Source: a virus (Duplodnaviria; Caudoviricetes). Taken from it: 64,000 nucleotides of DNA. The translations under genes and the position numbers were made by a program. This document shows, piece by piece, positions 1-64,000 of this stretch. Every line of letters starts with the position of its first letter. The first letter of the stretch is position 1. Under the pieces are notes generated by a model. That model did not search any database and was not told the DNA's origin. It worked only from the letters and a program-made list of their open reading frames with translations. The DNA lies in the IMG/VR virus record IMGVR_UViG_2706795976_000001, positions 34,137 to 98,136 of that record. One strand, written 5' to 3'.

Positions 1-2
1 GC

Positions 3-488
3 GAGACAAACAAGTTCGCGGACGAGGGAAACATCCTCAACGTCTCGAGAAACATCAACGGATGGGTAACGACACCCAACGGAATGCCAGACAGAATCAA
101 ACGATGGAACAATTGCCTCAATATCGGGGCAGCATTACTACCCGAAGGAGATGACGGCATGGCAACTGCCGGAGATTACATCAAGGGACAATTCATGGGC
201 CCCAAGGACGCCGGGTGGGATCAACTCGCCCCGCAGCCGGACGAGAATGGCGTCCGGTGGAGCGCATTCCTGCGCAAGGCAGTCACTAAGCTCACCCTCG
301 TCGAGGCCATCGGACAGCTGGTGTGGGAGGCAACCCTCCGAATTGCACCGTACCGAAACGGAGCCCGTGCGAACGGCAAGGAAACCGTCCTCGGTCACGC
401 CGCTGCAGCCCACGGTGGCACCCTCGACATCCTAGACAAGCTCTCCCAGATCGAAGCCCGTCTCATCGAGCTCGAAAACGACAAGTAA
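3..488 (+). CDS. Lysin A (endolysin), 3' part; GH19 chitinase-like domain end plus C-terminal region
   Basis: Frame is open from base 3 (ETNKFADEGNILNVSRNINGWVTTPNGMPDRIKRW), matching the GH19 'xxxINGxxNGxxDRxxRW' motif; lies directly before a holin. Confidence 0.75.
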   Translation, partial: ETNKFADEGNILNVSRNINGWVTTPNGMPDRIKRWNNCLNIGAALLPEGDDGMATAGDYIKGQFMGPKDAGWDQLAPQPDENGVRWSAFLRKAVTKLTLVEAIGQLVWEATLRIAPYRNGARANGKETVLGHAAAAHGGTLDILDKLSQIEARLIELENDK

Positions 489-497
489 GGAACCACC

Positions 498-908
498 ATG
501 GCCAAGCACAGTGTTCCCGGCTCGCATGCCGGTGCCCTCGACGGAGCTCTCGAGTGGCTGCGTAACGTAGCCACCCCCGAGGCCCGCGCCAAGCTCTACC
601 GCCTCCAGATGGCGATCACCCTCCTGCTCGTCGGTCTCGGCGTGCTTACCACGTCCTCGGCTGCGGTGTGGGTTGGTCTCGTCTCCGGCGTCATCACCTT
701 CCTGTTCGCGGCTGTACAGAAGAGCCCGGCGTGGCGTACGCTCCTGTACGCAGTCCTTGCTCCAGCGCAGGCCTTTGCTCAGTACTACGGCTACCACAAT
801 GACCAGCTCTGGCTGAACGTCGGAGCGGCTGTGGCAACCGTCCTGGGTCTCGAGCTTGCGGCTGAGAAGGCCAAGACGTACCCGGTCGACCCCCCGGCGG
901 CGGCTTAG
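498..908 (+). CDS. Holin
   Basis: 136 aa, about 4 hydrophobic segments, immediately after the lysin, AAGGA RBS. Confidence 0.75.
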   Translation: MAKHSVPGSHAGALDGALEWLRNVATPEARAKLYRLQMAITLLLVGLGVLTTSSAAVWVGLVSGVITFLFAAVQKSPAWRTLLYAVLAPAQAFAQYYGYHNDQLWLNVGAAVATVLGLELAAEKAKTYPVDPPAAA

Positions 909-911
909 ACC

Positions 912-1343
912 ATGTCCATCTTCGGGCGGATCCGAGAATCCCTGGAGACGGGCCAACCGGCCGAGCGCTGGTTCCGAGTTGTCTCATACCTGATGATCTT
1001 CCTCGCGGGAATCATTGCGGGGATTCGTGAGCCGGAGACGTTCGAGAACGCACTGAACCCGCTCTCCCTGTGGGCGTGCTCGGTATTCCTCCTCGTGGGA
1101 GGCCTGCTGGGATCGTGGGCGGTGCTGACCCAGAGATACATGTTCGAGAGGGTGGCAATCCCGTTTAGCGTTACGGGTCTACTGATCTTCCTTCTCGCGA
1201 TCTGGACCCTCGAGCTCCCGGCGACATGGACCAGGTACCTGATCACCGCAGTCTTCATCGCGCTCTGCTCCAAGCTGTTTGCTCGATGGTTCTTCACTAC
1301 CGCGCTGGTTCAGGAACAGCTAGATCGGCCGGAGAGGATCTAA
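912..1343 (+). CDS. Membrane protein (about 4 TM), lysis cassette
   Basis: Multiple hydrophobic helices; position in lysis cluster. Confidence 0.7.
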   Translation: MSIFGRIRESLETGQPAERWFRVVSYLMIFLAGIIAGIREPETFENALNPLSLWACSVFLLVGGLLGSWAVLTQRYMFERVAIPFSVTGLLIFLLAIWTLELPATWTRYLITAVFIALCSKLFARWFFTTALVQEQLDRPERI

Positions 1344-1347
1344 GCCA

Positions 1348-1701
1348 ATGACAGCTGCCGAGATCGCCATCATCCTGACGGCGATCGGCGGCGGAGCAGG
1401 TTTCAAGGCAGTTATTGACGCTATCCGTACGGGAGTACCACACAAGCGTGCCGGTGTGGAATCGGAAGCAATCCAGTCGATCATCGCCGATCGGAATAGG
1501 GCCATCGAAGAACGAAATAGGGCCGTGGAATCCGAGCGTGAAGCCTGGTCACGCGCCGACCAAATGGAGAGCCGGTACGACAAGATGGCCATGTCACGCA
1601 ACAAGTGGCGAGACCGATCGTATCGAGTTGATGCCTGGGTTACCAAGCACCTCAGCACCTCTCCGGAGACCTACCCCGACCAGATCAAGGATGACGACTG
1701 A
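1348..1701 (+). CDS. Single-TM plus coiled-coil lysis accessory protein
   Basis: N-terminal TM with GGGAG followed by a charged coiled coil; typical of actinophage lysis cassettes. Confidence 0.6.
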   Translation: MTAAEIAIILTAIGGGAGFKAVIDAIRTGVPHKRAGVESEAIQSIIADRNRAIEERNRAVESEREAWSRADQMESRYDKMAMSRNKWRDRSYRVDAWVTKHLSTSPETYPDQIKDDD

Positions 1702-2777
1702 TGCCAACCTACGGTGAACTCTTTGGTGAGCCGACAGACGTCCTGCACCCCGAGTTCCGCATCTACGCCATTGACGAGAGCGAAGCCGGGGTGCCGATTC
1801 GGCATCTGTCCATCTCCCTCACCCCCACGCAGGCCACCATGGAGATCCCCCGGGGAGCCCCGGGAGAAACGGGTCCACAGGGCCCTCCTGGTGACCCCTG
1901 GATTCACATGGGGGACCGGACCACTGCCCAGATCGCGGCGCTGTCCCTAGGCACCGCAGACAAGGCTAAGGCGTACCGGAACAGCGACACCAACGCCCTG
2001 CACTACTGGACCGGCACGGCGTGGATTGTCTACAACAACGCATTCGGCATGCAGGGGCCCCAGGGTCCACAGGGTGGTCTCTCTGATGTCACCATCGAGA
2101 TGCTGCCCGAAGGCGAGGACCCGGTGGCATCGGTCACTGGAGCCCCTGGTAGTCAGGTACTCAACCTCGAGATCCCCGAGAAGCCCGGGCCGCAAGGCGC
2201 TACGGGCCCGGCCTCGAGTATTGTCCTGGCCGAGGACTTCGACGACGCAGTCACCCCGTTCAACGGTGCGGTGCTGCGCTACAACGACACCACAGACAAG
2301 TGGTATGCCGGTTCGCCTATCAGCCTCCGTCAGTACTCGATTCCCACATCGGCGTTTGTGGACGTCAACACCTCCTTCACGGACAGCTACAAGCTGATCG
2401 GAACCTTCCCGCTCGACGCACTCGACCACGCCACCACGCTCCACGTCACCGGCCGGTTCATTGTGAGCCAGAGCAACACCTCCCGCATCGCGATTGAGGT
2501 GCGCCTAGGTGCCCCGGGCCCAGCCGACGGTACGCTCATCGCCAAGGGTATCGCACTCTCCGGTACGGGCGAGCAGATCGTCAACATCATGCCTCACTAT
2601 TCAACCCCTGCGTCACCGGCTACCGCAACAGCACCCGGTGGATACATAGGAGTAATCCCCGCCACCCACACGGGCAACACGGGGACTATCTATGTCTCGG
2701 TCATCCGCCTCGGTGGTGTCGGCTCCTGGCAGGTCAAGTCCGACTACGCGCAGGTGTCCGTACTTCGCCACTCGTAA
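1701..2777 (+). CDS. Minor tail protein with short collagen-like G-X-Y repeats
   Basis: GAPGETGPQGPPG, GMQGPQGPQG; beta-rich C-terminus. Confidence 0.75.
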   Translation: MPTYGELFGEPTDVLHPEFRIYAIDESEAGVPIRHLSISLTPTQATMEIPRGAPGETGPQGPPGDPWIHMGDRTTAQIAALSLGTADKAKAYRNSDTNALHYWTGTAWIVYNNAFGMQGPQGPQGGLSDVTIEMLPEGEDPVASVTGAPGSQVLNLEIPEKPGPQGATGPASSIVLAEDFDDAVTPFNGAVLRYNDTTDKWYAGSPISLRQYSIPTSAFVDVNTSFTDSYKLIGTFPLDALDHATTLHVTGRFIVSQSNTSRIAIEVRLGAPGPADGTLIAKGIALSGTGEQIVNIMPHYSTPASPATATAPGGYIGVIPATHTGNTGTIYVSVIRLGGVGSWQVKSDYAQVSVLRHS

Positions 2778-2790
2778 CATCTAGGGAGCC

Positions 2791-4557
2791 ATGAACGAGA
2801 CTAACAAGCTCATGGCCACTCAGATCTTTGAGTGGCTGGACTTCACTGTAGACATCATTGAGATTCTGCAGTTCATCGGAGACCTCCGTGAGCTTGTCGA
2901 CGCCATCATGCAGGCATTCGGTGGTAATTTTGAACCACTCACAGACTGGGTTGAGGCGTTTGTCGCGGATCCATGGCCAGGGTTCGAATGGCTATCCGGG
3001 CTTGGCGACTGGTCGTCGCTAGACACCATCTTTGCCCCATTTAGTGCCATTGGTGATGCAGTTGAGGGTGTCCAAGGAATCATCCTGAATGTCATCAACG
3101 CCATCATGTCCGCGATCCGTAAGGTGCCTGTCGTGGGCGGCGAGATCGCCGACCGTATCGGGGAGATGAAGACCGACGTTGGGGGTGTCGCTGACACAGC
3201 CCAGGAGGCATCCCAGCAAGCAGAGAGTATCAGTAACCAAGTTCATTATGTGCGAGAGGTCATCTCGCTACGAGCGGGCCGAAGTGTTTGGGAGACCGGA
3301 CCCGACCGCACGGGAACGGTCAGCTTCCCATTTGGCCTACTGAACATCATGGGTGGATCCTTCACCACCTCCAGCGAATCTCACACTCACACCATTAACG
3401 GCAGTACCGCCAACGCGACTGCCGGTGGAACATCCCACTCGCACAGCAATGGCGGACTGAACAACACCAGTAATAGCCATAGCCACACGGGAACTGTGGG
3501 TGGCTCCGTCCCCACTGTGAACGTCACCGCCACGTATGCTCCTTGGGGAAACCTGATTTTCGACTCGAATGCCGAGCGAAGGGTGCTCACCTTCATCGGC
3601 ATGAGAACCGGAACAGTAACCTCCTTCAACCTCGATCTATACAAGATGGAAGAAGACGGATCCAGCACTCTGGTTTACTCGAGTCCGGACCTGGCACCCG
3701 GGCTAGGTGCAACCCTTCAATGGCAGCAACATCTCCTGCCCAACAAGGTACTTACCGACATTGGAGACATATACGACGTCCAGTTCCGAATGGTTGGGTC
3801 GGGGACAGTTACGGTTGCCGGTGTCAATATGCCATACCCGACACCCATTCCAGGGCTCAGGCCCTACTCGTCGGGATCGGCGAGAAACCCATCCTCCAGC
3901 CCAGCTCCAACAACGATCAGCACCGCCACCAGGGATTCGATGTACGTAGGACCTACACCGTGGATCTCCTTCGGAATTGATGTTGGGCAGACCGCAATCC
4001 CGCGTTACTTCTACGACGATCTCAATCGTACTTCCTGGGGGTCCAGCTGGGTCATCGCCCAGGATATGGGCCTCAGCAGTGGTCGGGCCTATCACCCAGG
4101 AGGGTTCCTCACTGGAGGGGACGGCCGATCGATATGGCAGCAGCAGACCCTCACCGACACCGTGGAATCTACATTCACGATCACGACCGCCAATTCTGGA
4201 TTCATGGGCGTGGGTATCTGCCTGAATTCCAGCGGTACGGCCGGGGCCTGGGTGATGGTCAACAATGAGGAAACCAACCTATGTACCGGTTCGTATGAAA
4301 TAGCCAATCGAACCGAAAGATCCACCGCCCCAATCGGTGGGGCGGGATCGTATAAGGTCAGGTACACTGCCGTCGATAACACTTACCGGGTTTACAAGGA
4401 CGGCTCAACCACGCCCATAATTTCATGGGTTGACTCGTCTAATGTTGTCACTCACGGACTGGGGCGAAGGTGGGTCGGAATCATCGCCGCCAAGGGCTCC
4501 TTCCAGGACTCTTCCTATCTGGACAACTGGTCGGCCTACGACTACTCAGCTGCATAA
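2791..4557 (+). CDS. Minor tail / receptor-binding protein
   Basis: Helical N-terminus, three HxH motifs, lectin-like C-terminal domain; tail cluster position. Confidence 0.7.
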   Translation: MNETNKLMATQIFEWLDFTVDIIEILQFIGDLRELVDAIMQAFGGNFEPLTDWVEAFVADPWPGFEWLSGLGDWSSLDTIFAPFSAIGDAVEGVQGIILNVINAIMSAIRKVPVVGGEIADRIGEMKTDVGGVADTAQEASQQAESISNQVHYVREVISLRAGRSVWETGPDRTGTVSFPFGLLNIMGGSFTTSSESHTHTINGSTANATAGGTSHSHSNGGLNNTSNSHSHTGTVGGSVPTVNVTATYAPWGNLIFDSNAERRVLTFIGMRTGTVTSFNLDLYKMEEDGSSTLVYSSPDLAPGLGATLQWQQHLLPNKVLTDIGDIYDVQFRMVGSGTVTVAGVNMPYPTPIPGLRPYSSGSARNPSSSPAPTTISTATRDSMYVGPTPWISFGIDVGQTAIPRYFYDDLNRTSWGSSWVIAQDMGLSSGRAYHPGGFLTGGDGRSIWQQQTLTDTVESTFTITTANSGFMGVGICLNSSGTAGAWVMVNNEETNLCTGSYEIANRTERSTAPIGGAGSYKVRYTAVDNTYRVYKDGSTTPIISWVDSSNVVTHGLGRRWVGIIAAKGSFQDSSYLDNWSAYDYSAA

Positions 4558-4566
4558 GGACACATC

Positions 4567-4920
4567 ATGGCTGTAGGAAACCTCTTCCCCCCTCCACCGA
4601 CGAAGTACCTGCCGGTGTCGAAGGGTGCCGACCTGTCGTTCACGGTCACCTACAAGCCTGGTGGTGTGGAGGCCAGTTGGCCCGTCGGGTGCACGGTCAT
4701 CCTCGAGGTGGATGTGGTCAAGGGTGGTGAACCCTTCCGACAGCCCTACGTCCCGGGGGACAATGCCAAGTGCCCCATCCGTGTGGAGTCCGGCGTGACT
4801 GACACCTGGAAGGATGGAATGCTCTGGCGCATCCTGCTTTCCAAGCCGGACAACCCTTCGCTTGAGATCCCTGTGGTCAACGGAGAGGTCAAGCGGTTCG
4901 ACGGGAAGATGGGCCGATGA
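4567..4920 (+). CDS. Small tail-associated beta-sandwich protein
   Basis: 117 aa beta-rich ORF in the tail operon with an RBS. Confidence 0.55.
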   Translation: MAVGNLFPPPPTKYLPVSKGADLSFTVTYKPGGVEASWPVGCTVILEVDVVKGGEPFRQPYVPGDNAKCPIRVESGVTDTWKDGMLWRILLSKPDNPSLEIPVVNGEVKRFDGKMGR

Positions 4921-5270
4921 GTACCGAGTTTAGTGTTGAGTCGGACCTCAACTTCGACTTCACTACTGACGCACCAGGTTTCGTGTATGACCCGGAGCCC
5001 GGAGAGACTGTGGTCGTCGTCGCTACCGGTGGCACACCGGGGCCTCCCGGGCCACCCGGAGCAGACGGCGAGAACTGTGCACACTACAAGCACATCCAGA
5101 ACAACCCCGCCAATCCGTGGATCATCGAACACGGCATGGTCAACGAGGTGGCAGCAGTCCACATCGTGGCAAACGGGGAGCCCATCATGGCTTCCTGGAT
5201 CGAAAACCCAATCGGCACAGTGACTATCAGCTTTGGTGGACCCTGTTCCGGACACGCAATTCTTACCTAG
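4917..5270 (+). CDS. Minor tail protein
   Basis: GTPGPPGPPGADG collagen stretch and 'WIIEHGM' motif; ATGA overlap. Confidence 0.6.
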   Translation: MSTEFSVESDLNFDFTTDAPGFVYDPEPGETVVVVATGGTPGPPGPPGADGENCAHYKHIQNNPANPWIIEHGMVNEVAAVHIVANGEPIMASWIENPIGTVTISFGGPCSGHAILT

Positions 5271-5279
5271 GAGCCGACT

Positions 5280-6386
5280 ATGGCACTCATGAAGCTGGGC
5301 AACCATCTGGATGCCAATGGCTACGAAATCCGCAACATCCTCGTCGAGGTGGTTGGCACGCTGCCGACCCCGACCACCGCTATGGAAGGCCGCATCGTCT
5401 GGCTCTCCACCACGGATCGGTTCTACGCCTGCAACGGCCCGGCGTGGGTCAACCCCGCTACCGACTCGGACGCCCTGGCCGGGCAGACCTCGGCATGGCA
5501 CCGGGACCGCACCAACCACACTGGATCCCAGGCAGCCTCAACCATTTCCGATCTCGCTGCGGTGGTCAAGGCCTACCGCCACGACGAGTTCGCCGCTCCC
5601 ACTGCTGATGTGTCGTGGGGCTCGCGGAAGCTCACCAACCTCGCGAACGGTACGGCCAACAACGACGCCGTCAACAAGAGCCAGCTGGATGCCGTCTCGG
5701 CCGTCGCTAACTCGGCCGCGCTGGGCGTCTCCATCAAGGAGCCGGTGCGCGTAGTTTCCAAGACCAACATCACCCTGTCCGGCACGCAGACCATCGACGG
5801 TGTGGCTCTCGCTGCTGGCAACCGCGTGCTCGTTGCCGGTCAGACCACTGCAGCGAACAACGGCATCTATGTCGTGGCTGCCGGGGCCTGGGCGCGCGCA
5901 ACCGACATGGACGCCACGGGTGAAGTCAAGCCGGGTACCATGGTCGCCGTCACCGAAGGCACCACGGACGCCGACTCGATCTGGATCCTGACCTCGGACG
6001 CGGCCGTCACCATCGGCACCACGGCTCAGACCTGGACCAAGTTCATCAGTGGCGGCGGCACGACTTACACCGCTGGCAACGGCATCACCATCTCGACTGG
6101 TGTCATCTCCGTTCAGGCGCACACCGGCATCTCGGTCACCGGGTCGGGTGTGGCCATCGACACCGCCGTCGTGGCCCGCAAGGTCGTCATGGACGTCCCC
6201 TCGGGTAGCGCGGAGACCTCGATCTCCCACAACCTGAACAACCAGTACCCCCAGTGGCAGGTCTACGAGGTCTCCACGAACATCCCCGTCCTGGTACCCT
6301 TCACCCCCTCCGGCGTCAACGGTGGTACACTGTCCTTTGCGAGTGCTCCATCGACCAACCAGTACAAGGTCATCTTCATCGGTTAG
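5280..6386 (+). CDS. Tail fibre / virion decoration protein
   Basis: Motifs 'KLTNLANGTANNDAVNKSQL', 'LSGTQTIDGV...RVLVAGQTTAANNGIYVV...W.RATD' and 'YTAGNGI'. Confidence 0.75.
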   Translation: MALMKLGNHLDANGYEIRNILVEVVGTLPTPTTAMEGRIVWLSTTDRFYACNGPAWVNPATDSDALAGQTSAWHRDRTNHTGSQAASTISDLAAVVKAYRHDEFAAPTADVSWGSRKLTNLANGTANNDAVNKSQLDAVSAVANSAALGVSIKEPVRVVSKTNITLSGTQTIDGVALAAGNRVLVAGQTTAANNGIYVVAAGAWARATDMDATGEVKPGTMVAVTEGTTDADSIWILTSDAAVTIGTTAQTWTKFISGGGTTYTAGNGITISTGVISVQAHTGISVTGSGVAIDTAVVARKVVMDVPSGSAETSISHNLNNQYPQWQVYEVSTNIPVLVPFTPSGVNGGTLSFASAPSTNQYKVIFIG

Positions 6387-6395
6387 GACTAGACC

Positions 6396-6827
6396 ATGCC
6401 CGACGTCGAATACCGGGGCCCGGGGTCTTCCTCGAGCTCGGTTGTCAAAAGGTCCTACGTGGACGGCAAGATTGAGCCGTATGACATGACCATCGTTGCC
6501 TTCGGTAAGGACACTACTCGAGCGACGGGCACGGGAGACAACCCCTTCGGTATCCGCCTCCGCCGTGCGGTGCAGCTCAAGGCCGTCCACTACCGGTGCA
6601 ACACCGCATCAGGGTCGGGCACCCTCTCGGTGGAGCTCCGGCAGAATGGTGTGGCCATCGCAGGCACTGCAGCGGCCATCGCTGTAGCCAACCAGGTGAC
6701 TGGTGCTACCGTGTCGGGTCTATCTGTTAACCTGGCAGCCGGAGACATCCTCACCGTCCAGATCACTGCTGTCGGGGGCACCCCTGGTAAAGGCTTGGTC
6801 GCAGACATCGAGGCTGTCGCGATCTGA
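6396..6827 (+). CDS. Minor tail protein
   Basis: Beta-rich; 'LAAGDILTVQITAVG..PGKGL' motif; tail cluster. Confidence 0.6.
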   Translation: MPDVEYRGPGSSSSSVVKRSYVDGKIEPYDMTIVAFGKDTTRATGTGDNPFGIRLRRAVQLKAVHYRCNTASGSGTLSVELRQNGVAIAGTAAAIAVANQVTGATVSGLSVNLAAGDILTVQITAVGGTPGKGLVADIEAVAI

Positions 6828-7687
6828 TGCACGTCTACTCGTTCCCGCCACCGGCAGCCCCGTTCGTTAAGCAGCAGATCAACAAGGTCGGCCGGTTCTC
6901 CTTCTCCAACCTGTCTCCTGCTGTACCGGTGACTGGTTGGTCTTCTGACGGAACCTCACCCGGCACTCTGGTTAGCGACAGCATCCTCGACGTTGTCGGC
7001 TCGAGCGGTCTGGTTACTGTGCACGCCCTCGTTCGCCTCGGCCGCAACTCCACGTCCGGCATCCCCACCGTCCAGCTCGTTGTAAACGGCGCGGTGGTCG
7101 ACTCAGTGGAGGCACAGCCCAACTCCACGCAGTTCGGCAACACAGACCCACTGCGCGGCAGGCCCTCCTGGCTGCAGTGGACTGGGTCCATCAACGCGGG
7201 CGACGACATCATGCTCTCCGCGCTACGCACAACCTCCACCACGGGGTATGTGAACGATGGATCCTACCTGCTGATCGAGCCTGGGAATACCACCTACACG
7301 ATGCAGCGAATGTACAAGAACACCTCGACGTTCAGCGTGCCTAACAGCCGAGCGATCGTCACTGGGTGGACTGCAGATGCGAAGTACCCCGGAAGCACGG
7401 TAAGCAGCAATCAGCTCGCCACTACGCTCAGCGGTACGGGTACTGCACGGGCGTACATCGTCAGCACTGGAAATAACTCCCCCGTTGAGGCATACCTCAT
7501 GATGGACGGAGTGGACATCGGCAGCGTTACCATCCCCGGCAGCGACGCGACCGGGTACTGGATCACCGTACCCAACGTCACATTCACCGGATCAAACCTA
7601 CTGAAGCTCGAAGCCCGGCGCACGAACACCTCGTTTACCCGGGCTATAGAGGACAACTCACCCGTCATCGAAGCATCCATCCCCTGA
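6827..7687 (+). CDS. Minor tail protein with two repeated beta domains
   Basis: Internal duplication (VTGWSSDGTSPGTLVS / VTGWTADAKYPGSTVS). Confidence 0.65.
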   Translation: MHVYSFPPPAAPFVKQQINKVGRFSFSNLSPAVPVTGWSSDGTSPGTLVSDSILDVVGSSGLVTVHALVRLGRNSTSGIPTVQLVVNGAVVDSVEAQPNSTQFGNTDPLRGRPSWLQWTGSINAGDDIMLSALRTTSTTGYVNDGSYLLIEPGNTTYTMQRMYKNTSTFSVPNSRAIVTGWTADAKYPGSTVSSNQLATTLSGTGTARAYIVSTGNNSPVEAYLMMDGVDIGSVTIPGSDATGYWITVPNVTFTGSNLLKLEARRTNTSFTRAIEDNSPVIEASIP

Positions 7688-7697
7688 TAAGGAAACC

Positions 7698-8285
7698 ATG
7701 ATCAACCGGGCCCTCGCGATCGTCACCTCTGTGGTCGCAGCACTCTTCCTCCTCGCCGCACCGGCCAACGCGGAACCCGTCACCGTCAATGGCGGTGATC
7801 AATTCTCTGTCGTTGGGGGACAGTTCTCCCCCACCCTCGCAGCTGTCGGGTACTGGCAGGGTCAGCGTGTCGCAATGACTGCCTCTCACAACGGATCCAA
7901 GGGTACGGTGGCACTCAAGAACGGTGTGCGGTTCGGTGAGTTCATCACCAACCCGAACGAGCTCGGCCGCGACGTCGGTTTCATCAAGCTCGATGACGAC
8001 GTCGCATTCGGGCACAACCGTGGACTTTCGGTGGTCGCTGATCCCAAGCCGGTCTACGTGGTCTGCAAGTACGGCTACGGCATTGCCAACTCGGGTGAAC
8101 GCTGCGGCCTCAACATCTCCGCATCAGCCACCAAGATGTGCTCCCTGTACCTCACCACGCCCCAGGACTCTGGTGGCCCGGTGTACTGGGGCAATCGCCT
8201 CTTTGGCGTCAGTAGCCAAGTCCTGGCCGGTGGATGTCCCTCCACTGCAGCCAAGGTCAACGGTGTAGGCTTCACCTTCCCCTGA
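7698..8285 (+). CDS. Secreted trypsin-like (S1) serine protease
   Basis: Signal peptide ending APANA; triad motifs TASH, RDVGFI, QDSGGPV. Confidence 0.7.
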   Translation: MINRALAIVTSVVAALFLLAAPANAEPVTVNGGDQFSVVGGQFSPTLAAVGYWQGQRVAMTASHNGSKGTVALKNGVRFGEFITNPNELGRDVGFIKLDDDVAFGHNRGLSVVADPKPVYVVCKYGYGIANSGERCGLNISASATKMCSLYLTTPQDSGGPVYWGNRLFGVSSQVLAGGCPSTAAKVNGVGFTFP

Positions 8286-8293
8286 TCTAGACC

Positions 8294-8335
8294 AAGAAGC
8301 CCCCCTCGGAACTCCGGTACGAGGGGGGCTTCTTT
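8294..8335 (+). terminator. Intrinsic terminator, possibly bidirectional
   Basis: AAGAAGCCCCCCTCG ... CGAGGGGGGCTTCTTT hairpin after the tail operon. Confidence 0.8.
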
Positions 8336-8530
8336 GTGTCTCGAGGCGCTGCGATCAGAAAGGAAGGAAAGGTGCGACCCTCATCCACGCTCTCGATCAG
8401 CGACCCTGTTCCGGGTGTGCAAGGACACCTCTAGACACGGCCTAATGTACCCCGGTCTGCCATGGTGCGCAACCCCCTCCTCGCAGAAAGTTTCTTGGTG
8501 TACACTGAGCTGCGACGAAGGGAGAAGTGC

Positions 8531-8857
8531 ATGCCACATGGAGAAGATGGACACGGGGATCGCCCCGGGGAGCAGGAGGGGAAGGTGCCGCCTGCAGACC
8601 AGAGACTGTGGGTCCTGCCACCGGGATTCGACGAGCTGGACACCCAGGAGGCTTGGGACCTCGGGATCCGGGACGATCCGATCGACTACAAGGCACTGCT
8701 CTACAGCTTCCAGGAGCATATCGACGGCTGGATCGACAACATGTGGACAGTCCTCGACACTTCCCAGCAGTTCGGCTACGAGAAGGAGTTCGAGCCCACC
8801 CGCAAGGTTGTGGAGAACCTCGAGCGACACGTTCGCGACTGGCACAGGGGGAACTGA
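8531..8857 (+). CDS. Hypothetical acidic protein
   Basis: ATG after GGAGAAG; stop overlaps the xseA start. Confidence 0.55.
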   Translation: MPHGEDGHGDRPGEQEGKVPPADQRLWVLPPGFDELDTQEAWDLGIRDDPIDYKALLYSFQEHIDGWIDNMWTVLDTSQQFGYEKEFEPTRKVVENLERHVRDWHRGN

Positions 8858-10050
8858 TGTCACCCACTTCTGAAGATGCACCATGGAGTGTCAACAAGCT
8901 CTCCACCGAGGTGTACGAGTATGTCCGCAAGCTCGGTGAGGTCTGGGTTGAGGGTGAGGTCACCAAAGCTCAGATCCGTGGTGGACGTCGCCTGTCGTTC
9001 CTGAACGTCCGGGACCTCCACCGCAAGGAGAGCATCCAGGTCACGGCCGACGGCGGTGTCATCCCCGACACGCTGCAGGTGGGTACCTCCGTGCTCATGC
9101 TCGGCAAGCCGCAGTACTGGAAGTCCAACGGCAATATGTCTCTGCGCATCACGAAGATCCGCGAGATTGGTGCCGGTACCCTGGCTGCCGAGCTCGCCGC
9201 ACTCGAGCAGAAGATGGACCGCGAGGGACTGTTCCACCCACGGCACAAGATCCCCTTGCCCCACATCCCCAGGCGCATCGGGCTCATCACTGCCAAGAAC
9301 TCTGATGCCGAGCGCGACGTGATCAACGTGGCACGGGACCGGTGGCCGGGGGTGTCGTTCAAGACCTTTGCCGTTCCCGTCCAGGGCAAGTCCACGGTGC
9401 GCGAGGTGAAGAAGGGTCTCGAGGAGCTCGACCAGGACCCGGGCGTCGACGTCATCATCTGCACCCGAGGCGGTGGATCCAAGGAGGACCTGCTGCCGTG
9501 GTCTGATGAGGGCTTGGTGCGTGCGGCGTTCGCTTGCAACACCCCCATTGTCTCCGCGATCGGTCACGAGAACGACTGTCCACTCCTTGACCGTGTGGCG
9601 GACCTGCGTGCCTCGACGCCCACCGACGCTGCGAAGAGGGTTGTGCCAGACCTCAAGTCTGAGATAGCCTCCATCGAGCGGATGGTGAAACACCTCGAGG
9701 ACACGGCGTTATGGCGCATCGAGGCTCAGGTAGGGATGGTCAACAACCTAGCGAGTAATGGTGCGGCACTTGCGTATCGGGACATCGACAATCATGTCAA
9801 CGGCGTTACGCGCCTAGCCAAAGATCTAGAGGTGGGTGCCCTTCTGCAGCTCGAGACCGCCGAGTCTGAGCTGAACTACCTCGAGGAGATCCAGAACGCG
9901 GTTGACCACACGAAGACACTGAGGCGCGGATACGCCATTCTGGTGGACTCGGCTGGCAATATCGTTAGCCACCCCGGTGACGGCGAATTGCTGCAAGTGA
10001 TAACACACGATGACGAATACCTTGTCGTCGTTCAGAGAGGAGATGCATAG
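8857..10050 (+). CDS. xseA: Exodeoxyribonuclease VII large subunit
   Basis: N-terminal OB fold (VWVEGEV); RIGLIT, VQG, RGGGSKEDL, SAIGHEND, ASTPTDAA and LRRGYA motifs; start set at the TGATG overlap. Confidence 0.93.
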   Translation: MSPTSEDAPWSVNKLSTEVYEYVRKLGEVWVEGEVTKAQIRGGRRLSFLNVRDLHRKESIQVTADGGVIPDTLQVGTSVLMLGKPQYWKSNGNMSLRITKIREIGAGTLAAELAALEQKMDREGLFHPRHKIPLPHIPRRIGLITAKNSDAERDVINVARDRWPGVSFKTFAVPVQGKSTVREVKKGLEELDQDPGVDVIICTRGGGSKEDLLPWSDEGLVRAAFACNTPIVSAIGHENDCPLLDRVADLRASTPTDAAKRVVPDLKSEIASIERMVKHLEDTALWRIEAQVGMVNNLASNGAALAYRDIDNHVNGVTRLAKDLEVGALLQLETAESELNYLEEIQNAVDHTKTLRRGYAILVDSAGNIVSHPGDGELLQVITHDDEYLVVVQRGDA

Positions 10051-10247
10051 TGACACAGCCCATTCCGGAATCCTACGAGGCCGCATACAAAGAGCTCGAG
10101 GAGATCACGAAGAAGCAGCAGGTCGGGGGGGTTGCACTCGACGAGTTGGCCGCGTATGTTGAACGAGGAAGGGAGCTCAGAGAGTATTGCCTGTCGCAAC
10201 TCCGAGCCACCCGTGAGCAGATCGAAACCAAGGAGGACACCGAATGA
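10050..10247 (+). CDS. xseB: Exodeoxyribonuclease VII small subunit
   Basis: SYEAAYKELEEI...LDEL...ERG.EL...C...L; follows xseA. Confidence 0.88.
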   Translation: MTQPIPESYEAAYKELEEITKKQQVGGVALDELAAYVERGRELREYCLSQLRATREQIETKEDTE

Positions 10248-10329
10248 CCGTGGACATCATCGGAATCACCCCGGAAGAGCTCGTAAGCAAGACTGTCGAG
10301 ATCATCGAGCGTGATCCGGCGGTACACCA

Positions 10330-10644
10330 GTGAGTGACCAGTGGGTCGTCGTCGACCGAAACCACAAGGTGTGGTTTCCATATATCTACACGCCCCGAGA
10401 CGAAAACCTCGCGCCGGAGCTGCTTCTCCACCACGAAGAGGCCGATACCGACATGGGCGACCTGGCTATGCCGGAGCTTGTCGAGGTGCTGAGCCCGGTT
10501 CGGGTGGTTCTCTACGACGACGTCAAGAGGGTTCGAGCAGAAGCCGAACTCAAGCGGGCCCAGGCTGAGTACGACGAGGCTGTCGCACGATCGCCCGAAC
10601 GGATCAAGAAGTTGAGGGAGGAACTCAATGCAGAAGGACGCTAG
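10330..10644 (+). CDS. Hypothetical protein
   Basis: Coupled ORF in the operon. Confidence 0.55.
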   Translation: MSDQWVVVDRNHKVWFPYIYTPRDENLAPELLLHHEEADTDMGDLAMPELVEVLSPVRVVLYDDVKRVRAEAELKRAQAEYDEAVARSPERIKKLREELNAEGR

Positions 10645-10951
10645 GTACTACGCCGCGCTGGCATTGGCGGGATGGGCTTCGTCGCTTGCTCAGTCCAAGT
10701 CGTTGAGGGATTTGGACAAGGAGCCCTGGAAGTGGGATGAGATCGTCGAGTTCGCCGAGGAGCAGGTCGATAACCTGATTGAGGAAGTTGGGCAGTTCCG
10801 CAGTGACATTGCCTGACTCCAAGTTCATGGTCATCCAGAAGCCGAACTCACCGTACAAGTACTTCGGTCCGTTCGACACCCATGACGAAGCCGAGAAGTA
10901 CATCGAGACAAAGGAGCTCAAGATGTCGTATGTCGCAGAGCTGAGGAAGCC

Positions 10952-11203
10952 ATGATAGAACCCGTGAGCCCCGTCAAGGTCGACCCGGGTGGCATCGGGG
11001 GTGTTTGGCCGATCGTGGAAGCCTATGTGCTACAGGATGACTCCCGGGCTGACGGCGGTGGGTACGGAGTCCTCCTGTATAACATCAGGGACCAGTTCTA
11101 CATCACCTCCCTGGTTGGCGGGACGGCGAAGGTGTTCCTGCGTGGGGAGATCGAGATCATGCGCAATGTGTGGTCTCCCGATCGACAGCAGATGCCGTTT
11201 TGA
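10952..11203 (+). CDS. Hypothetical protein
   Basis: GAGGA RBS, coupled ORF. Confidence 0.5.
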   Translation: MIEPVSPVKVDPGGIGGVWPIVEAYVLQDDSRADGGGYGVLLYNIRDQFYITSLVGGTAKVFLRGEIEIMRNVWSPDRQQMPF

Positions 11204-11341
11204 TCAACTACGTACTCGTCGACCACGAGAATTCCAAGGCGGTGGCGTTGTTCATCTCTGAGGAGCGCGCAATGGAGTACTACTACGTGCATGGTGGGCT
11301 GAACAAACCGTGGGCCGTGTACCAGATGGAAGGAGTGGGCG

Positions 11342-12025
11342 GTGAAGCTGAGGATTCACAAGGAAATTAACTTCGGCATAGAGCCGATGGATGATGGTGC
11401 ATCTTCAACCTACATGGGCATCAAGGGTACTCGGATCACTTTAGGAAAGTATGCCTTGGAGATCCGCCGGAAGCTCGACCACGAAAAGTCTTGGGGTGTA
11501 CAGCCAGCCACCCCAACCCACTGGTGGAGACCGGGATGGGGTGGCGAACGTGGCAAGCTCTACGACGAAGCGTTTCTATCCCTGCGGAATTGGTGTGTCG
11601 AAGTGGTCCGCCACAACATCTCATTCGCTGAGTACTGTGGCGTAGATGATCTGCATCTGGACTGGATCCTGGATGAGTTCGACAGCTCATTCAATGAGCT
11701 CGCCGCCGCCAGCCTGAAGTTCCATCTCGAGCTCTCGATCTGCGACAACGAACCTCGCCGGGAGTTGTATGAGGACCTCATCGCCCGGCTGACCGAAGAG
11801 CCACCGGATTTCACCGACGAGGAGATGGCAATCCTCGAGCCCGAAGGCTGGAAGTGGTCGGATGACTTTGAGGACCTTCCGGAAGGCGGGGCCCGTCTGC
11901 GTAAGTCCCCGCCGGAGAAGAAGGCTGTGTACGAAGCCCACTGGAAGCGGAAGGCCGAGTACGACGCCCGCGTCAAGCAAGCCCGACACGACTTTGTGGA
12001 CATCATGCCACACCTCTGGAGCTGA
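11342..12025 (+). CDS. Hypothetical protein
   Basis: 227-aa ORF with RBS. Confidence 0.6.
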   Translation: MKLRIHKEINFGIEPMDDGASSTYMGIKGTRITLGKYALEIRRKLDHEKSWGVQPATPTHWWRPGWGGERGKLYDEAFLSLRNWCVEVVRHNISFAEYCGVDDLHLDWILDEFDSSFNELAAASLKFHLELSICDNEPRRELYEDLIARLTEEPPDFTDEEMAILEPEGWKWSDDFEDLPEGGARLRKSPPEKKAVYEAHWKRKAEYDARVKQARHDFVDIMPHLWS

Positions 12026-12082
12026 CATGAAACCCATTGACTGGTACCTGATGAGACGCTACACCTAGAAGAAGGAGAACAC

Positions 12083-13306
12083 ATGCCCGAGATGATTGCC
12101 CCCGGAGTACTGAACTATGCATCAGTTCTCGACGAGACCACGCGCAAGCAGGCCGAGGAGATCGCCAGTCTGCCATTCATCTACCCCCACGTTGCGCTGA
12201 TGCCAGATGCTCACGCAGGCAAGGGGTCTGCCGTGGGCACGGTGATCCCCACCAAGGACGCCGTCATCCCAGCGGCCGTGGGTGTCGACATCGGTTGCGG
12301 GATGATCGGCGTGGAGACCTGGGTCCAGAAGTCCGACATCGCCGGGATGGACCTAGCCCTCCTCCGTGAGTGCATCGAGAAGGAGATTCCACTCTCCCCC
12401 GGAAACTACAACAAGAACCCACGTTGGGCACCGCATACCACGGAACGTATCGAGTTGCTCGAGAGGCTCGCCGAGGACACAGGTGTGGACCTCTCACATT
12501 CGCCGAAGTGGCGGGAACAGCTCGGGTCGCTCGGCGGCGGCAACCACTTCATCGAGCTGTGCCAGTCGGTGATTGCGGAATACGACGACGGTGAGCTGTG
12601 GCTGTTCCTCCATTCGGGTTCGCGTGGTGTCGGCAACAAGATCGCCCAGAAGCACATCAAGATCGCCCAGAAGCTGTGCAAGCGATGGCATGTCCCGCTG
12701 GCGAATCCTGACCTGGCCTACCTACCCTCCGGCACGCAGGAATTCACCACCTACCTACGAGAGCTGCGGTGGGCCCAGCGATTCGCACTCGAGAACCGCG
12801 CCGAGATGATGGATCGGTTCGTCGCGGTTTTCCAGTGGTGGCTCGAGGATCAGGGGTACGACTTCCATAACGACGAGATGCCTGATGAGGTCGAGGTCCG
12901 GCGCATCAACTGCCACCACAACTACACCGAGAACGTCACGATCAACGGCGAGAGGGTGTGGCTGACGCGCAAGGGTGCGATCGACGCCAGCGAGGGCAAG
13001 TACGGACTCATCCCCGGCTCCATGGGCACCAAGTCGTACGTCGTTGTGGGGCAGGGGAATTCGTCTGGCCTATACTCGGCACCACATGGGGCTGGCCGGA
13101 ACTTCTCTCGCACCGAGGCTCGCAAGCGGTTCACTGCGGACGACCTCGCGAAGGCCATGGAGGGCATCGAGTACCGCCACGGTGAGGAGTGGATCGACGA
13201 GATCCCCGCAGCGTACAAGGACATCGACCAGGTCATCGAGGACGCGAAAGACCTTGTGACAGTGGAGACCACGCTCAAGCAGCTGGTAAACATCAAAGGG
13301 GTGTAG
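12083..13306 (+). CDS. rtcB: RtcB-family RNA ligase
   Basis: MPDAHAGKG, AVGVDIGCGM, QLGSLGGGNHFIE, LHSGSRG, CHHNY, RKGA, IPGSMG, HGAGR, DEIPAAYKDI. Confidence 0.96.
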   Translation: MPEMIAPGVLNYASVLDETTRKQAEEIASLPFIYPHVALMPDAHAGKGSAVGTVIPTKDAVIPAAVGVDIGCGMIGVETWVQKSDIAGMDLALLRECIEKEIPLSPGNYNKNPRWAPHTTERIELLERLAEDTGVDLSHSPKWREQLGSLGGGNHFIELCQSVIAEYDDGELWLFLHSGSRGVGNKIAQKHIKIAQKLCKRWHVPLANPDLAYLPSGTQEFTTYLRELRWAQRFALENRAEMMDRFVAVFQWWLEDQGYDFHNDEMPDEVEVRRINCHHNYTENVTINGERVWLTRKGAIDASEGKYGLIPGSMGTKSYVVVGQGNSSGLYSAPHGAGRNFSRTEARKRFTADDLAKAMEGIEYRHGEEWIDEIPAAYKDIDQVIEDAKDLVTVETTLKQLVNIKGV

Positions 13307-13309
13307 CAG

Positions 13310-13810
13310 TTGCTGGAGGGTAGATCACGCACGCTGGAATCCCGCTACTGGAGCCGTGTTGAGGTAAAGGGTCGAGATGAGTGCTGGCCATGGACTGGAG
13401 GAGTGGAGCCTTTCGGCCATGGGGTGATCTACCTCGGAAGATTTTCGGGCACGCCCCGGAATGAGAAAGCCCACCGTTTGGCCTACGAATTCCATCACGG
13501 TAAACCGCCGGGGGACTTGGTCGTACGGCACACCTGTGACAATCCCCCTTGTCAGAATCCGAGGCATCTAATATTGGGCACCCAGGCGGACAACATCCGA
13601 GATATGTACTCCCGATCCCGGAACGTCAATGACGGCAGGCCTGGAACATCTCACCCCATGCACAAGATATCGGATGCGGACGTTAGGGACATGAGGGATA
13701 GGTACTCGTCGGGTGGAGTAAGATACAAGGATCTGGCCCTGGAGTATGACCTAAGCGAAGCTCAGGTGGGCCGCATTATCAAAAGAGAAAGATGGAAGCA
13801 TCTCCCATGA
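13310..13810 (+). CDS. HNH homing endonuclease with C-terminal HTH
   Basis: CWPWTG...AHRLAY...VRHTCDNPPCQNPRHL...N. Confidence 0.88.
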   Translation: MLEGRSRTLESRYWSRVEVKGRDECWPWTGGVEPFGHGVIYLGRFSGTPRNEKAHRLAYEFHHGKPPGDLVVRHTCDNPPCQNPRHLILGTQADNIRDMYSRSRNVNDGRPGTSHPMHKISDADVRDMRDRYSSGGVRYKDLALEYDLSEAQVGRIIKRERWKHLP

Positions 13811-14265
13811 CCACCGACGAACAAGTCACCCCGGGATATGAAGTTCCGAGCAAACTCACCGAGACCGCCATCCACGGTCGATGTCAGCACCGCATCAAAG
13901 ACGAGCGCGGTCTCATGTCCCAGTGTGACCTGATCCACAAGCACAAGGGTCGACATGCTGACGTCCTGCCCTCGGGTATGCCCCGGATCGTATGGGAAGA
14001 CCATGAGTCGTTCTCCGTGGATGACCTGGAGCGCAAGGCTTTTGAGAAGCTCAAGAGGGCTCGCGATGATGTCTACAACTCCTTCGACGATGCCGAGTGG
14101 GCGGTCAGTGAACTCCGCAAAGCCGCTGCGGAGTGTGGCAACGAGCGCCTCGTCAGGCTCCTAGACGAATGCAAAGTGAAGGACTACTATGTCGAAGACG
14201 GGATCGAATTCCCCTTCGATGACACCATCGAGGACTTCATGAACAGCCTAGGAGGAACCAGGTGA
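13807..14265 (+). CDS. Hypothetical protein
   Basis: ATGA-coupled ORF. Confidence 0.55.
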   Translation: MTTDEQVTPGYEVPSKLTETAIHGRCQHRIKDERGLMSQCDLIHKHKGRHADVLPSGMPRIVWEDHESFSVDDLERKAFEKLKRARDDVYNSFDDAEWAVSELRKAAAECGNERLVRLLDECKVKDYYVEDGIEFPFDDTIEDFMNSLGGTR

Positions 14266-14942
14266 CAGCATACACGTTCAATTCGGCAGGCCTGAAACAT
14301 CAAGAGCCGGTTGACATCCACATCCCGAACACGTGGATCGAGGGTAGCCCTAACCTTCGACGCGCATCCCTCAAGGACGCCGTGTTGTTCGGCGGTCCGG
14401 CGATCCAGCAGCTGCTCACCTACGCACCCATTGTCGGCGACCGCAAGCACATCTTCGTGGACACCAAGGTGTCGATGCTGATGCCCGGCTGGATGCCCGC
14501 AATCCCCGGGTGGCACACAGACGGGGTGCCGCGCGGAGACGAGAATGACCCGGCAGGAACCGGTGACCCTAACCTAGCTCGGCAACTCGAGGAGCGCTCC
14601 CCTCAGTTCCACACCATCATCGCCGGAATTCCCTGTCTCACAGAGTTTCTCGGCGGAATGCACATCCTGGACCTCAAGCACGACCGATCCTCGAAGCTCT
14701 ACACGGAGATGAACAACCTCGTAGAGAAGTTCCTGAGCGAAGGGGTTTGGGAGACAGTCAAGCCCCACCCTCTCGTTTGGTCCTCCTGGGACTGGTGGCA
14801 GATCCATCGAGCCACTCCATCCACAGTTCGTGGCTGGCGGCTCTTGATTCGCATCACCGAGTCCGATACGGTACCACCAGCGGACACGAACTTCATCCGG
14901 ACACAGAATCAGGTGTACGTACCAGCGGATACAGGATGGTGA
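14262..14942 (+). CDS. Putative 2OG-Fe(II) oxygenase-like protein
   Basis: PGWHTDG (HxD) ... IHRA ... WRLLIR: facial triad plus Arg pattern. Confidence 0.6.
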   Translation: MTAYTFNSAGLKHQEPVDIHIPNTWIEGSPNLRRASLKDAVLFGGPAIQQLLTYAPIVGDRKHIFVDTKVSMLMPGWMPAIPGWHTDGVPRGDENDPAGTGDPNLARQLEERSPQFHTIIAGIPCLTEFLGGMHILDLKHDRSSKLYTEMNNLVEKFLSEGVWETVKPHPLVWSSWDWWQIHRATPSTVRGWRLLIRITESDTVPPADTNFIRTQNQVYVPADTGW

Positions 14943-14946
14943 TTCC

Positions 14947-15489
14947 TTGCCTAGGCCCAGGAAGACTCGTCTGACCTGCCCGGTCTGCAGTGAAGACTTC
15001 CTAGGCCTGTCGGACCAGATCTTCTGCGGCAATAGGTGCCGTAACAAGAGGACTGGTCGGTCTCTGAAGACCGAACTTAGTCGGCTAGTGGACACAGGAC
15101 AGTACAGCACCGCCCTGGAGAAGCTCAGGGATATGTGTGAAGTCACCAGCGATGGGTGCTGGCTGTTTCCTACTACCAACAAATATGGCTATGGTCAAAT
15201 GATGGTCGCCAGGTCTCGCACGACCGTTCACAGGCACTCCTACGAATGGTCTACCGGAGTGCAGCTGGACCCCTCCATGCCGGTTCACCACTCGTGCTCA
15301 CAGAAGGCTTGTTGCAATCCAGAGCACTTGCAGTGCGTCACTCCTCAAGAGAATCTGGCAGAGATGCTCGAAAGACGATACTATCTATCGAAGATATCCA
15401 AGCTGGAGTCCAGGATCAAAGAATTGGAGGCTGAGAATGAACGTCTACTTCACCTCGGACACCCACCACGGTCACCAGATGGTGGCTGA
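14947..15489 (+). CDS. HNH endonuclease
   Basis: N-terminal CxxC..FC..RC; GCW...GYG...HRHSY...HHSC...CCNPEHL. Confidence 0.85.
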   Translation: MPRPRKTRLTCPVCSEDFLGLSDQIFCGNRCRNKRTGRSLKTELSRLVDTGQYSTALEKLRDMCEVTSDGCWLFPTTNKYGYGQMMVARSRTTVHRHSYEWSTGVQLDPSMPVHHSCSQKACCNPEHLQCVTPQENLAEMLERRYYLSKISKLESRIKELEAENERLLHLGHPPRSPDGG

Positions 15490-16084
15490 GACCAGGTTCC
15501 CTGAGTTGGATCCATCAACGGTGGTTGAGGTGCATGACGAAGTCATCACCAACAACCTTCTCAAGTTGCTAACCAAGCGTGATGTTCTGTGGCATCTGGG
15601 GGACATCTCGGCGGGTGGGTCGGCAGCCCAGCGAGCAGCCCTGGCGACCTGGGATAGGATCGCGTCGGAAACCGGGTGCAAAATTCACCTAGTCGTTGGA
15701 AACCATGATGGTCCGTTTCCCGGGAACCACGATGCCCACAAGTGGTTTCCGGAGTATGCCGCAGTCTTCGATTCGGTTTCCTCGTCGGCGTCCCGCAAGA
15801 TTGCCGGTCACCGGGTGTGCTTAAATCACATGCCATACGAGGGTGACCATACCGACGAGGACAGACATGTTCAGTGGCGACTACGAGACACTGGTCGCTG
15901 GGCACTTTCGGGACACACCCATCAGTCACACCCCCTGTCCCTCCATGCTCGCCAGATCAACGTGGGGGTAGACGCCTGGGGTCTCTGGCCTGTATCGTTG
16001 GACGTCATCGCCCGGATCATCCAAGGTGCCGAAGATGGCACCCTGGCTCCCGAGGACTTCACATGGATCGGAGGTAGAGGATGA
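15437..16084 (+). CDS. Calcineurin-like metallophosphoesterase
   Basis: TSDTHHGH, HLGD, GNHD, GHTH, INVGVDAW. Confidence 0.92.
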   Translation: MNVYFTSDTHHGHQMVAETRFPELDPSTVVEVHDEVITNNLLKLLTKRDVLWHLGDISAGGSAAQRAALATWDRIASETGCKIHLVVGNHDGPFPGNHDAHKWFPEYAAVFDSVSSSASRKIAGHRVCLNHMPYEGDHTDEDRHVQWRLRDTGRWALSGHTHQSHPLSLHARQINVGVDAWGLWPVSLDVIARIIQGAEDGTLAPEDFTWIGGRG

Positions 16085-18440
16085 GTGTCGTGGCGGCAGC
16101 CGCATGGGGTGGCCTCCGGATTATTCACCACAAGCATCTGATATACGGGGACATCTGGCAGATAGAGGTCAAGGACTCCTACTCCTCAGACGGCTGGTCT
16201 CATGTCCGAGTGTTCCATGACTGGAGTGTGGTCCGGGACTGGTGGCACAACAACAACGGCCGAGACCTCGGGGTGAAGCCAAAGGTGAGCGAATGAGCGG
16301 CAACTACGGTGACTGGAACCACGACATCAAGATGGTCATCAGCGACAGGTGGAACTGTTCCTGTGGCAAGTGGAGCATCCCGTGGAGCACCAAGGGTGTG
16401 ACCGAGGCGTTCTCCCGGCACCTCCTCAAGAAGATGCGTGAGCAGAACATCATGGCCATGCATCGGGGGACAGCCGACGAGGCACCAATCCGGCTGGTGG
16501 CTTCAGATCCCGCCGATCACCTCGTCACAGGATTCATCATCCAGATGTGGAAAGACGACGAGTGGAAGTTCGTTGAAGGTGCCTACGACTGGGAGCAGGC
16601 CCGGGAGAAATGGGCCAGCTGGGGCGGTCAGCCCCTCCGCGACAAGCCTCCCTATCCACCCACCACCCGGAGAGAGAAGTGAAAAGCGCCGAGCGGTCTG
16701 TCAACGAGGCCCTCGTCGGCATCCGGAGCCACCACACGCACATCATTTGTCAGCTGTGCACCGGACCATACTGGTCTGCTCCGGTTGGTGATCGGACGAG
16801 GCTGATCGATGAGCTCACCGAGCACCTGTGCACGGTACATGGAGACGAGTTCGAGGAGGAGTCCTGATGGCCGTACGAGAGAAGAAGACCATCACCCACA
16901 TCTGTGACAGGTGCGGTGCTGAAGTGGTCGCCCTCTGGCAGCCGGGCGATTGGCGCAGGATCCATCTGCTTGAGGGTCGCGCGGACATCGGCAAGAAGGA
17001 CATCTGCAAGGAGTGCGGTGACAGCCTCGATCAGTGGTTCTACCAACTATGAGCAACGCCTACGTTTGGATCGTCTACCAGCGAGCGTGGTGCGACGACG
17101 ACGACTGCATGGCTGGCGGTGCCGGTGACTGGACCACTGCGGTGTTCTCCACCGAGCAGACGGCCAAGCAATTCGTCGAGCAGCGTAACTCTGAGAGCAT
17201 CTTCACCCCATACCACATGCGCCGCGAGACGGTTCGAACATCACTAAAGGACGCTAGGGGGTTGTACTGATGAGCAAGATCGACCGCGATGAGCTGGAGG
17301 AGAGGATCGATCGTGCCATCCGGGCCCTGTACTCTATTAGGTTGTCATATGATGTCGACACCCCTCCATATGACCGCATCAACGGAAAGATCGAGGGCCT
17401 GAAGGTCGCCCAAGACTATGTGAGAACGGAGCCCGAGTGTGAGTGAAGTGGACCACCTGCGCGAAGAGGTTGCCAAGCTCCGGCGACATGCAGACCGGCT
17501 TGCGTTGACCCTGGACCTGGTCTTGCACGACGCCCACCCCGTGTATGCAAACACGTCGGGTTGGCGCGGAGGAATCGGCGGGTCTGCCTTGACCCCCGGG
17601 TGCTCGATCATCGACCCACCCCCGGATTCGGATTGGACCCAGTACGACCTACCGTCCAAGCCGCTTCGTGAGTACCTGGCTGAGTATGGCGTCAGTGCCA
17701 AGGATTGGGCCAGAGGCAAGGCGATAATCAAGCACGAACTGGAGGGAGAGCTGAAATGAGTGAACTAGACGACGCCGAGGTGGACTACGGACTATCGCTG
17801 GCCATCCCCTACTTCGACCCCACGGACTGTTACCCCGAGTGGAGCACCGACACCCTGCGTGATGCATACCGCGCCGGTTGGGAAGACCGTGAGCTCGAGT
17901 ACGAACGATGCAGAGAGGAAGGGCGACGATGAGCCTAGCAAAGCGACAGTGGGATCACGACTTCTGGGTAGAGGACCGAGATGCCCGCGCCGGGGCATTC
18001 AACCCCTGCCCACTGTCTGATGGATTCACACTCTACGAGCACTGGAATGTCACAGAGCTCGGCCCGTTCCTGGTGCTGATCACCTCATCGCCGTACGACA
18101 TCGGCGCGCTCGAGGAGGGGGACTTCATCCTGAAGCGGCAGTACGCACCGGCCGGTGCACCCGAAGTGTACAACTGCGTCCGCCCGAGGACGCCATGACT
18201 GATCTACCCCCGAGTCTGGGCACCTCCTCCGACGACTACTGCTGCGTCTGCTGGGGATGTAAGTGGGAGGACCACGAGCACACCTGCAGCCTGACCAAGG
18301 AGCAGCGGTGGGCGAACGAGCAGTACTGGCAGGATTCCATCGAGGATCTCACGAACGGCACGGGAGAACCGTGTCTGACCTGCGGTTTAACCGGTGGGTG
18401 GCACACTGGAGAGTGCGCTGATCGCCGCGAAAATCTATAG
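16081..18440 (+). other. Run of about 11 small, translationally coupled hypothetical genes, several Cys-rich (e.g. 16293-16682, 17439-17759, 18195-18440)
   Basis: Overlapping stop/start codons; no recognisable function. Confidence 0.55.
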
Positions 18441-18606
18441 TAGGGAAACGGTAGGCAGTCGTCGACCGAAAACCTCCGACCAGCGTGCTATGGTGTCACT
18501 TATGAGATTACCCCAGTCTCATAAGTAACCCACCTGACTACCACTTTCAGACTATCGATGCAGGTAAAACCTGTACACATTTACACACGGGTGTTTTTGG
18601 TACCAC

Positions 18607-18636
18607 TTGATACTTGTTGGTAGTAGGTGATACTGT
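18607..18636 (+). promoter_or_regulatory. Putative SigA-type promoter
   Basis: TTGATA-18 bp-TACTGT upstream of an AAGGAGGAG RBS and ATG 18667. Confidence 0.45.
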
Positions 18637-18666
18637 AGGCAGGCAGGAACAACAGAAGGAGGAGTC

Positions 18667-19047
18667 ATGACACCGAAGCCACCGTTGCTCACTGAGGTCG
18701 TCACAACCATCGTCGTCAAGCAGCGCCCAGGCGTCCCTGGGCAGGCGCAGCCACGCATCACCTCGACCCGCCTGGAGGCCACGTGGGAAGTGGATCCGGC
18801 GGCGAGATGGATCGAGCCGGTGCAATCCCTTTCCGAGGACGGGTTGGAGTTCGATGTGGATTCAATCATGGCGACCTACCTCGACGGTGAACCGGACTAC
18901 GTGGAACTCAGCGGGCGACGCGCTGGGGACGACTGGAGGCGCGGGTCATGGTACGGCCCCCGCTCCGACTGGAAGGGCTGCCCACCCAAGGTGCTCGTCC
19001 TGCTCGGGATGTTCCGGACAGACGGCTGGCGGGAGGCGATCAAGTGA
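18667..19047 (+). CDS. Hypothetical protein
   Basis: Strong RBS. Confidence 0.6.
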   Translation: MTPKPPLLTEVVTTIVVKQRPGVPGQAQPRITSTRLEATWEVDPAARWIEPVQSLSEDGLEFDVDSIMATYLDGEPDYVELSGRRAGDDWRRGSWYGPRSDWKGCPPKVLVLLGMFRTDGWREAIK

Positions 19048-19346
19048 ACGGACTCGAGTTCATCGCCACGATCACCGGCCTCTGCTTGGCGGCGATCACG
19101 ATCCAGGCCGGTCTCTACTACCACCACGTCCGCAAGGAGAACGCCGCTCAGCGCGAATCGCTTGGTAAGTGTGATCACGCCCTGACATCCAAATGGGAAG
19201 ATGTCGGCAGGGTCAACTACTACAAATCCACCAGCCCGAGCCCGCTCGAGATCCCCTACAAGACCACAAGGAAGCAGCGGCGCGAGTGCGGTCAGTGTGG
19301 ACTGGTTGAATACCATGAAGCTGTGGAGTCGGAGGCGAGGTCATGA
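19044..19346 (+). CDS. Hypothetical membrane-anchored protein
   Basis: N-terminal TM, C-terminal CxxC. Confidence 0.5.
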   Translation: MNGLEFIATITGLCLAAITIQAGLYYHHVRKENAAQRESLGKCDHALTSKWEDVGRVNYYKSTSPSPLEIPYKTTRKQRRECGQCGLVEYHEAVESEARS

Positions 19347-19678
19347 GCGCCGACAATTGGACCACGTGCGAGAACTGCTTCGAGGAAGCAGAGCAGGCGC
19401 ACCAACGATTTCTCCAGAACGAAGACAAACGACTCCGGGAGTTGTACGGGAAGGTCGCCCCGGAGGAGTACCTCCGTGCAGTAGCCGACTCCAAGCAAAC
19501 CGAGCTCGAGTCTCAAGCTGTAGTAGCCGACGCGGCGGTGGACAATACCTTCCGCGAGGACTATGAGTTCTACGGGGCGAGCGAGGGGTACGTCCACATC
19601 TCCTACTGCGGCCGGTGCACCGTGTGTGGATACGGTCTGGAGTTCAACGACACCCGGGATCTGGAGAAGCCGAAGTGA
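19343..19678 (+). CDS. Hypothetical zinc-ribbon protein
   Basis: MSADNWTTCENC ... CTVCG. Confidence 0.6.
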   Translation: MSADNWTTCENCFEEAEQAHQRFLQNEDKRLRELYGKVAPEEYLRAVADSKQTELESQAVVADAAVDNTFREDYEFYGASEGYVHISYCGRCTVCGYGLEFNDTRDLEKPK

Positions 19679-20031
19679 GCAACGAGCACGAGGCAGCGGA
19701 CGCGATCGACGAGTTGGTCGAGCAGGCCCTCGAGAAGAGGTCCGAGAGCCGCGAAGCGGTTACTGCGTCCAGCTCCTACATGGAGGAGGTTGGTCAGACC
19801 GTCAACCCAGAATTCTCCCAGGTCTACGACGCCCTCGAGAAGAGGTCCGAGCGGCGCGAAGCGCTCAAGGACCGTCCCGACATCCGCGAACTCGAGAAGT
19901 GGGTCCAGAACCTCGAGGGCACAGCGTTCATCCTGCAGCACCTCGGAGCCGACAAGTCCACTCGCAAGGGTGTGCAAAAACAGATCAAGAAACTCAACAA
20001 GAGGATCAACGAACTCCGGTTCGATTTCTGA
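19675..20031 (+). CDS. Hypothetical coiled-coil protein
   Basis: Internal repeat ALEKRSE x2. Confidence 0.55.
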   Translation: MSNEHEAADAIDELVEQALEKRSESREAVTASSSYMEEVGQTVNPEFSQVYDALEKRSERREALKDRPDIRELEKWVQNLEGTAFILQHLGADKSTRKGVQKQIKKLNKRINELRFDF

Positions 20032-20041
20032 AGGAGGAGAC

Positions 20042-20383
20042 ATGGCACTGAATGTGGAGCTCGCGGAGAGGATCCTCGAGCAGGTAACCAAACACCCGGA
20101 ACACCACGACCAAGGCATCTGGGGGACTAAGGACGATTGCGGGACCAATCTCTGTATCGCCGGTTGGGCACTCGTACTGTCCGGCCAGGACGCCTGGGAT
20201 CCCGCAGGTATTACAGGAGCCCTCATCTTGAGGCCCAAGGGCGGAGGATCGGTGCGACAAACGGCCCAGGAGCTTCTAGGCCTCGGTTACTACGCTGCAA
20301 ACCGACTTTTCCTCGAGTCGACGGAGGTTGAGGCAGTGGACTACCTCGAGCGGCTGATCGACTACGAAAGGCGGAATTCATGA
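20042..20383 (+). CDS. Hypothetical protein, paralog 1 of 3
   Basis: LNVELAERILEQ...HPEHHDQ..WG...CGT..CIAGWA. Confidence 0.7.
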   Translation: MALNVELAERILEQVTKHPEHHDQGIWGTKDDCGTNLCIAGWALVLSGQDAWDPAGITGALILRPKGGGSVRQTAQELLGLGYYAANRLFLESTEVEAVDYLERLIDYERRNS

Positions 20384-20751
20384 AGCTCAACATCGAGCTC
20401 GCGGAGAGGATCCTCGAGCAGATCACCGAACACCCCGAGACACACGACCAGTCGCACTGGGGTGAGGTCAGGGAGTGTGGAACCGTGTGCTGCATCGCCG
20501 GGTGGGCGATCTTGCTCAGCGATGACCATAGGGTCAGGTTCAGCGAAGGTGGAGTCAGGTCGCCAGCACTGGAAATCCTGGTCGGGGAGAACTATTGGAC
20601 CGGTTACGACGACGACGTGTCTCGCCGTGCGGCGCATCTTCTCGGACTAGACAACTACTCGAGTCTCTTCTATGAAGGTGATGAGAACTATGCCCGAGAG
20701 AAACTCGCATGGCTGATCGAACGAGCCAAGAAGGACAAGGAGGAAGCATGA
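20380..20751 (+). CDS. Hypothetical protein, paralog 2 of 3
   Basis: Same N-terminal motif. Confidence 0.7.
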   Translation: MKLNIELAERILEQITEHPETHDQSHWGEVRECGTVCCIAGWAILLSDDHRVRFSEGGVRSPALEILVGENYWTGYDDDVSRRAAHLLGLDNYSSLFYEGDENYAREKLAWLIERAKKDKEEA

Positions 20752-21215
20752 CTGAAGTGAACGTCGAGCTCATCGACAAGGTTCTGGAGGCCGTCGAGAA
20801 GCACCCGGAGCAACACGACCAGGGAAGCTGGGGGTTCAAGGAGGAGGGCTGCGGAACCACCATGTGCGTCGCTGGGTGGGCTGTGGTTCTCAGTGGTCAC
20901 CCACACACGTGGGAGCGTAGTGGGTGTCAGTGCTGCGGAAACTACTACCATCTCACCATCCCCGAGCGTGATCAGTATGGTGTCCAGGAGTGGGAGCGGG
21001 TGGGGGCCGAGCTACTCGGAATTCCTCACATCCACACCGAACTCGACCCGGAAACAGACTCGAGCGAATATCATGAGTGGATCGCGGAAGGCAACGTTGA
21101 CTGGGCGTACCGACTGTTCAACCAGGCCGACGAGGAAGAGGCCAAGCAGATCCTCGTCGGACTCCGGGATGGTACCATTGTTCCATGTCCGATGAACTCG
21201 AGTCCCGAAGAGTAG
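20748..21215 (+). CDS. Hypothetical protein, paralog 3 of 3
   Basis: Same N-terminal motif. Confidence 0.7.
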   Translation: MTEVNVELIDKVLEAVEKHPEQHDQGSWGFKEEGCGTTMCVAGWAVVLSGHPHTWERSGCQCCGNYYHLTIPERDQYGVQEWERVGAELLGIPHIHTELDPETDSSEYHEWIAEGNVDWAYRLFNQADEEEAKQILVGLRDGTIVPCPMNSSPEE

Positions 21216-21457
21216 CAGCCTACGCCAAGCTAGAGCAGGTGGTGCAGGAGCTCAGTGATATCTCAGACGAGGAAGCGGATGGTGAGTTGGAGCCCAACGT
21301 ACCCACCGCCTGGGCCCTGGTGATCGGGTTCGACTACGTGAGCGACGACGGGGGTAGTGGTGGATACACTGGCATCTACCCCCGCGATGGTCAGCAGGCC
21401 GGTTGGAAGACAACCGGGATACTTAGTCAGGCTTTGGCCTACCTCTCGGGGAAGTGA
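21185..21457 (+). CDS. Hypothetical protein
   Basis: Coupled ORF. Confidence 0.5.
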   Translation: MSDELESRRVAAYAKLEQVVQELSDISDEEADGELEPNVPTAWALVIGFDYVSDDGGSGGYTGIYPRDGQQAGWKTTGILSQALAYLSGK

Positions 21458-21694
21458 TGGCCACCGTCACTGAGTACAGGTGTCTCGAGTGTGGTATGAC
21501 ATGGATCTGGCGGAATACCACGGAGGGGCTGAGAGGATACGATCGAGTGAACAAAGCACACGACGACAATGTGCGCCCCACCTACCCATGTCGCGGCAAG
21601 AGGAAGTGGGGATGTACCAAGACCTTCTGGGCGCGAGGCTGGAAGTGCGGGGGCTGTCAGACCAAGTATCACGAATTCTGGGAGGCTCAGCGGG

Positions 21695-22942
21695 ATGGCA
21701 AGGCGTGACAAAGCATCGGGTGGCATCCGGCAACGAGACGGGAAGTGGATCGCCTCAGTAGAGGGCAACCCCGACCCGGTCACCGGCAAGCGAAGACGGA
21801 TACAGCGGTCGGCACCAACCAAGTCGGCAGCGCAGATCGAACTACAAAAGCTGTTCACGATGGTCCGCACCAGACAGGACCGAATCGTAGCAGGCAATAT
21901 GAAACTCGGTGACTGGCTTGACCAGTGGCTCGAGGATCGCGAACACCGGATGAGGCCGAGCTCCATCCGGCGTTACCGCGTTGACGTGGAGCACATCCAG
22001 AACGTGATCGGCAACATCCGACTGGATAAGCTGACCAAGAACCACGTCAAGAGGATGTCTCAGGAGCTGCAGGCCACACAGTCGGCGGGGGTGGCGCGCT
22101 CCTGTCATGAGCTGCTCCACAATGCACTGGCTGACGCTATTCGGGTGGATCTCCTGCAGGACAACGTGGCTGGGGAGAAGGGGCCGAACAAGGCTGTAGC
22201 CAAGAAGAAGAAGCGAGACCGGCTCTCCGCACAGCAGGCTGCGTGGCTGATCACCTATCATCGGTCGAATCCGTATGTGTCCCGATGGATCGTCGCGCTC
22301 ATGACTGGCATGAGGCAGGGCGAGGTGCTCGGACTACGGTGGTCTGACATCGATTTCGACACCGGCATCATCCACGTGCGTAAGCAGCTCATCCGAGTAC
22401 CAACCGAGCATGGTTGCGAGACCCCATGCGGGCGTACGAGGTCCGGGGATTGTCCTGATGTGAAGTACATACTAGGGCCCGACAAGGATGAGTACGAACA
22501 CCTCGAGGGCACAGCATTCCTGGGGCCAGTGAAGTCTGACGGATCTTTCCGAACCTTCCCGATCCCGAGGTTTCTACTTCAGGTCCTGCTCGAGTACAGA
22601 GAGCAAACGGAGTGGGGCCGCAATCCGCACAACCTGGTGTGGCGGTACCTGTCTGTCGGTGATCCGATCGCGGCATCCATGGACTACAAGTGGTGGAAGC
22701 AGGCCCTAGCCGAGGCGGGGCTTCCGGAGGTGACACTACACTCCGCACGCCAAACGGCCGCAAGCGTTCTCGTATCCATGGGACTCGAGATCAGTCAGGT
22801 GCAGCGAATCCTTGGACACAGCAACATCTCCATGACCGAGGTCTACTCAGACGTGGACATCGAAGCCATCCGCGAGAGCATGAACCGGTTCGGCGTCACG
22901 CTGGAGGCGGGTGTGGAGGATCCTCCTCAGCTTGAGCAATAG
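21695..22942 (+). CDS. int: Tyrosine integrase
   Basis: Arm-binding N-terminus ([11 protein letters not shown]); catalytic R (GMRQGE), K, HSAR, LGHS, Y; start set at ATG 21695. Confidence 0.93.
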
Positions 22943-23231
22943 CGGGCCACTCGCCGAAGTAGTCCGCCCAGATCTCCTCCCACTCATTGACGGTGGTCTT
23001 TATCTGAACCCAGGCATCACCCATCTTCTTCTGCATCTTCACCTGCTCCGCCCGGGAGAGATACAGCACGGGCCCCTCCGCCCACGCACCGGGGCAATCC
23101 CCCTGCTTGGGCAGTCCGTGCCAGGCGTTCCTACATCCACGTGGGCACCACTCAGCCTGAGTCCGGCCTTCGCCGCCGCGCATCAACTCATCGATCGTGG
23201 CATCCAGCTCAGCGAAATCGGTAATTGTCAC
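22896..23231 (-). CDS. Hypothetical protein, lone leftward gene converging on int
   Basis: GAGGGG RBS; CxxxC..WHGLP motif; fills a gap on the + strand. Confidence 0.55.
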
Positions 23232-23278
23232 ACCCCCTCGATAGACTTACAACAACACATACAGAGAGGCTACACCCA

Positions 23279-23545
23279 ATGAGCAAGCAAGCCAAGTCCG
23301 CTAAGCCACCGAAGATTCGAGTGGGTGATCAGGTTCTGATCGGCCGATACGGATTCTACTGGACCGTCACCGGATTCACTCTGGGGATGAACCCTCGAGT
23401 CACCATCACCCGACCCGCGCGCTTCGATCAGGCGCACATCGGCAACGTCTACCCGAGCACGTGGGGTGATGAGGACTTCCGGCGCAAGGGGTACGGCAGC
23501 GTCACCACCAAGGTTGCGAAGTCTCTTGTGCAGGTGCAGGCATGA
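23279..23545 (+). CDS. Hypothetical protein
   Basis: RBS; ATGA-coupled to the RecE-like gene. Confidence 0.55.
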   Translation: MSKQAKSAKPPKIRVGDQVLIGRYGFYWTVTGFTLGMNPRVTITRPARFDQAHIGNVYPSTWGDEDFRRKGYGSVTTKVAKSLVQVQA

Positions 23546-24561
23546 CCGACATCAATGACCTCCTCGTCCCCGGGTATGAGATCAACGGCCGTGCAGTGGT
23601 GCTGGGTAAGTACAAGGCCGGTTCGGCGGAGTGGCATGCTGCACGCGCGAACCGACTCGGCGGGTCTGAGGCTGCGGTGGCTTGCGGTCTCTCACCGTGG
23701 GAGTCACGCTTCTCCCTGTTCTACCGCAAGAAGGGTAAGCTCGACGACATCGAGATCACCCCGGCCATCGAGTGGGGCAACCGACTTGAGTCAGTGGTCT
23801 ACGACAAGTACTCCGAGAGCCTGGGCCCGGGCGAGGTCATCACCACCGGCCACACCTACCGATCGCTGGTCCCCGGCTACGGCTGGGTGAACGCGAACCC
23901 TGATGGCGTGGTGTGGAAACGAGACGAGTTCGGTGAGTGGCAGCCGATCCGCATCCTCGAGATCAAGACCAGCGCCCGAGGTGAGGGGTTCGGCACACAG
24001 GAGTCCGGCGTCATCCCTATCTACTACCGGATCCAGGTTCTGTACTACGCCTGGTGTTTCGGCATCGGCAACATCGAGCTCGCTGCACTGATCAGTGGTG
24101 TCGACTACCGGGTGTATAAGGTGGACTACGACTCCGCCGACGTGGACTACATCCTAAAGCAGTGCCAGGACTTCATCCACAAGCTCGAGAACGACATCAA
24201 GCCGGACCTGAGCACCGACACCGCAACGTACGAGGCGGTGCGCCAGCTGAACCCGGAGCTCGATCCCGACATGTCGTGGGAGCTCGAGGAGGACCTGGCG
24301 GTGAAGTACCTCGCGATCGAGGAAGCCTACCGGAGGCTCAAGGTGCTGCGCGATGGAGTGCACGCTCAGGTCATCGACGAGGTGGCTCCTGCGCGGCTGG
24401 TGAAGTTCAACGATCGCATCATCGCTCGTCGACAGATGCCCGGCCGAGGAGACAACCCATACCTGCGCTACGTGGCCCCGGCTCCCGACTACGGAACCAG
24501 CGTCATCGCCTACGCCAGAGCACACGGCCTCCTGGTTGACTACGACACCTCAGACGTATAG
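23542..24561 (+). CDS. YqaJ/RecE-like exonuclease
   Basis: EWHAAR...LGGSEAA...WGNRLE...ANPDG...LEIKT...Y..QV..Y. Confidence 0.9.
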   Translation: MTDINDLLVPGYEINGRAVVLGKYKAGSAEWHAARANRLGGSEAAVACGLSPWESRFSLFYRKKGKLDDIEITPAIEWGNRLESVVYDKYSESLGPGEVITTGHTYRSLVPGYGWVNANPDGVVWKRDEFGEWQPIRILEIKTSARGEGFGTQESGVIPIYYRIQVLYYAWCFGIGNIELAALISGVDYRVYKVDYDSADVDYILKQCQDFIHKLENDIKPDLSTDTATYEAVRQLNPELDPDMSWELEEDLAVKYLAIEEAYRRLKVLRDGVHAQVIDEVAPARLVKFNDRIIARRQMPGRGDNPYLRYVAPAPDYGTSVIAYARAHGLLVDYDTSDV

Positions 24562-24601
24562 CCTGATACGTGTACGCATCAAAACCAACCAAAGGAGCGC
24601 T

Positions 24602-25111
24602 ATGAGAGACATCCAAGACGCGCCAATGATCCTCGAGGTCGGCGATCACATCAACCCCGTCGAAAAAGGCTTGGGCTGCATCATGGAGATGGTGTCGTGG
24701 CTCAACGGTGACGAGGTGGTCACCGACAAACCCAACTGTGTCGAGGAACAGGTCGCAATGTTCATGTGGAACATCAACGACAAGGGGCTCCTCAAGTACG
24801 GCATCCCGGCGCGGGGTGGCGACGGAAGTCCTCGATCCTATCGCGCGGCCGATGCACACCAAGTCGCGGAGCTCACCCGCCTGGGTCTGAAGGTGATGGG
24901 CAAATCCGGTCCGTACACAGTATCCGATGGGATCAAACTCTATCACCACATCTCGGCCACGGCACGGACGATCGTCAAAACCAGCAAGACCTTCGACGAG
25001 ATGATTGCGCTGGCCGACAGGTACCTCGACAACATTCTGATCGACTACAGCCCGCACGGAGAAGAGGTCCGAGAGCCGCGCAGCGGTCAACTAGAAGGGG
25101 AGAAGGTATGA
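24602..25111 (+). CDS. Hypothetical protein
   Basis: G.H....GCIMEMVSWL.G....D.P.CV motif, common in actinophages. Confidence 0.6.
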   Translation: MRDIQDAPMILEVGDHINPVEKGLGCIMEMVSWLNGDEVVTDKPNCVEEQVAMFMWNINDKGLLKYGIPARGGDGSPRSYRAADAHQVAELTRLGLKVMGKSGPYTVSDGIKLYHHISATARTIVKTSKTFDEMIALADRYLDNILIDYSPHGEEVREPRSGQLEGEKV

Positions 25112-27007
25112 CCAGCAACAAGAACGAAGCCTCAGAACTGATCGGGCCCGCACTCAGCTTCATCGCAGGGATGGCGACCGGCGTGCTCGAGGATCTGCTC
25201 ACGACGAAGGCCGAGACCCCTGACGAGACCCCCAGGGAGACGTCTGATGATGTGCGGCGGCTCGAGGGCCAGATCGCGGAGCTGAAGACGATCAACGAAA
25301 GGCAGTACCAGTCGATTGGGACACTGTCTAAGATCGTCGGACTGGATCCGGATTCCACCCTCGAGGATCTCGAAAACATAGTTCGAGCAATCGTTCGAAA
25401 CGCCACCCGACCATCGGCACCCGGTTCGGTAGACCCAGAGATCCTCGCGCAGATGATCTTCGACGAGGTGACCCCGGACTACATCTCCTGGCAGCGCATC
25501 TCCGCCGAGGGACAGGACCTCTACCGTGAGGCCGCGCGCAAGGTCCAGAACTACATCCGGGCGGAGCGCTGATGAGCCACCCGGACAAGTATGGCATCAC
25601 GGCCGAGGAGTACGAAGCGGCGGCCGAGATGCTGGTGAAGATCGCCATGGGCAGACACCCTCATGACACCTCCCCAGCGGCCATTGGGTGGAATCCAATG
25701 GAGCTGCAGTCGTATGGCCGGGCAGCCAAATCCCGAAGCGCAGCCGCCGACAAGCTGATCGACGCCGTGACCGCCTCCCTCGCCATGTCCGAGTCGCAAG
25801 AACCGTGCGAGCTTTATCGCCGCCACGCCTTGTCCCTATACGAGGCGGGGCTGCTGAAGGATCCCGAGAAATGACGTTCAGTCAGCTCGAATACGTACGC
25901 CTGCAGGACAATCTGGAAGACGACAAGAGGATAGCCCGGCGATTCCGGGTGGCATTCATCGCGCTCGTCCTCTTGTCGGTTGGTTTGTGGTTCCTGACGG
26001 GGTACGGAATCTACACCAACGTGAATGACCTCATCCGACAGGAAGACTCCGAAGGGATGACTACCACGGGCGCTCTGTTCGGCTTCATGGCCACCTTCGG
26101 AGCCGCAGGCGTGTGGACCGAACTGAACAAGAGGAACGAGCAAGTGCGGCGGCGCAACCGGAGAATCCGAGACTACCTGATCGAGAACCCACGTCCGGAC
26201 AAGGAGAAGGAATACCTGTGAAAGAGATCTGGCCTCCGGACGGGATGGATCCTGCGTGCTGGGACATCCTCATCGGTGCACAGTGGCGATGGAAGAAGCT
26301 GGATGATCCAGACCAGTTCGAGTTGATCGTGCACGAAGACGGCAGCGGAGTTTCATTCAACTCGGGCACTGGGTGGACCAGTCAGCACACAGGAGTCCTC
26401 AGCTATGAACAGCTGAAGTGGCTGTCGGACAAGTGGTTCGACATCTTCTATGCCATAGAGAAGTATCGAGCCAGGGAGGGCAAGTGACCCAGAAGCCAGA
26501 CCTCGATCGCGACATCGAGGAGATCAAGAAGGACCTCGTCGAGCTGTACGGTAAGTACCGATTCATCGTCGAGGTGGGTGCGGAAGAGGGTGCCTACTGC
26601 GAGGGGTGGGCGGATGGTTGGAACGGTGCATACCACCGCATCATCAAGTTCATCAAAGATCGGGGCGCGCCGTCGTTGATGGCCGTGCTCGAGGACATTG
26701 AGCGGCGGGAAGCCGCGCTCGAATGACCGCAACAGACCTCGAGACAGTCTCCGTTACCGAGCTCGAGGAGATGGTCAACAACCAACTCCAATGCGAGGTC
26801 CGGCACTACATAGGAGACTATGGATACACGCAGTGCGAGCAACCGGCCGCGTGGTCTGTCACCAAGAGCTGCTGCAGGAAACGGGTCTACCTATGCAACA
26901 ACGACTATCAGTACGTGAGCTACAGCGATGGCTCATTTGACTGCCTGCGTTGTGATATTTCGCACGATCCAGCTCGACGAATCATCGCCTCATCCAGAAA
27001 GATATAG
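25108..27007 (+). other. Six coupled hypothetical genes (25108-25572, 25572-25874, 25871-26221 with 2 TM, 26218-26487, 26484-26726, 26723-27007)
   Basis: Stop/start overlaps between the RecE-like and RecT-like genes. Confidence 0.55.
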
Positions 27008-27010
27008 GAC

Positions 27011-27703
27011 ATGTCAGAAATCCAGCAGCAGGCCGAAGCTCAAACCCAGGCGCACCCCACCGCAGTGCTCGACGACTACCGTGGCGCTATCGCATCGGTG
27101 GCACCTCCGGGGACGAACATCGACCTGTTCATCCGTATGACCAAGTCCAACGTCAACCGCAGCGACGAGATTGTGGCAGCGGTGAAGCGAAACCCTGGGC
27201 TGTTCATGCAGGCCGTGATGGACTCCGCCGCACTGGGTCACATCCCCGGTAGCGAGTACTACTACCTCACCCCACGTCGAGACGGCATCAGTGGCATCGA
27301 GTCGTGGAAGGGTGTGGCCAAGCGCATCTTCAACACCGGCCGGTACCAGCGCATTGTCTGTGAGGTCGTGTACGAGGGTGAGCAGTGGGAGTTCCAGCCC
27401 GGTGAGGACCTCAAGCCCAAGCATGTGATCGACTGGGACGCACGTCAAGTCGGCAGCAAGGTGCGATTCACCTACGCCTACGCCGTGGACTTCGAAGGCA
27501 ACCCATCCACCGTGGCAGTGTGCACCAAGCTCGACCTGGACAAGGCGCAGAAGCAGTCCCGTGGCAAGGTCTGGGATCAATGGTACGAGCAGATGGCGAA
27601 GAAGACTGCCATCAAGCGGCTCGAGGACTTCGTGGACACCAGCGCAGTGGACTTGCGCGCGGATGGGTCCAGCCGACGTCACTCCGCTGAGGTCGCTGAG
27701 TAA
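27011..27703 (+). CDS. recT: RecT-like ssDNA annealing protein
   Basis: AALG..P...YYL.P, VVYEGE, W..WYEQMAKKTAIKRL. Confidence 0.88.
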   Translation: MSEIQQQAEAQTQAHPTAVLDDYRGAIASVAPPGTNIDLFIRMTKSNVNRSDEIVAAVKRNPGLFMQAVMDSAALGHIPGSEYYYLTPRRDGISGIESWKGVAKRIFNTGRYQRIVCEVVYEGEQWEFQPGEDLKPKHVIDWDARQVGSKVRFTYAYAVDFEGNPSTVAVCTKLDLDKAQKQSRGKVWDQWYEQMAKKTAIKRLEDFVDTSAVDLRADGSSRRHSAEVAE

Positions 27704-28221
27704 CCATGGCCACCTTCTTGCGGTGGCCGTCGAACGTCCCCTACCTGTGGAATGACGGCCCCCGACAAGGCATCCCATTCGAGTGGCTCGTAGGATTCGA
27801 GACCATCTCCGAGCTCTCGGTCGGTCAGGTCATCGAATGCCGGGAGCGTTTGGCAAAGGTCAAGGGAACGATTACCATCAGTCTAGTTGACTACACCGGG
27901 GGCGTGTTCTCCGGTGACGTGAGATGGGAGTTCAAGACGTGACCACCGCTGCAGACATCGAATGGGATGCGGTGAGGCTGTTCAACAGCATCCCGCGCGA
28001 GAAGAAGTACCACCCCGTGTGGAGCAAGGCCCCCGAGGAGTACCGCGCCAGCTTCCGTGAGCTGGTTGAGGATGCTGATGTGCTCAATGAGCATTACAGG
28101 CTACCCCAAGGCGACATGTCGGGGTCTGCATACCCAAACGGATTTTGCAAATGCGGCAGCCCGCTAGAGAAATGCAAGATACGAAAGTTCCTACTAACGC
28201 CCCCAAAAGGAGTGCGTCCCA

Positions 28222-28425
28222 GTGAATAACACAGACGAGATCGCCGTCAGCATCAAGCGCGCGGCCGAGCTCCTAGGCGTCAGCCAGTCCCACATCCGGG
28301 ACGAGATCCGAGCGGGCAGGATCGTGGCACGACGCATCGGCACCAAGATGATTCGCATCAAGGTGTCCGAACTCGAGCAGTATATCGACGCCCGCCCCCT
28401 AGTAGGAGATGAGGAGGACCTATGA
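28222..28425 (+). CDS. Excisionase-like HTH DNA-binding protein
   Basis: SIKRAAELLGVSQSHIRDEIRAGRIVARRIG...IRI. Confidence 0.8.
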   Translation: MNNTDEIAVSIKRAAELLGVSQSHIRDEIRAGRIVARRIGTKMIRIKVSELEQYIDARPLVGDEEDL

Positions 28426-29168
28426 GCGTGAAGTTTGTATTGCCCAGCGTGGAAGTGGCTGGCATAACCCACCCCTCCGATCATGTCTTGGATGCACTGG
28501 ATTGGTTCCGGGATGAGAACAGCGGGGATTGGGATGACTTGGAGCAGGCACTGCCAGAGTACGGCGGGCGGATGTGCTACCAGTCGTGGGACCGGCCTAA
28601 CCCGGCCACCGCTACCAATAGCGGGTACCTGCACAACATTCAGAAGCAGAGTCACTACAGCGTCCTCGAGCACACCTCAGTCAGCTTCGCGATCGAAGGC
28701 GTGTCCCGCACACTGAGTCATGAGTTCGTGCGGCACAGGCACTTCAGCTACTCACAGCTGTCACAGCGCTACGTGGACTCGAGTGATGTGGCATTCGTGC
28801 TACCCCCGGCGTTCGAGGGTGATGAGCTCGCCGAGAGGATGTTTGAGATAGATGCCGAACACTCGCTGCGGGCCTACGAGTTCTACCAGAATCACCAGAT
28901 GGCCAAGGGTTTGACCAAGAAGCAGGCCCGAGAGAGTGCGCGCGCTGCACTGCTCAACGCGGCCGAGACCAAGTTTCTAGTGAGTGGAAACCTGCGGGCG
29001 TGGATGGAATTCCTTGTCAAGCGCGACAATCCGGCGGCGGATGCTGAGATCCAAAGGCTGGCAAGGATGATCTCGGATGAGCTGGCCTACATCGCACCGG
29101 CAGTGTTCAGTGAGGAGTCCCGAAAGACTTGGGACACATCGTATGCGCAGAGGGTGGCCCGGCAGTGA
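28422..29168 (+). CDS. thyX: FAD-dependent thymidylate synthase
   Basis: GRMCYQS, HYSVLEH, SRTLSHEFVRHRHFSYSQLSQRY, ARESAR, NLRAW, AEI. Confidence 0.96.
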   Translation: MSVKFVLPSVEVAGITHPSDHVLDALDWFRDENSGDWDDLEQALPEYGGRMCYQSWDRPNPATATNSGYLHNIQKQSHYSVLEHTSVSFAIEGVSRTLSHEFVRHRHFSYSQLSQRYVDSSDVAFVLPPAFEGDELAERMFEIDAEHSLRAYEFYQNHQMAKGLTKKQARESARAALLNAAETKFLVSGNLRAWMEFLVKRDNPAADAEIQRLARMISDELAYIAPAVFSEESRKTWDTSYAQRVARQ

Positions 29169-29398
29169 TCACTGTACCCATCTACGTCAACTCGAGAACC
29201 ATTGGGCAGCTGTACATCACTCGGATCACCAACGTCGATGAGGTTGGTGACGATGACCAGGTAAGCACCTACCAGGTTGAGCTGTGGACCGCCGAGGAGA
29301 AGGCTACCTTCAACCTCGACCACCGATACGGCGACGGCGCTTGGCTATTGATCTCCAAGGCGCTGGCAGAGTACCATAAGATCCGTGGAGAATCATAA
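29165..29398 (+). CDS. Hypothetical protein
   Basis: 'HRYGDGAWLL..KAL' motif; coupled start. Confidence 0.55.
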   Translation: MITVPIYVNSRTIGQLYITRITNVDEVGDDDQVSTYQVELWTAEEKATFNLDHRYGDGAWLLISKALAEYHKIRGES

Positions 29399-29557
29399 CC
29401 GAAGCTGCGCCTGGGCCACCCTATTCGAGGTGTGCGACGAGGTCCCCACCCACGAGATCGACTTCAAGTGGTGGGGGCCTCGTTTGTATTGTCAGGCGCA
29501 CTGTGATGAGATGCTGGGAGATGGGAAGAGTAAGACCGTGAAGAGAGTGAGAGAGCT

Positions 29558-30478
29558 ATGAGTGGACGACAGCAGACGGCGCACGAGGCGGTACGTCAGG
29601 GCCGGTGGAGGACGCTGCGCGAGGACAGTGGGTGGGAGACTTACGCAGAGGCCGACTCGGCGATGAACCTCAATCCCGGAGCCTGGGAGATCCTGGAGAA
29701 CCAGACCGGTTGGAAGGTGCCACTCAACCAGCTGCAGGCTGCACGAGACATCGAGAAGGCTCTGAACCTAGTGCCCGACTGGTTGCAGGGGTACAGCCAG
29801 TTCAGCAAGGTGGTGAAGCCTGGATCTACCCGACGCGGCCGCGCGTCAGGACGAACGTATGTCGATGCCTGGCCTGCGCAAGTCCACCTCGACCTAGCTG
29901 TCCATGAGTACGGATACGCCATGAGTGAAGACGACCACGGCTGCGGGTACATCGGCGAGTTCCTGAACATCGGATCAGATGAGTGCCTAAGCCGGTTGAT
30001 CAACGCGAAAAAGGGTGAGGTGCTAATCGATTCCGAGTTCTCGAAGGGACTCCTCGAGATACCACTGAACCCTAAGTGGCGAGCACCGAGTGCCATTGGG
30101 GCACAACGACGTCTGCGTGGCCTGCTCGCGTGGGGGTACTCACCCTCGGTGCTGCGGAATAGGCTATCTATGCAAAAGGTGGTGTTCGACCGAACCGTAT
30201 TCGGAAGTGGAACAGTGCCACTGAATATCAAGATGGGCTCCAGGGTGTCGAGGCTGTTCATTGAACTCGAGCTCGAGCCGGGCACCTCCCGGGTCGGCAG
30301 GGGGCTTGCGGACAAGTACGGCTGGGAGCTCCCCTTCCAGTGGGACGAGGAAGCCATCGACCGTCGGGCAGCCAAGCCGGGGTACGCGCGTACCGAGGAA
30401 GATGAGCCGAGGGAGTATACACCAGCCGAGCGACAGGCCATCATTGGGTACGAGCTGTCACGTCACTGGGGGTACTGA
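29558..30478 (+). CDS. Hypothetical, possibly DNA-binding protein
   Basis: C-terminal 'G..RRL..L...G.....L...GW..P..WD' actinophage motif. Confidence 0.6.
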   Translation: MSGRQQTAHEAVRQGRWRTLREDSGWETYAEADSAMNLNPGAWEILENQTGWKVPLNQLQAARDIEKALNLVPDWLQGYSQFSKVVKPGSTRRGRASGRTYVDAWPAQVHLDLAVHEYGYAMSEDDHGCGYIGEFLNIGSDECLSRLINAKKGEVLIDSEFSKGLLEIPLNPKWRAPSAIGAQRRLRGLLAWGYSPSVLRNRLSMQKVVFDRTVFGSGTVPLNIKMGSRVSRLFIELELEPGTSRVGRGLADKYGWELPFQWDEEAIDRRAAKPGYARTEEDEPREYTPAERQAIIGYELSRHWGY

Positions 30479-30531
30479 TCGGGACGTGTAACACGGGTAC
30501 ACACTGGAGGTGTCACGAATGTTGGTGTAGG

Positions 30532-30924
30532 GTGATAGTCATGAGTGAACACAATCAGGATTGGCTGCCCCGCTTCCATTCGGGGTACAGGATCGAGCCC
30601 TCCGGGTGTCACGTGTGGCAGAAAGCCACCAACAACCGAGGGTATGGTGTGATGTACCTGAACGGAAAGCTCCAGCTAGCCCACCGGGTGGCCTTCTTTT
30701 CCAGACATGGCCGGTGGCCCCAGCGGGGCCTGGTGATAGATCACCTGTGCGAGAACAAGCCTTGCGTCAATCCGGACCATCTTCGTGAGATCGAGAACTG
30801 GAGGAACGTCCGGAGGCCGCGAGAGGTCGGATCGACAGACCAGGAGCGTCGGCGGGAGCAGTGGAGAATACGTCAGGCTAGATGTCGCGGCAGCTACTCT
30901 AGCACATACGAAGCGAAGAGGTGA
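30532..30924 (+). CDS. HNH endonuclease
   Basis: GCHVWQ...GYG...AHRVA...DHLCENKPCVNPDHL. Confidence 0.87.
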   Translation: MIVMSEHNQDWLPRFHSGYRIEPSGCHVWQKATNNRGYGVMYLNGKLQLAHRVAFFSRHGRWPQRGLVIDHLCENKPCVNPDHLREIENWRNVRRPREVGSTDQERRREQWRIRQARCRGSYSSTYEAKR

Positions 30925-31742
30925 TTCAGATTACTTGGTTCAAGATCGACGATGGGTTCTGGTCCAACGAGAAGGTCCTAGGCTTGTCTGCCGAGGCCGG
31001 ATGGCTCTGGGTTCGGTGCGGCTCGTACTCGTGTCAGCACCTCACGGATGGATACATATCCAGCCTTGCGTTGAACCTGATTTGCACATGTTCAGATCCT
31101 GTTCAACTTGCGGATGAACTTGTGCAAGCCGGGCTGTGGATACGTGTTCAAAATGGGTACGAGTTCCATGACTGGAGTGAGTATCAGGAGAGTCGTGCTG
31201 AGGTGCTCGAGCGCCGTGAGCAAGGAAGACTCCGTCAGAAGAAGCGTCGAGAACGCCAGGCAGAGGGCTCCAAACCGTCACGCGTTACCGACGCCGTGAG
31301 TTCGACCCCCCCGACCCGACCCGACCCGACCCGACCCGACCCGACCAAGTTAGACTCTAAAGAGTCTAACGGTAAACACTCTCGGTCAGCTGCGCTGACC
31401 ACCCGACAGCCCAAGGCCTACGATCCGAGATTTGAGTCGTGGTGGCAGGTGTACCCTCGGCGAGTTGGCAAGGCTGCGGCCGAGAAGTCATGGCTCAAAG
31501 CGGTCAAGGACGGCGTCGACCCGGCGCTGCTGGAGAAACGGGCTGCTGCCTACGCCGACCACGTCAAGCGCCAGCGCACGGAGGTCAAGTTCATCGCTCA
31601 CCCCAGGACCTGGCTCAGCCAGGGCAGGTGGGACGACGAGTACGACACGACTCAGCCGGAGGGGTCCAACATGGGCCAGGCCGTCAGCCGCCTAGCCGCC
31701 TACGCCCAGAACCACGCCAAGCAGATCGGAGGCCGACCGTGA
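30921..31742 (+). CDS. RepA-like replication initiator
   Basis: WFKIDDGF...LTDG...LV.AGLW...HDW.EYQ; C-terminal FE.WW..YPRRVGK..A...HP.TWL...RW.D. Confidence 0.8.
   Translation: MIQITWFKIDDGFWSNEKVLGLSAEAGWLWVRCGSYSCQHLTDGYISSLALNLICTCSDPVQLADELVQAGLWIRVQNGYEFHDWSEYQESRAEVLERREQGRLRQKKRRERQAEGSKPSRVTDAVSSTPPTRPDPTRPDPTKLDSKESNGKHSRSAALTTRQPKAYDPRFESWWQVYPRRVGKAAAEKSWLKAVKDGVDPALLEKRAAAYADHVKRQRTEVKFIAHPRTWLSQGRWDDEYDTTQPEGSNMGQAVSRLAAYAQNHAKQIGGRP
31311..31370. repeat. (CCGAC)7 tandem repeat plus perfect 10-bp inverted repeat inside repA
   Basis: CCGAC x7 at 31311-31345; GTTAGACTCT-AA-AGAGTCTAAC at 31349-31370. Confidence 0.85.
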
Positions 31743-32296
31743 GCGAGAACACCAACGACTGCGCGATCATCGCGGCACAGGTCCTGGCTGCGGCTGCCAC
31801 GTTCGACGAGAAGCTCGCCGGGATCATGGCTGGCGAGACCGACCAGCAGTTCGCCTTCCGCATCCAGATGTGGTCCGAGGTCATCGCCATGGGGCCCTAC
31901 CCCCGGCTCAACGAGTGCCTGGCAGCCGTTCGCAAGCACTACGCCACGTCGGACTACCCGATCAAGCCGGTCGCGATCGTCGAGTATCTGAAGACCGTGG
32001 GTGTGGACTCCTCGAACGAGCGGTTCCGGGACTGGCTCTACGACCACGCCACCAAGTACCCACGGTCCCGCCAGATCGCAGTCAAGTCCGGACTCGAGCA
32101 GCCGTACTTCGATCACCTGTCTCGCGAGGAAGCCACCCGGGAGTTCGTGAAGTGGATTCAGGACCACGAGGATGAGCTCCTCGGCCGGTGCGTCGGCAAG
32201 CTCCAGGCCCGCCAAGATGAGATCCGCCGAGAGCTCGAATCGGTGTACGATCCGTACGGAGAATCACACAAACCAGATCTGGAGGGTCTCGAGTGA
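31739..32296 (+). CDS. Putative helicase loader-like protein
   Basis: Follows repA by GTGA overlap; 'W...I......CLAAVRKHY....PIKP' motif. Confidence 0.5.
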   Translation: MSENTNDCAIIAAQVLAAAATFDEKLAGIMAGETDQQFAFRIQMWSEVIAMGPYPRLNECLAAVRKHYATSDYPIKPVAIVEYLKTVGVDSSNERFRDWLYDHATKYPRSRQIAVKSGLEQPYFDHLSREEATREFVKWIQDHEDELLGRCVGKLQARQDEIRRELESVYDPYGESHKPDLEGLE

Positions 32297-32709
32297 CTCA
32301 GGAACCGCCCGTAGAGGGTCAGCAGTCGAGTGTAGGACGGCCGAAACGGGGCTCTCGGTCACTGAGTACCGGAGAGGGGGGTAAAGAGGCTCAGATTTCT
32401 GCAAACCTGAGGGATCCTCATGTTTCGAAGAAGCGGGCGCGACCTAAGACCGAGAGTCTGATCCTCCGGTGTGGGGGTTGTGACTCCGAGTGGTCGGGCC
32501 TGAACACCTGCCACTGCGCCGGGTGTCATCAGACCTTTTCGGGTCTGACGGCCTTCGTCAAACATCGGCCGACCACCGCCCGAAGTACAGGTACGGCGAA
32601 GTGCCATGCCCCCGATGGGGTCGGACTGGAGCTGAACGGCCGCTGGTACCCGTGCTGGGGTGAGCCGATGGATGAGGACAACGACTTCTGGGCGAGCGAC
32701 GATGAGTGA
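32293..32709 (+). CDS. Zinc-binding protein (FDxHR-like family)
   Basis: CGGC..WSG...CHCAGCHQTFSGLTAFVKHR. Confidence 0.6.
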   Translation: MTQEPPVEGQQSSVGRPKRGSRSLSTGEGGKEAQISANLRDPHVSKKRARPKTESLILRCGGCDSEWSGLNTCHCAGCHQTFSGLTAFVKHRPTTARSTGTAKCHAPDGVGLELNGRWYPCWGEPMDEDNDFWASDDE

Positions 32710-32888
32710 GCCATACTCAGACTTCCCCGAGGGTGTCTACGTCCTGTCTCAGGTGTGCTGGTCCTACGACAACTTCTTCCGCGAGAGTCTGGCACCGGGG
32801 AACGTCACCAAGTTCGAGGACTACGTAAAGACCCTGCTCGTGGAGGGCCCCATACTCGACTATGTGCTGCTGAGGTGGGAGGAGGATC

Positions 32889-34721
32889 ATGGCTAAGTCA
32901 TACACCGAGGACCAGATTGTCGATGCCGTTCACTGGCTGATCTACAAGGGAATGCAGCGCCAAGCCGACAGTCTCCTCGAGGCATACGTCGGCAGTGGCT
33001 GCCAGGAGTACATCAGCCTTGACCAAACGATGGCTAGGTTCGTAGACCACTCCATCCGAGACAAGAGGATCGAGGAGGAGCAGCGCAGGTCTTCGATGTC
33101 GTTTGTTGAGGCAGAGCAATGGGTGTGTGATGCGGCCCAAGGTGGTCCTCGCCTGGAAGAAATCATCGACCACGCGCGCAAACAGGACTGCTACAGGGAC
33201 TGGCAGCTCGTTATCGCTCGGTATGCGCTCCTCGATCGCCCCGACAACCACCACCCCATTCGCGAAGGGGACTGGGAAATCGAGTGGCTGGATGAGGTCA
33301 TGACCTGGGGTGGAGAGGTGCACCACCGAGCCAATCCGATCGCGAAGAGCATGATCTCCGGTAAGTCTGTCCATGGCAACCGATTTGAGCGCGAGAGGAA
33401 GAAGTGGCGGCACCTCTCGGCCTACCATCGAGACTTCGCTGCATGGTATTCCTCCCCTTACAAGTGGGACCGGAAGTACTTCGAATCCATTGCGCCCGAG
33501 AAGGATCGGAAGGAATGGAACGAGCGAGCCACCCTTGAGTCTAAGCAGGCCATCTCCGCCGCGAAGGTCATCCAGTCTCAGAAGGATGCCCTAAGCAAGC
33601 CGAACTCGCCCACCACGGCTGAACAGCTGAACCATCTCAAGTACGAACTACTCCGCAAGCCGAACCCGATCCCCATCTTTCCGGACACCTCCGCCTTCAA
33701 GAAGGCGATCCTGAGTGACCCGGGTGCCATCTGGTCGATTGACAAGCCCTACGGAACATGCAAGTGCTGCGAGAAGAAGGGCGAACTCCTCAACGCCGAT
33801 CAGCTATGTGAGAACTGCCAGGTGATGGTGGAGTCGCACATTACCGAGGAAGGGAGGGTTGCTCAGTCGTTCCAGAACCCCCCTGGACCCATGCCTAGGT
33901 TCGCGGCCATGTCCCCGGAAACCATCAAATTGTACGATGCTTTCAAGGAGAATGCCCGACCGACCCCCTACGCGCAGAACCTCTACGAGAAGGACTTTCG
34001 AGACGCAGCCATACACTTCGCCGACGAGAGTCACGACGGGTCCAACGTAAAGGACTGCCACTTTTGTGAGCTGCAGACCACGTGGATGGGGTGGGATCAC
34101 TACGGTCCGAACGGTGCTATGGTTCGGGCATTTGATGAGTGGTGCACCGACATCGGTATCGACTGTACTCCGGAGGTTAAGGCCGAGCACAAGCGCATGG
34201 CCAAGGAGCTCGACCAGAAGAACGAGTTGGCCCACATCGAGGCGTTCGAGGAGGTCTTGGATAATGCTGTTGTCAGAATCGACCCCGTCGAGCTAGACTC
34301 CTCTGGTAAGCCGCTGCCGAACGCGTTCCGGAAGCAGCCAGAGAAGGAGGTTGAAACCGAGGTGGATACATACGTCAGCACAGCAGAACTTGACCGGGCA
34401 CGGTTCGACGAGGGCTTCTTCTCTCAGCAGTCTAAGGTGAAGTTCCGCTCCTCCGTGATGGGTTTCATCACGACCGGAATTCTCTACTTCGGTTCCGCAG
34501 TAACAGAACTGTGGGCTACCCCGGTTACCATGGGTGCCGGTGGTGCAGGACTTGCGGCGTCTGCTGCCTTGTTCTTGCAGGCCGAGAAGAAAGCACGGGA
34601 GTCAGTCGAAGCACGCCGCCGAGTCATCGACGCCGAGGACAGGTACAACCGCGACCTGCACAGATCGATGGAGCAGTATGAACTACAGAAGACCAAGCAA
34701 CTCAAGGAGATAGAGAAGTGA
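32889..34721 (+). CDS. Large hypothetical protein with C-terminal TM segments
   Basis: 610-aa ORF with CxxC motifs and two hydrophobic helices near the C-terminus. Confidence 0.65.
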   Translation: MAKSYTEDQIVDAVHWLIYKGMQRQADSLLEAYVGSGCQEYISLDQTMARFVDHSIRDKRIEEEQRRSSMSFVEAEQWVCDAAQGGPRLEEIIDHARKQDCYRDWQLVIARYALLDRPDNHHPIREGDWEIEWLDEVMTWGGEVHHRANPIAKSMISGKSVHGNRFERERKKWRHLSAYHRDFAAWYSSPYKWDRKYFESIAPEKDRKEWNERATLESKQAISAAKVIQSQKDALSKPNSPTTAEQLNHLKYELLRKPNPIPIFPDTSAFKKAILSDPGAIWSIDKPYGTCKCCEKKGELLNADQLCENCQVMVESHITEEGRVAQSFQNPPGPMPRFAAMSPETIKLYDAFKENARPTPYAQNLYEKDFRDAAIHFADESHDGSNVKDCHFCELQTTWMGWDHYGPNGAMVRAFDEWCTDIGIDCTPEVKAEHKRMAKELDQKNELAHIEAFEEVLDNAVVRIDPVELDSSGKPLPNAFRKQPEKEVETEVDTYVSTAELDRARFDEGFFSQQSKVKFRSSVMGFITTGILYFGSAVTELWATPVTMGAGGAGLAASAALFLQAEKKARESVEARRRVIDAEDRYNRDLHRSMEQYELQKTKQLKEIEK

Positions 34722-35200
34722 GCAAGAAACCACTCGAGGTCAAGGAAGCCGAGCCCTGGATCGCCAGGGCCGAGATCGGCATGTCACTCGAGGAGATGGT
34801 CGAGAAGAAGGTGGCCGTGGTCGAGACCGAGGAGATGAGGATCGAGCGCCTGCTGCAGGAGAAGAAGTCTCGCGAGCTGCAGGACGAGCTCGCCCTGCTG
34901 ATCCACGACACTCGTTGGGGTCGGATGTGGTTCTGGGTGCTGCTCTTGTTGACGATCGCATCAGTAGGGTGCCTCGGTGTCGGTGGATACCACTCCTACG
35001 TGTTCGAGGGGATCAATCCGGCCGCTGGATACCCGGCGTGGATCTCTATACTCAACACCGTGGGGGGTGTCGGAACGGTTGTTGCCGGGTGCGGTTTCCT
35101 CTTCGCTGTTGCCTGTTACTCAGACTCCAAGGTTCGAACCCTCAAGAAGCGCCACGAGATCCGGGAACACTACATCACGGCCGGGAGGATCATCGAATGA
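34718..35200 (+). CDS. Membrane protein (2 TM)
   Basis: Two hydrophobic stretches. Confidence 0.6.
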   Translation: MSKKPLEVKEAEPWIARAEIGMSLEEMVEKKVAVVETEEMRIERLLQEKKSRELQDELALLIHDTRWGRMWFWVLLLLTIASVGCLGVGGYHSYVFEGINPAAGYPAWISILNTVGGVGTVVAGCGFLFAVACYSDSKVRTLKKRHEIREHYITAGRIIE

Positions 35201-35709
35201 GCACCGACGAGACCAGGATCGACATCGCGTTCGACCCACGTGAGCAGCGAATGCACGGCTGGACCGCTCACCATGGCATCGAGTTCGACGTCCCCTACAT
35301 GACGGAGATCGTACCCGGTTTGTGGCAGGGCGGGTGTCGAGATGGACTGGTGTTGCCGACCAACATCGACCACCTCGTCTCGCTGTACCCATGGGAGTCC
35401 TACACCGTGGGCCATGAGCTCAAGTCGAAGCTCGAGGTCCGCATGAAGGACAGCTTGTCGCAGACCTTCGAACAGGTGGAGGTCTTGGCCGACTGGGTCA
35501 ACTCCTGTCGGAAGACGGGGCAGGTGTTGGTGCACTGTCAGGCGGGACTGAACCGCTCGAGTCTGGTTGTGGCGGCGGCGCTGCTGGCGGAAGAGGGCCA
35601 TGGGTACAGTCCCGAGCAGGTAGTTACGATGATCCGTACCATGCGATCTCCTGCCTGCCTATGTAACTCGGCGTTCGAGGAGTGGCTGATGAGTCGGGGG
35701 TGCGCGTGA
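35197..35709 (+). CDS. Dual-specificity (Cys-based) phosphatase
   Basis: EIVPGLWQGG; VLVHCQAGLNRS (HCx5R). Confidence 0.88.
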   Translation: MSTDETRIDIAFDPREQRMHGWTAHHGIEFDVPYMTEIVPGLWQGGCRDGLVLPTNIDHLVSLYPWESYTVGHELKSKLEVRMKDSLSQTFEQVEVLADWVNSCRKTGQVLVHCQAGLNRSSLVVAAALLAEEGHGYSPEQVVTMIRTMRSPACLCNSAFEEWLMSRGCA

Positions 35710-35944
35710 ACACCCACATCAAGCTGTCGAATGGATCGATCTGGCCGCGCCCCGCACTGGAGTCCGATGAGGAGTACGGTGTGGGGAATCGGTTGCGCTA
35801 CCTACCGCAAGACAAACTCACTCGCGAAGACCTACTCCTGGCCGCAGCAATCTGCGATGCCTACGGGTACATGATCGTGAGCATGACGCAGCGGGCCAGG
35901 AATGCAGCGTGCAGTGAGATTCGAGCGAAGTTGAGGGCAGGCGA

Positions 35945-36184
35945 ATGAATCAGATCCAAGCGTTCCGTGACACTATCCTGCTGGCCGAGCAGAATGGCAT
36001 GCCTGAGGGCATCGGCAGTCCATTCGGGTTGGCACACGTCCGGGACATGTACCAGCAGGCCTGTGATGGGAACTTCTCCGAGGCCAAGCTGGGTCGGTGG
36101 CTCGGGTGGGCTCAGTGTGCCGTTGCGGCTGCGGGGGTATGCGACTTGTACACCATGAAGATCATCAATAAGATGTGGTCATGA
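35945..36184 (+). CDS. Conserved phage hypothetical protein
   Basis: 'K.GRWLGW.Q' motif. Confidence 0.55.
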   Translation: MNQIQAFRDTILLAEQNGMPEGIGSPFGLAHVRDMYQQACDGNFSEAKLGRWLGWAQCAVAAAGVCDLYTMKIINKMWS

Positions 36185-36627
36185 GCGAACCAGTAGACAC
36201 CAAGCAGCAAGTGCGCGCCTTCCTCAACTGCATTACTCCCGGGCCGTGGAGTTCGAACATGTGGGGTGAGGTTACCCGATACACCAAGGACGGCGAGAAG
36301 GCCATTGTTGCCACGGGGTGCGGCATCGTCGATGGGTCGTACATTGCCAAGTCCCGGGAGTGGTTCGGGATACTGCTCGCCGAGATCGATCGCCTCGAGG
36401 CTGAGGTGGAGAGGCTCACCGATCGAGGCCCATCGGTCCCGGCTGTGACTTTCATGGAGTTGTACCGTCGCGGCGAGGTCGAGGAAGAAGAGATCCTAGA
36501 CTTCACAGACTTCTGGCACACGGAGTATGATGGGAACCTCGGCCTGTATGAGTACCTGGGCTTCACCAGGGACCAGGGCAAGCGCTGGGTCGAGACCGGG
36601 AGACTTCCAGAGAGGGACGAATGCTGA
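36181..36627 (+). CDS. Hypothetical protein
   Basis: Ead/Ea22-like 'TPGPW...LLAEIDRL' segment. Confidence 0.5.
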   Translation: MSEPVDTKQQVRAFLNCITPGPWSSNMWGEVTRYTKDGEKAIVATGCGIVDGSYIAKSREWFGILLAEIDRLEAEVERLTDRGPSVPAVTFMELYRRGEVEEEEILDFTDFWHTEYDGNLGLYEYLGFTRDQGKRWVETGRLPERDEC

Positions 36628-37052
36628 AGCTGCTGATCACGGGGTCGCGGGACTACGACAATGCTGTGTTCATGCACAGCACACTCGGCTGGGCGTTGGA
36701 GTGGCTGGCTGAACACTACCCGGCCGCCGACCCACTGTGGAACAAGAACTCGGTACTCCTCATCGAGGGTGAGTGTCCACATGGCGGGGCTGATACGCTG
36801 GCCCGGGATGCGTGGTGGAAGGAGCGGCGACCCGTCCTTGGTGTCCCTGCCAACTGGAAGGCGCTCGGAAAGCGTGCCGGTCCGGAGCGCAACACCTTCA
36901 TGGTGGACATGCGGCCGGACCTGACACTCGGCTTCCCGCTCGAGGGCAGCCGGGGTACTTGGGACTGCCTCCGCAAGAGTTCTGATGCAGGCATCCCCAC
37001 CTTCTACGTGTGGGATGAGACCGGCGAAGTTGTGCCGTACAGGGCTAGCTGA
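36621..37052 (+). CDS. SLOG-superfamily (YspA/DUF2493-like) protein
   Basis: ITGSRDY, G..GGAD, PANW...GKRAGPERN..MV, SRGT. Confidence 0.78.
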   Translation: MLKLLITGSRDYDNAVFMHSTLGWALEWLAEHYPAADPLWNKNSVLLIEGECPHGGADTLARDAWWKERRPVLGVPANWKALGKRAGPERNTFMVDMRPDLTLGFPLEGSRGTWDCLRKSSDAGIPTFYVWDETGEVVPYRAS

Positions 37053-37453
37053 TGGGCTGGGCTGTAGGGTTCGATTCAAACTGGGGCCGGGACATCGGGT
37101 ATGGTGTCCCATCCATCTGCGATCAACCCGGGTGTGATGAGCACATCGATCGCGGACTGGGGTACGTCTGCGGCAGTGACGTATACGGCGGGGAGTATGG
37201 CTGTGGACTGTTCTTCTGTAGCCTGCACAGGTCGTGGGTGGTGGTGGAGGAGGAGCGCGAGGACGAGGAGACCCTGATGGGCATGCCCGCGCTCTGTGAT
37301 AGATGCGTATGGGGGAAGAAACCACACACTCCCAGCCCCGACACTCGCGAGTGGATGGAGTGGAAGCTCACAGACGAGAGTTGGGAGCCGTGGCGAGACG
37401 ATCACCCCGACGAAGTGGCTAGGTATCGAAGGGTTCTGAACGGAGAAGAGTGA
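37052..37453 (+). CDS. Cys-rich conserved phage protein
   Basis: MGW..G...RDIGYGV..ICDQPGC...IDRGLGYVCG...GCGLFFC. Confidence 0.65.
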   Translation: MGWAVGFDSNWGRDIGYGVPSICDQPGCDEHIDRGLGYVCGSDVYGGEYGCGLFFCSLHRSWVVVEEEREDEETLMGMPALCDRCVWGKKPHTPSPDTREWMEWKLTDESWEPWRDDHPDEVARYRRVLNGEE

Positions 37454-39114
37454 GCGAGACCGCGTACGACAGGGTCATCGAAGCATTCCGGAGAGAGGGA
37501 TGCAATGTCTACGAGAAGGGCCCTGGTCAGGCAGCGGTCCAGGCACCAGGTCACACTGATGCCGACAAATCGGTGTCGGTCACCGCAATTGAGGGGCAGG
37601 TTCTTGTCCACTCTCACTCCGACCCCACTGATGAAGTCCTCGAGCGTATCGGGATCGCCCCGGCCGACCTCTTCGACAGTCCGAAGGGTGTGGACTACAA
37701 GTATGAAGACGGCCGGGTTGTTCACCGCAGCACCGACAAGAAGTTCCACCAGCAGGGCAACACACAGGGCTCCAAGCTGTATCGTGCATCCAAACTGGCT
37801 GCGGCGGAAGAGGTGTGGTTCTGTGAGGGCGAGAAGGATGTCCACGCACTCGAGAGCGTAGGACTGGTCGCCACCACGAACGCTGGTGGTGCAGGCAACA
37901 TCAAGAAGTTCGACCTCTCCCCACTGCACGGCAAGAAGATCATGATCATCAGAGATGATGATGATGCTGGGGTCAAGCATGCGAACGAGCTTTGGACTGC
38001 ACTGGCCGACCAAGCGCAGAGCATCACAGTGTTCACGGCCGCTGAGGGTAAGGATGCGGCCGACCATATCGCATCCGGGCACACGCCTGCGGATTTCGTG
38101 GAGGACCCAGACTTCCGCAAGCGACAGGTACAGCGCGAGCTCTACCGTGTCATGGTCAACGAGAAGGACCTCGACCTCGAGTCCTGGATCTCCACTGTCG
38201 AGGGGACGATCAAGAGCCTCCGACCACCTCAGCCTCCATCCAGGCTGCTCCATGAGTGGGACGACGTCGTCAAGGAGTGGTGGAAGTGGTATGACACCCC
38301 ACAGGACAAGCAGCGGGTCATCCCCACACCATGGGAGAGCGTGGACACCCTACTCAACGGCGGGTACCATGCTGGGAGCTTCACCCTGTTCGGTGCACGG
38401 CCAGGTGTGGGCAAGTCCATAGCCTTGAGCGAGTCGTCTCTAGTCTCCGCCCTTTCGTACCATCCAACGCTTCTGCTCTCCCTGGAGATGGGTAGAGTGG
38501 AAGTTGCTAGTCGCATCCTGGCAGCTGGTGGTCTCGTCAACCTGGGACAGATCACCCGGCGTGAGCTCGACGCATACAACGTTGAGGCCATGGCGATGTT
38601 CATGGAGGAGGCCAACCATATGCCCCTCGTGATCGGAGACACCCCGAACCTCGACATCAAACAGATGCGGATCTACATCGAGCAGCTCAAGTCGAGAGAC
38701 ATCGGGCTCGACATGGTGTGCCTGGACTACGCGCAGCTAATGAAGGGGCTGAAGGGTCAGCGTGGGCTCGAGGTCCACCAAACCATCTCCCGGGAGTGCA
38801 AGAGCATGTCTCGCGAGTTCGACGTTGCAATTATCGCTGCAGTCCAGATCAACCGCGACTCGGTCAAGGAGGGTGGGCACGCAGGCATCCACTCGATCCG
38901 GGACTCGGGCACCTACGAGCAGGATGCTGATGTAGTATGTATCATGTCGCTCGAGATCGATGAGATGGATCACCTCCCCACCGGAACGATCTTCATGGAC
39001 TTCGCGAAGAACCGCAAGGGCTCGATGAAGAAGATGTCTATGGATTGGAACCCACACCATGCCCGGATCGACCAGGGGACAAGATTCAGTGACCGAGATT
39101 CAGAAGGTCGCTGA
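37450..39114 (+). CDS. DNA primase-helicase (TOPRIM + DnaB-like)
   Basis: CEGEKD, DDDDAG, KDAAD; Walker A GARPGVGKS, DYAQLM, QINR, RDSGTYEQDAD, KNR.G. Confidence 0.92.
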   Translation: MSETAYDRVIEAFRREGCNVYEKGPGQAAVQAPGHTDADKSVSVTAIEGQVLVHSHSDPTDEVLERIGIAPADLFDSPKGVDYKYEDGRVVHRSTDKKFHQQGNTQGSKLYRASKLAAAEEVWFCEGEKDVHALESVGLVATTNAGGAGNIKKFDLSPLHGKKIMIIRDDDDAGVKHANELWTALADQAQSITVFTAAEGKDAADHIASGHTPADFVEDPDFRKRQVQRELYRVMVNEKDLDLESWISTVEGTIKSLRPPQPPSRLLHEWDDVVKEWWKWYDTPQDKQRVIPTPWESVDTLLNGGYHAGSFTLFGARPGVGKSIALSESSLVSALSYHPTLLLSLEMGRVEVASRILAAGGLVNLGQITRRELDAYNVEAMAMFMEEANHMPLVIGDTPNLDIKQMRIYIEQLKSRDIGLDMVCLDYAQLMKGLKGQRGLEVHQTISRECKSMSREFDVAIIAAVQINRDSVKEGGHAGIHSIRDSGTYEQDADVVCIMSLEIDEMDHLPTGTIFMDFAKNRKGSMKKMSMDWNPHHARIDQGTRFSDRDSEGR

Positions 39115-39317
39115 GCTCAACGCCCTCCCGATCGGCTCGATCATCCACGAACAGTTGGGTACGACGCGGATCATGCAGAAGTTACACGCGCCCATTGAGG
39201 ACTCACTCAAGATGAAGTGCGCGTACGCCTGGTACAAGCCAGGTTCATCAACACCCATCCCGGATCTGGAAGTGCAGCTTCCTGTTTGGGTGATTTCACT
39301 ACCCTAGAAAGGCTTCC

Positions 39318-39617
39318 ATGCCAGACCAAGATAAGCTCGTCATCCTCTACACGCAACCGGAATGCCAGGGCTGCCGGATGACTAAGAAGTACTTCACTGA
39401 GCATGGGGTCGCACATGAGGTGTATGATGTGTCTGAACCCGAGAACCAGAAGGGGTACAACAAGGTGAAGAAGCTCGGCTACTCCTCCGCCCCGGTGGTC
39501 ATCATCAAGAAGAACGGCCGACGAGTCGACCACTGGACCGGGTACAGCATCACCAAGATCCAGGCACACTTCCCGAAGAGCGAATACCCCCGACTGCCCA
39601 AGGAGCAGAGAGCATGA
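39318..39617 (+). CDS. nrdH: NrdH-like glutaredoxin
   Basis: YTQPECQGCRMTK...GYSSAPVV...HWTG. Confidence 0.88.
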   Translation: MPDQDKLVILYTQPECQGCRMTKKYFTEHGVAHEVYDVSEPENQKGYNKVKKLGYSSAPVVIIKKNGRRVDHWTGYSITKIQAHFPKSEYPRLPKEQRA

Positions 39618-39862
39618 GTCAAGTCGAGTACAAGAGCAGCGGCGCAGGTGGGGGTGTGGGGTTCTTCAGCATCCTCTTCTTCATCTTCCTCGTCCTGAAG
39701 CTGACCGAGGTCATCAATTGGTCTTGGTGGTGGGTAACTGCCCCGCTATGGCTCCCTCTCGTGGTCTCGCTGGCCGTCGGAGTGGTCGCCGGTCTGATCT
39801 TCCTGGTGGCCTGGTTGATCCCGGACAAAGGGGTTTCGCCCGCAAAAAAGAACCGAAGTTGA
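39614..39862 (+). CDS. Small membrane protein
   Basis: FLVLKLT.VI.WSWWWV.APLW. Confidence 0.75.
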   Translation: MSQVEYKSSGAGGGVGFFSILFFIFLVLKLTEVINWSWWWVTAPLWLPLVVSLAVGVVAGLIFLVAWLIPDKGVSPAKKNRS

Positions 39863-39877
39863 GAGAAAATAGTTAGC

Positions 39878-40366
39878 ATGGCTAACAGGACGGTAACCCC
39901 GCCTGAGGTTAGGTTCTGGGCCAAGGTGGACAAGAACGGCCCCTTGCCGGAGCACAATGAGGACCTAGGCCCTTGCTGGCAGTGGACTGCAGGGCTGACC
40001 AAGCAGAGGTATGGAGGGTTTCACCCCAAAAAGGGTACGACCGTGCTTGCCCACAGGTATGCTTATGAGATTCTAGTTGGACCTCCACCTGAGGGCAAAT
40101 CAGGTCAAACACTGGACCATCTTTGCCGAAACCGCCAATGCGTAAATCCGAAACACCTAGAGCTGGTCTCGAATATGGAAAACCTGTCCAGGGGGGCCGG
40201 TTATGCCATACGCAACGGCATGAGAAGTGGATGCAAGCACGGACACGAGTACACGCCTGAGAATACTTATATACCTCCTGATGGAGGATCGATTCGATGC
40301 AGAAAATGCGCCCGCAACAGAGACCGGGGCAGGGTACGACCAAGCAAACGAGCTAGGAGTAAATAA
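39878..40366 (+). CDS. HNH endonuclease
   Basis: RFWAKV...CWQWT...AHRYAY...DHLCRNRQCVNPKHL...C..GH...C..C. Confidence 0.88.
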   Translation: MANRTVTPPEVRFWAKVDKNGPLPEHNEDLGPCWQWTAGLTKQRYGGFHPKKGTTVLAHRYAYEILVGPPPEGKSGQTLDHLCRNRQCVNPKHLELVSNMENLSRGAGYAIRNGMRSGCKHGHEYTPENTYIPPDGGSIRCRKCARNRDRGRVRPSKRARSK

Positions 40367-40888
40367 ATGGCAAACGATGTGCATGTCACAGTGACCGGTA
40401 ATCTGGCCGGTCCAGTTGAGTTGAGGTTCACTCCGAGTGGGGTTGCGGTAGCCAATTTCACTGTGGTGTCAAATCCCCGGAGATTCGACAAGCAAACGAA
40501 TTCCTGGATTGACGAGGAGCCATGGTTCGTACGTTGCAACATCTGGCGTGACGCGGCCGAGAATGCCGCAGAGTCGCTTGACAAGGGCACTCGAGTGATC
40601 GTCCAGGGGCGTCTCAAGTCCCGGTCATATACCACCAACGAAGGCGAGGATCGAACGGTCCTTGAGCTCGAGGTCGATGAGATCGGACCCTCGCTGCAGT
40701 GGGCCACTGCTAAGGTTCAGCGCACCGAACGAGGCGGCGGAAACCGAGGCGGAGGCGGTTGGGCCAACAACGCCCAGCAGTCGTCGGTCCAGGAGACCTC
40801 GCAGGCCGCACAGAACTTCGCCGGGGCGGGGATGACCTCCGGTGCGGATGATCCCTGGGGCGGCGGCACATCCGGCCCTCCGTTCTGA
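40367..40888 (+). CDS. ssb: Single-stranded DNA-binding protein
   Basis: GNL...[13 protein letters not shown]...[20 protein letters not shown]...EIGPSL; ends PPF. Confidence 0.95.
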
Positions 40889-40890
40889 CC

Positions 40891-41193
40891 ATGTTCTCCC
40901 TCAATCTGCCCGCCATCGCGGTGAACCATAACGTCATCGCGGCGGTGAGGGCATCCCTGGAGGAAGATGGACTCGAGTGGGGCGATCTGGCCGACATGGT
41001 GTGCGACATCCACGCAGCCCTGTACAAGGCCACCTTCGCCGCCACCGAGGGCGTCGAGAACAATCGGCTCGATCCTACGATTGGAGTGATGGTGCAGTCG
41101 CTCGTAGTTCAGATCGTCAATGAGGCCATGCGCCTCGGGGCAGAGAGGCACGTGTTCAACAACGTGCTCAGTGTCCCAGTGCAAGAAGAGTAG
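40891..41193 (+). CDS. Hypothetical protein
   Basis: ORF directly after ssb. Confidence 0.5.
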   Translation: MFSLNLPAIAVNHNVIAAVRASLEEDGLEWGDLADMVCDIHAALYKATFAATEGVENNRLDPTIGVMVQSLVVQIVNEAMRLGAERHVFNNVLSVPVQEE

Positions 41194-41203
41194 TCGGCCC
41201 AGG

Positions 41204-41500
41204 GTGGCCACTCACGATAGGGATTGGTGCATCAACGCCTGGTGTCGAGGTAAGGATCCCTCTCGTTGGGATTCTGACAACCGTGGCGGACGGCAGGCAG
41301 ATGATGCCAAGAAGGCCTGTGCACCATGCCCACTCACAGTTCGTCAACAATGTGCCCACTACCACACCAAGGACCTCAAGAATCGACCGCCTGTAGGTGT
41401 GGTCGTCTGCGGGATCCCGGTGGTGGGTAACAGTACCAGTCAGGAATGGAGAATCCAGGTCGGCATGCTGATGCAGATAGCCAAAGGGAGCGAACTGTGA
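41204..41500 (+). CDS. WhiB-family transcription factor
   Basis: W...AWC...D...AKKACAPCP...QC...GVVVCG; four Cys. Confidence 0.7.
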   Translation: MATHDRDWCINAWCRGKDPSRWDSDNRGGRQADDAKKACAPCPLTVRQQCAHYHTKDLKNRPPVGVVVCGIPVVGNSTSQEWRIQVGMLMQIAKGSEL

Positions 41501-41757
41501 GCTACACGAGGGCACTGAGATACAAGGGCGATCTGGTACACACGTTCCATGAAAACCCAGGGAAGGTGTATGGACCATCCGAGGAGTCGGGGGAGTACTT
41601 CGAATTCGCCTCAGGTGCATACGATTCCGACAAGGACATCACCACTGTCCTGTTCCGGAGCATCCCCCGCCGTCAAGGGCTGCAGCGGCTACTCCAGGAA
41701 GACGGCGAGAACCTCAAGAAGATGATGAAGTTGCAACAGGCAGGACTGATCGAATGA
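41497..41757 (+). CDS. Hypothetical protein
   Basis: Coupled ORF. Confidence 0.5.
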   Translation: MSYTRALRYKGDLVHTFHENPGKVYGPSEESGEYFEFASGAYDSDKDITTVLFRSIPRRQGLQRLLQEDGENLKKMMKLQQAGLIE

Positions 41758-42122
41758 AACCCCAGAAGTGGCAGAAGCGGCCGGTGGTCATCGAGGCCAT
41801 GAGGATGCCGGAGAAGTACCCGACCGGAGTGGATGCATCCTCGGATGGGTACCAGCGCAATATCGAGGCAGCTGCAGTCTTGGACTGGCTGCGGAGTCAT
41901 CTCGGCGAAGGATTTGACCCTATCTACGAACCAACTCCAGGTTCGGGCTGGACGATTGATCCCGCCACCGGATACCTCCAGATAGCCACACTCGAGGGCT
42001 TGATGACGGTCAAGCCGGGGGACTGGGTGGTTCGGGGGATCGCTGGAGAGTTTTACCCGGTAAAGGACTCTATCTTCCGAGATACCTACGATCCTCAATT
42101 CACTGGAGTGAAGTACCCATGA
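41754..42122 (+). CDS. Conserved phage protein (PGDW/PGDYG-like)
   Basis: KRPVVIEA...IATLEG.M...PGDWVVRG..GEFYPVK..IF..TY. Confidence 0.75.
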   Translation: MKPQKWQKRPVVIEAMRMPEKYPTGVDASSDGYQRNIEAAAVLDWLRSHLGEGFDPIYEPTPGSGWTIDPATGYLQIATLEGLMTVKPGDWVVRGIAGEFYPVKDSIFRDTYDPQFTGVKYP

Positions 42123-42454
42123 AGTCTGAGGACAACTTCTACCGGCTGAAGCCTCGACGAATTCAGGCCCTGCAGTGGACTCATGGCATGGCACCTGCTG
42201 TCATGATCCAATTTACTGACGATCTAGTCAAGATCAACGACGTCGACGACGAATTCCGGGTGTACAACCGTCAATACAACACCTGGGTGCCGTTCTACTA
42301 TGGAGACTGGATCGTAAAGAACCTCACCGGACTTGACGTCATTCCAGACGGGTTGTTCTCTCAGCACTGGGAGCCGGACGAGAGGCCCCACGCCGGATCA
42401 ATCAAAACGGTCGAATTTGGTTCGATCTCGGTTAACAAATGGCCCACCCAGTAG
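42119..42454 (+). CDS. Divergent paralog of the preceding gene
   Basis: KPRRIQALQW...GDWIVK...F...WE. Confidence 0.55.
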   Translation: MKSEDNFYRLKPRRIQALQWTHGMAPAVMIQFTDDLVKINDVDDEFRVYNRQYNTWVPFYYGDWIVKNLTGLDVIPDGLFSQHWEPDERPHAGSIKTVEFGSISVNKWPTQ

Positions 42455-43155
42455 TCTATATCGTCCGACCTCCCAACCACCCGGGCGAGGACAACATCGA
42501 GCTGCGATACAGCCTCCGGTCCCTCGAGAAGAACTTCCCACACACGGACGTCTTCATTGTCGGCGATATGCCGGAGTGGGTCCGTGGTGTGGAGTTCATC
42601 AAGGGGAACTGCGGCCACACCTCGCAGGCGAACGTGTACAATAACATTCGGCGATTCTGTCAACTCGACTGGACCCCCGACACGTTTGGGCTCTTCAACG
42701 ACGACTTCATGGTGACCGCTGAGGTGCCAGGGTGTCCACCGTGGAAACGAGGCCAGCTATCCGACCACCTGCAGGAGAAGCGTGTGGTGCGCAATGCTGG
42801 ATGGTGGCTGGAATCGCTCAAGACGACCAAGATTTGCCTTGAGGCACACGGCTATTCGAGCGCAATGAGCTTTGAGCTGCATGTGCCCTTCCACGTCGAC
42901 AAACAGGTGATGCGGAAGGTCCTCGGCCAATTCCAGTACGTCACACCGGATAACCCCCCACAGTGGCGAACGCTGTACGGCAACTTCCACGTGCCATGCT
43001 ACGACTACATGGTCCACGAGGATAGGAAGGCGTACACTGGAGACTGGAGTGCCGGGCTGATGCTCCCATTCCACTCCACCACAGATCAAACCTTCAGGTA
43101 CTCCCGAAAGGCCCTGGAGACAATGTTTCCCAGCAAATCCAAGTACGAGGAGTAA
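42439..43155 (+). CDS. Stealth-like (CR2) sugar-phosphate transferase
   Basis: ELRYSLRSLEKN, PEW, FNDDF motifs. Confidence 0.65.
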   Translation: MAHPVVYIVRPPNHPGEDNIELRYSLRSLEKNFPHTDVFIVGDMPEWVRGVEFIKGNCGHTSQANVYNNIRRFCQLDWTPDTFGLFNDDFMVTAEVPGCPPWKRGQLSDHLQEKRVVRNAGWWLESLKTTKICLEAHGYSSAMSFELHVPFHVDKQVMRKVLGQFQYVTPDNPPQWRTLYGNFHVPCYDYMVHEDRKAYTGDWSAGLMLPFHSTTDQTFRYSRKALETMFPSKSKYEE

Positions 43156-43637
43156 CCGTGGATAACCCGTTCGAAGCGCACTTTGAAGAGTACTACCAGG
43201 GCTTCATGGAGAATACCGGTGAAGTACTCGAGGAGTTCCGCCGGATGCGCACCGAGGACCCGGATGCGGTCATCGCAGCACTGATGGGCGTCACCTTCGT
43301 CCAGCTCCTCCTGAGTGAATCAGGGTTCCTCCCCGAGGACCTTGCCGACACCGTGGAGAAGTATGCCTTCAAGTTTGAGAATGCCCTCCTCAAGCTTGCC
43401 GAGGAACCCAAGACCGAATGATCGCCGCCCTGGTCAACTACGCTCACGTCGGCCGGAAGCTGAAGATCTCCAGCCTGGATGGACTCATCCTAGGAGTGAA
43501 GCACCGAAGACGCGGGCGGTCGGTTGACATCGTATTCGAACTCGAGACCACCTTAGGCGCAAAGACTGTCGTGGTCTCACCCCGGACCGAGGTAACCCTA
43601 CTCGAGCCGGTTCTACCCAGGGAGTGGAGAGACTAAG

Positions 43638-44078
43638 TTGGTTTCCCGCAGGTGTCGTGATTGTGAAGCAGAGGGTATTACCTCCCGACGAAAGGCTCCG
43701 TATCCGGGCCCGAGATGCACAACGCACAACAGACAGCGACGGTCCGAGCGTCGGTCCACCGATCACGCCAGACGCCTGCAAGCGGTGTACAACCTCAAAC
43801 TCAGCGAGTACGAAGAGATCCTAGCTCACCAGGGTGGCAAGTGTGCCATCTGCCAGCGAGCAACCGGCAAGAGCCGACGCCTGTCCGTGGATCACAAGCA
43901 CGAGAAGGATGGCGGTGGATACATCCGAGGACTTCTGTGTGGCCCTTGTAACCGAGATGTGTTGGGCCACCTACGAGACAACGTAGAAGCTCTGCAGCGT
44001 GCGATTGACTACCTCACGAATCCGCCTGCAGTAGAAGTGATCGGAGTGAGGTATGTACCGTTTGATGAGGAGTTGTAA
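43638..44078 (+). CDS. Endonuclease VII (Holliday junction resolvase-like)
   Basis: Y......QGGKCAIC...LSVDHKH...IRGLLCGPCN..LG. Confidence 0.88.
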   Translation: MVSRRCRDCEAEGITSRRKAPYPGPRCTTHNRQRRSERRSTDHARRLQAVYNLKLSEYEEILAHQGGKCAICQRATGKSRRLSVDHKHEKDGGGYIRGLLCGPCNRDVLGHLRDNVEALQRAIDYLTNPPAVEVIGVRYVPFDEEL

Positions 44079-44259
44079 TGCCGGAGTACATCGTTGAGTA
44101 TGAGGTGACGGTGGTTGACCACCGGTCGGTGCATATTCACTACGCCGAGGACGAGAAGGATGCTGTTGAGAAGGCTTACGAGTACGCAGAATCCTTCGCC
44201 GAGCTGAATGGTGTCCACTACGACGAGCTCGGGGTCACCGCAGTCACGGAGCTGACGGT

Positions 44260-44598
44260 ATGATAGTTGGAGTCCTTAGTACCATCTACGTGGTCCTGTC
44301 CATCCTAGTGGGGGTTAATCTAGTGCGTGTCAGTCGATTTCATGGTGAAGGGGCCCTCGGTCAGATCGCCTCATTCGTGGTCGGGTTCGCCCATCCAGCC
44401 TTCGTGGCTTACTACGCCGTGAAGACCCTGGCCGTCCTGATCTGGACTCCACGCCCGTATCTCGAGATGACGCAGCGCTACCCGGGGCAGCTCGCTCAGA
44501 CCGTGGTGTTCAACAGCAACTACTCCGAGATCGAGAACTATGTGGCTCGACAGAAGAAGGATGAGCGCCGAAGGATGATGAGGTACACGCAGCGATGA
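44260..44598 (+). CDS. Membrane protein
   Basis: Two hydrophobic segments. Confidence 0.5.
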   Translation: MIVGVLSTIYVVLSILVGVNLVRVSRFHGEGALGQIASFVVGFAHPAFVAYYAVKTLAVLIWTPRPYLEMTQRYPGQLAQTVVFNSNYSEIENYVARQKKDERRRMMRYTQR

Positions 44599-45005
44599 AG
44601 AAGTCGAAGACCATTGACACCTGGGAGTGCGACCGGTGTGAATCGAGGGAAGAGTTCGATCCCGAGCAGCACACTGGCCCGAAGGATTGGGCGGAGTTCA
44701 AGTGGCCGTTCCCGTATGAGACCAGGCTGCTATGCGGCAGGTGCTGTAATGACCTAAAGGCATGGGTAGCTATGGGCCCCTTTGCTCCTCCTGTCATGCT
44801 TCCCGACGATGGTTGGGTGGACATCGGCCGGATCGCCCCCGACCAGTTCAAGGTCCACGACCACGATCTCGACCCCAGCTGCAAGGAGATCGTCCTGAAG
44901 GACGGCCGACGCATTGGGGAGTGCCTGCTGCCACCAGGTTCGTATATCGCCTTCAGGCCCTTCACGGCAACCTTCTCGAACAGGCCATACCCCGATGGAC
45001 AGTGA
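44595..45005 (+). CDS. Hypothetical zinc-binding protein
   Basis: CDRC ... LCGRC. Confidence 0.5.
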   Translation: MKKSKTIDTWECDRCESREEFDPEQHTGPKDWAEFKWPFPYETRLLCGRCCNDLKAWVAMGPFAPPVMLPDDGWVDIGRIAPDQFKVHDHDLDPSCKEIVLKDGRRIGECLLPPGSYIAFRPFTATFSNRPYPDGQ

Positions 45006-45648
45006 CGACAAGCCTAAGAAGAAGCGTCCCGAACGCAAGGTCGTAGAGACCGTCCACTTCAATGCTTCGGGGCGCAAAGAGGATTCGGCCAAGAATAACG
45101 AGCAGCTCGAGAAGGAGTACGTCCGTGAGGCGTTGGCGAAACCGCCGACCGAGGGGCGTGACTACTTCTACGAGATGCTGCTCAACATGCGCGTACCGGC
45201 TGATAAGGAGAACAACCTCCCGTCGGTAGAGTTCTTCAATCCGGTGGGAATCCGTCTGGCCGACGCACTTTGGGATTTCGGGTACAGACGCATCCCCGAG
45301 CTCGAGGTCATGCGGTGGCGACCGTCCGCTGGCATGGCTGGCCAGATTCACGAGATGGACGAGGGGATCTACTACTACAAGGATCCCGAGACCGGCGAGT
45401 GGCCGGATGTCGACCCCATCGACTACATCAACCCGGATGATATCCGCACCGAACCGGATCCAGAAAACAAGGGACAGTTCGTCGCGACGCACATTCAGTC
45501 CGGACACCAGGCTCGAGGTCGCAACCGCATCAAGGCCCACAAGGCGCTCCTTGACAAGCTCGACGACATTGAGGAGAATGGCCTCCCAGATGAACCACCC
45601 GAGGGCATGAAGTCCCGGGTACCGAAACCTGATCGTGATGATGACTAA
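44995..45648 (+). CDS. Hypothetical protein (DUF2744-like)
   Basis: 'LADALWDFGYR' motif. Confidence 0.5.
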   Translation: MDSDDKPKKKRPERKVVETVHFNASGRKEDSAKNNEQLEKEYVREALAKPPTEGRDYFYEMLLNMRVPADKENNLPSVEFFNPVGIRLADALWDFGYRRIPELEVMRWRPSAGMAGQIHEMDEGIYYYKDPETGEWPDVDPIDYINPDDIRTEPDPENKGQFVATHIQSGHQARGRNRIKAHKALLDKLDDIEENGLPDEPPEGMKSRVPKPDRDDD

Positions 45649-46291
45649 GCCGTGCCTGGAATGTGGACTACCCCTAACTCCAGAAAGTCGAAGTAGCCGG
45701 AAGTATTGCGATGAATGCAGAGTCGCGCGGCGGCGGGAGAGGGGGCGAAGGTACGCGCGTCGACGTTACCAGGCCGACCGCGAGGCGGTGTTGGAGTATA
45801 ACCGGAAAGACTACGCAAACAATCGTGATAAGCGTCTAGATTACAAACGCAGGCATTACCTGGAGCACCAGGAAGAGTACCGGGAGTACGCACGTAGGTA
45901 CCGAGAGGAGAATCTTGACTCGCGCAAGGAGTATATGCGCCGTTACCTCGTTGAAAACCCAGAAGTAGCACGCCTGGGGCAACATCGCCGCCGCGCTCGT
46001 AAGCGCTCCAACGGCACCCAGGCCTACACGTTTCAACAGATTTGGGATCGCCACCAGGGTATTTGCTACCTATGCCACCAAGCCTGTGATCGTGATAAGG
46101 GCCCGGGATACAACGAATGGTTGGGCACTGTGGACCATGCGCACCCCATCTGGCTTGGGGGAGCGGACGCCCCGTGGAACGCCGCCTTGTGTTGCCTTGG
46201 GTGTAACCTGAAGAAAGGTCGCCAAGTCTTGGCTGAGCTGGATTTTGCCTGGTTTACACAGCGAACACGGCCTGATACCCTCGAGCCATGA
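45635..46291 (+). CDS. HNH endonuclease
   Basis: CLECG..YCDEC; CYLC...TVDHAHP...GG....N....C..CN.KKG. Confidence 0.85.
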   Translation: MMMTKPCLECGLPLTPESRSSRKYCDECRVARRRERGRRYARRRYQADREAVLEYNRKDYANNRDKRLDYKRRHYLEHQEEYREYARRYREENLDSRKEYMRRYLVENPEVARLGQHRRRARKRSNGTQAYTFQQIWDRHQGICYLCHQACDRDKGPGYNEWLGTVDHAHPIWLGGADAPWNAALCCLGCNLKKGRQVLAELDFAWFTQRTRPDTLEP

Positions 46292-47004
46292 CTCAAATTC
46301 TCACTGCCGTGGTCGGATCGCGTCTTCACGGTAACGCCCGCGAGGACAGTGATACCGACCTCCACGGCATCCATGTCGATCGCACCATGGACCTCGTCGG
46401 TGTGGGCCCTGTGCCTCACCCGGTCAAGGTGGATCAGAGCAAGCCTGACGTCGACTTCACATCGTGGGAGATCGGTCACTGGGCCAACATGGCGCTGCAG
46501 GGCGAGCTGAACTGCCTCGAGGTGCTCTGGGCAGAGGAGTACCCCACACTCACCACGAAGGGCTCGGAGCTCATCGCCATCCGGGACTCGTTCTTGTCGC
46601 AGCGCATCCGGCCGAAGTGGATCGGGTGGTGCAATGGGATGGCCAAGCGTGTCGGCAAGGGCCAGGGTCGCGCCCGTACGGAGCTGGGGCGCACCAAGGA
46701 GGCCTTCCACTGCCTGCGCATCCTAGATATGCTTCGTTTGGCCTGGAAGGATGGCATTGTACAGCCTCATCCACCCCATGCACAGGCCCTCTGGCGCGCC
46801 GCAGAGACTCTCATCCACAACGACGGCTTGGATAATGACGGCTGGGCGGGTCGACAACTACAGGGCGACATTGAGCTGACCATTCAGTTCACTAAGGACC
46901 ACGAATCCGCCCTCCCCGAGGAGCCTCCTCTGTACGTCATCCAGGACTACATGACTGAGGTTAGGTTAATCCACTTCAGGGGCTCGACAAACATCCCCTT
47001 CTGA
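46288..47004 (+). CDS. DNA pol-beta superfamily nucleotidyltransferase
   Basis: VGSRLHG....SDTD..G, E..H......G..N.LEVL, K...H.LR. Confidence 0.82.
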   Translation: MTQILTAVVGSRLHGNAREDSDTDLHGIHVDRTMDLVGVGPVPHPVKVDQSKPDVDFTSWEIGHWANMALQGELNCLEVLWAEEYPTLTTKGSELIAIRDSFLSQRIRPKWIGWCNGMAKRVGKGQGRARTELGRTKEAFHCLRILDMLRLAWKDGIVQPHPPHAQALWRAAETLIHNDGLDNDGWAGRQLQGDIELTIQFTKDHESALPEEPPLYVIQDYMTEVRLIHFRGSTNIPF

Positions 47005-47246
47005 GGGTACGATGAGTGCGTTCACTACAGAAGGAGGATGATGGGTATGTCAGAGACTGGCAGCCGGTGGATCACCGGGGTAAGCCTAGGGGTCGTGGCG
47101 GTATGTTTCGGGGTGCTACTGGGTGGCATCGTCGAGGAGAGGCAGCAGGAGAAGTGCGAGGATGCACAGTCCTACACCTACTCGATCCATGAGGACCCGC
47201 TGGCTACCGACCTGCGCGCGGCCCTGGAGTACACGGGGGTGCTGGG

Positions 47247-47570
47247 ATGAAAGTCGAAGTGACAGAACGGGACATCGACGCGGCGTTCGAGGCGCTACAG
47301 AAGGAGCTCGCACCACGCGCTGAATGTTGTGCGGTGTCCCAAGCGGTGCATCGAAAGCGCGGAGTGAACTTCGTGTCGACGGGTCACTACTCACTAGGTG
47401 TCAGTCGGTGGTCGGAGCGACAGGAACAAGGCCAGATCACCTGGTACTACTTCCCTGACCGGGTCGGGCAGTTCATCCGAGAGTTCGACCGATGGTCGCG
47501 CTGGCCCGAAGGCGAAGATCGCCCCAAGCCGATCTCGTTTGAGGCCAAGCCGACCAAGGACAACCTATGA
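47247..47570 (+). CDS. Hypothetical protein (paralog of 57171-57452)
   Basis: VEVT..DI...C.V..A...FP..V..F...FD.....P.PI.F. Confidence 0.6.
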   Translation: MKVEVTERDIDAAFEALQKELAPRAECCAVSQAVHRKRGVNFVSTGHYSLGVSRWSERQEQGQITWYYFPDRVGQFIREFDRWSRWPEGEDRPKPISFEAKPTKDNL

Positions 47571-48205
47571 GCTACGTCGATATCAACGAACTCGATATCG
47601 ACCACGTCATCGAGAACAGCTACAAGAACTTCCATTCCAAAGGTCTGGACTACATCTGCCTGCACCGGTCTCCAACGTCGACGGTGAAGCTGTACTTCTT
47701 CGCTGACGCCCATGTGGAGACCCCCGACGTGGTGAACCCCCACTGGCACCGGTATGATTTCTGGACCACTGCGGTCACCGGGGCGGTCGAGAACATCTGG
47801 TACAAGCGGACCATGCCTGAGCGCAAGGTGAGCCCGAATGGTCGAGCTGTGCGCTTGTACAACGCATTCGACTACCGGACTCCACTGCTCGGTGGTGACG
47901 GGTTCTCGTATGTGGGCGACGTTGGGCTGTGGGAGGACTACAGGCTCAGGATCAAGCAAGGCACCTCTCAGCAGTCGTACTACATGAAGTACGACGAGAT
48001 CCACACCATCAACATCGTGGAACCCGAGACGTGCATCCTTCTTGAGCAGCTCGAGGACGTGGTGCCCGTGGATCAGCCGACCGAGACGTTCGCGCTAACA
48101 TCCCGGCCGACACCGTCGATCGCCGACGACGGACTGTATGACAAGTTCACGGCCGACGAGATCGTGAAGAAGCTGAAGTGGCTGAACGAGAAGGTGGGAC
48201 CATGA
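47567..48205 (+). CDS. Cupin-like protein
   Basis: PHWHRYDF.T.V..G.V.N ... EIHTI. Confidence 0.5.
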   Translation: MSYVDINELDIDHVIENSYKNFHSKGLDYICLHRSPTSTVKLYFFADAHVETPDVVNPHWHRYDFWTTAVTGAVENIWYKRTMPERKVSPNGRAVRLYNAFDYRTPLLGGDGFSYVGDVGLWEDYRLRIKQGTSQQSYYMKYDEIHTINIVEPETCILLEQLEDVVPVDQPTETFALTSRPTPSIADDGLYDKFTADEIVKKLKWLNEKVGP

Positions 48206-48623
48206 GCAGAGGGCAGTTGAGCGAAGAGGAATTCCTAGAGGTGATCGCCGCCAAGGGTGGCGCACTCGAAGCGCTGGACTACGGCCTGCATTACAGCGAC
48301 TGCGAGAACGGCGACCTACAGGTGGCTTGGATGAGCCTGGAGCAGGACTGGATCACCTTCCGTCGGGCACTGGCTAGGTTCGAGGACGAGTTCGACATCG
48401 AGCCGTTGTGAGCAAGATCAAGAAGTCGGATTTGCAGGACGAGATCGATACCATGCAGATCGAGATTGATGACCTAAGATCGCGGGTCGTATCGCTCGAG
48501 AGGGATATTCAACACCTCTGCGCCGGACTGGGCACGCGAAGGTGGTCACATCAGGACCCGTGGGACGCCTGGGACGACTAGTGGTGTATTGTTGGGTGTG
48601 TCAATCAGATGTGCTGATCGACA

Positions 48624-48956
48624 ATGGATATCAGGGATGCGGGTTGGCATGCCTTGAGGATGGGAGGTCAGTTGCAGACGAAGGAAGACATCCGGCGGGC
48701 GATCGAGGAGAACCTCAGGGACCTGATGGAGCTCGAGGGAAATGATGGCATCGTCACGGATTGGTTTCTTGGGTTTACCTACACCAGGATGGATGGGGAG
48801 AAGATACGTCGTCCTTCTGCCTCAATATGTTCCAGCAACTCCTCTCCATACACCCTCATGGGACTGCTCACCTACATGGGTTCGGATGTCGCCGATGGTA
48901 TTGACGACGACAACTGGAACGTCATCGAGGGGGAGGACCTGAGTGACGATGACTAG
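48624..48956 (+). CDS. Hypothetical protein
   Basis: ORF in operon. Confidence 0.5.
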   Translation: MDIRDAGWHALRMGGQLQTKEDIRRAIEENLRDLMELEGNDGIVTDWFLGFTYTRMDGEKIRRPSASICSSNSSPYTLMGLLTYMGSDVADGIDDDNWNVIEGEDLSDDD

Positions 48957-49109
48957 CTGGGAGCCGTGGGACGGTGACATTGATGTCCCTGTGACGGTGT
49001 GCATTATCCACAAGCGGTTCATCCCGTGTCGTCGTACAGAGCCCATGTGTGAGCTGAGCTCCACGCCAGAAGATGTCGAGATGGTACGCAAGTACCAGCA
49101 AGGGTAGAG

Positions 49110-49418
49110 ATGAGTGTCCACGACCAGGTGATCCGAGACATCCTCGAGCGTAAGAGGATTGGTCTCGCCGAGTATGGACAGCACCTACTGCCACACAACG
49201 GCCGGGACGCCCTGCAGGACGCGTACGAGGAGGCGCTTGACATGGCGTGCTACCTTAAACAGAAGATGCTCGAAGATGGAACCGAAAGGAAGGGGAGAGC
49301 CATGTGGTTGGAACTAGGGATCGCGATCGTCAGTCTCTACGGAGGGTGGAAGGCCCGGAAGGCAATCGTAGAGCCCCAGCGTCAGGGTAAGGCACGCTTC
49401 ACTCAAGGCGGGTACTGA
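49110..49418 (+). CDS. MazG-like / dNTP pyrophosphatase-like protein
   Basis: R..IG..EYG..L....GRDALQDAYEEALD...YL. Confidence 0.6.
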   Translation: MSVHDQVIRDILERKRIGLAEYGQHLLPHNGRDALQDAYEEALDMACYLKQKMLEDGTERKGRAMWLELGIAIVSLYGGWKARKAIVEPQRQGKARFTQGGY

Positions 49419-50457
49419 TGCCCACACCCTTTGACCCGCTGTCCCTCACCAAGGATGACATCGGGAAGTACCTCCGGATCGAGACCAAGGTGAAGTCGAA
49501 GCCGATCATCGGCCGGATCACCAACGTGGTGGATCGGAGCACGCAGGGGATGGTTCGCGTCGAACTTGAGATGGCGTTCGGGATCAAGCCATACTTCCTG
49601 ACCAAGAACAACGAGACAAGCTGGGAGGACTGATGGGGTACGCATACTTTGCTGAGCAGCTGGAACTAATCAACAAGGTGACCAAGTTCCTCAACTCAAC
49701 GGACTTGGACAACTCGTTCAGTGTCGGACTTCAGGTCAGGCTGGTGGACTGGGGATCCGGAGACGCCGAGCTAATCGGCGAGTGGTCTGACGAAATCGGA
49801 TCAGACTGCTGGTCGTACGAGGAGAAGTGGAATCCGAAGCCATGAGCGACCTGGAGGTCGATGAGTTTCTGATCATCCTGTGCCAGATAGCTCTCGTCAT
49901 TGCCAAGCTGCTCAACCCCGATCTCGCATCGTGGTGGATGATACTTCTGCCGCTCGAGGTCGGGGTTGGTTTGTATCTACTGAGCATCGCTGTAATCTGG
50001 ATTGTTACCCGAGATATGCGCGAAGATGAGGTACAATAAGAGCATGGCTAAGGAACAGAAACAACAGGTCTGCGCAGGCTTCACGTGGACATTCTCCGAC
50101 GGTGAGGTCAAGGAGTGGCCCTGTGGATCGGTGCTCGATACTGACGCGGGTACCAAGTACTGGAACCACCACTACGAGCAGATCTGTCGGCGCTGCTTCG
50201 ACAAGCACAGCGGGGTGATCACCAAATGAGTGACGAGTTCACACAGAACCACGTCGAGGTCGCTGAGGCGATCATGCGGGTGGCTTTCGAGTCAGCCATG
50301 GACCAACTTTTCGATGAGTTCCAACTCATCATGGACGAGGAAGGGATACCTGAGGAACATCAGGCCACCCTCGTCCGCAAGAGTTTCGGGGCAACTCTTG
50401 GACACGAATACCAAGACTGGCTGAAGGGTTAGTCGCTAGGCCGAAGGAGGCCCCCCA

Positions 50458-51096
50458 ATGAAGAAGTTCAACATTCTGTTCGCCGTGTTGGTGATGATGT
50501 CCACGCTTGTCACCGGCCTAGGCCTGAGCTTCTTCACGGCCGGTGAGGCTCGAGCAGCCTGCCCGGGAGCCGCCTACTTCGCCGTGGGTGGCAATGGGGA
50601 CAACCGATCGGCCAACGTCCCGGGGATCCCGGCTGGAGCCTGGGTACACCGGGTTGGATATCCGGCCGACGTACTTCAGGGAGACAACGCCCGTCGTGTG
50701 GCCATGAGCAACCTCAACCGCGCCGCTCGAGACCTCCGTCGTGCCTGCCCGGGTGCCCGCATCAAGGTGCGCGCGTACAGCCTTGGGGCCAGCGCTGCAT
50801 CCCGAGCCGTGGATTTCTGGCAGACCGAGCCGTACATGGCGCGCAACACCGACGCGACGTACTATGGCAACCCTCGCCGACAGAATCATCGTGGATACGG
50901 TGGCATCGAGCTCGGCCTGCCCAACCTTGGCTTCTATACCATGTGGGGTGCGCGGCACAATGGCCCCATTCCCATCCTGGATGTGTGTCGATTGGGACAG
51001 GACGCCATCTGCGATTCATCGATCCCTCACCTTCGGGATCCAGGTCACGCCCTTAGGGCATGGCAGGGGTACTTTGGTCGTGGTCATTGGTACTGA
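50458..51096 (+). CDS. Secreted cutinase-like serine hydrolase
   Basis: Signal peptide ending EARA; AYSLGA nucleophile elbow; GNP; C...DAICD; C-terminal His. Confidence 0.75.
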   Translation: MKKFNILFAVLVMMSTLVTGLGLSFFTAGEARAACPGAAYFAVGGNGDNRSANVPGIPAGAWVHRVGYPADVLQGDNARRVAMSNLNRAARDLRRACPGARIKVRAYSLGASAASRAVDFWQTEPYMARNTDATYYGNPRRQNHRGYGGIELGLPNLGFYTMWGARHNGPIPILDVCRLGQDAICDSSIPHLRDPGHALRAWQGYFGRGHWY

Positions 51097-51685
51097 GTGC
51101 TCGGTCGAGGCTTGCGATAGGCAAGCTAAGACTCGAGGAATGTGCAGGGCTCATTACCTAAGAGTTTTGCGCGCCGAGAAGGGGATGAGGTCCCAGGGGG
51201 ATTTGTCTCGCCCCGTCGGCCAGCGACAACCTTGCCAAATCGACGGGTGCACCAGGCCGCACTCCGGCCACGGGTATTGTCAGTACCACTGCCGTAGGAT
51301 GGTACACGGGTTTGAACCCAAGATACGCCCCGAACCAAAGACGCCTACTGAGGAATGCTCAGTACCTGGGTGTGGGACGGTCGGTACTCAGGGCGGTGGA
51401 TTGTGTTCTAAGCATTACATGTGGTTGTACCGGTATGGGCTTCACCCCCTGGAGCATGCCTGGATTCTGGAGCAGCAGGATGGACGGTGTGCGATATGCC
51501 GATCCGAGTTCTCAGAAGAGAACCGAATGGTGATTGATCACGACCATTCATGCTGTTCGGGAGGAAAGTCTTGCGGGGGGTGCGTGCGCGGCATCCTCTG
51601 TTTCAGGTGCAACTGGGGACTGGGCAGCTTCATGGACAACCCCCAATCGCTGAGGATGGCTGCAGACTATCTGGATGGGGGGTGA
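51080..51685 (+). CDS. Endonuclease VII-type homing nuclease with N-terminal Zn-finger repeats
   Basis: Three C....C......G.C..HY repeats; QDGRCAIC...IDHDH...VRGILCFRCNWGLG. Confidence 0.8.
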   Translation: MVIGTECSVEACDRQAKTRGMCRAHYLRVLRAEKGMRSQGDLSRPVGQRQPCQIDGCTRPHSGHGYCQYHCRRMVHGFEPKIRPEPKTPTEECSVPGCGTVGTQGGGLCSKHYMWLYRYGLHPLEHAWILEQQDGRCAICRSEFSEENRMVIDHDHSCCSGGKSCGGCVRGILCFRCNWGLGSFMDNPQSLRMAADYLDGG

Positions 51686-52674
51686 CAAGAATGACCAAGT
51701 ACACCCGGGGGTACGTCCCCGAGCACAACGGGTATCCCACGGACGCATACGTTCGCGGGTCCTGGGACGACGTCGAGTTCGCATTCGTGATAGGCGCGAT
51801 CACCTTCGAGCGCTACTGTGAGCTGATGGCAGATAGAGAGTGGGAAGAGTGAATCACAGACCCCTAAACTGGTATCCGATCAGCAACTGCCCGAAAGGCC
51901 CACACCGTGGACCACAGGGCCCCAATGAAGACGTCTCTGTGTGCGACGTGTGTTGGATGATGTCCTACTCGATGCGACCTGAGGGTGAGACGTTCGGTTG
52001 GCACATCGCTGACTGCTCGCTCCCGGTAGACCATGAGTCCTACTGTGTTGGCGGCGGAGATGGACACCCACCCGCCCGGAAGATCAGGGGGTAGGAAATG
52101 GGACTCCGGGAAAGAATCGACTCAATGGATAACAAGAGCAGGAACGACCTCATCTCCCAGGTGGCGAAGAGGATCAACGCGGCCTGCGATCGTCTTGGTC
52201 GAGATCCCGATCCCAGGGTTCGTGGCATAGCCGAAGGGGTTTTGTGTCACTGCGGATCACCAGAGGAGATCGGCGGTATGTGTGCTCCATGCAAGTATGC
52301 CGCCAACGAAGACTGTTGGTGCTCGCTCGAGTAACAATTGAATAACCGGGGATCGAAGCTCTCAAGGAGGAGAGTTATGTCTGTGCGTATGAGCATAGGG
52401 GCCAAGCACGCTTGGTACACCGTGTGGTCCATTGTCCTCGGCTATGATCTGTATTGCCTGCTGTTTCGACCTCCCGGACAGACCATGTCTGAGGAGGTCG
52501 ACACATGGGTTGAGCGTCGGCCGATCGCGACTCGTATCTTCTTCGTACTGCTGGCCGCTCACATAGCAAACCTCACCCCGCCCAAGTATGACGTGATCCA
52601 CCATGGTGCAGTGTTCATTGGTGGCCCCGTTCGCCAAAAGCTAGCCAGAGATTAGCAGTGCGAATACAATCAGG

Positions 52675-52790
52675 GTAGGTGGGTAGGCGATCATGTCCGC
52701 ATACGTCGTCCGGACACGCCCAACCCGAGGACTCGCCTCGAAACACAACAGCCCCGCGCATCCTCCTTCGCCGGGGCTGTTGTTGTATCC
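52675..52790 (+). ncRNA. Candidate structured small RNA
   Basis: TACAAT at 52665-70 followed by three consecutive hairpins, the last with a 12-bp stem and GU tail. Confidence 0.4.
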
Positions 52791-52814
52791 ACGACCCCAC
52801 GAAAGGGGCCAGCT

Positions 52815-53033
52815 ATGACTACTGTATCCGCCACCCTGACTACCGACGAGGCTCGCGAATCCATCGCTGCCAACCTCGCCGAGCTCCGCCAGAAGGCCCA
52901 CCGCGCTTTCGAGGTGGGCGACATGAACCAGTACGCCATTCTGCACGGCCTCATAAACGACGATCTCGACGCCATCGACATGCTCAATGCAGGCGATGAC
53001 GTCGAGTCGGTTCTTGCGATGTGGAGCAGCTAG
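52815..53033 (+). CDS. Hypothetical protein, last rightward gene
   Basis: GAAAGGGG RBS. Confidence 0.55.
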   Translation: MTTVSATLTTDEARESIAANLAELRQKAHRAFEVGDMNQYAILHGLINDDLDAIDMLNAGDDVESVLAMWSS

Positions 53034-53580
53034 TCGACGGCCCCGGTCCAGATGTCCAGCACTAGTTCGTAGCTCTCGAAGGTTTCGATCACGTCTCCAC
53101 CCTTGAGCGCAACCAGCGCCTTGCCGGACAGCCGCTTGCGAACCCACTGGATCTCCTCGGACACCACGGTGATGGGGTAGCGTCGCTCGGGCTTCTTGTG
53201 GTCCATCGTGAGGTGGATTGCGTGCCGGTAGCCCTGATGCTCGATCTTCACCTGCTTGTCTCCGTTCACCAGCTGCTCGAGTAGATCTGTCGTCGCGCTC
53301 ATCAGCTGGCCCACGCCCAGATGAACGGCAATGCTGCGATGGTGCCTCCGATGACACCCGCGATGATGATGAGAGTCATTCTTCCTCCTCGTCTTTCTTG
53401 AGTCGTGCTCGTTCCTTGACTGCCCCGATGCCGGGCCCGAGCCGTGCATCCAGCAGTAGCAACTGCTCCCAGGGCTTCAGCTGATCCCGTTTGTGCTGTC
53501 GCGCTGCTGCCAGCACCCGGGCGATACCTCGGGACTCGTGCTTGGCTACTCTCTTCGGCATATCTCCTCCTTCTGTTGGG

Positions 53581-53610
53581 CCCCTTCACGATACGTGAGG
53601 GGGTTTTCTT
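53581..53610 (+). terminator. Intrinsic terminator for rightward transcription
   Basis: CCCCTTCACG-ATA-CGTGAGGGGG-TTTTCTT. Confidence 0.7.
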
Positions 53611-53617
53611 GTGTCAA
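53588..53617 (-). promoter_or_regulatory. Leftward SigA-type promoter overlapping the terminator
   Basis: Minus strand TTGACA-18 bp-TATCGT, then AAGGAGGAG RBS and ATG 53561. Confidence 0.55.
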
Positions 53618-53902
53618 CTACAGCTTGCCGTAGTCCAAGGGTGGGTTCATGCTGGCGTAGGAAACCAGGCAGGTCTCGCACAGCCAGTTCGGATCTGATG
53701 TGTAATGGGCAAAATAAGCCTTAGCCAACTCTAGGTGTGCAGCACAGAGGAAAGCTATATCCCCGCAAGGCTTGTGCCCCTTGGCCCAGTGCGTTGCGAC
53801 ATGTGGGCACGGAGTCTCCCCGTCTGGGAGGTACCCCTCGCAGGACACCTCGGGGACGACCAGCTCCTCGGTGGAGTTATCGGCTAGGGCATCGGTGGAC
53901 AC
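53618..53902 (-). CDS. Hypothetical Cys-rich protein
   Basis: ORF with RBS. Confidence 0.5.
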   Translation of the reverse strand: MSTDALADNSTEELVVPEVSCEGYLPDGETPCPHVATHWAKGHKPCGDIAFLCAAHLELAKAYFAHYTSDPNWLCETCLVSYASMNPPLDYGKL

Positions 53903-54002
53903 GTGATCACCTCTTCATGCTTGTCGCATACGTACCGGGATTTGCAGTGCAGGAAGGCATCTAGCACACACCAGACACTCCGGCAGCCGCATGTTGTCAA
54001 CC

Positions 54003-54296
54003 TCACCGCAGCGTCACCCCCGGACCGTACCTCTCGACCATGCCCCGAAGCCATTCGACGCCCGGGGGATTGCTCGAGTGCACGTGCACCCGGCCTGGCC
54101 AGTGATCGTGCTCAGCCATCCACAGCACCACCGGCCGAGTGGTGTCGTCCCCACCGAGGTCGTGGTCAAGCGAGATCGCCTCGAAGTCACGTCCGGAGTA
54201 CGCGGCGACGTCGATGAGCCACAGCGCTTCGTCAGATGTCTTCGCCCACGCCCAGCCTTCCGGTGGTGTTCGGATGTCGTCAACCCAGAGTTTCAT
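54003..54296 (-). CDS. Cyclic-phosphate-processing receiver-like domain protein
   Basis: KLWVDDIRTPP.GW..AKT..EA...ISLDHDLG...VHSSNP.G. Confidence 0.75.
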   Translation of the reverse strand: MKLWVDDIRTPPEGWAWAKTSDEALWLIDVAAYSGRDFEAISLDHDLGGDDTTRPVVLWMAEHDHWPGRVHVHSSNPPGVEWLRGMVERYGPGVTLR

Positions 54297-55055
54297 CGTC
54301 TTCCTCCTTCCCAAACATCATGACACTGTCGTACGGATTGGACATCTGGATCACACGCTCCACGATGTACATGGGCACCGCGAACGAGATCCGGAGCAGC
54401 GCGGTGATCATTCGAAACCGGGGAGGTAGACGATCTTGTTGTCCACGATGCAGTCGATGCGCGTCGACCACCCGCTGCCGGTCTCGGCCAGGAATCCTCC
54501 ACGGTCGGCGCAGGCCTGGCGGAATCGATCCTCCTGGGAGTTCTCCTCCGCGATGCCTGCCATCACTGCGGCGAACACGCCGATCGCCAGCAGAGGGAAG
54601 AGCAGGAAGAACAGGATGTCGTCGTCCATCACGGCCTCGTCTCGATGCCACGGAGGGCAAGCTCATGCTGGACCGTAAGGACCTGGTCCACGAAGAACTC
54701 GAGGTGTCCGACGGCGTCAGACAGGGCCTTGAGGGTCTGCAGCATATCGCTCTCCACCTTGGTCACGCGGTCCTCGAGTCGGGCGTCGTTGGTCAGCCGG
54801 TCCCGGTAGTTGTACAGGCGGTTTTTGATGACGCCACCGGGGAGTGTGCTGAGCACCTCGTCAAGCATCTCGAGCTCGGCCTTGTCCTTGTCGTTCATCG
54901 TGTCCTCCGTTTCGCTATGGGCTGCTCGATCAGCAGTCCCTCGTCGTACAGCACCTCGGCGACCATCTGGCACTCCTTGAACAACAAGAGGCGACCAACA
55001 TAGGGGTGCGCGTCATAGATGGCCTGTGCTGCGTTGTCTATCGTGTTCTGTCGAT

Positions 55056-55388
55056 TCACAGGTACTCCTTCAGTTTCGAGTCACGCTCGACCGACATTTC
55101 GAACAGCTGCTCGCTGTGCCGTAGTGCGCCCTTGGTCTGGCAGGTGACGTGGTAGGCCTCGAGCAGTTCCTCGTACAACTCACCCTCGATCGGCGCACCG
55201 GCCATCTTCCACGCCTCGGCCAGTCGTGCGTGCTTCAGGACAGCTGCGTCATCGGCTCGCTGTGCGGTCTCTCGACGGACCCGATCCTTTTGCACCGACC
55301 GACGAGACATGAGCTTCGCTTGCTTCTGATCCTGCTCCGCCAGCAGCTCCGAGCGCGGCCTTCCGAACAGTTCGTACATACTCGCCAT
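55056..55388 (-). CDS. Hypothetical protein
   Basis: GGGGAG RBS. Confidence 0.5.
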   Translation of the reverse strand: MASMYELFGRPRSELLAEQDQKQAKLMSRRSVQKDRVRRETAQRADDAAVLKHARLAEAWKMAGAPIEGELYEELLEAYHVTCQTKGALRHSEQLFEMSVERDSKLKEYL

Positions 55389-55713
55389 AGTCTCCCCTTC
55401 CTCTGTGCTTGGGATCCGGCCCCAGTCCTGCCTCCCACAACCTCTGTCGTACCGTGTTCAAGCTGCAACCCAGCATCATGGATGTCTGCCGCTGGGATAT
55501 GCCGAGAGTGATATGGGATACCACATCCTCGACCGTGACATCCGACCGCCTGTGTGCGCCCACCTGAGGTGGAATCACATCTCGAGTGTACGACCAAATC
55601 GTCTGGTGCGATAGACCCACATCCCGGGCGATGTCTGCGACCCGTTCACCGGCCTGCACCCGCGCTCGCCACGCCTGCACCCGCTCAGGCGTGGCGATCC
55701 GCTCACGAGCCAC
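55249..55713 (-). CDS. Double-HTH DNA-binding protein
   Basis: GERVADIARDVGLSHQTI and GISQRQTSMMLGCSLNTVRQRL. Confidence 0.65.
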   Translation of the reverse strand: MARERIATPERVQAWRARVQAGERVADIARDVGLSHQTIWSYTRDVIPPQVGAHRRSDVTVEDVVSHITLGISQRQTSMMLGCSLNTVRQRLWEAGLGPDPKHRGRGDYGEYVRTVRKAALGAAGGAGSEASEAHVSSVGAKGSGPSRDRTASR

Positions 55714-56308
55714 TGAGTTCCACGTGGCGCAGGTCGGGGTTGCGCCCACCGAGGTCGGGATCACCGAGCTCGTGAAGCTGAGACAGGTCCTCGAACCACT
55801 CACCCGTGAACTCGTTCTGCCATGCCCACCGCACACTGTGGTAGTCCAGCCACTTGGTGTACTCGCGGACGATCCACGCATGGAGGTCGCCGCAGTTGCC
55901 GTAGCCTAGCTCCCGACCCGGTTCGTGGGGCCAGTCGACGCCTTCGTAGTCCCGGCCGTATCCGTACGCGGTGTCGATGTCGACATTGACGTACCCGGCC
56001 GGGGTGTAGCTGACCTCCCGGATGTCGGCGGGCACCAACAGCCGAGGGTCGTCCTTGTCTGTGGTGTAGTACTCATCCTCGAGGTCGATCAGTTGACCCT
56101 TGTTGTGCCGGACGATGAGCCACGCACAGAGGCCTTGACCTGGCTCTGCGGCGATCGAGTAGTCGGTGTCCCAGTCGAACCTCGAGTCCTCGGGGGTGCG
56201 GATCTTCCATCGGAACCCCTCGTCCGCCCCGATCAGCTTGGCCACGTGCATGAAAGCCAAGTTGGGGTCGATGGGGTCGAGTGCTCGGATGTTGGTCGAG
56301 AGTGTCAT
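55703..56308 (-). CDS. Hypothetical protein
   Basis: GGAG RBS; D.D.AYGY...DLHA...W.W.NEFTGEW motif. Confidence 0.6.
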   Translation of the reverse strand: MTLSTNIRALDPIDPNLAFMHVAKLIGADEGFRWKIRTPEDSRFDWDTDYSIAAEPGQGLCAWLIVRHNKGQLIDLEDEYYTTDKDDPRLLVPADIREVSYTPAGYVNVDIDTAYGYGRDYEGVDWPHEPGRELGYGNCGDLHAWIVREYTKWLDYHSVRWAWQNEFTGEWFEDLSQLHELGDPDLGGRNPDLRHVELSGS

Positions 56309-56321
56309 TTGTGTTCTCCGT

Positions 56322-56714
56322 TCAGTCGTAGTGGTGGTCGTCGGCGAGCAGGATGAGCTCGTACACGCCTTGGTCGTTCGGCTCGAGCCCGAGAATGCAG
56401 GGCCCGGTGTCACCGTAGTCGGCGTAGTAGATCAATTCCTCGCCTTGGACCTTGTACTCGCCGCCCTTCCACCCATGGATCGGGTCACCGATGCTCGCTC
56501 GGTATCGCGCGGCCAGGTCACCAGCCTTGCGGAATCCGCCCCGGAGGTCCTTGGTGGCGTTGCGTTCGTAGTACCCGCGATACGAGTGCACGCACCCGTC
56601 CAGTCCGCGAACTGGGGCGTCGTACGGGAGCATCTCCAGCCCAGCGATCAGGTCATTGAGGGTCCGCCTCTGGTACGTCTTCACCATGCCACCTCTTCCG
56701 ATTTGATCGACCAT
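56322..56714 (-). CDS. Hypothetical protein
   Basis: HSYRGYY...GWKGGEY motif. Confidence 0.6.
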   Translation of the reverse strand: MVDQIGRGGMVKTYQRRTLNDLIAGLEMLPYDAPVRGLDGCVHSYRGYYERNATKDLRGGFRKAGDLAARYRASIGDPIHGWKGGEYKVQGEELIYYADYGDTGPCILGLEPNDQGVYELILLADDHHYD

Positions 56715-57170
56715 GAATCGTGCAGGATGCGAAGTAGCTTGTACTCCACCGACTTCGAGTCTTGCGACAGTGCGTAATCCTCGATTGCCTGCTTGAGCCA
56801 GTTGAGTTGAGCTTCCCTCTCGGCGTGGTAGTTGTCGAGGGACCTCTGTGTTGCCTGTGCGTCCGAGATCTGCTGCCGGATGATGGCTCCGTACAGTTCC
56901 GACTGGAAGATCTTCTCCCCGTGCCCTTCTTCAGTGTCCATCACTTCTCCTTCTGTTGGTCTTCGATGGCGCGGCGACGAACCCCTGCTCGACCACCCCG
57001 GCGCTTGTGCTTACCCTGGGGGATGGGTTGTGCCGCATTCGATCTGCGCAGTTCCTGATACTTCCGGACGATCGGGTTGGTCTCCTTCTTCGCCATGTGC
57101 GGCACCTCCCTTCTTGATCGATAGGAACTCGTTCATCATTTGGATGTGTTCAGCGTAGGTGAACATCGTA

Positions 57171-57452
57171 CTAGATGAACACCATCCACTGCCGGTGGCG
57201 GCGGACCTGCTTGGCGTCGAACTTGATCGGCCCGGGCCCCTGGCCGTAGTCGAACTGGTCCACGAAGTCACTGACGCGACGCGGGAAGATGTAGTAGGCG
57301 CGCGAACTGACCCGGTCGACGATGATCTCCTCATTGTTCACCATCACGTCCCTCACGCCAGGTTTGCGCAGGATGGCCAGGGCGATGGGGCACCGGTCAG
57401 TCTCGCACGCCACGCCCTTCTCGATGTCCTCGGCGGTGACCTCGACGATCAT
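57171..57452 (-). CDS. Hypothetical protein (paralog of 47247-47570)
   Basis: MIVEVTAEDI.KG....CPIALA. Confidence 0.6.
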   Translation of the reverse strand: MIVEVTAEDIEKGVACETDRCPIALAILRKPGVRDVMVNNEEIIVDRVSSRAYYIFPRRVSDFVDQFDYGQGPGPIKFDAKQVRRHRQWMVFI

Positions 57453-57886
57453 TCTTCCTCCGTCCAGACCCGGAGACCGGGGTAGTCGCCGACGATGTCG
57501 CGGATGAATTCCTCGATGTACACGGCTGCGTTTTCCGCCCGCCCAGAGTCTCCGATATCGGCACAGAGGACGACATCCCCGTGGTCCTGGCTGGTTGCCC
57601 AGATGGTGTAGCTCATGCCTTGTCTCCCTTCGATTCTGCTGCGATGGCCAGCTGTTCGGCGGTGTACTCGACCCAGTCCCAGTAGCCCTGTCGGGTGTCG
57701 CCGTTGGCCACCTGCTCCTGCCAATCACTGACGGGGAAGTTGGGGTTCTCGTCCCAGTGTCCGAACATCACCAATCCTCCTCGTCCTCGTTCTCCTGCAG
57801 CCACGGGTTGGTGCACTCACCGAGGTAGTGATACAACCCGCACGGTCCGCAGTAGTGGGTGTCGTCGGGGTCCAACCAGTTGGTGG

Positions 57887-58153
57887 TCACTGGGACACCA
57901 GCTCGATGAGGCCAGCCTTGGTGAGCTTCCCGTAGCCCTTCAGTCCGAGGGACTTGGCCAAGGCTCGCAGCTCGTCTCGGGTGAGCTTGGCGATGGTCTC
58001 GGTTGCGAGCTTGTCGTCAACGTCGACCGGCTTGGCCAAGTGCTCCCACGCCGTCCAGATGCCCGTGCCGATCTGCCGACGGCGGACCTTGTTGCCGCGC
58101 TCTTTGGCGATGACCCAGGTGCCGAAGTTGGGGTCGGTTGCGGTGATGCTCAT
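57887..58153 (-). CDS. Protein with Rho-N-like (HeH) nucleic-acid-binding C-terminus
   Basis: LTRDELRALAKSLGLKGYGKLTKAGLIELV. Confidence 0.65.
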   Translation of the reverse strand: MSITATDPNFGTWVIAKERGNKVRRRQIGTGIWTAWEHLAKPVDVDDKLATETIAKLTRDELRALAKSLGLKGYGKLTKAGLIELVSQ

Positions 58154-58874
58154 AGTTGTTGTCTCCGTTTCTTTACGTGCTCGAAGCAGGTGATGGTCAG
58201 GGTGCCACCGGTGATGGTGACGTTGGGTTCCCCTGTGTTGTAGTCGTATTCAGTGTAGGTGGTGAGGTCGACGACACAACCACAGTCGAGTTCGACGGTC
58301 ACGACTCAGACGCCGACCGAGTGGTACCGCGCGCCGAGCTTGTAGAGCGCACTCTCGATGCTGTCGGTGACCTCGGCCCCCTTCGGTGCCGCGATGAGGA
58401 AATCTTTATCGGCGGTGTACCAGACGTGCGCCGTGCGGACATCCACGTTGGCCCTGTTGAACAGATCGTTGTTGATCCATGCAACCATCGTCTCTTTGTT
58501 GAGCTTGCGCTGCAGGGGATTGAGGTTGGACGGGGTCAGTTCTTCGATGTTTGCCATGGTTTCATCCTCTCAGGTTCTTCATGCCGCACTGGTCGCAGGA
58601 CCCGGCGGTCACTTCGTGCAGCCCGCCGGATCGCAGGTCGGCACACGGGGTTTCGATGCCGGGAAGGTAGTACTTCTCCCACATGTGGATCATGGTGCCG
58701 ACGTTGTCGCCTTCGTAGTTCTCGTACGCTTCGACGAATTCGCTGAGCGTGGCCACTACCGATCCACCTCGTTCGAAACCTTACAGAAGATCGGCAACTC
58801 GAACCAGTCGAGTTCGGTGTACCCGAACACCTCATCGATCGCTTCCAGGCTCCGCTGATAGCTGATGTCCATGG

Positions 58875-59195
58875 TCACTGCCCCCCGACGATGTAGCCGA
58901 GCAGGTTGGACGTGGCTTCACCCCGCCCGGCCTCGGTGACCAGATAGGCGTCGACCACCGCGACCACGTGCTGATCCCCGCTGTCGTTCGCGGTGAGTTC
59001 CAGCGCCTCGGTTGGGGACTTCGCTGCGATCTCCGCCCATGCGCCGCCGAGGTAGAAGATGCGGTACAGGGTGGACACGTACGGCTCCCCTGCCTGGATG
59101 GCGGGCTGCTCGTGGTCGAGCTTCCAGTGCTCATCCTGGTCGTAGCTGTCGAGTGCGCGGTAGGTGCACTCGGGGCAGTCGAGGTAGTTGGTCAT
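58875..59195 (-). CDS. Hypothetical C2H2-like protein
   Basis: CPEC...HW..H; downstream of promoter. Confidence 0.5.
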   Translation of the reverse strand: MTNYLDCPECTYRALDSYDQDEHWKLDHEQPAIQAGEPYVSTLYRIFYLGGAWAEIAAKSPTEALELTANDSGDQHVVAVVDAYLVTEAGRGEATSNLLGYIVGGQ

Positions 59196-59226
59196 CTCAT
59201 TCTCCATCTGTTGTGGTGTGATGTTG

Positions 59227-59263
59227 AGTCTAGTTGTTGTGATGCTGGGAGTCAATACCCTAG
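59227..59263 (-). promoter_or_regulatory. Strong leftward promoter, copy 1
   Basis: CTAGGGTA-TTGACT-17 bp-TAGACT. Confidence 0.7.
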
Positions 59264-59550
59264 TAGCAGGCGTCTCCGTGGGGCGCTACCGCCGTGTGTC
59301 GGGTGCCATCCTTCAGGATGACTTCCACGCTGTTGTCCATGTAGTGCTGGATGTCGACCACGGTGGAAGTGTGGCGCTCCCACTGGTCATAGCACAGCGT
59401 GCACGACCGATCATTGTTGGGCGAGCACTCCCGGCCCTTCAGGAAACCGAGGTCCCGATGTCCGACCGGTCCGGGGAACTGACGGGCCCAGTAGTCGGCT
59501 TTCGAGGTGAGTCGCGAGTAGGTGTAGGTGTCGCCGATCTTGATTGCCAT
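59260..59550 (-). CDS. Hypothetical protein
   Basis: GGAGG RBS. Confidence 0.55.
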   Translation of the reverse strand: MAIKIGDTYTYSRLTSKADYWARQFPGPVGHRDLGFLKGRECSPNNDRSCTLCYDQWERHTSTVVDIQHYMDNSVEVILKDGTRHTAVAPHGDACY

Positions 59551-59585
59551 GGTGTGTCCTCCGGTTGGTTGAGTTGAGGGGTTGA

Positions 59586-59635
59586 GTGCCTGCCCACGGG
59601 GTTGAACCGTGGGCCGCTGCCGGGTCAGCTCAGGC
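59586..59635 (-). ncRNA. Mini tRNA-like structural element
   Basis: GCCTG/CAGGC stem, GCTG/CAGC hairpin, CCCACGG-TTCAACC-CCGTGGG T-arm. Confidence 0.45.
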
Positions 59636-59785
59636 GTCGTGCTGTGCGCGTTCGGGCGTCTTCGATGGGGGAGAAGTAGTACGCCTGCTTCAGTTCGGGG
59701 TCCAGGTCGTCCCAGTCATCCGGATCGCCGCCCATGCTCAGGAACCGCCAGGATGCCGCGACATCCTCTGATGTCATCTCGCCGC

Positions 59786-60202
59786 TCACCCGTACACCAC
59801 CTTGCCGAATAGGCCCAGCTGCACGATGGCATCGGCGTCGGCAGCGTCGTAGTCACCCTCGTCGCCGTCGGTGTCCGACAGTTGCGCGAACCGTTGCTGA
59901 GTTGAGCCGTGATAGTCCGGCCGATACCCGTTGTTGATGTAGCTGCACGACGGGTGCCGCATCATGGCTAGACCACGCTCGATGGTGGCCAGGGTGACGA
60001 GACGCTCACGGTTGTCATCGTACGGCGTCACCCTATACCCCACCGTGATGTAGTCGAGAATGTAGTCATCCGGGGCATCCTCGACCACGGGCAGATCCAC
60101 CGTTGCCCAATAGTTGAGTTCCGCCGTGATGAGGATGTCAGACAGGAACGCCTTGCGCTTGTCGGTGTAACCCTTGTCGGTTTCCGACAGATGTACCGTC
60201 AT
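59786..60202 (-). CDS. Hypothetical protein
   Basis: C-terminal DA..AD.IVQ.GLFG.VVYG motif. Confidence 0.65.
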   Translation of the reverse strand: MTVHLSETDKGYTDKRKAFLSDILITAELNYWATVDLPVVEDAPDDYILDYITVGYRVTPYDDNRERLVTLATIERGLAMMRHPSCSYINNGYRPDYHGSTQQRFAQLSDTDGDEGDYDAADADAIVQLGLFGKVVYG

Positions 60203-60661
60203 GTTTACTTGTCTCCTGTGATCTGGACACCGGTGATGTCCTGGTAGGCGTAGTCATAGCAGAGTTGGGCGGACCGGAGTGCCTCGTCGGCGATGTCGAA
60301 ACGCCCGGCACGTTGGGCGCGCTCGGCTTTCTCCTCCCACTTGAGTGCCCGCTGGTAGTAGTCGACGGGTTGCGGCGTGGCCATGTAGGGTTGTCCCTCG
60401 TCTCCGATGTTGAGCATGTCAGCGCGCGAGCTTCATGTAGGAATGCAGCGCAACCGGGTTGTTGGACTGGACGACCGCGCGGAAGGCCAGCAGAACCTGC
60501 AGGGCGTACGGGTTGTTGTTGCGAAACATCGAGCCCGTGGTGGGATCGATGGCCCACCGACTCACGTTCGCTTTGGTGAGGTTGACCTTCGGTGCCTTAG
60601 TGAGGTTGACCATTGTTTTCTCCGATTCTGTGAGTTGGGCAGTTCCCCTGCCCGTGTGTTC

Positions 60662-60699
60662 AGTCTAGTTGATGCTGATACTGGGAGTCAATACCCTAG
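60662..60699 (-). promoter_or_regulatory. Strong leftward promoter, copy 2
   Basis: CTAGGGTA-TTGACT-18 bp-TAGACT. Confidence 0.7.
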
Positions 60700-60889
60700 A
60701 ACCACTGGATATTTAGATCGTCCTTGCGTGTGGTCTGGCAGTTGAGACACACCAACCTCACACCGTCGCCGTCGTCAGTCATCCAATCCTCGCCAGCGTG
60801 GATGGTCCCATCGTCGTCGATTGACACAGACCAGTATCGGCTGTATCCCGATTCCACTAGCTGCCAATCGTGGTCGCATGTTGTGTTGC

Positions 60890-61174
60890 TCACAGCGCAC
60901 CTGCCAAGTCGTCGATTGACACATGCTCAGGCATGCTGTCAATGCTGCCGCTGACATAGGCGTCTCGGCATGCCCACCAAGCATCGTCTAGCGCTCGGTT
61001 CCATCGCGACCAATCATCTGGCCATGCCCCGGTGAACGGTTCTGCCGCTGACTCCCATTGTTGTATCGCCTTCCGCGTGGCAGACACAACAGCGCTGAAG
61101 CGTTTGACCGGATCACTGACACGCGTTGCACGCGTGAGGTTGGCCTTTTGCTGGGAGTATAGAGTACGTGCCAT
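60890..61174 (-). CDS. Hypothetical protein
   Basis: WPDDWSRW.RALDDA motif; RBS. Confidence 0.6.
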   Translation of the reverse strand: MARTLYSQQKANLTRATRVSDPVKRFSAVVSATRKAIQQWESAAEPFTGAWPDDWSRWNRALDDAWWACRDAYVSGSIDSMPEHVSIDDLAGAL

Positions 61175-61219
61175 TTGCCTTACCCGATTCTGTGAGTTGA
61201 GTTGTGAGTGAGTTGGGGA

Positions 61220-61336
61220 CTACTGGCCAAGAATGACGCGCTTTTTGGCCAACGGTTGCGCGTTTCGTTTTTCGGCGCGGCGGCGCTTACGTTCGATTGT
61301 GATCGCGCGCTGTTGTGCCTTGTTGAGATTGGACAT
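61220..61336 (-). CDS. 38-aa basic micro-protein, not in ORF track
   Basis: MSNLNKAQQRAITIERKRRRAEKRNAQPLAKKRVILGQ*; fills an intergenic gap. Confidence 0.45.
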   Translation of the reverse strand: MSNLNKAQQRAITIERKRRRAEKRNAQPLAKKRVILGQ

Positions 61337-61533
61337 CGTTCTACTCACTTTCATGGTGGACGTGGAAGTGTTCTGTTACTGCCACGTGTTGGGTTGTGTC
61401 GCCGAATAGAGACACATGGAAATACGTGTGAGTCACTAGGTAAGCGTACTCATCGCGCGCGTCGGATAGTTCAGTGAAATACTCCACATAGGTATCGGTG
61501 GCCACACAATACACGTTCATAGCGGGTCATCGC

Positions 61534-61959
61534 CTAGAATCGATCGGGGTAACGTGATCCGACGTGCCGCGTAATTGAGTTGCGACCATCGTAGTATGCC
61601 AACTGGCCACGTTCGATAGCGGCGGTGTGTGCCTTGTGTTGGTCGGCGAACGTTTCGACGACATCCAAGTACACGTAACCGTTGTGTATCCAAGTCCCCA
61701 GGAACAAACCCGCCAACCATTGTTTGCGGTGAGTGTCCAGGTACTTGTCGACATCCGCGCGAACTGCCCAACGATCGTACGTTGTGATGCCAGACAGTTC
61801 GGTGCGCGTTTCGAGAGACTTGGATACTGCCACGACGAATAGAGCTGAGATGTCCACGTGTCCGCCCGTTGCGGGGGAGAACGTGCCGCCCCCGTCCATC
61901 AGCGTATCCCGCGCGATACGTGCCGCCATATCGACGGTTGTTGAATTCCGCATGTCCAA
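61534..61959 (-). CDS. Hypothetical protein
   Basis: GG.TF...LGTW...G.VYLDV...A....Q.A.YD motif. Confidence 0.6.
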   Translation of the reverse strand: MDMRNSTTVDMAARIARDTLMDGGGTFSPATGGHVDISALFVVAVSKSLETRTELSGITTYDRWAVRADVDKYLDTHRKQWLAGLFLGTWIHNGYVYLDVVETFADQHKAHTAAIERGQLAYYDGRNSITRHVGSRYPDRF

Positions 61960-61964
61960 TCCCC

Positions 61965-62618
61965 TTAGAATGGTGCGACTGTATCGGACAGTCGTGCGTT
62001 ACGTTGTTGTGTGTGAGCCGCAACCCAAGTAATCGCTTGAATCTCACTCGGTTCTACCCCGACGATAGCGGCCGCGCGACGGTAAGCATCGCTGAGACCA
62101 GCATATACCCCGACACGCTTGATACGTTCGGGATTGGACATACCCGCGATACGCATAGCCCACGAATCAATGGTCACGTAATGAGTGTCACCTAGGATAT
62201 TGTGGGCAAACGCGTGAGTCTTTATACCGGGAGTCATGTCCGCTAGGGGAGTCTCGGACCAGTACAGAGCACGGTACGCGCGTTTCCATGATGCATACAT
62301 ACAACCACTACGGGCACCGGCCGCGCGATTGTTGGGAGTCTCGTCATAGCGTGAGTCAGGTTCTGCCAAGGCAAGCGCATATGCTACGTTGTCCTCCCAC
62401 GACATTTGTGGTGATAGGTGAGCTATCGCTACTGCGGCCGATTCGATGCTCCGACCGCTGATATCTGCCACGACTTCCGCAACCATACGCGCGTCTTTAT
62501 ACCAGACCATACCAGCCATAATATCGTCGGTTGTTGCGCGTGAGTACATGTCGAGGATGTTCGCGACCATCGCGCGCGAACCGATACCCGCTTGCTTGTG
62601 TAGTGGCTTGTGAGTCAT
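61965..62618 (-). CDS. Conserved phage early protein, possibly HhH-glycosylase-like
   Basis: WY...LSPQ.SW..N...KT..F..NI....VTID.WA.R.A...Y..AA....P..IQAITW. Confidence 0.6.
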   Translation of the reverse strand: MTHKPLHKQAGIGSRAMVANILDMYSRATTDDIMAGMVWYKDARMVAEVVADISGRSIESAAVAIAHLSPQMSWEDNVAYALALAEPDSRYDETPNNRAAGARSGCMYASWKRAYRALYWSETPLADMTPGIKTHAFAHNILGDTHYVTIDSWAMRIAGMSNPERIKRVGVYAGLSDAYRRAAAIVGVEPSEIQAITWVAAHTQQRNARLSDTVAPF

Positions 62619-62660
62619 GGCAGAAAACCCTTCGCTGTGTTGGGGACTACATTACGCGTG

Positions 62661-63152
62661 TCAGTAGTGAGTTGCAATAGCCTTCGCCGGATCGATTAGG
62701 TAGGCGTGGCAAAAAGCTACTTGGTCATCAGGAAAGCGATGGTTGGCAGTTGTGTACTCGACTTGTCCAATCGTATCGGCCACGTACAACCGTATGGCAG
62801 ACTCACTCACTCCCAATCCGCGTAGAGTTGGGATATGGTGGCGTGTCTGGACATGAGTTTCACCTACCGGGGTAAAGTCCAGCCCGTGCAACAAATGTCC
62901 ATCCAAGTCATGCCAGAACCGAAACGCGTAGTTTGTTTCGTGATCGGGATAGATGGTTGCATCACTTCCGCCGGACCATACGGTAAGCGTGTCCGATTGG
63001 GCCCGGTAGTGCTCGCACAACGTTTCGTACGTGTTGGGGGCATCGTCGGCGATGGACAACGTTCGGCCGGTACGTGCGCTCGCACGCCTAGCGAGAACTG
63101 TCACAGCGCGCGCTAGTTCAGTCGACGCACGTTCGAATTCGATGTCAATCAT
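62661..63152 (-). CDS. Hypothetical protein, first gene of the leftward block
   Basis: APNTY...VWSGGSD.TIY...NYAFRFWHD..H...DFT..GE. Confidence 0.6.
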   Translation of the reverse strand: MIDIEFERASTELARAVTVLARRASARTGRTLSIADDAPNTYETLCEHYRAQSDTLTVWSGGSDATIYPDHETNYAFRFWHDLDGHLLHGLDFTPVGETHVQTRHHIPTLRGLGVSESAIRLYVADTIGQVEYTTANHRFPDDQVAFCHAYLIDPAKAIATHY

Positions 63153-63299
63153 TTTTCGATCCTCTCACAATTTGGGGAGTACTGGCAACCGTGGCGCGCG
63201 TACCGGGTGGCCGATACGCGACCATGGTTGTCAGTGACCCGTGTGCATAGGGACCATTATGCCCCTGACATGCGGATATCTGGTAGTGGGAGTCATGCC

Positions 63300-63900
63300 C
63301 TAGGGGAATTGTTACGCAACTGTGACCATTGCAGAGAACAGGGTATCCCTATGTCCTACCCCTAGGGTGAAACGTCACTGTGACTAATACATGTATACGT
63401 ATACTAGCTACCCATGGGTAGGGTAGGGTAGGGTACCCTACCCATGGCCGTGCCTATGGTACGGACGTACCAACAATCATCTACCTATTTAGAATTAAAC
63501 ATCTAACTATTTAAGATTGAACATCTAACTAATTGAATGGCACTATCGTACCAGTAAGGGCACCCTAACTAGTACGCCTGTACCATACTGCAGGCGTACC
63601 CCATGGGGGTATCGGCTCGGAATGGTACGCGCGTACCAAACCCGCTCGAGGGTACCCCCTAGGGGTATCGGCTCGGAATGGTACGGCCGTACAACTTAGG
63701 CAACCCTAACTAGTACGATCGTGCCAAACCTCGGGCACGGGTACCCCTGGGGGGTATGCGCCATACCCTAGGGGGGTACCGGTATCGGCGAGAATTGGTA
63801 CGCGCGTACAACTTAGGTCACCCTAACTAGTACGATCGTGCCAGAATCTGGCGGGGGTACCCCATGGGGGTATGCCCGTTTGGCACGGCCGTACCAAAAC
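63300..63900. repeat. Non-coding modular array of palindromic operator-like sites
   Basis: 5x TACCC-N5-GGGTA, 3x TWAGG-N4-CCTAA, 9x TRGYAC-N4-GTRCMA, 3x 22-bp AT-rich repeat, (GGGTA)4. Confidence 0.9.
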
Positions 63901-64000
63901 CCGAAAGTCGGTGCCGCCCAACGTCTTTCGCGGCCGACCGCCAAAACCGTTGCGGCGCTTGCCAACCCCCCTCCCCGGGGGTCGCCGCCGCGCGAAGCTC

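Follow-up and report, generated by a model that had tools for sequence, protein, structure and literature searches.

The window analysed here is a stretch of 64,000 nucleotides that forms the right 64 kb of the genome of Gordonia phage Yvonnetastic (98,136 bp), and its final base is the physical cos end of that genome. The last ten bases, CGCGAAGCTC (63991..64000, + strand), are identical to the published 3' extension of Yvonnetastic and constitute its 10-base 3' cohesive end; what the initial annotation had called a likely genome end is therefore a true one. The right-end non-coding DNA of this phage amounts to ~850 bp, and no open reading frame with coding character was found between 63153 and 64000. 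Its innermost portion is a leader (63153..63293, - strand, delimited by sequence inspection) preceding the first leftward gene, whose ATG lies at 63152. A consensus promoter was not found in this leader, and an element at ~63262-63300 resembles, weakly and by eye, the repeated leftward TTGACACCCACC promoter-like element of the CQ phages. Promoter and terminator scans of 62900-64000, together with a looser -35/-10 scan, left the leftward strand empty, with no promoter-like hexamers on that strand between 63100 and 64000. Pfam searches with the leftward genes adjoining the array identified nothing but DUF7178. At the opposite extremity, a cos-proximal segment (63897..63990, + strand; CCAAAACC... 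CAACCCCCC) is common to the right ends of Cluster CQ phages, and both the right and the left ends of Yvonnetastic are homologous to Cluster CQ ends. The cos-proximal part of the non-coding DNA is occupied by an array of dyad-symmetric sites, as had been reported from the sequence, upstream of the leftward block. Nucleotide searches with the array region gave no match in the phage collection, and the relatives to which the neighbouring 163-aa gene led are distant ones without the motifs. An IMG/VR scan for a conserved left-end motif, described below, returned known isolates only, a TerL-based search of bacterial genomes for prophage relatives found none, and a search of sequencing runs found no RNA run containing the region, two wastewater runs holding a small share of its words.

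The array (63300-63900) is composed of three classes of dyad, termed A (TGGTAC-N4-GTACCA), B (TACCCC-N3-GGGGTA) and C (TWAGG-N4-CCTAA), which are almost absent from the rest of the 98-kb genome. It contains nine A dyads, five B boxes and three C dyads, these 17 sites extending over 450 bp, and three AT-rich 22-bp direct repeats. The array contains 23 perfect dyads whose arms are 6 bp long, compared with 1.8 +/- 1.6 (maximum 9) in 200 dinucleotide shuffles and a mean of 1.2 per 601-bp window elsewhere in the genome. Classes B and C have no further copies in the whole 98,136 bp, whilst class A has two good copies outside the array, both within predicted coding sequence: TGGTACGCAAGTACCA (49082..49097) at the 3' end of a small ORF, for which ~0.005 occurrences are expected by chance on our own estimate, and the A-like GGGTACGCGCGTACCG (30380..30395) inside a phrog_1590 gene, ~540 bp upstream of the replication initiator gene (30921-31742). 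The recurring module consists of a CsoR-type box and an 18-bp dyad, which may be followed by a TAAGG-N4-CCTAA dyad and another 18-bp dyad. A near-duplication noted at the outset was recovered as 63664-63726 and 63781-63843, which are 87% identical, with every motif found where it had been reported.

Within this arrangement, the first A dyad (TGGTACGGACGTACCA, 63457..63472) can be read as a 7-2-7 or a 6-4-6 dyad. Three copies of a 48-bp composite A-C-A unit are present, first as A2 (TGGCACTATCGTACCA, 63538..63553), C1 (TAAGGGCACCCTAA, 63555..63568) and A3 (TAGTACGCCTGTACCA, 63570..63585), then as A5 (63679..63694), C2 (TTAGGCAACCCTAA, 63696..63709) and A6 (63711..63726), and finally as A7 (63796..63811), C3 (TTAGGTCACCCTAA, 63813..63826) and A8 (63828..63843). 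The B boxes are B1 (TACCCCATGGGGGTA, 63597..63611), B2 (TACCCCCTAGGGGTA, 63653..63667), B3 (TACCCCTGGGGGGTA, 63742..63756), B4 (TACCCTAGGGGGGTA, 63764..63778) and the cos-proximal B5 (TACCCCATGGGGGTA, 63858..63872). Four times a B box is followed by an A dyad at a centre-to-centre spacing of 23.5-32.5 bp: the perfect dyad A4 (TGGTACGCGCGTACCA, 63623..63638) lies 26.5 bp past B1, A5 lies 26.5 bp past B2, and the cos-proximal A9 (63881..63896), 111 bp from the end, lies 23.5 bp past B5. The palindromes do combine conserved arms with variable centres, as originally remarked. Arm mismatches without compensation are seen in six of the nine A copies, and compensatory pairs in none, which fits half-site degeneracy of a protein site rather than selection for a hairpin. 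An array of structured RNA was rejected on these grounds, and Rfam gave no match at threshold, with only a sub-threshold chance match.

Class B could be assigned. The type-2 operator of CsoR is defined as a 5'-TAC-N9-GTA-3' inverted repeat flanking C/G tracts, with the consensus ATATACCCCTNAGGGGTATAT for the copZA1, copZA2 and csoR sites of S. lividans (PMC3902906). All five B boxes fit this definition, four as TACCCC-N3-GGGGTA and B4 with a single arm change, and B2 with its flanks (GGTACCCCCTAGGGGTAT, 63651-63668) matches the core of the copZA1 operator of S. lividans at all 18 nt (Table 1, PMC3902906). Among 151 genomes of the host family, a set that includes the unpublished genome G072 (contributing one match), the motif occurs 267 times compared with 10 for its reversed control, an enrichment that applies to the family rather than to G. 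terrae itself. At two of the four loci examined, in G086 and G027, genes with an HMA domain (CopZ-like) are preceded by B boxes at a distance of 14-60 bp, and PF02583 genes are present in two genomes of the family (G001 and G003). A PF02583 (CsoR) gene was searched for in the phage genome and not found, in keeping with the earlier remark that no such regulator is recognisable. By every available sequence test, B is thus a CsoR/RicR-type operator, the class to which it had initially been assigned.

Two further assignments in the initial annotation were not supported. Class C had been likened to the iron boxes of IdeR/DtxR, the consensus of which we take to be a 19-bp palindrome, TTAGGTTAGGCTAACCTAA, with outer arms 9 bp apart. 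The arms of C are separated by 4 bp, no sequence in the region comes closer to the 19-bp iron box than 5-6 mismatches, and CTTAGG-N4-CCTAAC is found 11 times in 41 host-family genomes against 11 for the control; identification of C as an IdeR box was therefore rejected. The 16-bp palindrome, class A, had been said to resemble GlnR/MtrA and ArsR sites. It occurs 21 times in 61 host-family genomes, compared with 18 for the reversed control, and thus lacks the over-representation of a host-regulon operator; the exact 14-base form gives scattered single matches over many phyla, and the arms differ among phages of one host strain while the geometry is retained. The suggested link to host nitrogen status is without basis. 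Class A shares its geometry with the mycobacterial LexA SOS box (TCGAAC-N4-GTTCGA), but the two disagree at 4 of 12 bases, among them bases of the GAAC core, and this candidate was likewise discarded. A single-target, Gordonia-specific regulator may recognise A. However, since A and C are not enriched in host genomes and vary from one phage lineage to another, their candidate binder is likely to be phage-encoded, in which case it would be absent when the DNA enters the cell, unless carried in the virion.

A search for equivalent arrays at the ends of related phages had been suggested, and dyad arrays were present in the right-end non-coding DNA of every relative examined (OneUp, BrutonGaster, four CQ1 phages, Daredevil, Bantam and Mollymur). 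This DNA ranges from almost none as annotated (Bachita) through ~0.3-0.9 kb in the other CQ phages to ~1.5 kb in the Daredevil group, and gene content varies between the relatives of Yvonnetastic that carry such arrays. The position of A9 matches that of an ACCGAGC-type dyad in OneUp and BrutonGaster, 108.5 bp from their ends, and the pairing of a B box with a following dyad is kept at this cos-proximal site in both. A C-type motif adjoins the dyads in Daredevil and Bantam and occurs as TTAGGGAAGCCTAA in OneUp and at three of the four CQ1 ends; it is absent from the WilliamBoone end. The equivalent site in BrutonGaster holds mycobacterial-type LexA SOS boxes, three perfect and two near-perfect, which strengthens the idea that host regulators are recruited to the right end, and the right ends of the Daredevil group carry CRP-like TGTGA-N6-TCACA sites. 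That the host-type box varies between relatives fits a role requiring tight occupancy rather than one particular signal. A signal-sensing regulatory role also fits this variation, host factors at cos being usually constant among relatives. LexA boxes in a temperate phage normally denote SOS-controlled transcription. The CQ1 phages and the Daredevil group possess the same terminase family without a B box, and this packaging system can therefore do without B.

The inner part of the array (63294..63447) contains degenerate B half-sites (CCCTAGGG), a (GGGTA)n/TACCC inverted repeat (63406-63447), a 12-bp palindrome (GTATACGTATAC) and two ACGTCACTGTGAC-type elements (63314-63333 and 63372-63391), the last also found in BrutonGaster and OneUp. 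The three 22-bp direct repeats (63475..63540, + strand; core CATCTAACTATTTA) form the sole AT-rich stretch (77% A+T), and such a tract invites comparison with a replication origin, in which the repeats would serve as iterons and DNA-unwinding element for the phage initiator (30921-31742; phrog_9474, E 5e-85), with the dyads as auxiliary or initiator sites. The repeat core RTCTAACTRATT is found only here and at the right end of BrutonGaster, which has the same type of initiator, while OneUp and Bachita lack these repeats and possess an initiator of unrelated type; the isolated A-like site 540 bp upstream of the initiator gene is a further point in favour of an origin. This correlation draws on two genomes, however, and by eye no TCTAAC repeats occur in the right-end stretches of Daredevil and Mollymur, which have this initiator type. 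Recognition of the A dyads by the initiator fitted four genomes but was refuted by Daredevil, which combines a Yvonnetastic-type initiator with CQ-type dyads, and by WilliamBoone, whose dyads are those of OneUp and whose initiator is chimeric. Neither A sites nor repeated families of perfect dyads occur in phages in which the N-domain of the initiator is 50% identical. Since they do not follow initiator type, the dyads were set aside as components of an iteron-type origin resembling lambda ori and its O protein; the 22-bp repeats may belong to an origin, although an origin in this stretch appears highly improbable.

The B box extends well beyond these relatives. In Cluster A mycobacteriophages, for example Anselm and MA5, it is separated from the right cos end by 20-50 bp, the terminal 52 bp of MA5 being common to 108 records. 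A 61-kb phage whose terminase is different also has the box in this position. This distribution bears on the proposal that the array is a decoy, whereby replicating genomes would absorb CsoR, or LexA in the case of BrutonGaster, and derepress the host copper or SOS regulon to the benefit of the phage. The density of sites is compatible with titration, with five high-quality CsoR boxes in 280 bp compared with 0-8 in a whole host-family genome, and with the three perfect and two near-perfect SOS boxes of BrutonGaster compared with only 24 (0-1 mismatch) in the entire M. tuberculosis genome. Cluster A phages, however, keep a single B box, always at the cos end, which indicates that position matters and not dosage. 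Moreover, a benefit from derepressed copper efflux is not evident, and titration leaves nine A and three C sites unexplained. Of the explanations considered here, this one seems to us the least probable.

Proximity to the cut raises the question of whether the array belongs to the packaging apparatus. The small terminase (PF25673) and TerL of Yvonnetastic are homologous to those of Cluster A, TerL being 33% identical, and both have a motif, TGTACGGGTT(T)CC, ~15 to 27 bases into the left end (+15 to +27). HK97 small terminase binds at +15 to +29 of its left end, and by analogy packaging probably starts at the left end, with the array as the last DNA to enter the capsid. One could nevertheless envisage a terminase recognition array of the lambda cosB type, in which the A dyads would be the TerS sites that start packaging and B the site of a bending factor. 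The array does adjoin the cos cut, its dyad arms vary between lineages as packaging specificities do, and sites of a host-factor type lie between the dyads. On the HK97 analogy, however, the left-end motif is the likelier TerS site, and terS is located ~10 kb inside the opposite genome end. OneUp and BrutonGaster have TerS proteins 97% identical, even though BrutonGaster has five extra dyads of another type (the added SOS boxes being the sole difference between the two arrays), and the TerS of Daredevil is 39% identical to that of Yvonnetastic, yet CQ-type dyads are kept. Recognition by TerS is regarded as improbable.

The main rival to the interpretation preferred below is that the array serves the leftward early operon as a bank of operators. 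A phage repressor at A and C, together with CsoR of the host (or, in BrutonGaster, LexA), would silence an early leftward promoter in lysogens or unstressed cells until copper stress or SOS induction released it, a host repressor being used in place of, or beside, a phage repressor, as in GIL01. Such an operator bank would account for the location of the array upstream of the leftward block, for B and the BrutonGaster dyads being bona fide repressor operators, and for the pairing of B with A, repeated four times at ~2.5 helical turns. It would also accommodate the presence of an integrase gene in a phage for which, according to its authors, no immunity repressor could be found, and, in Cluster A, Pleft lies ~625 bp from the right end (PMC5712189). 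Other observations are difficult to reconcile with this scheme. Between 300 and 750 bp separate the first gene from these upstream sites, no promoter consensus overlaps them, and, as described above, the leftward strand is devoid of promoter-like hexamers. In BrutonGaster the LexA boxes start ~80 bp upstream of promoter-like TTGACACCCACC elements without overlap, judged by inspection, and the Cluster A B box lies ~600 bp beyond Pleft, hard against the cos cut. We regard an operator bank as possible, although doubtful.

The interpretation that we tentatively prefer, while holding it short of an even chance, is that the stretch is a cos- or end-linked platform for the loading of proteins, namely host CsoR and phage dyad binders. 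The array would be a cis-acting element grown by module duplication, in which the five B boxes would be bound by a CsoR/RicR-type copper repressor of the host, whose gene is not in the phage, and the nine A and three C dyads by at least one dimeric protein specified by the phage lineage. Rather than serving as a classical promoter-overlapping operator, it would act through occupancy of the DNA beside the cos cut, much as sites for IHF and gpNu1 organise the cos of lambda or DnaA boxes mark the injection-stop region of T5, on the end that is packaged last and would enter the cell first, with a role in cos cleavage or the termination of packaging, or in the handling or protection of the entering end. 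The anatomy of the array, its place at the end, the match of B to CsoR operators, the recurrence of B at the cos ends of further actinophages and the dependence of the A arms on lineage are direct observations; the identities of the proteins at A, B and C, the polarity of packaging and the function are inferred from them. That these phages load a host regulator onto their genome end is probable on the pattern of sites. Doubtful, but of wider reach, is a generalisation in which cos-type actinobacteriophages deliberately load host repressors on the end that is last packaged and first injected (Yvonnetastic, Cluster A and others using CsoR/RicR for this, BrutonGaster LexA, and the Daredevil group a protein of CRP type), such that the copper, SOS or cAMP status of the host would affect cos cleavage, end protection or DNA entry.

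If correct, this would represent a physical, non-transcriptional use of host transcription factors and would tie copper stress to phage infection or packaging in Mycobacteriales. Binding of host CsoR/RicR would allow copper, a stress met by mycobacteria in macrophages and soils, to influence packaging, entry or early expression, with relevance to phage biology and to the practical use of phages. Well over a hundred mycobacteriophages of Cluster A, a group that includes workhorses of the L5, D29 and Bxb1 type, carry the B box, so that tools already available for M. smegmatis allow a direct test of the idea. Even should the function prove modest, the analysis provides a map of unexplored right-end non-coding regions in Gordonia Cluster CQ, Daredevil-type phages and Yvonnetastic. 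Host-factor sites at phage DNA ends are known, as with IHF at lambda cos and the DnaA boxes of the T5 iss; the operator of a metal-sensing repressor as a recurrent part of a cos region appears to be undescribed, full-text literature searches for a link between CsoR/RicR boxes and phage ends having yielded no such paper.

The cos region of lambda (cosQ-cosN-cosB), with R sites for gpNu1 and the I1 site for host IHF, offers a structural parallel, being likewise a non-coding array beside a cohesive-end cut that combines phage-specific and host-protein sites and differs in sequence among related phages. In Yvonnetastic, by contrast, the terminase genes and the likely TerS site are probably on the other side of the cut from the array. 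The array is also much larger than that of lambda, its host-type box differs between relatives, and its candidate host factor is a metal-sensing repressor where that of lambda is a nucleoid protein. Phages that use LexA as a regulator, including GIL01 with gp7-LexA, CTXphi and coliphage 186 with tum, share with BrutonGaster the possession of operators for a host repressor that the phage itself lacks; in those phages, however, one or two boxes overlap a promoter, whereas here arrays occupy genome ends without recognisable promoter overlap. Compared with the CsoR operators of Actinobacteria, the B boxes have the same defining dyad and tracts, are enriched in the host family and have CopZ-like neighbours there, but in Yvonnetastic five copies of these putative sites, without a nearby copper gene or recognisable promoter, adjoin a DNA end and are interleaved 1:1 with another dyad. 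The injection-stop (iss) region of T5, with its paired DnaA boxes, is similarly a large untranslated region near the first-entering end for which a function through host-protein binding has been proposed (Davison, bioRxiv 10.1101/866236). T5 differs in having terminal repeats and two-step injection whereas Yvonnetastic is a cos siphovirus, in its host protein, DnaA rather than the CsoR proposed here, and in that first entry of the right end of Yvonnetastic is a presumption. The Cluster A mycobacteriophages L5 and D29 share with Yvonnetastic leftward early genes and a long non-coding stretch at the right cos end, in their case containing Pleft, stoperators and abundant non-coding RNA (PMC5712189); the passages of that paper on the 'right end' or 'non-coding' DNA do not mention the B box. 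Cluster A has one B box rather than five, asymmetric stoperators in place of A and C dyads and a mapped Pleft, yet it possesses in common with Yvonnetastic the terminase pair, the left-end motif and a B box beside the cut.

The window forms the right-hand 64,000 bases of a 98,136-base virus record. Its last ten bases, CGCGAAGCTC, are the published 10-base 3' extension of Yvonnetastic, a singleton phage of G. terrae 3612, so base 64000 is a physical cohesive end, as the initial annotation had thought likely. The G+C content, 59.7%, fits this phage as well. A crude gene map agrees with the description of the phage's authors (Yvonnetastic genome paper), with leftward genes at 103-3290, a long rightward block that encodes terS and terL as well as structural, lysis, integrase and replication functions, and a right-end leftward block, from whose terminal ATG at 63152 some 848 bases without coding run to the window end. 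In their account transcription of the rightmost 10 kb runs leftward; they found neither an immunity repressor nor an attP, and do not mention the array. By eye, a G+C-rich hairpin lies just 3' of the last left-arm leftward gene, at genome bases 50-90 (outside the window), and likewise at bases ~58-95 in the Gordonia Cluster CQ phages BrutonGaster and OneUp. It probably ends leftward transcription ahead of the cohesive-end cut (cos), so that leftward transcription of the right-arm operon would have to start from a separate promoter.

Every element ascribed to the non-coding array at 63300-63900 in the initial annotation is present. Dyad A (TGGTAC-N4-GTACCA, in fuller form TGGTACG-NN-CGTACCA) has nine copies, dyad B (TACCCC-N3-GGGGTA) five and dyad C (TWAGG-N4-CCTAA) three; three 22-bp direct repeats occupy the sole AT-rich tract (77% A+T), and further in, at 63294-63447, come degenerate B half-sites along with two ACGTCACTGTGAC-type elements. 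A composite A-C-A unit of 48 bp occurs three times, B precedes A at a spacing of 23.5-32.5 bp four times, and the reported near-duplication holds at 87% identity (63664-63726 and 63781-63843). The region contains 23 perfect dyads with 6-bp arms, against 1.8 +/- 1.6 (maximum 9) in 200 dinucleotide shuffles and a mean of 1.2 per 601 bp in the rest of the genome, where a genome-wide scan found neither B nor C. As had been described, the arms of A are conserved and its centres variable; an uncompensated arm mismatch is found in six of the nine copies and a compensatory pair in none, which argues for a dimeric protein site and against a selected hairpin or RNA. An Rfam search found no family in the array; a microRNA-family match at 63165-63253 (minus strand) was set aside as chance (27 bits, where the gathering score is 55). 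Two isolated good A-type copies, at 49082-49097 and 30380-30395, both fall within predicted coding sequence; each would be expected ~0.005-0.01 times by chance, by our own estimate, and they are possibly secondary sites of a candidate A-binding protein.

The actinobacterial CsoR type-2 operator is a TAC-N9-GTA dyad around G tracts, with consensus ATATACCCCTNAGGGGTATAT, and the sites bound by CsoR in S. lividans include GGGTACCCCCTAGGGGTATAC (PMC3902906). All five B boxes conform to this operator type, and B2, taken together with its flanks, matches GGGTACCCCCTAGGGGTATAC without a difference over 18 nt. Across 151 genomes of the host relatives' bacterial family, a set centred on a Rhodococcus genome and therefore family-level evidence, TACCCC-N3-GGGGTA was counted 267 times, spread over 119 genomes, and its reversed control 10 times; one of the 267 comes from an unpublished genome (G072), on which the outcome does not depend. 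Judged by its sequence, B is a host copper-repressor operator, and the identity and enrichment together uphold the CsoR/RicR assignment made earlier. Four host-family loci were inspected. In two genomes (G086 and G027) small HMA-domain (CopZ-like) genes follow the boxes at a distance of 14-60 bp, and at G086 the boxes are also divergent from a YHS-domain gene; in a third (G001) a cold-shock-domain gene follows the box at ~235 bp, and in the fourth (G058) the neighbouring ORFs have no Pfam match. CsoR-family genes were found in both host-family genomes checked; one was sought in the phage and is absent, in line with the earlier remark that the window encodes no recognisable regulator of this kind. 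Whole host-family genomes hold 0-8 B-type sites and the phage holds five within 280 bp; that these serve as a decoy for host protein is nevertheless very improbable.

The IdeR/DtxR class proposed alongside did not survive comparison: the arms of C are iron-box pentamers but are separated by 4 bp where the iron box has 9, the closest fit to the 19-mer iron box in the region has 5-6 mismatches, and host-family genomes show no enrichment of the motif (11 vs 11 in the control). Nor is A enriched (21 vs 18 in 61 host-family genomes), and its exact 14-base form gives lone matches scattered over many phyla. A has the 6-4-6 layout known from the mycobacterial SOS box, TCGAAC-N4-GTTCGA (PMC3381160), yet 4 of its 12 positions are different, the GAAC core among them, which rules out this identity.

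The nearest sequenced relatives, the Cluster CQ phages (50-70% protein identity), have right ends (...CAAAACCG..CAACCCCCC..CGCGCGA(A/C)GCTC) and left ends (GTGTGCTCGC-N4-TGTACGGGTTCC) homologous to those of Yvonnetastic. All carry right-end dyad arrays, whose arms differ despite a shared host strain. CQ1 and OneUp have ACCGAGC-N4-GCTCGGT dyads at the right end only, and OneUp and BrutonGaster retain one B-type box, which precedes the cos-proximal dyad by ~25 bp as it does in Yvonnetastic. BrutonGaster has five extra TTCGAAC-N4-GTTCGAA dyads, of which three are perfect SOS boxes and two near-perfect ones; they suggest that the end of this temperate phage is under SOS-linked control or is loaded with LexA. 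They lie at 90927-91361 of NC_048169.1, the imperfect pair having one and two mismatches to TCGAAC-N4-GTTCGA; a sixth perfect SOS 16-mer, at 40797-40814, is within the exonuclease gene. The more distant Daredevil, Bantam and Mollymur, of the same small-terminase family, have ~1.5 kb of unannotated non-coding right end that contains at least ten GCAGGTCAGAGCG / CTGACCTGC repeats and also CRP-like TGTGA-N6-TCACA palindromes, conserved at positions 750 (TGTGACGTACGTCACA), 982 and 951, respectively. A related motif, CGCTGGTCA, also turns up at the right ends of CQ and Cluster A phages. Five CQ-type dyads of Daredevil adjoin C-type TAAGGGYRCCCTAA motifs, as A adjoins C in Yvonnetastic.

Among the four genomes of Yvonnetastic, BrutonGaster, OneUp and Bachita the dyads seemed to covary with the initiator. 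Type phrog_9474 is common to Yvonnetastic, BrutonGaster, Daredevil and Mollymur, whereas this slot is filled by an unrelated protein in OneUp and Bachita and by a chimera in WilliamBoone, also of Cluster CQ. A as an initiator site was rejected, however, as Daredevil has the Yvonnetastic-type initiator yet CQ-type dyads, and WilliamBoone pairs its chimera with OneUp's dyads. Only the 22-bp AT-rich repeats stay linked to the phrog_9474 type, in two genomes only, and a replication origin is a quite improbable reading of the array. The replication module itself is mosaic (initiator at 30921-31742, plus strand, with 29558-30478 and 31739-32296), and a longer out-of-frame ORF (31439-32296), favoured by a naive gene call, overlaps the initiator.

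Scanning IMG/VR for GTACCCC-N3-GGGGTAT returned many ~50-kb isolate genomes with the box 20-50 bp from a contig end, these being Cluster A mycobacteriophages such as Anselm and MA5. The terminal 52 bp of MA5, common to 108 records, is the sole widely conserved part of its right end, and its last 170 bp contain four tandem CsoR-type boxes (GGTACCCC-N3-GGGGTATNG) just inside the right cos end, a small counterpart of the Yvonnetastic array in an unrelated-looking genome. The box recurs in a 61-kb phage whose terminase is of a different kind; there it follows an HNH gene and lies 33-49 bp short of the genome end. Cluster A and Yvonnetastic share the PF25673 small terminase (TerS), a large terminase at 33% identity and a left-end motif, TGTACGGGTT(T)CC, at ~+15. 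As TGTACGGGTT(T)CCAAG with a T tract after it, it is seen at genome bases 13-31 of Yvonnetastic (outside the window), in Cluster CQ and at 15-32 of Anselm. This motif, the most conserved one of the clade, coincides with the left-end interval bound by HK97 TerS, +15 to +29 (PMC11331095), and by analogy is a candidate terminase recognition site of the PF25673 family. Because of this position, and because TerS of OneUp and BrutonGaster are 97% identical, TerS is unlikely to bind the whole array; a classical cosB is improbable. Since this terminase family also serves CQ1 and the Daredevil group, which lack a B box, B is a recurrent, optional companion of cos rather than a terminase core site.

As to function, what we infer is drawn from sequence. 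The tentatively favoured reading, held with less than even confidence, is a cos- or end-linked role working through occupancy. It is preferred because the array adjoins the cut in every relative examined, whatever the neighbouring genes, because the host-type box swaps among relatives (CsoR, LexA, CRP-like), because the sites are multiple and promoter scans found no promoter-like sequence overlapping them, and because the Cluster A box lies hard against the cut, ~600 bp beyond the mapped Pleft (PMC5712189). The chief alternative is an operator bank through which host copper status, or SOS in BrutonGaster, would govern the leftward early operon; it is attractive in that no phage repressor is known, and we consider it possible but rather doubtful. 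For the occupancy role, packaging polarity bears on the order of events: HK97 and lambda package from the left end, and if Yvonnetastic does likewise its array would be packaged last and enter first. Once bound, it might position or slow the terminase ahead of its last cut, give order to the cos complex in the manner of IHF in lambda, or cap or ratchet the entering DNA end.

Arrays with host-protein sites are already known in phages, as are single LexA boxes; that of lambda cos includes a host IHF site. DnaA boxes are carried by the T5 iss region (bioRxiv 10.1101/866236). A full-text literature search found no description of a CsoR/RicR-type operator recurring beside actinophage cos ends.

Follow-up and report, generated by a model that had tools for sequence, protein, structure and literature searches.

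The right end of the genome and the array beside it

The stretch of DNA analysed here, referred to as the window, makes up the final 64 kb of a virus record 98,136 bp long. The query phage is a distant relative of Gordonia phages, with 54–55% identity in the primase/helicase and 50–57% in the small terminase. At the DNA level, neither the end region nor 24 kb of the window matched any of the deposited phages. A search for the integrase in bacterial genomes returned mostly 22–39% identity, with a few short stretches of up to 58%, and no close prophage. The last leftward gene starts at 63152, and the remaining 850 bp are non-coding up to the right cos end. The terminal stretch aligns to the right ends of phages BrutonGaster, OneUp, Smoothie, Bachita, and WilliamBoone. 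In a metagenomic relative, L115 (positions 903–1162, minus strand), right-end sequence is fused directly to a match of the query left end. That is, the contig reads through joined cohesive ends, and it follows that the query record begins and stops at cos. The record end is the true right cohesive end.

The first leftward gene beside the array encodes a 163-residue protein of no known function, with homologues in the early regions of Pseudomonas, Vibrio, Caulobacter, Bordetella, and Xanthomonas phages, whose genomes are ~39–45 kb. A homologue also adjoins the terminal box of L042, one of the loci described below.

The sequence-only reading of this DNA reported five exact TACCC-N5-GGGTA palindromes at 63597–63872, and all five are present there, 128–403 nt from the right end (Table 1). 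In dinucleotide-preserving shuffles of the window, the mean number of matches is 0.02, and none of 100 shuffles reached five. The whole 98,136-bp genome has these five exact matches only; allowing one mismatch adds four scattered sites elsewhere and no more. Two degenerate copies had been reported as well. The one at 63357 stands as a weak site, whereas the one near 63296 shares only the core CCCTAGGGG. The latter core overlaps, at 63281–63299, a weaker version of the TTGAC(A/T) motif that, followed by a CCAC-type run, forms repeated promoter-like motifs before the leftward genes of BrutonGaster (L111), OneUp (L112), L113, and L115. Another element, ACGTCACTGTGAC, lies at 63372–63384 with a diverged copy at 63314–63333, and it is kept in BrutonGaster and, reversed, in OneUp.

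Table 1. Features of the right end of the query genome (window positions)
Feature	Position	Strand	Remarks
163-aa gene, phrog_7806	62661–63152	−	First leftward gene beside the array
Degenerate box	63357–63371		Two mismatches; 7.9 bits on the CsoR-site matrix, against 21–25 for the five
40-bp palindrome of TACCC/GGGTA words	63408–63447		Inverted repeat I11
Nine pal16 copies (TGGTACG-N2-CGTACCA, 0–2 mismatches)	63457–63896		Starts: 63457, 63538, 63570, 63623, 63679, 63711, 63796, 63828, 63881
Three direct AT-rich ~22-bp repeats	63475–63540	+	Core TCTAACT; repeat family D5
48-bp super-palindrome 1	63538–63585		pal16, TTAGG..CCTAA-type core, pal16; inverted repeat I2
CsoR-type box 1	63597–63611		Exact match; 23.1 bits
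CsoR-type box 2	63653–63667		Exact match; 25.2 bits; equals copZA1 operator, 19/19 with flanks
48-bp super-palindrome 2	63679–63726		
CsoR-type box 3	63742–63756		23.0 bits; same 15-mer upstream of csoR in L179 and L210
CsoR-type box 4	63764–63778		Starts 22 nt after box 3; 21.2 bits; 15-mer upstream of csoR in L195
48-bp super-palindrome 3	63796–63843		87% identity to number 2 over 63-nt repeat D1
CsoR-type box 5	63858–63872		128 nt to right end; 22.6 bits
Last 46 nt before right cohesive end	63955–64000	+	Part of terminal stretch conserved in Gordonia relatives (alignment A1)

Interspersed with the boxes are nine copies of a phage-specific palindrome of 16 bp, pal16, for which the rest of the genome has only four scattered loose matches (1–2 mismatches). 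Six of the nine copies make up three 48-bp super-palindromes around a TTAGG..CCTAA core. The pal16, super-palindrome, AT-rich repeat, and 40-bp palindrome classes all cluster at 63408–63896. The TTAGG..CCTAA cores were considered as IdeR iron boxes and rejected: the 19-bp iron box has 9 nt between its halves, and only 4 nt separate them here. Avoidance of a restriction site, or a decoy role for GTAC, was likewise dismissed, as the genome has 486 GTAC sites where 353 are expected and so shows no avoidance of them. The TCTAACT-core triplet of AT-rich repeats also occurs in BrutonGaster, ~300–360 nt from its end.

Repeat families D1, D3, and D4 are composite units of 41–63 nt with 61–90% identity. 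As read from the repeats, a composite unit of ~117 nt was duplicated to give part of the array, so that the five boxes are not independent events. When the boxes are aligned with one another and with those of three relatives, the TACCC and GGGTA halves and the flanking G and T are invariant, the spacer varies, and the mean column identity of the alignment is 50%. By this alignment, the half-sites are under selection. Invariant halves with a variable spacer are the pattern that CsoR recognition predicts. The composite units do offer a vehicle for carrying an ancestral box along passively, in which case the boxes would have no function of their own. This is very improbable, since all ten half-site positions are intact in five of five copies against the 50% column identity, and since the ancestral box is kept in three relatives and in the Cluster A mycobacteriophages described below.

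Likeness of the boxes to CsoR and RicR operators

Tan et al. gave a consensus for streptomycete CsoR operators and found a TAC-N9-GTA dyad around the G-tracts to be essential (PMC3902906). All five boxes have this inverted dyad, in keeping with the published rule. The TACCC-N5-(G/A)GGTA formula that the sequence-only reading gave for M. tuberculosis RicR was checked in part, against the ricR promoter motif, printed as TACCCCGCTGGGTA (PMC3944814). Box 2 with its flanks is identical, at 19 of 19 bases, to the proven S. lividans copZA1 operator. For comparison, we assembled 36 loci around CsoR-family (PF02583) genes from Actinomycetes genomes. Exact boxes are present in 24 of them; there are 31 in all, and 30 of these fall in the ~100 bp preceding the gene. 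The four distinct box sequences of the phage are each found verbatim upstream of csoR-family genes in Actinomycetes genomes. With a scoring matrix built from 30 chromosomal csoR-upstream sites, the phage boxes score 21.2–25.2 bits and the chromosomal sites 19.3–28.5 bits, whereas the next best phage site scores 10.2. As sequence, then, the phage boxes cannot be told apart from real CsoR operators, and the earlier assignment to the actinobacterial CsoR operator form is borne out by the dyad, the copZA1 identity, and the csoR-upstream matches. Since the motif was first picked for its likeness to a known operator, there is still room for chance likeness.

The chromosomal type-2 CsoR operators (S. 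lividans csoR, copZA1, and copZA2, and the M. tuberculosis RicR regulon) have the same dyad, G/C tracts, and flanks as the phage boxes. They differ in arrangement. The chromosomal operators are single or paired, often 35–37 bp apart at csoR loci, and lie within ~100 bp of the start of a copper gene. In contrast, the phage has five, spaced 22–94 bp, at the genome end and with no copper gene in the genome. The sequence-only reading had remarked that no copper gene lies nearby. A six-frame search of the whole genome extends the remark, finding neither PF02583 nor an HMA domain (PF00403), and a phage-encoded CsoR or copper protein was rejected on this result. The boxes are not at the promoter of a csoR or copper-homeostasis gene but 445–706 bp upstream of the nearest start codon. 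Scans for consensus promoters and terminators and against Rfam gave nothing usable and no consensus promoter. The distance to the start codon and the missing consensus promoter make a simple operator role unlikely.

PF02583 is present in 278 of 301 genomes. In five whole genomes that we checked, there are one to five boxes each, a number that the phage matches. The two motif classes of the array differ in kind, since exact pal16 is present in just 1 of 151 Actinomycetes genomes and is therefore not a host operator. The PF02583 and pal16 genome tallies take in four unpublished genomes, G022, G027, G034, and G247, which contribute no quoted locus or sequence.

Boxes at the right ends of other actinophages

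A single box is found at the same place in BrutonGaster, OneUp, and L115, ~125–140 nt from the end; in the query, box 5 is the copy that aligns with it (alignment A1). The box of OneUp is flanked on both sides by an 18-bp palindrome, pal18, and that of L115 has pal18 on its left. In BrutonGaster, a LexA-type box is to the left and a pal18 variant to the right. No box was found in the last 1–1.5 kb of the right ends of nine further relatives, as follows: Smoothie, Bachita, WilliamBoone, Cucurbita, Abscondus, ClubL, Daredevil, Bantam, and Mollymur. All nine encode a homologous small terminase, and all but Bantam and Mollymur have a homologous cos end. Daredevil, Bantam, and Mollymur are more distant, and Daredevil has five pal18 copies beside cos. 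Since relatives with a homologous cos end do without the box, it is dispensable in the query lineage. The palindrome beside the box differs by phage, pal18 in the relatives being replaced by pal16 in the query. Such turnover would be expected if a phage protein, for example the small terminase, recognised the palindrome.

When IMG/VR was searched with a 14-base version of the box, at least 105 loci matched, and among the matches listed, 20 are within 35 nt of the locus end. The box pattern read backwards matched 49 loci, of which one was equally near an end. Many of the near-end matches are Cluster A mycobacteriophages. Next, we sampled Cluster-A-type right ends by their terminal 13-mer only, regardless of the box, and obtained 15 distinct ends. 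A box stands 33–35 nt from the end in all 15, and in 13 it is accompanied by one to five others within 300 nt. The terminal 300 nt of L328 contain six, and L087, L310, L340, and L009 are among the other ends with a box. L042, L057, and L062 have the box at the same 33–35 nt distance with unrelated flanks. In L006, a GC-rich viral contig, four boxes are found in 120 bp (7362–7480), with a rightmost DUF7178 gene on one side of them and the HNH and terminase genes on the other. L006 provides a second array of several boxes, in an unrelated phage. No copper gene is among the genes beside the multi-box sites of L006, L027, L038, and L012. One to six boxes at the right end are a common habit of other actinophages. 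In Cluster-A-type phages such as Mundrea, the same box is on the same side and upstream of leftward genes, in one to six copies in the last 300 nt. It differs in being fixed at 33–35 nt, whereas the nearest box of the query is 128 nt from the end and its boxes alternate with pal16.

In the literature that we searched, we found neither a description of CsoR-type sites in phages nor one of mycobacteriophage cos subsites. CsoR operators themselves are already known; the cos-proximal pattern of boxes is described in no paper that we found.

These positions raise a possibility that we consider on the unlikely side, although it is the main rival to the binding by a host protein proposed below, namely, that the boxes are a cos subsite for the packaging machinery of the phage (the small or large terminase, or the HNH protein) and that their likeness to CsoR operators is coincidental. 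All of the boxes are within 540 nt of the right end, the box is at 33–35 nt in 15 of 15 Cluster-A-type ends, and L042, L057, and L062 keep this distance despite unrelated flanks. There is also precedent, as the small terminase of HK97 reads a 15-bp site located 15–29 bp from the cut (PMC11331095). The query, Mundrea, and L006 have homologous large terminases (28%) and HNH proteins (36–39%), which would be candidate readers. The small terminase, however, is not common to the query and the distant box-bearing phages, nor are the two nearest right-end proteins. The small terminase of the query lineage has homologues in Gordonia phages only and none in Cluster A. Further, the nine relatives with a homologous small terminase, seven of them with a homologous cos end, have no box. 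In the query lineage, over 120 nt separate the end from the nearest box, and it is another palindrome that lies closer to cos. Co-evolution with a phage protein should make a site drift, as is seen for pal16 and pal18, whereas the box halves are invariant. Lastly, an exact match to a host operator, including the G-tract spacer, has low prior odds for a packaging site.

The 33–35 nt geometry of the Cluster-A-type ends would nevertheless suit a host factor and a packaging enzyme equally, and known packaging sites are instructive for both. In phage λ, cosB has an IHF site between terminase R sites, with an accessory role in the assembly or pausing of the packaging complex, and cosQ is a further site for comparison. 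Like the λ cosB and HK97 sites, the boxes are short sites, predicted in their case to be bound by protein, tens to hundreds of bp from the cut. In relatives, the box is between two palindromes that are terminase candidates, much as the λ IHF site is between terminase sites. There are two differences. The λ and HK97 sites are on the side packaged first, and the right end of the query need not be that side. Moreover, IHF is a bending protein, whereas the factor that we propose for the boxes is a metal sensor.

A candidate binder and a proposed role of the array

From the observed operator-sequence identity, location, conservation, and dispensability of the boxes, we infer a binder and an effect. 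As judged from sequence, we consider binding of the boxes by a host protein to be, on balance, slightly favoured. The most likely binder would be the host’s own CsoR/RicR-family copper repressor. The halves are fixed across phages whose packaging proteins have diverged much, while the adjoining palindrome drifts even among far closer relatives, and this is best explained by a slowly evolving host binder. That host CsoR/RicR binds an accessory array beside cos is, in our estimate, an evenly balanced proposal, which runs as follows. The copper-free repressor would sit on the boxes, each taking up two tetramers, the stoichiometry shown for S. lividans CsoR. A phage protein on the interleaved pal16 copies would join it in a protein–DNA array beside cos, and a rise in Cu(I) would cause the repressor to leave the boxes. 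The array would be an accessory, non-essential element. Its effect could be of two kinds: an architectural helper or roadblock for cutting and packaging at cos, or a copper-sensitive brake on the leftward genes that start just inside the array.

The interpretation of the boxes as CsoR/RicR sites offered by the sequence-only reading thus fares well at the level of sequence, while its context turned out to be different. It did not include that the array abuts the cos end, that it is interleaved with pal16, and that boxes are common at actinophage right ends. Given the last of these, the number of copies, which that reading had judged to exceed by far the needs of one promoter, points to a role at the end or in packaging as much as to transcriptional control.

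Borrowing of host regulators by phages has precedent. Operators for host repressors are known at the tox promoter of corynephage β, which binds DtxR, and in GIL01 and CTXφ, which bind LexA. As proposed for the boxes, a host repressor and a host signal are borrowed in these cases in place of phage-encoded ones. They differ in that each is a single operator overlapping the promoter of a known gene, whereas the array of the query is associated with neither a recognisable promoter nor a cargo gene.

Host binding might also take the form of a decoy, in which the array, with a number of CsoR sites equal to that of a host genome and multiplied by the copy number of the phage, drains free CsoR and switches on the copper-efflux regulon of the host. 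We regard this sub-case as improbable. The numbers are suitable, as the five sampled genomes have one to five boxes against five in the query and up to six in L328, and the boxes are not at a recognisable promoter. A broader version would make the right end a landing pad for host regulators, and in its favour BrutonGaster has three exact LexA boxes and one with one mismatch in the matching region. Against titration, csoR genes bear a box upstream and are probably self-regulated, which would buffer the loss of free repressor, and no benefit to the phage is evident. A sponge would need no fixed 33–35 nt distance, and the single box of some relatives would be a poor one.

The phage could instead encode the binder itself, as a regulator or a replication protein with no sequence relationship to CsoR, and the array would then act as an origin or early control region. 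The AT-rich triplets look like iterons, which makes the region a candidate replication origin, and triple repeats flanked by palindromes resemble an iteron origin. The array is upstream of a leftward gene block, and most right-arm genes have no known function. No replication initiator gene is near the AT-rich repeats, and the primase/helicase gene is 24 kb away. Of 13 right-arm ORFs searched with Pfam and PHROGs, none has a DNA-binding domain, apart from a weak Rho_N match, and the same searches of left-end ORFs were negative; PDB and a protein atlas returned nothing for the 163-residue neighbour or the DUF7178 protein. These two proteins, the nearest to the array, were considered as obligate partners of the box and rejected because neither tracks it across phages: Mundrea has boxes and neither protein, and Cucurbita has the DUF7178 protein and no box. 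In addition, a phage binder would need to be conserved across very distant phages. We therefore hold this explanation, too, to be improbable.

A more general proposal is that many actinobacteriophages place host CsoR/RicR operators, and some of them LexA-like sites, by the right end, so that the copper status of the host would be read at the phage genome end itself and would gate packaging, early transcription, or both. The five boxes of the query would be a strongly amplified case of a widespread way of using a host factor. We put this forward tentatively, and its full scope is rather less probable than not. We know of no earlier case of a phage reading a host copper sensor. If host CsoR does bind, this would be the first, acting at the genome end and not at the promoter of a cargo gene. 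It would be relevant to hundreds of well-studied mycobacteriophages as well as to the Gordonia-type query phage, and it would provide a simple link between metal stress and phage development or packaging. If a component of terminase binds, the boxes would define a cos subsite conserved across a large group of phages used as genetic tools. In either case, a conserved cos-proximal element of Cluster A phages is flagged here for which the literature searched has no describing paper.

Sites of LexA type recur among the relatives. The mycobacterial LexA box is TCGAAC-N4-GTTCGA (PMC3381160). The query genome has no exact copy anywhere. In BrutonGaster, the three exact boxes and the one-mismatch box are in the right-end non-coding DNA (L111:2429–2861; record positions 90928–91360). 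One of the LexA-type boxes takes the place of the relatives’ 18-bp palindrome, directly to the left of the CsoR-type box. Five relatives have one exact LexA-type site in mid-genome, at 42498 in OneUp, 43304 in Smoothie, 43505 in Bachita, 40798 in BrutonGaster, and 41973 in WilliamBoone, and this site may mark an SOS-controlled gene. Beside cos, in the last 200 nt of L113, L119, and L216 (Smoothie-type phages and Daredevil), pal18 contains a CGAAC-N4-GTTCG LexA/Cheo core with zero or one mismatch. By this likeness, pal18 could be a LexA-like terminase site or a true LexA site.
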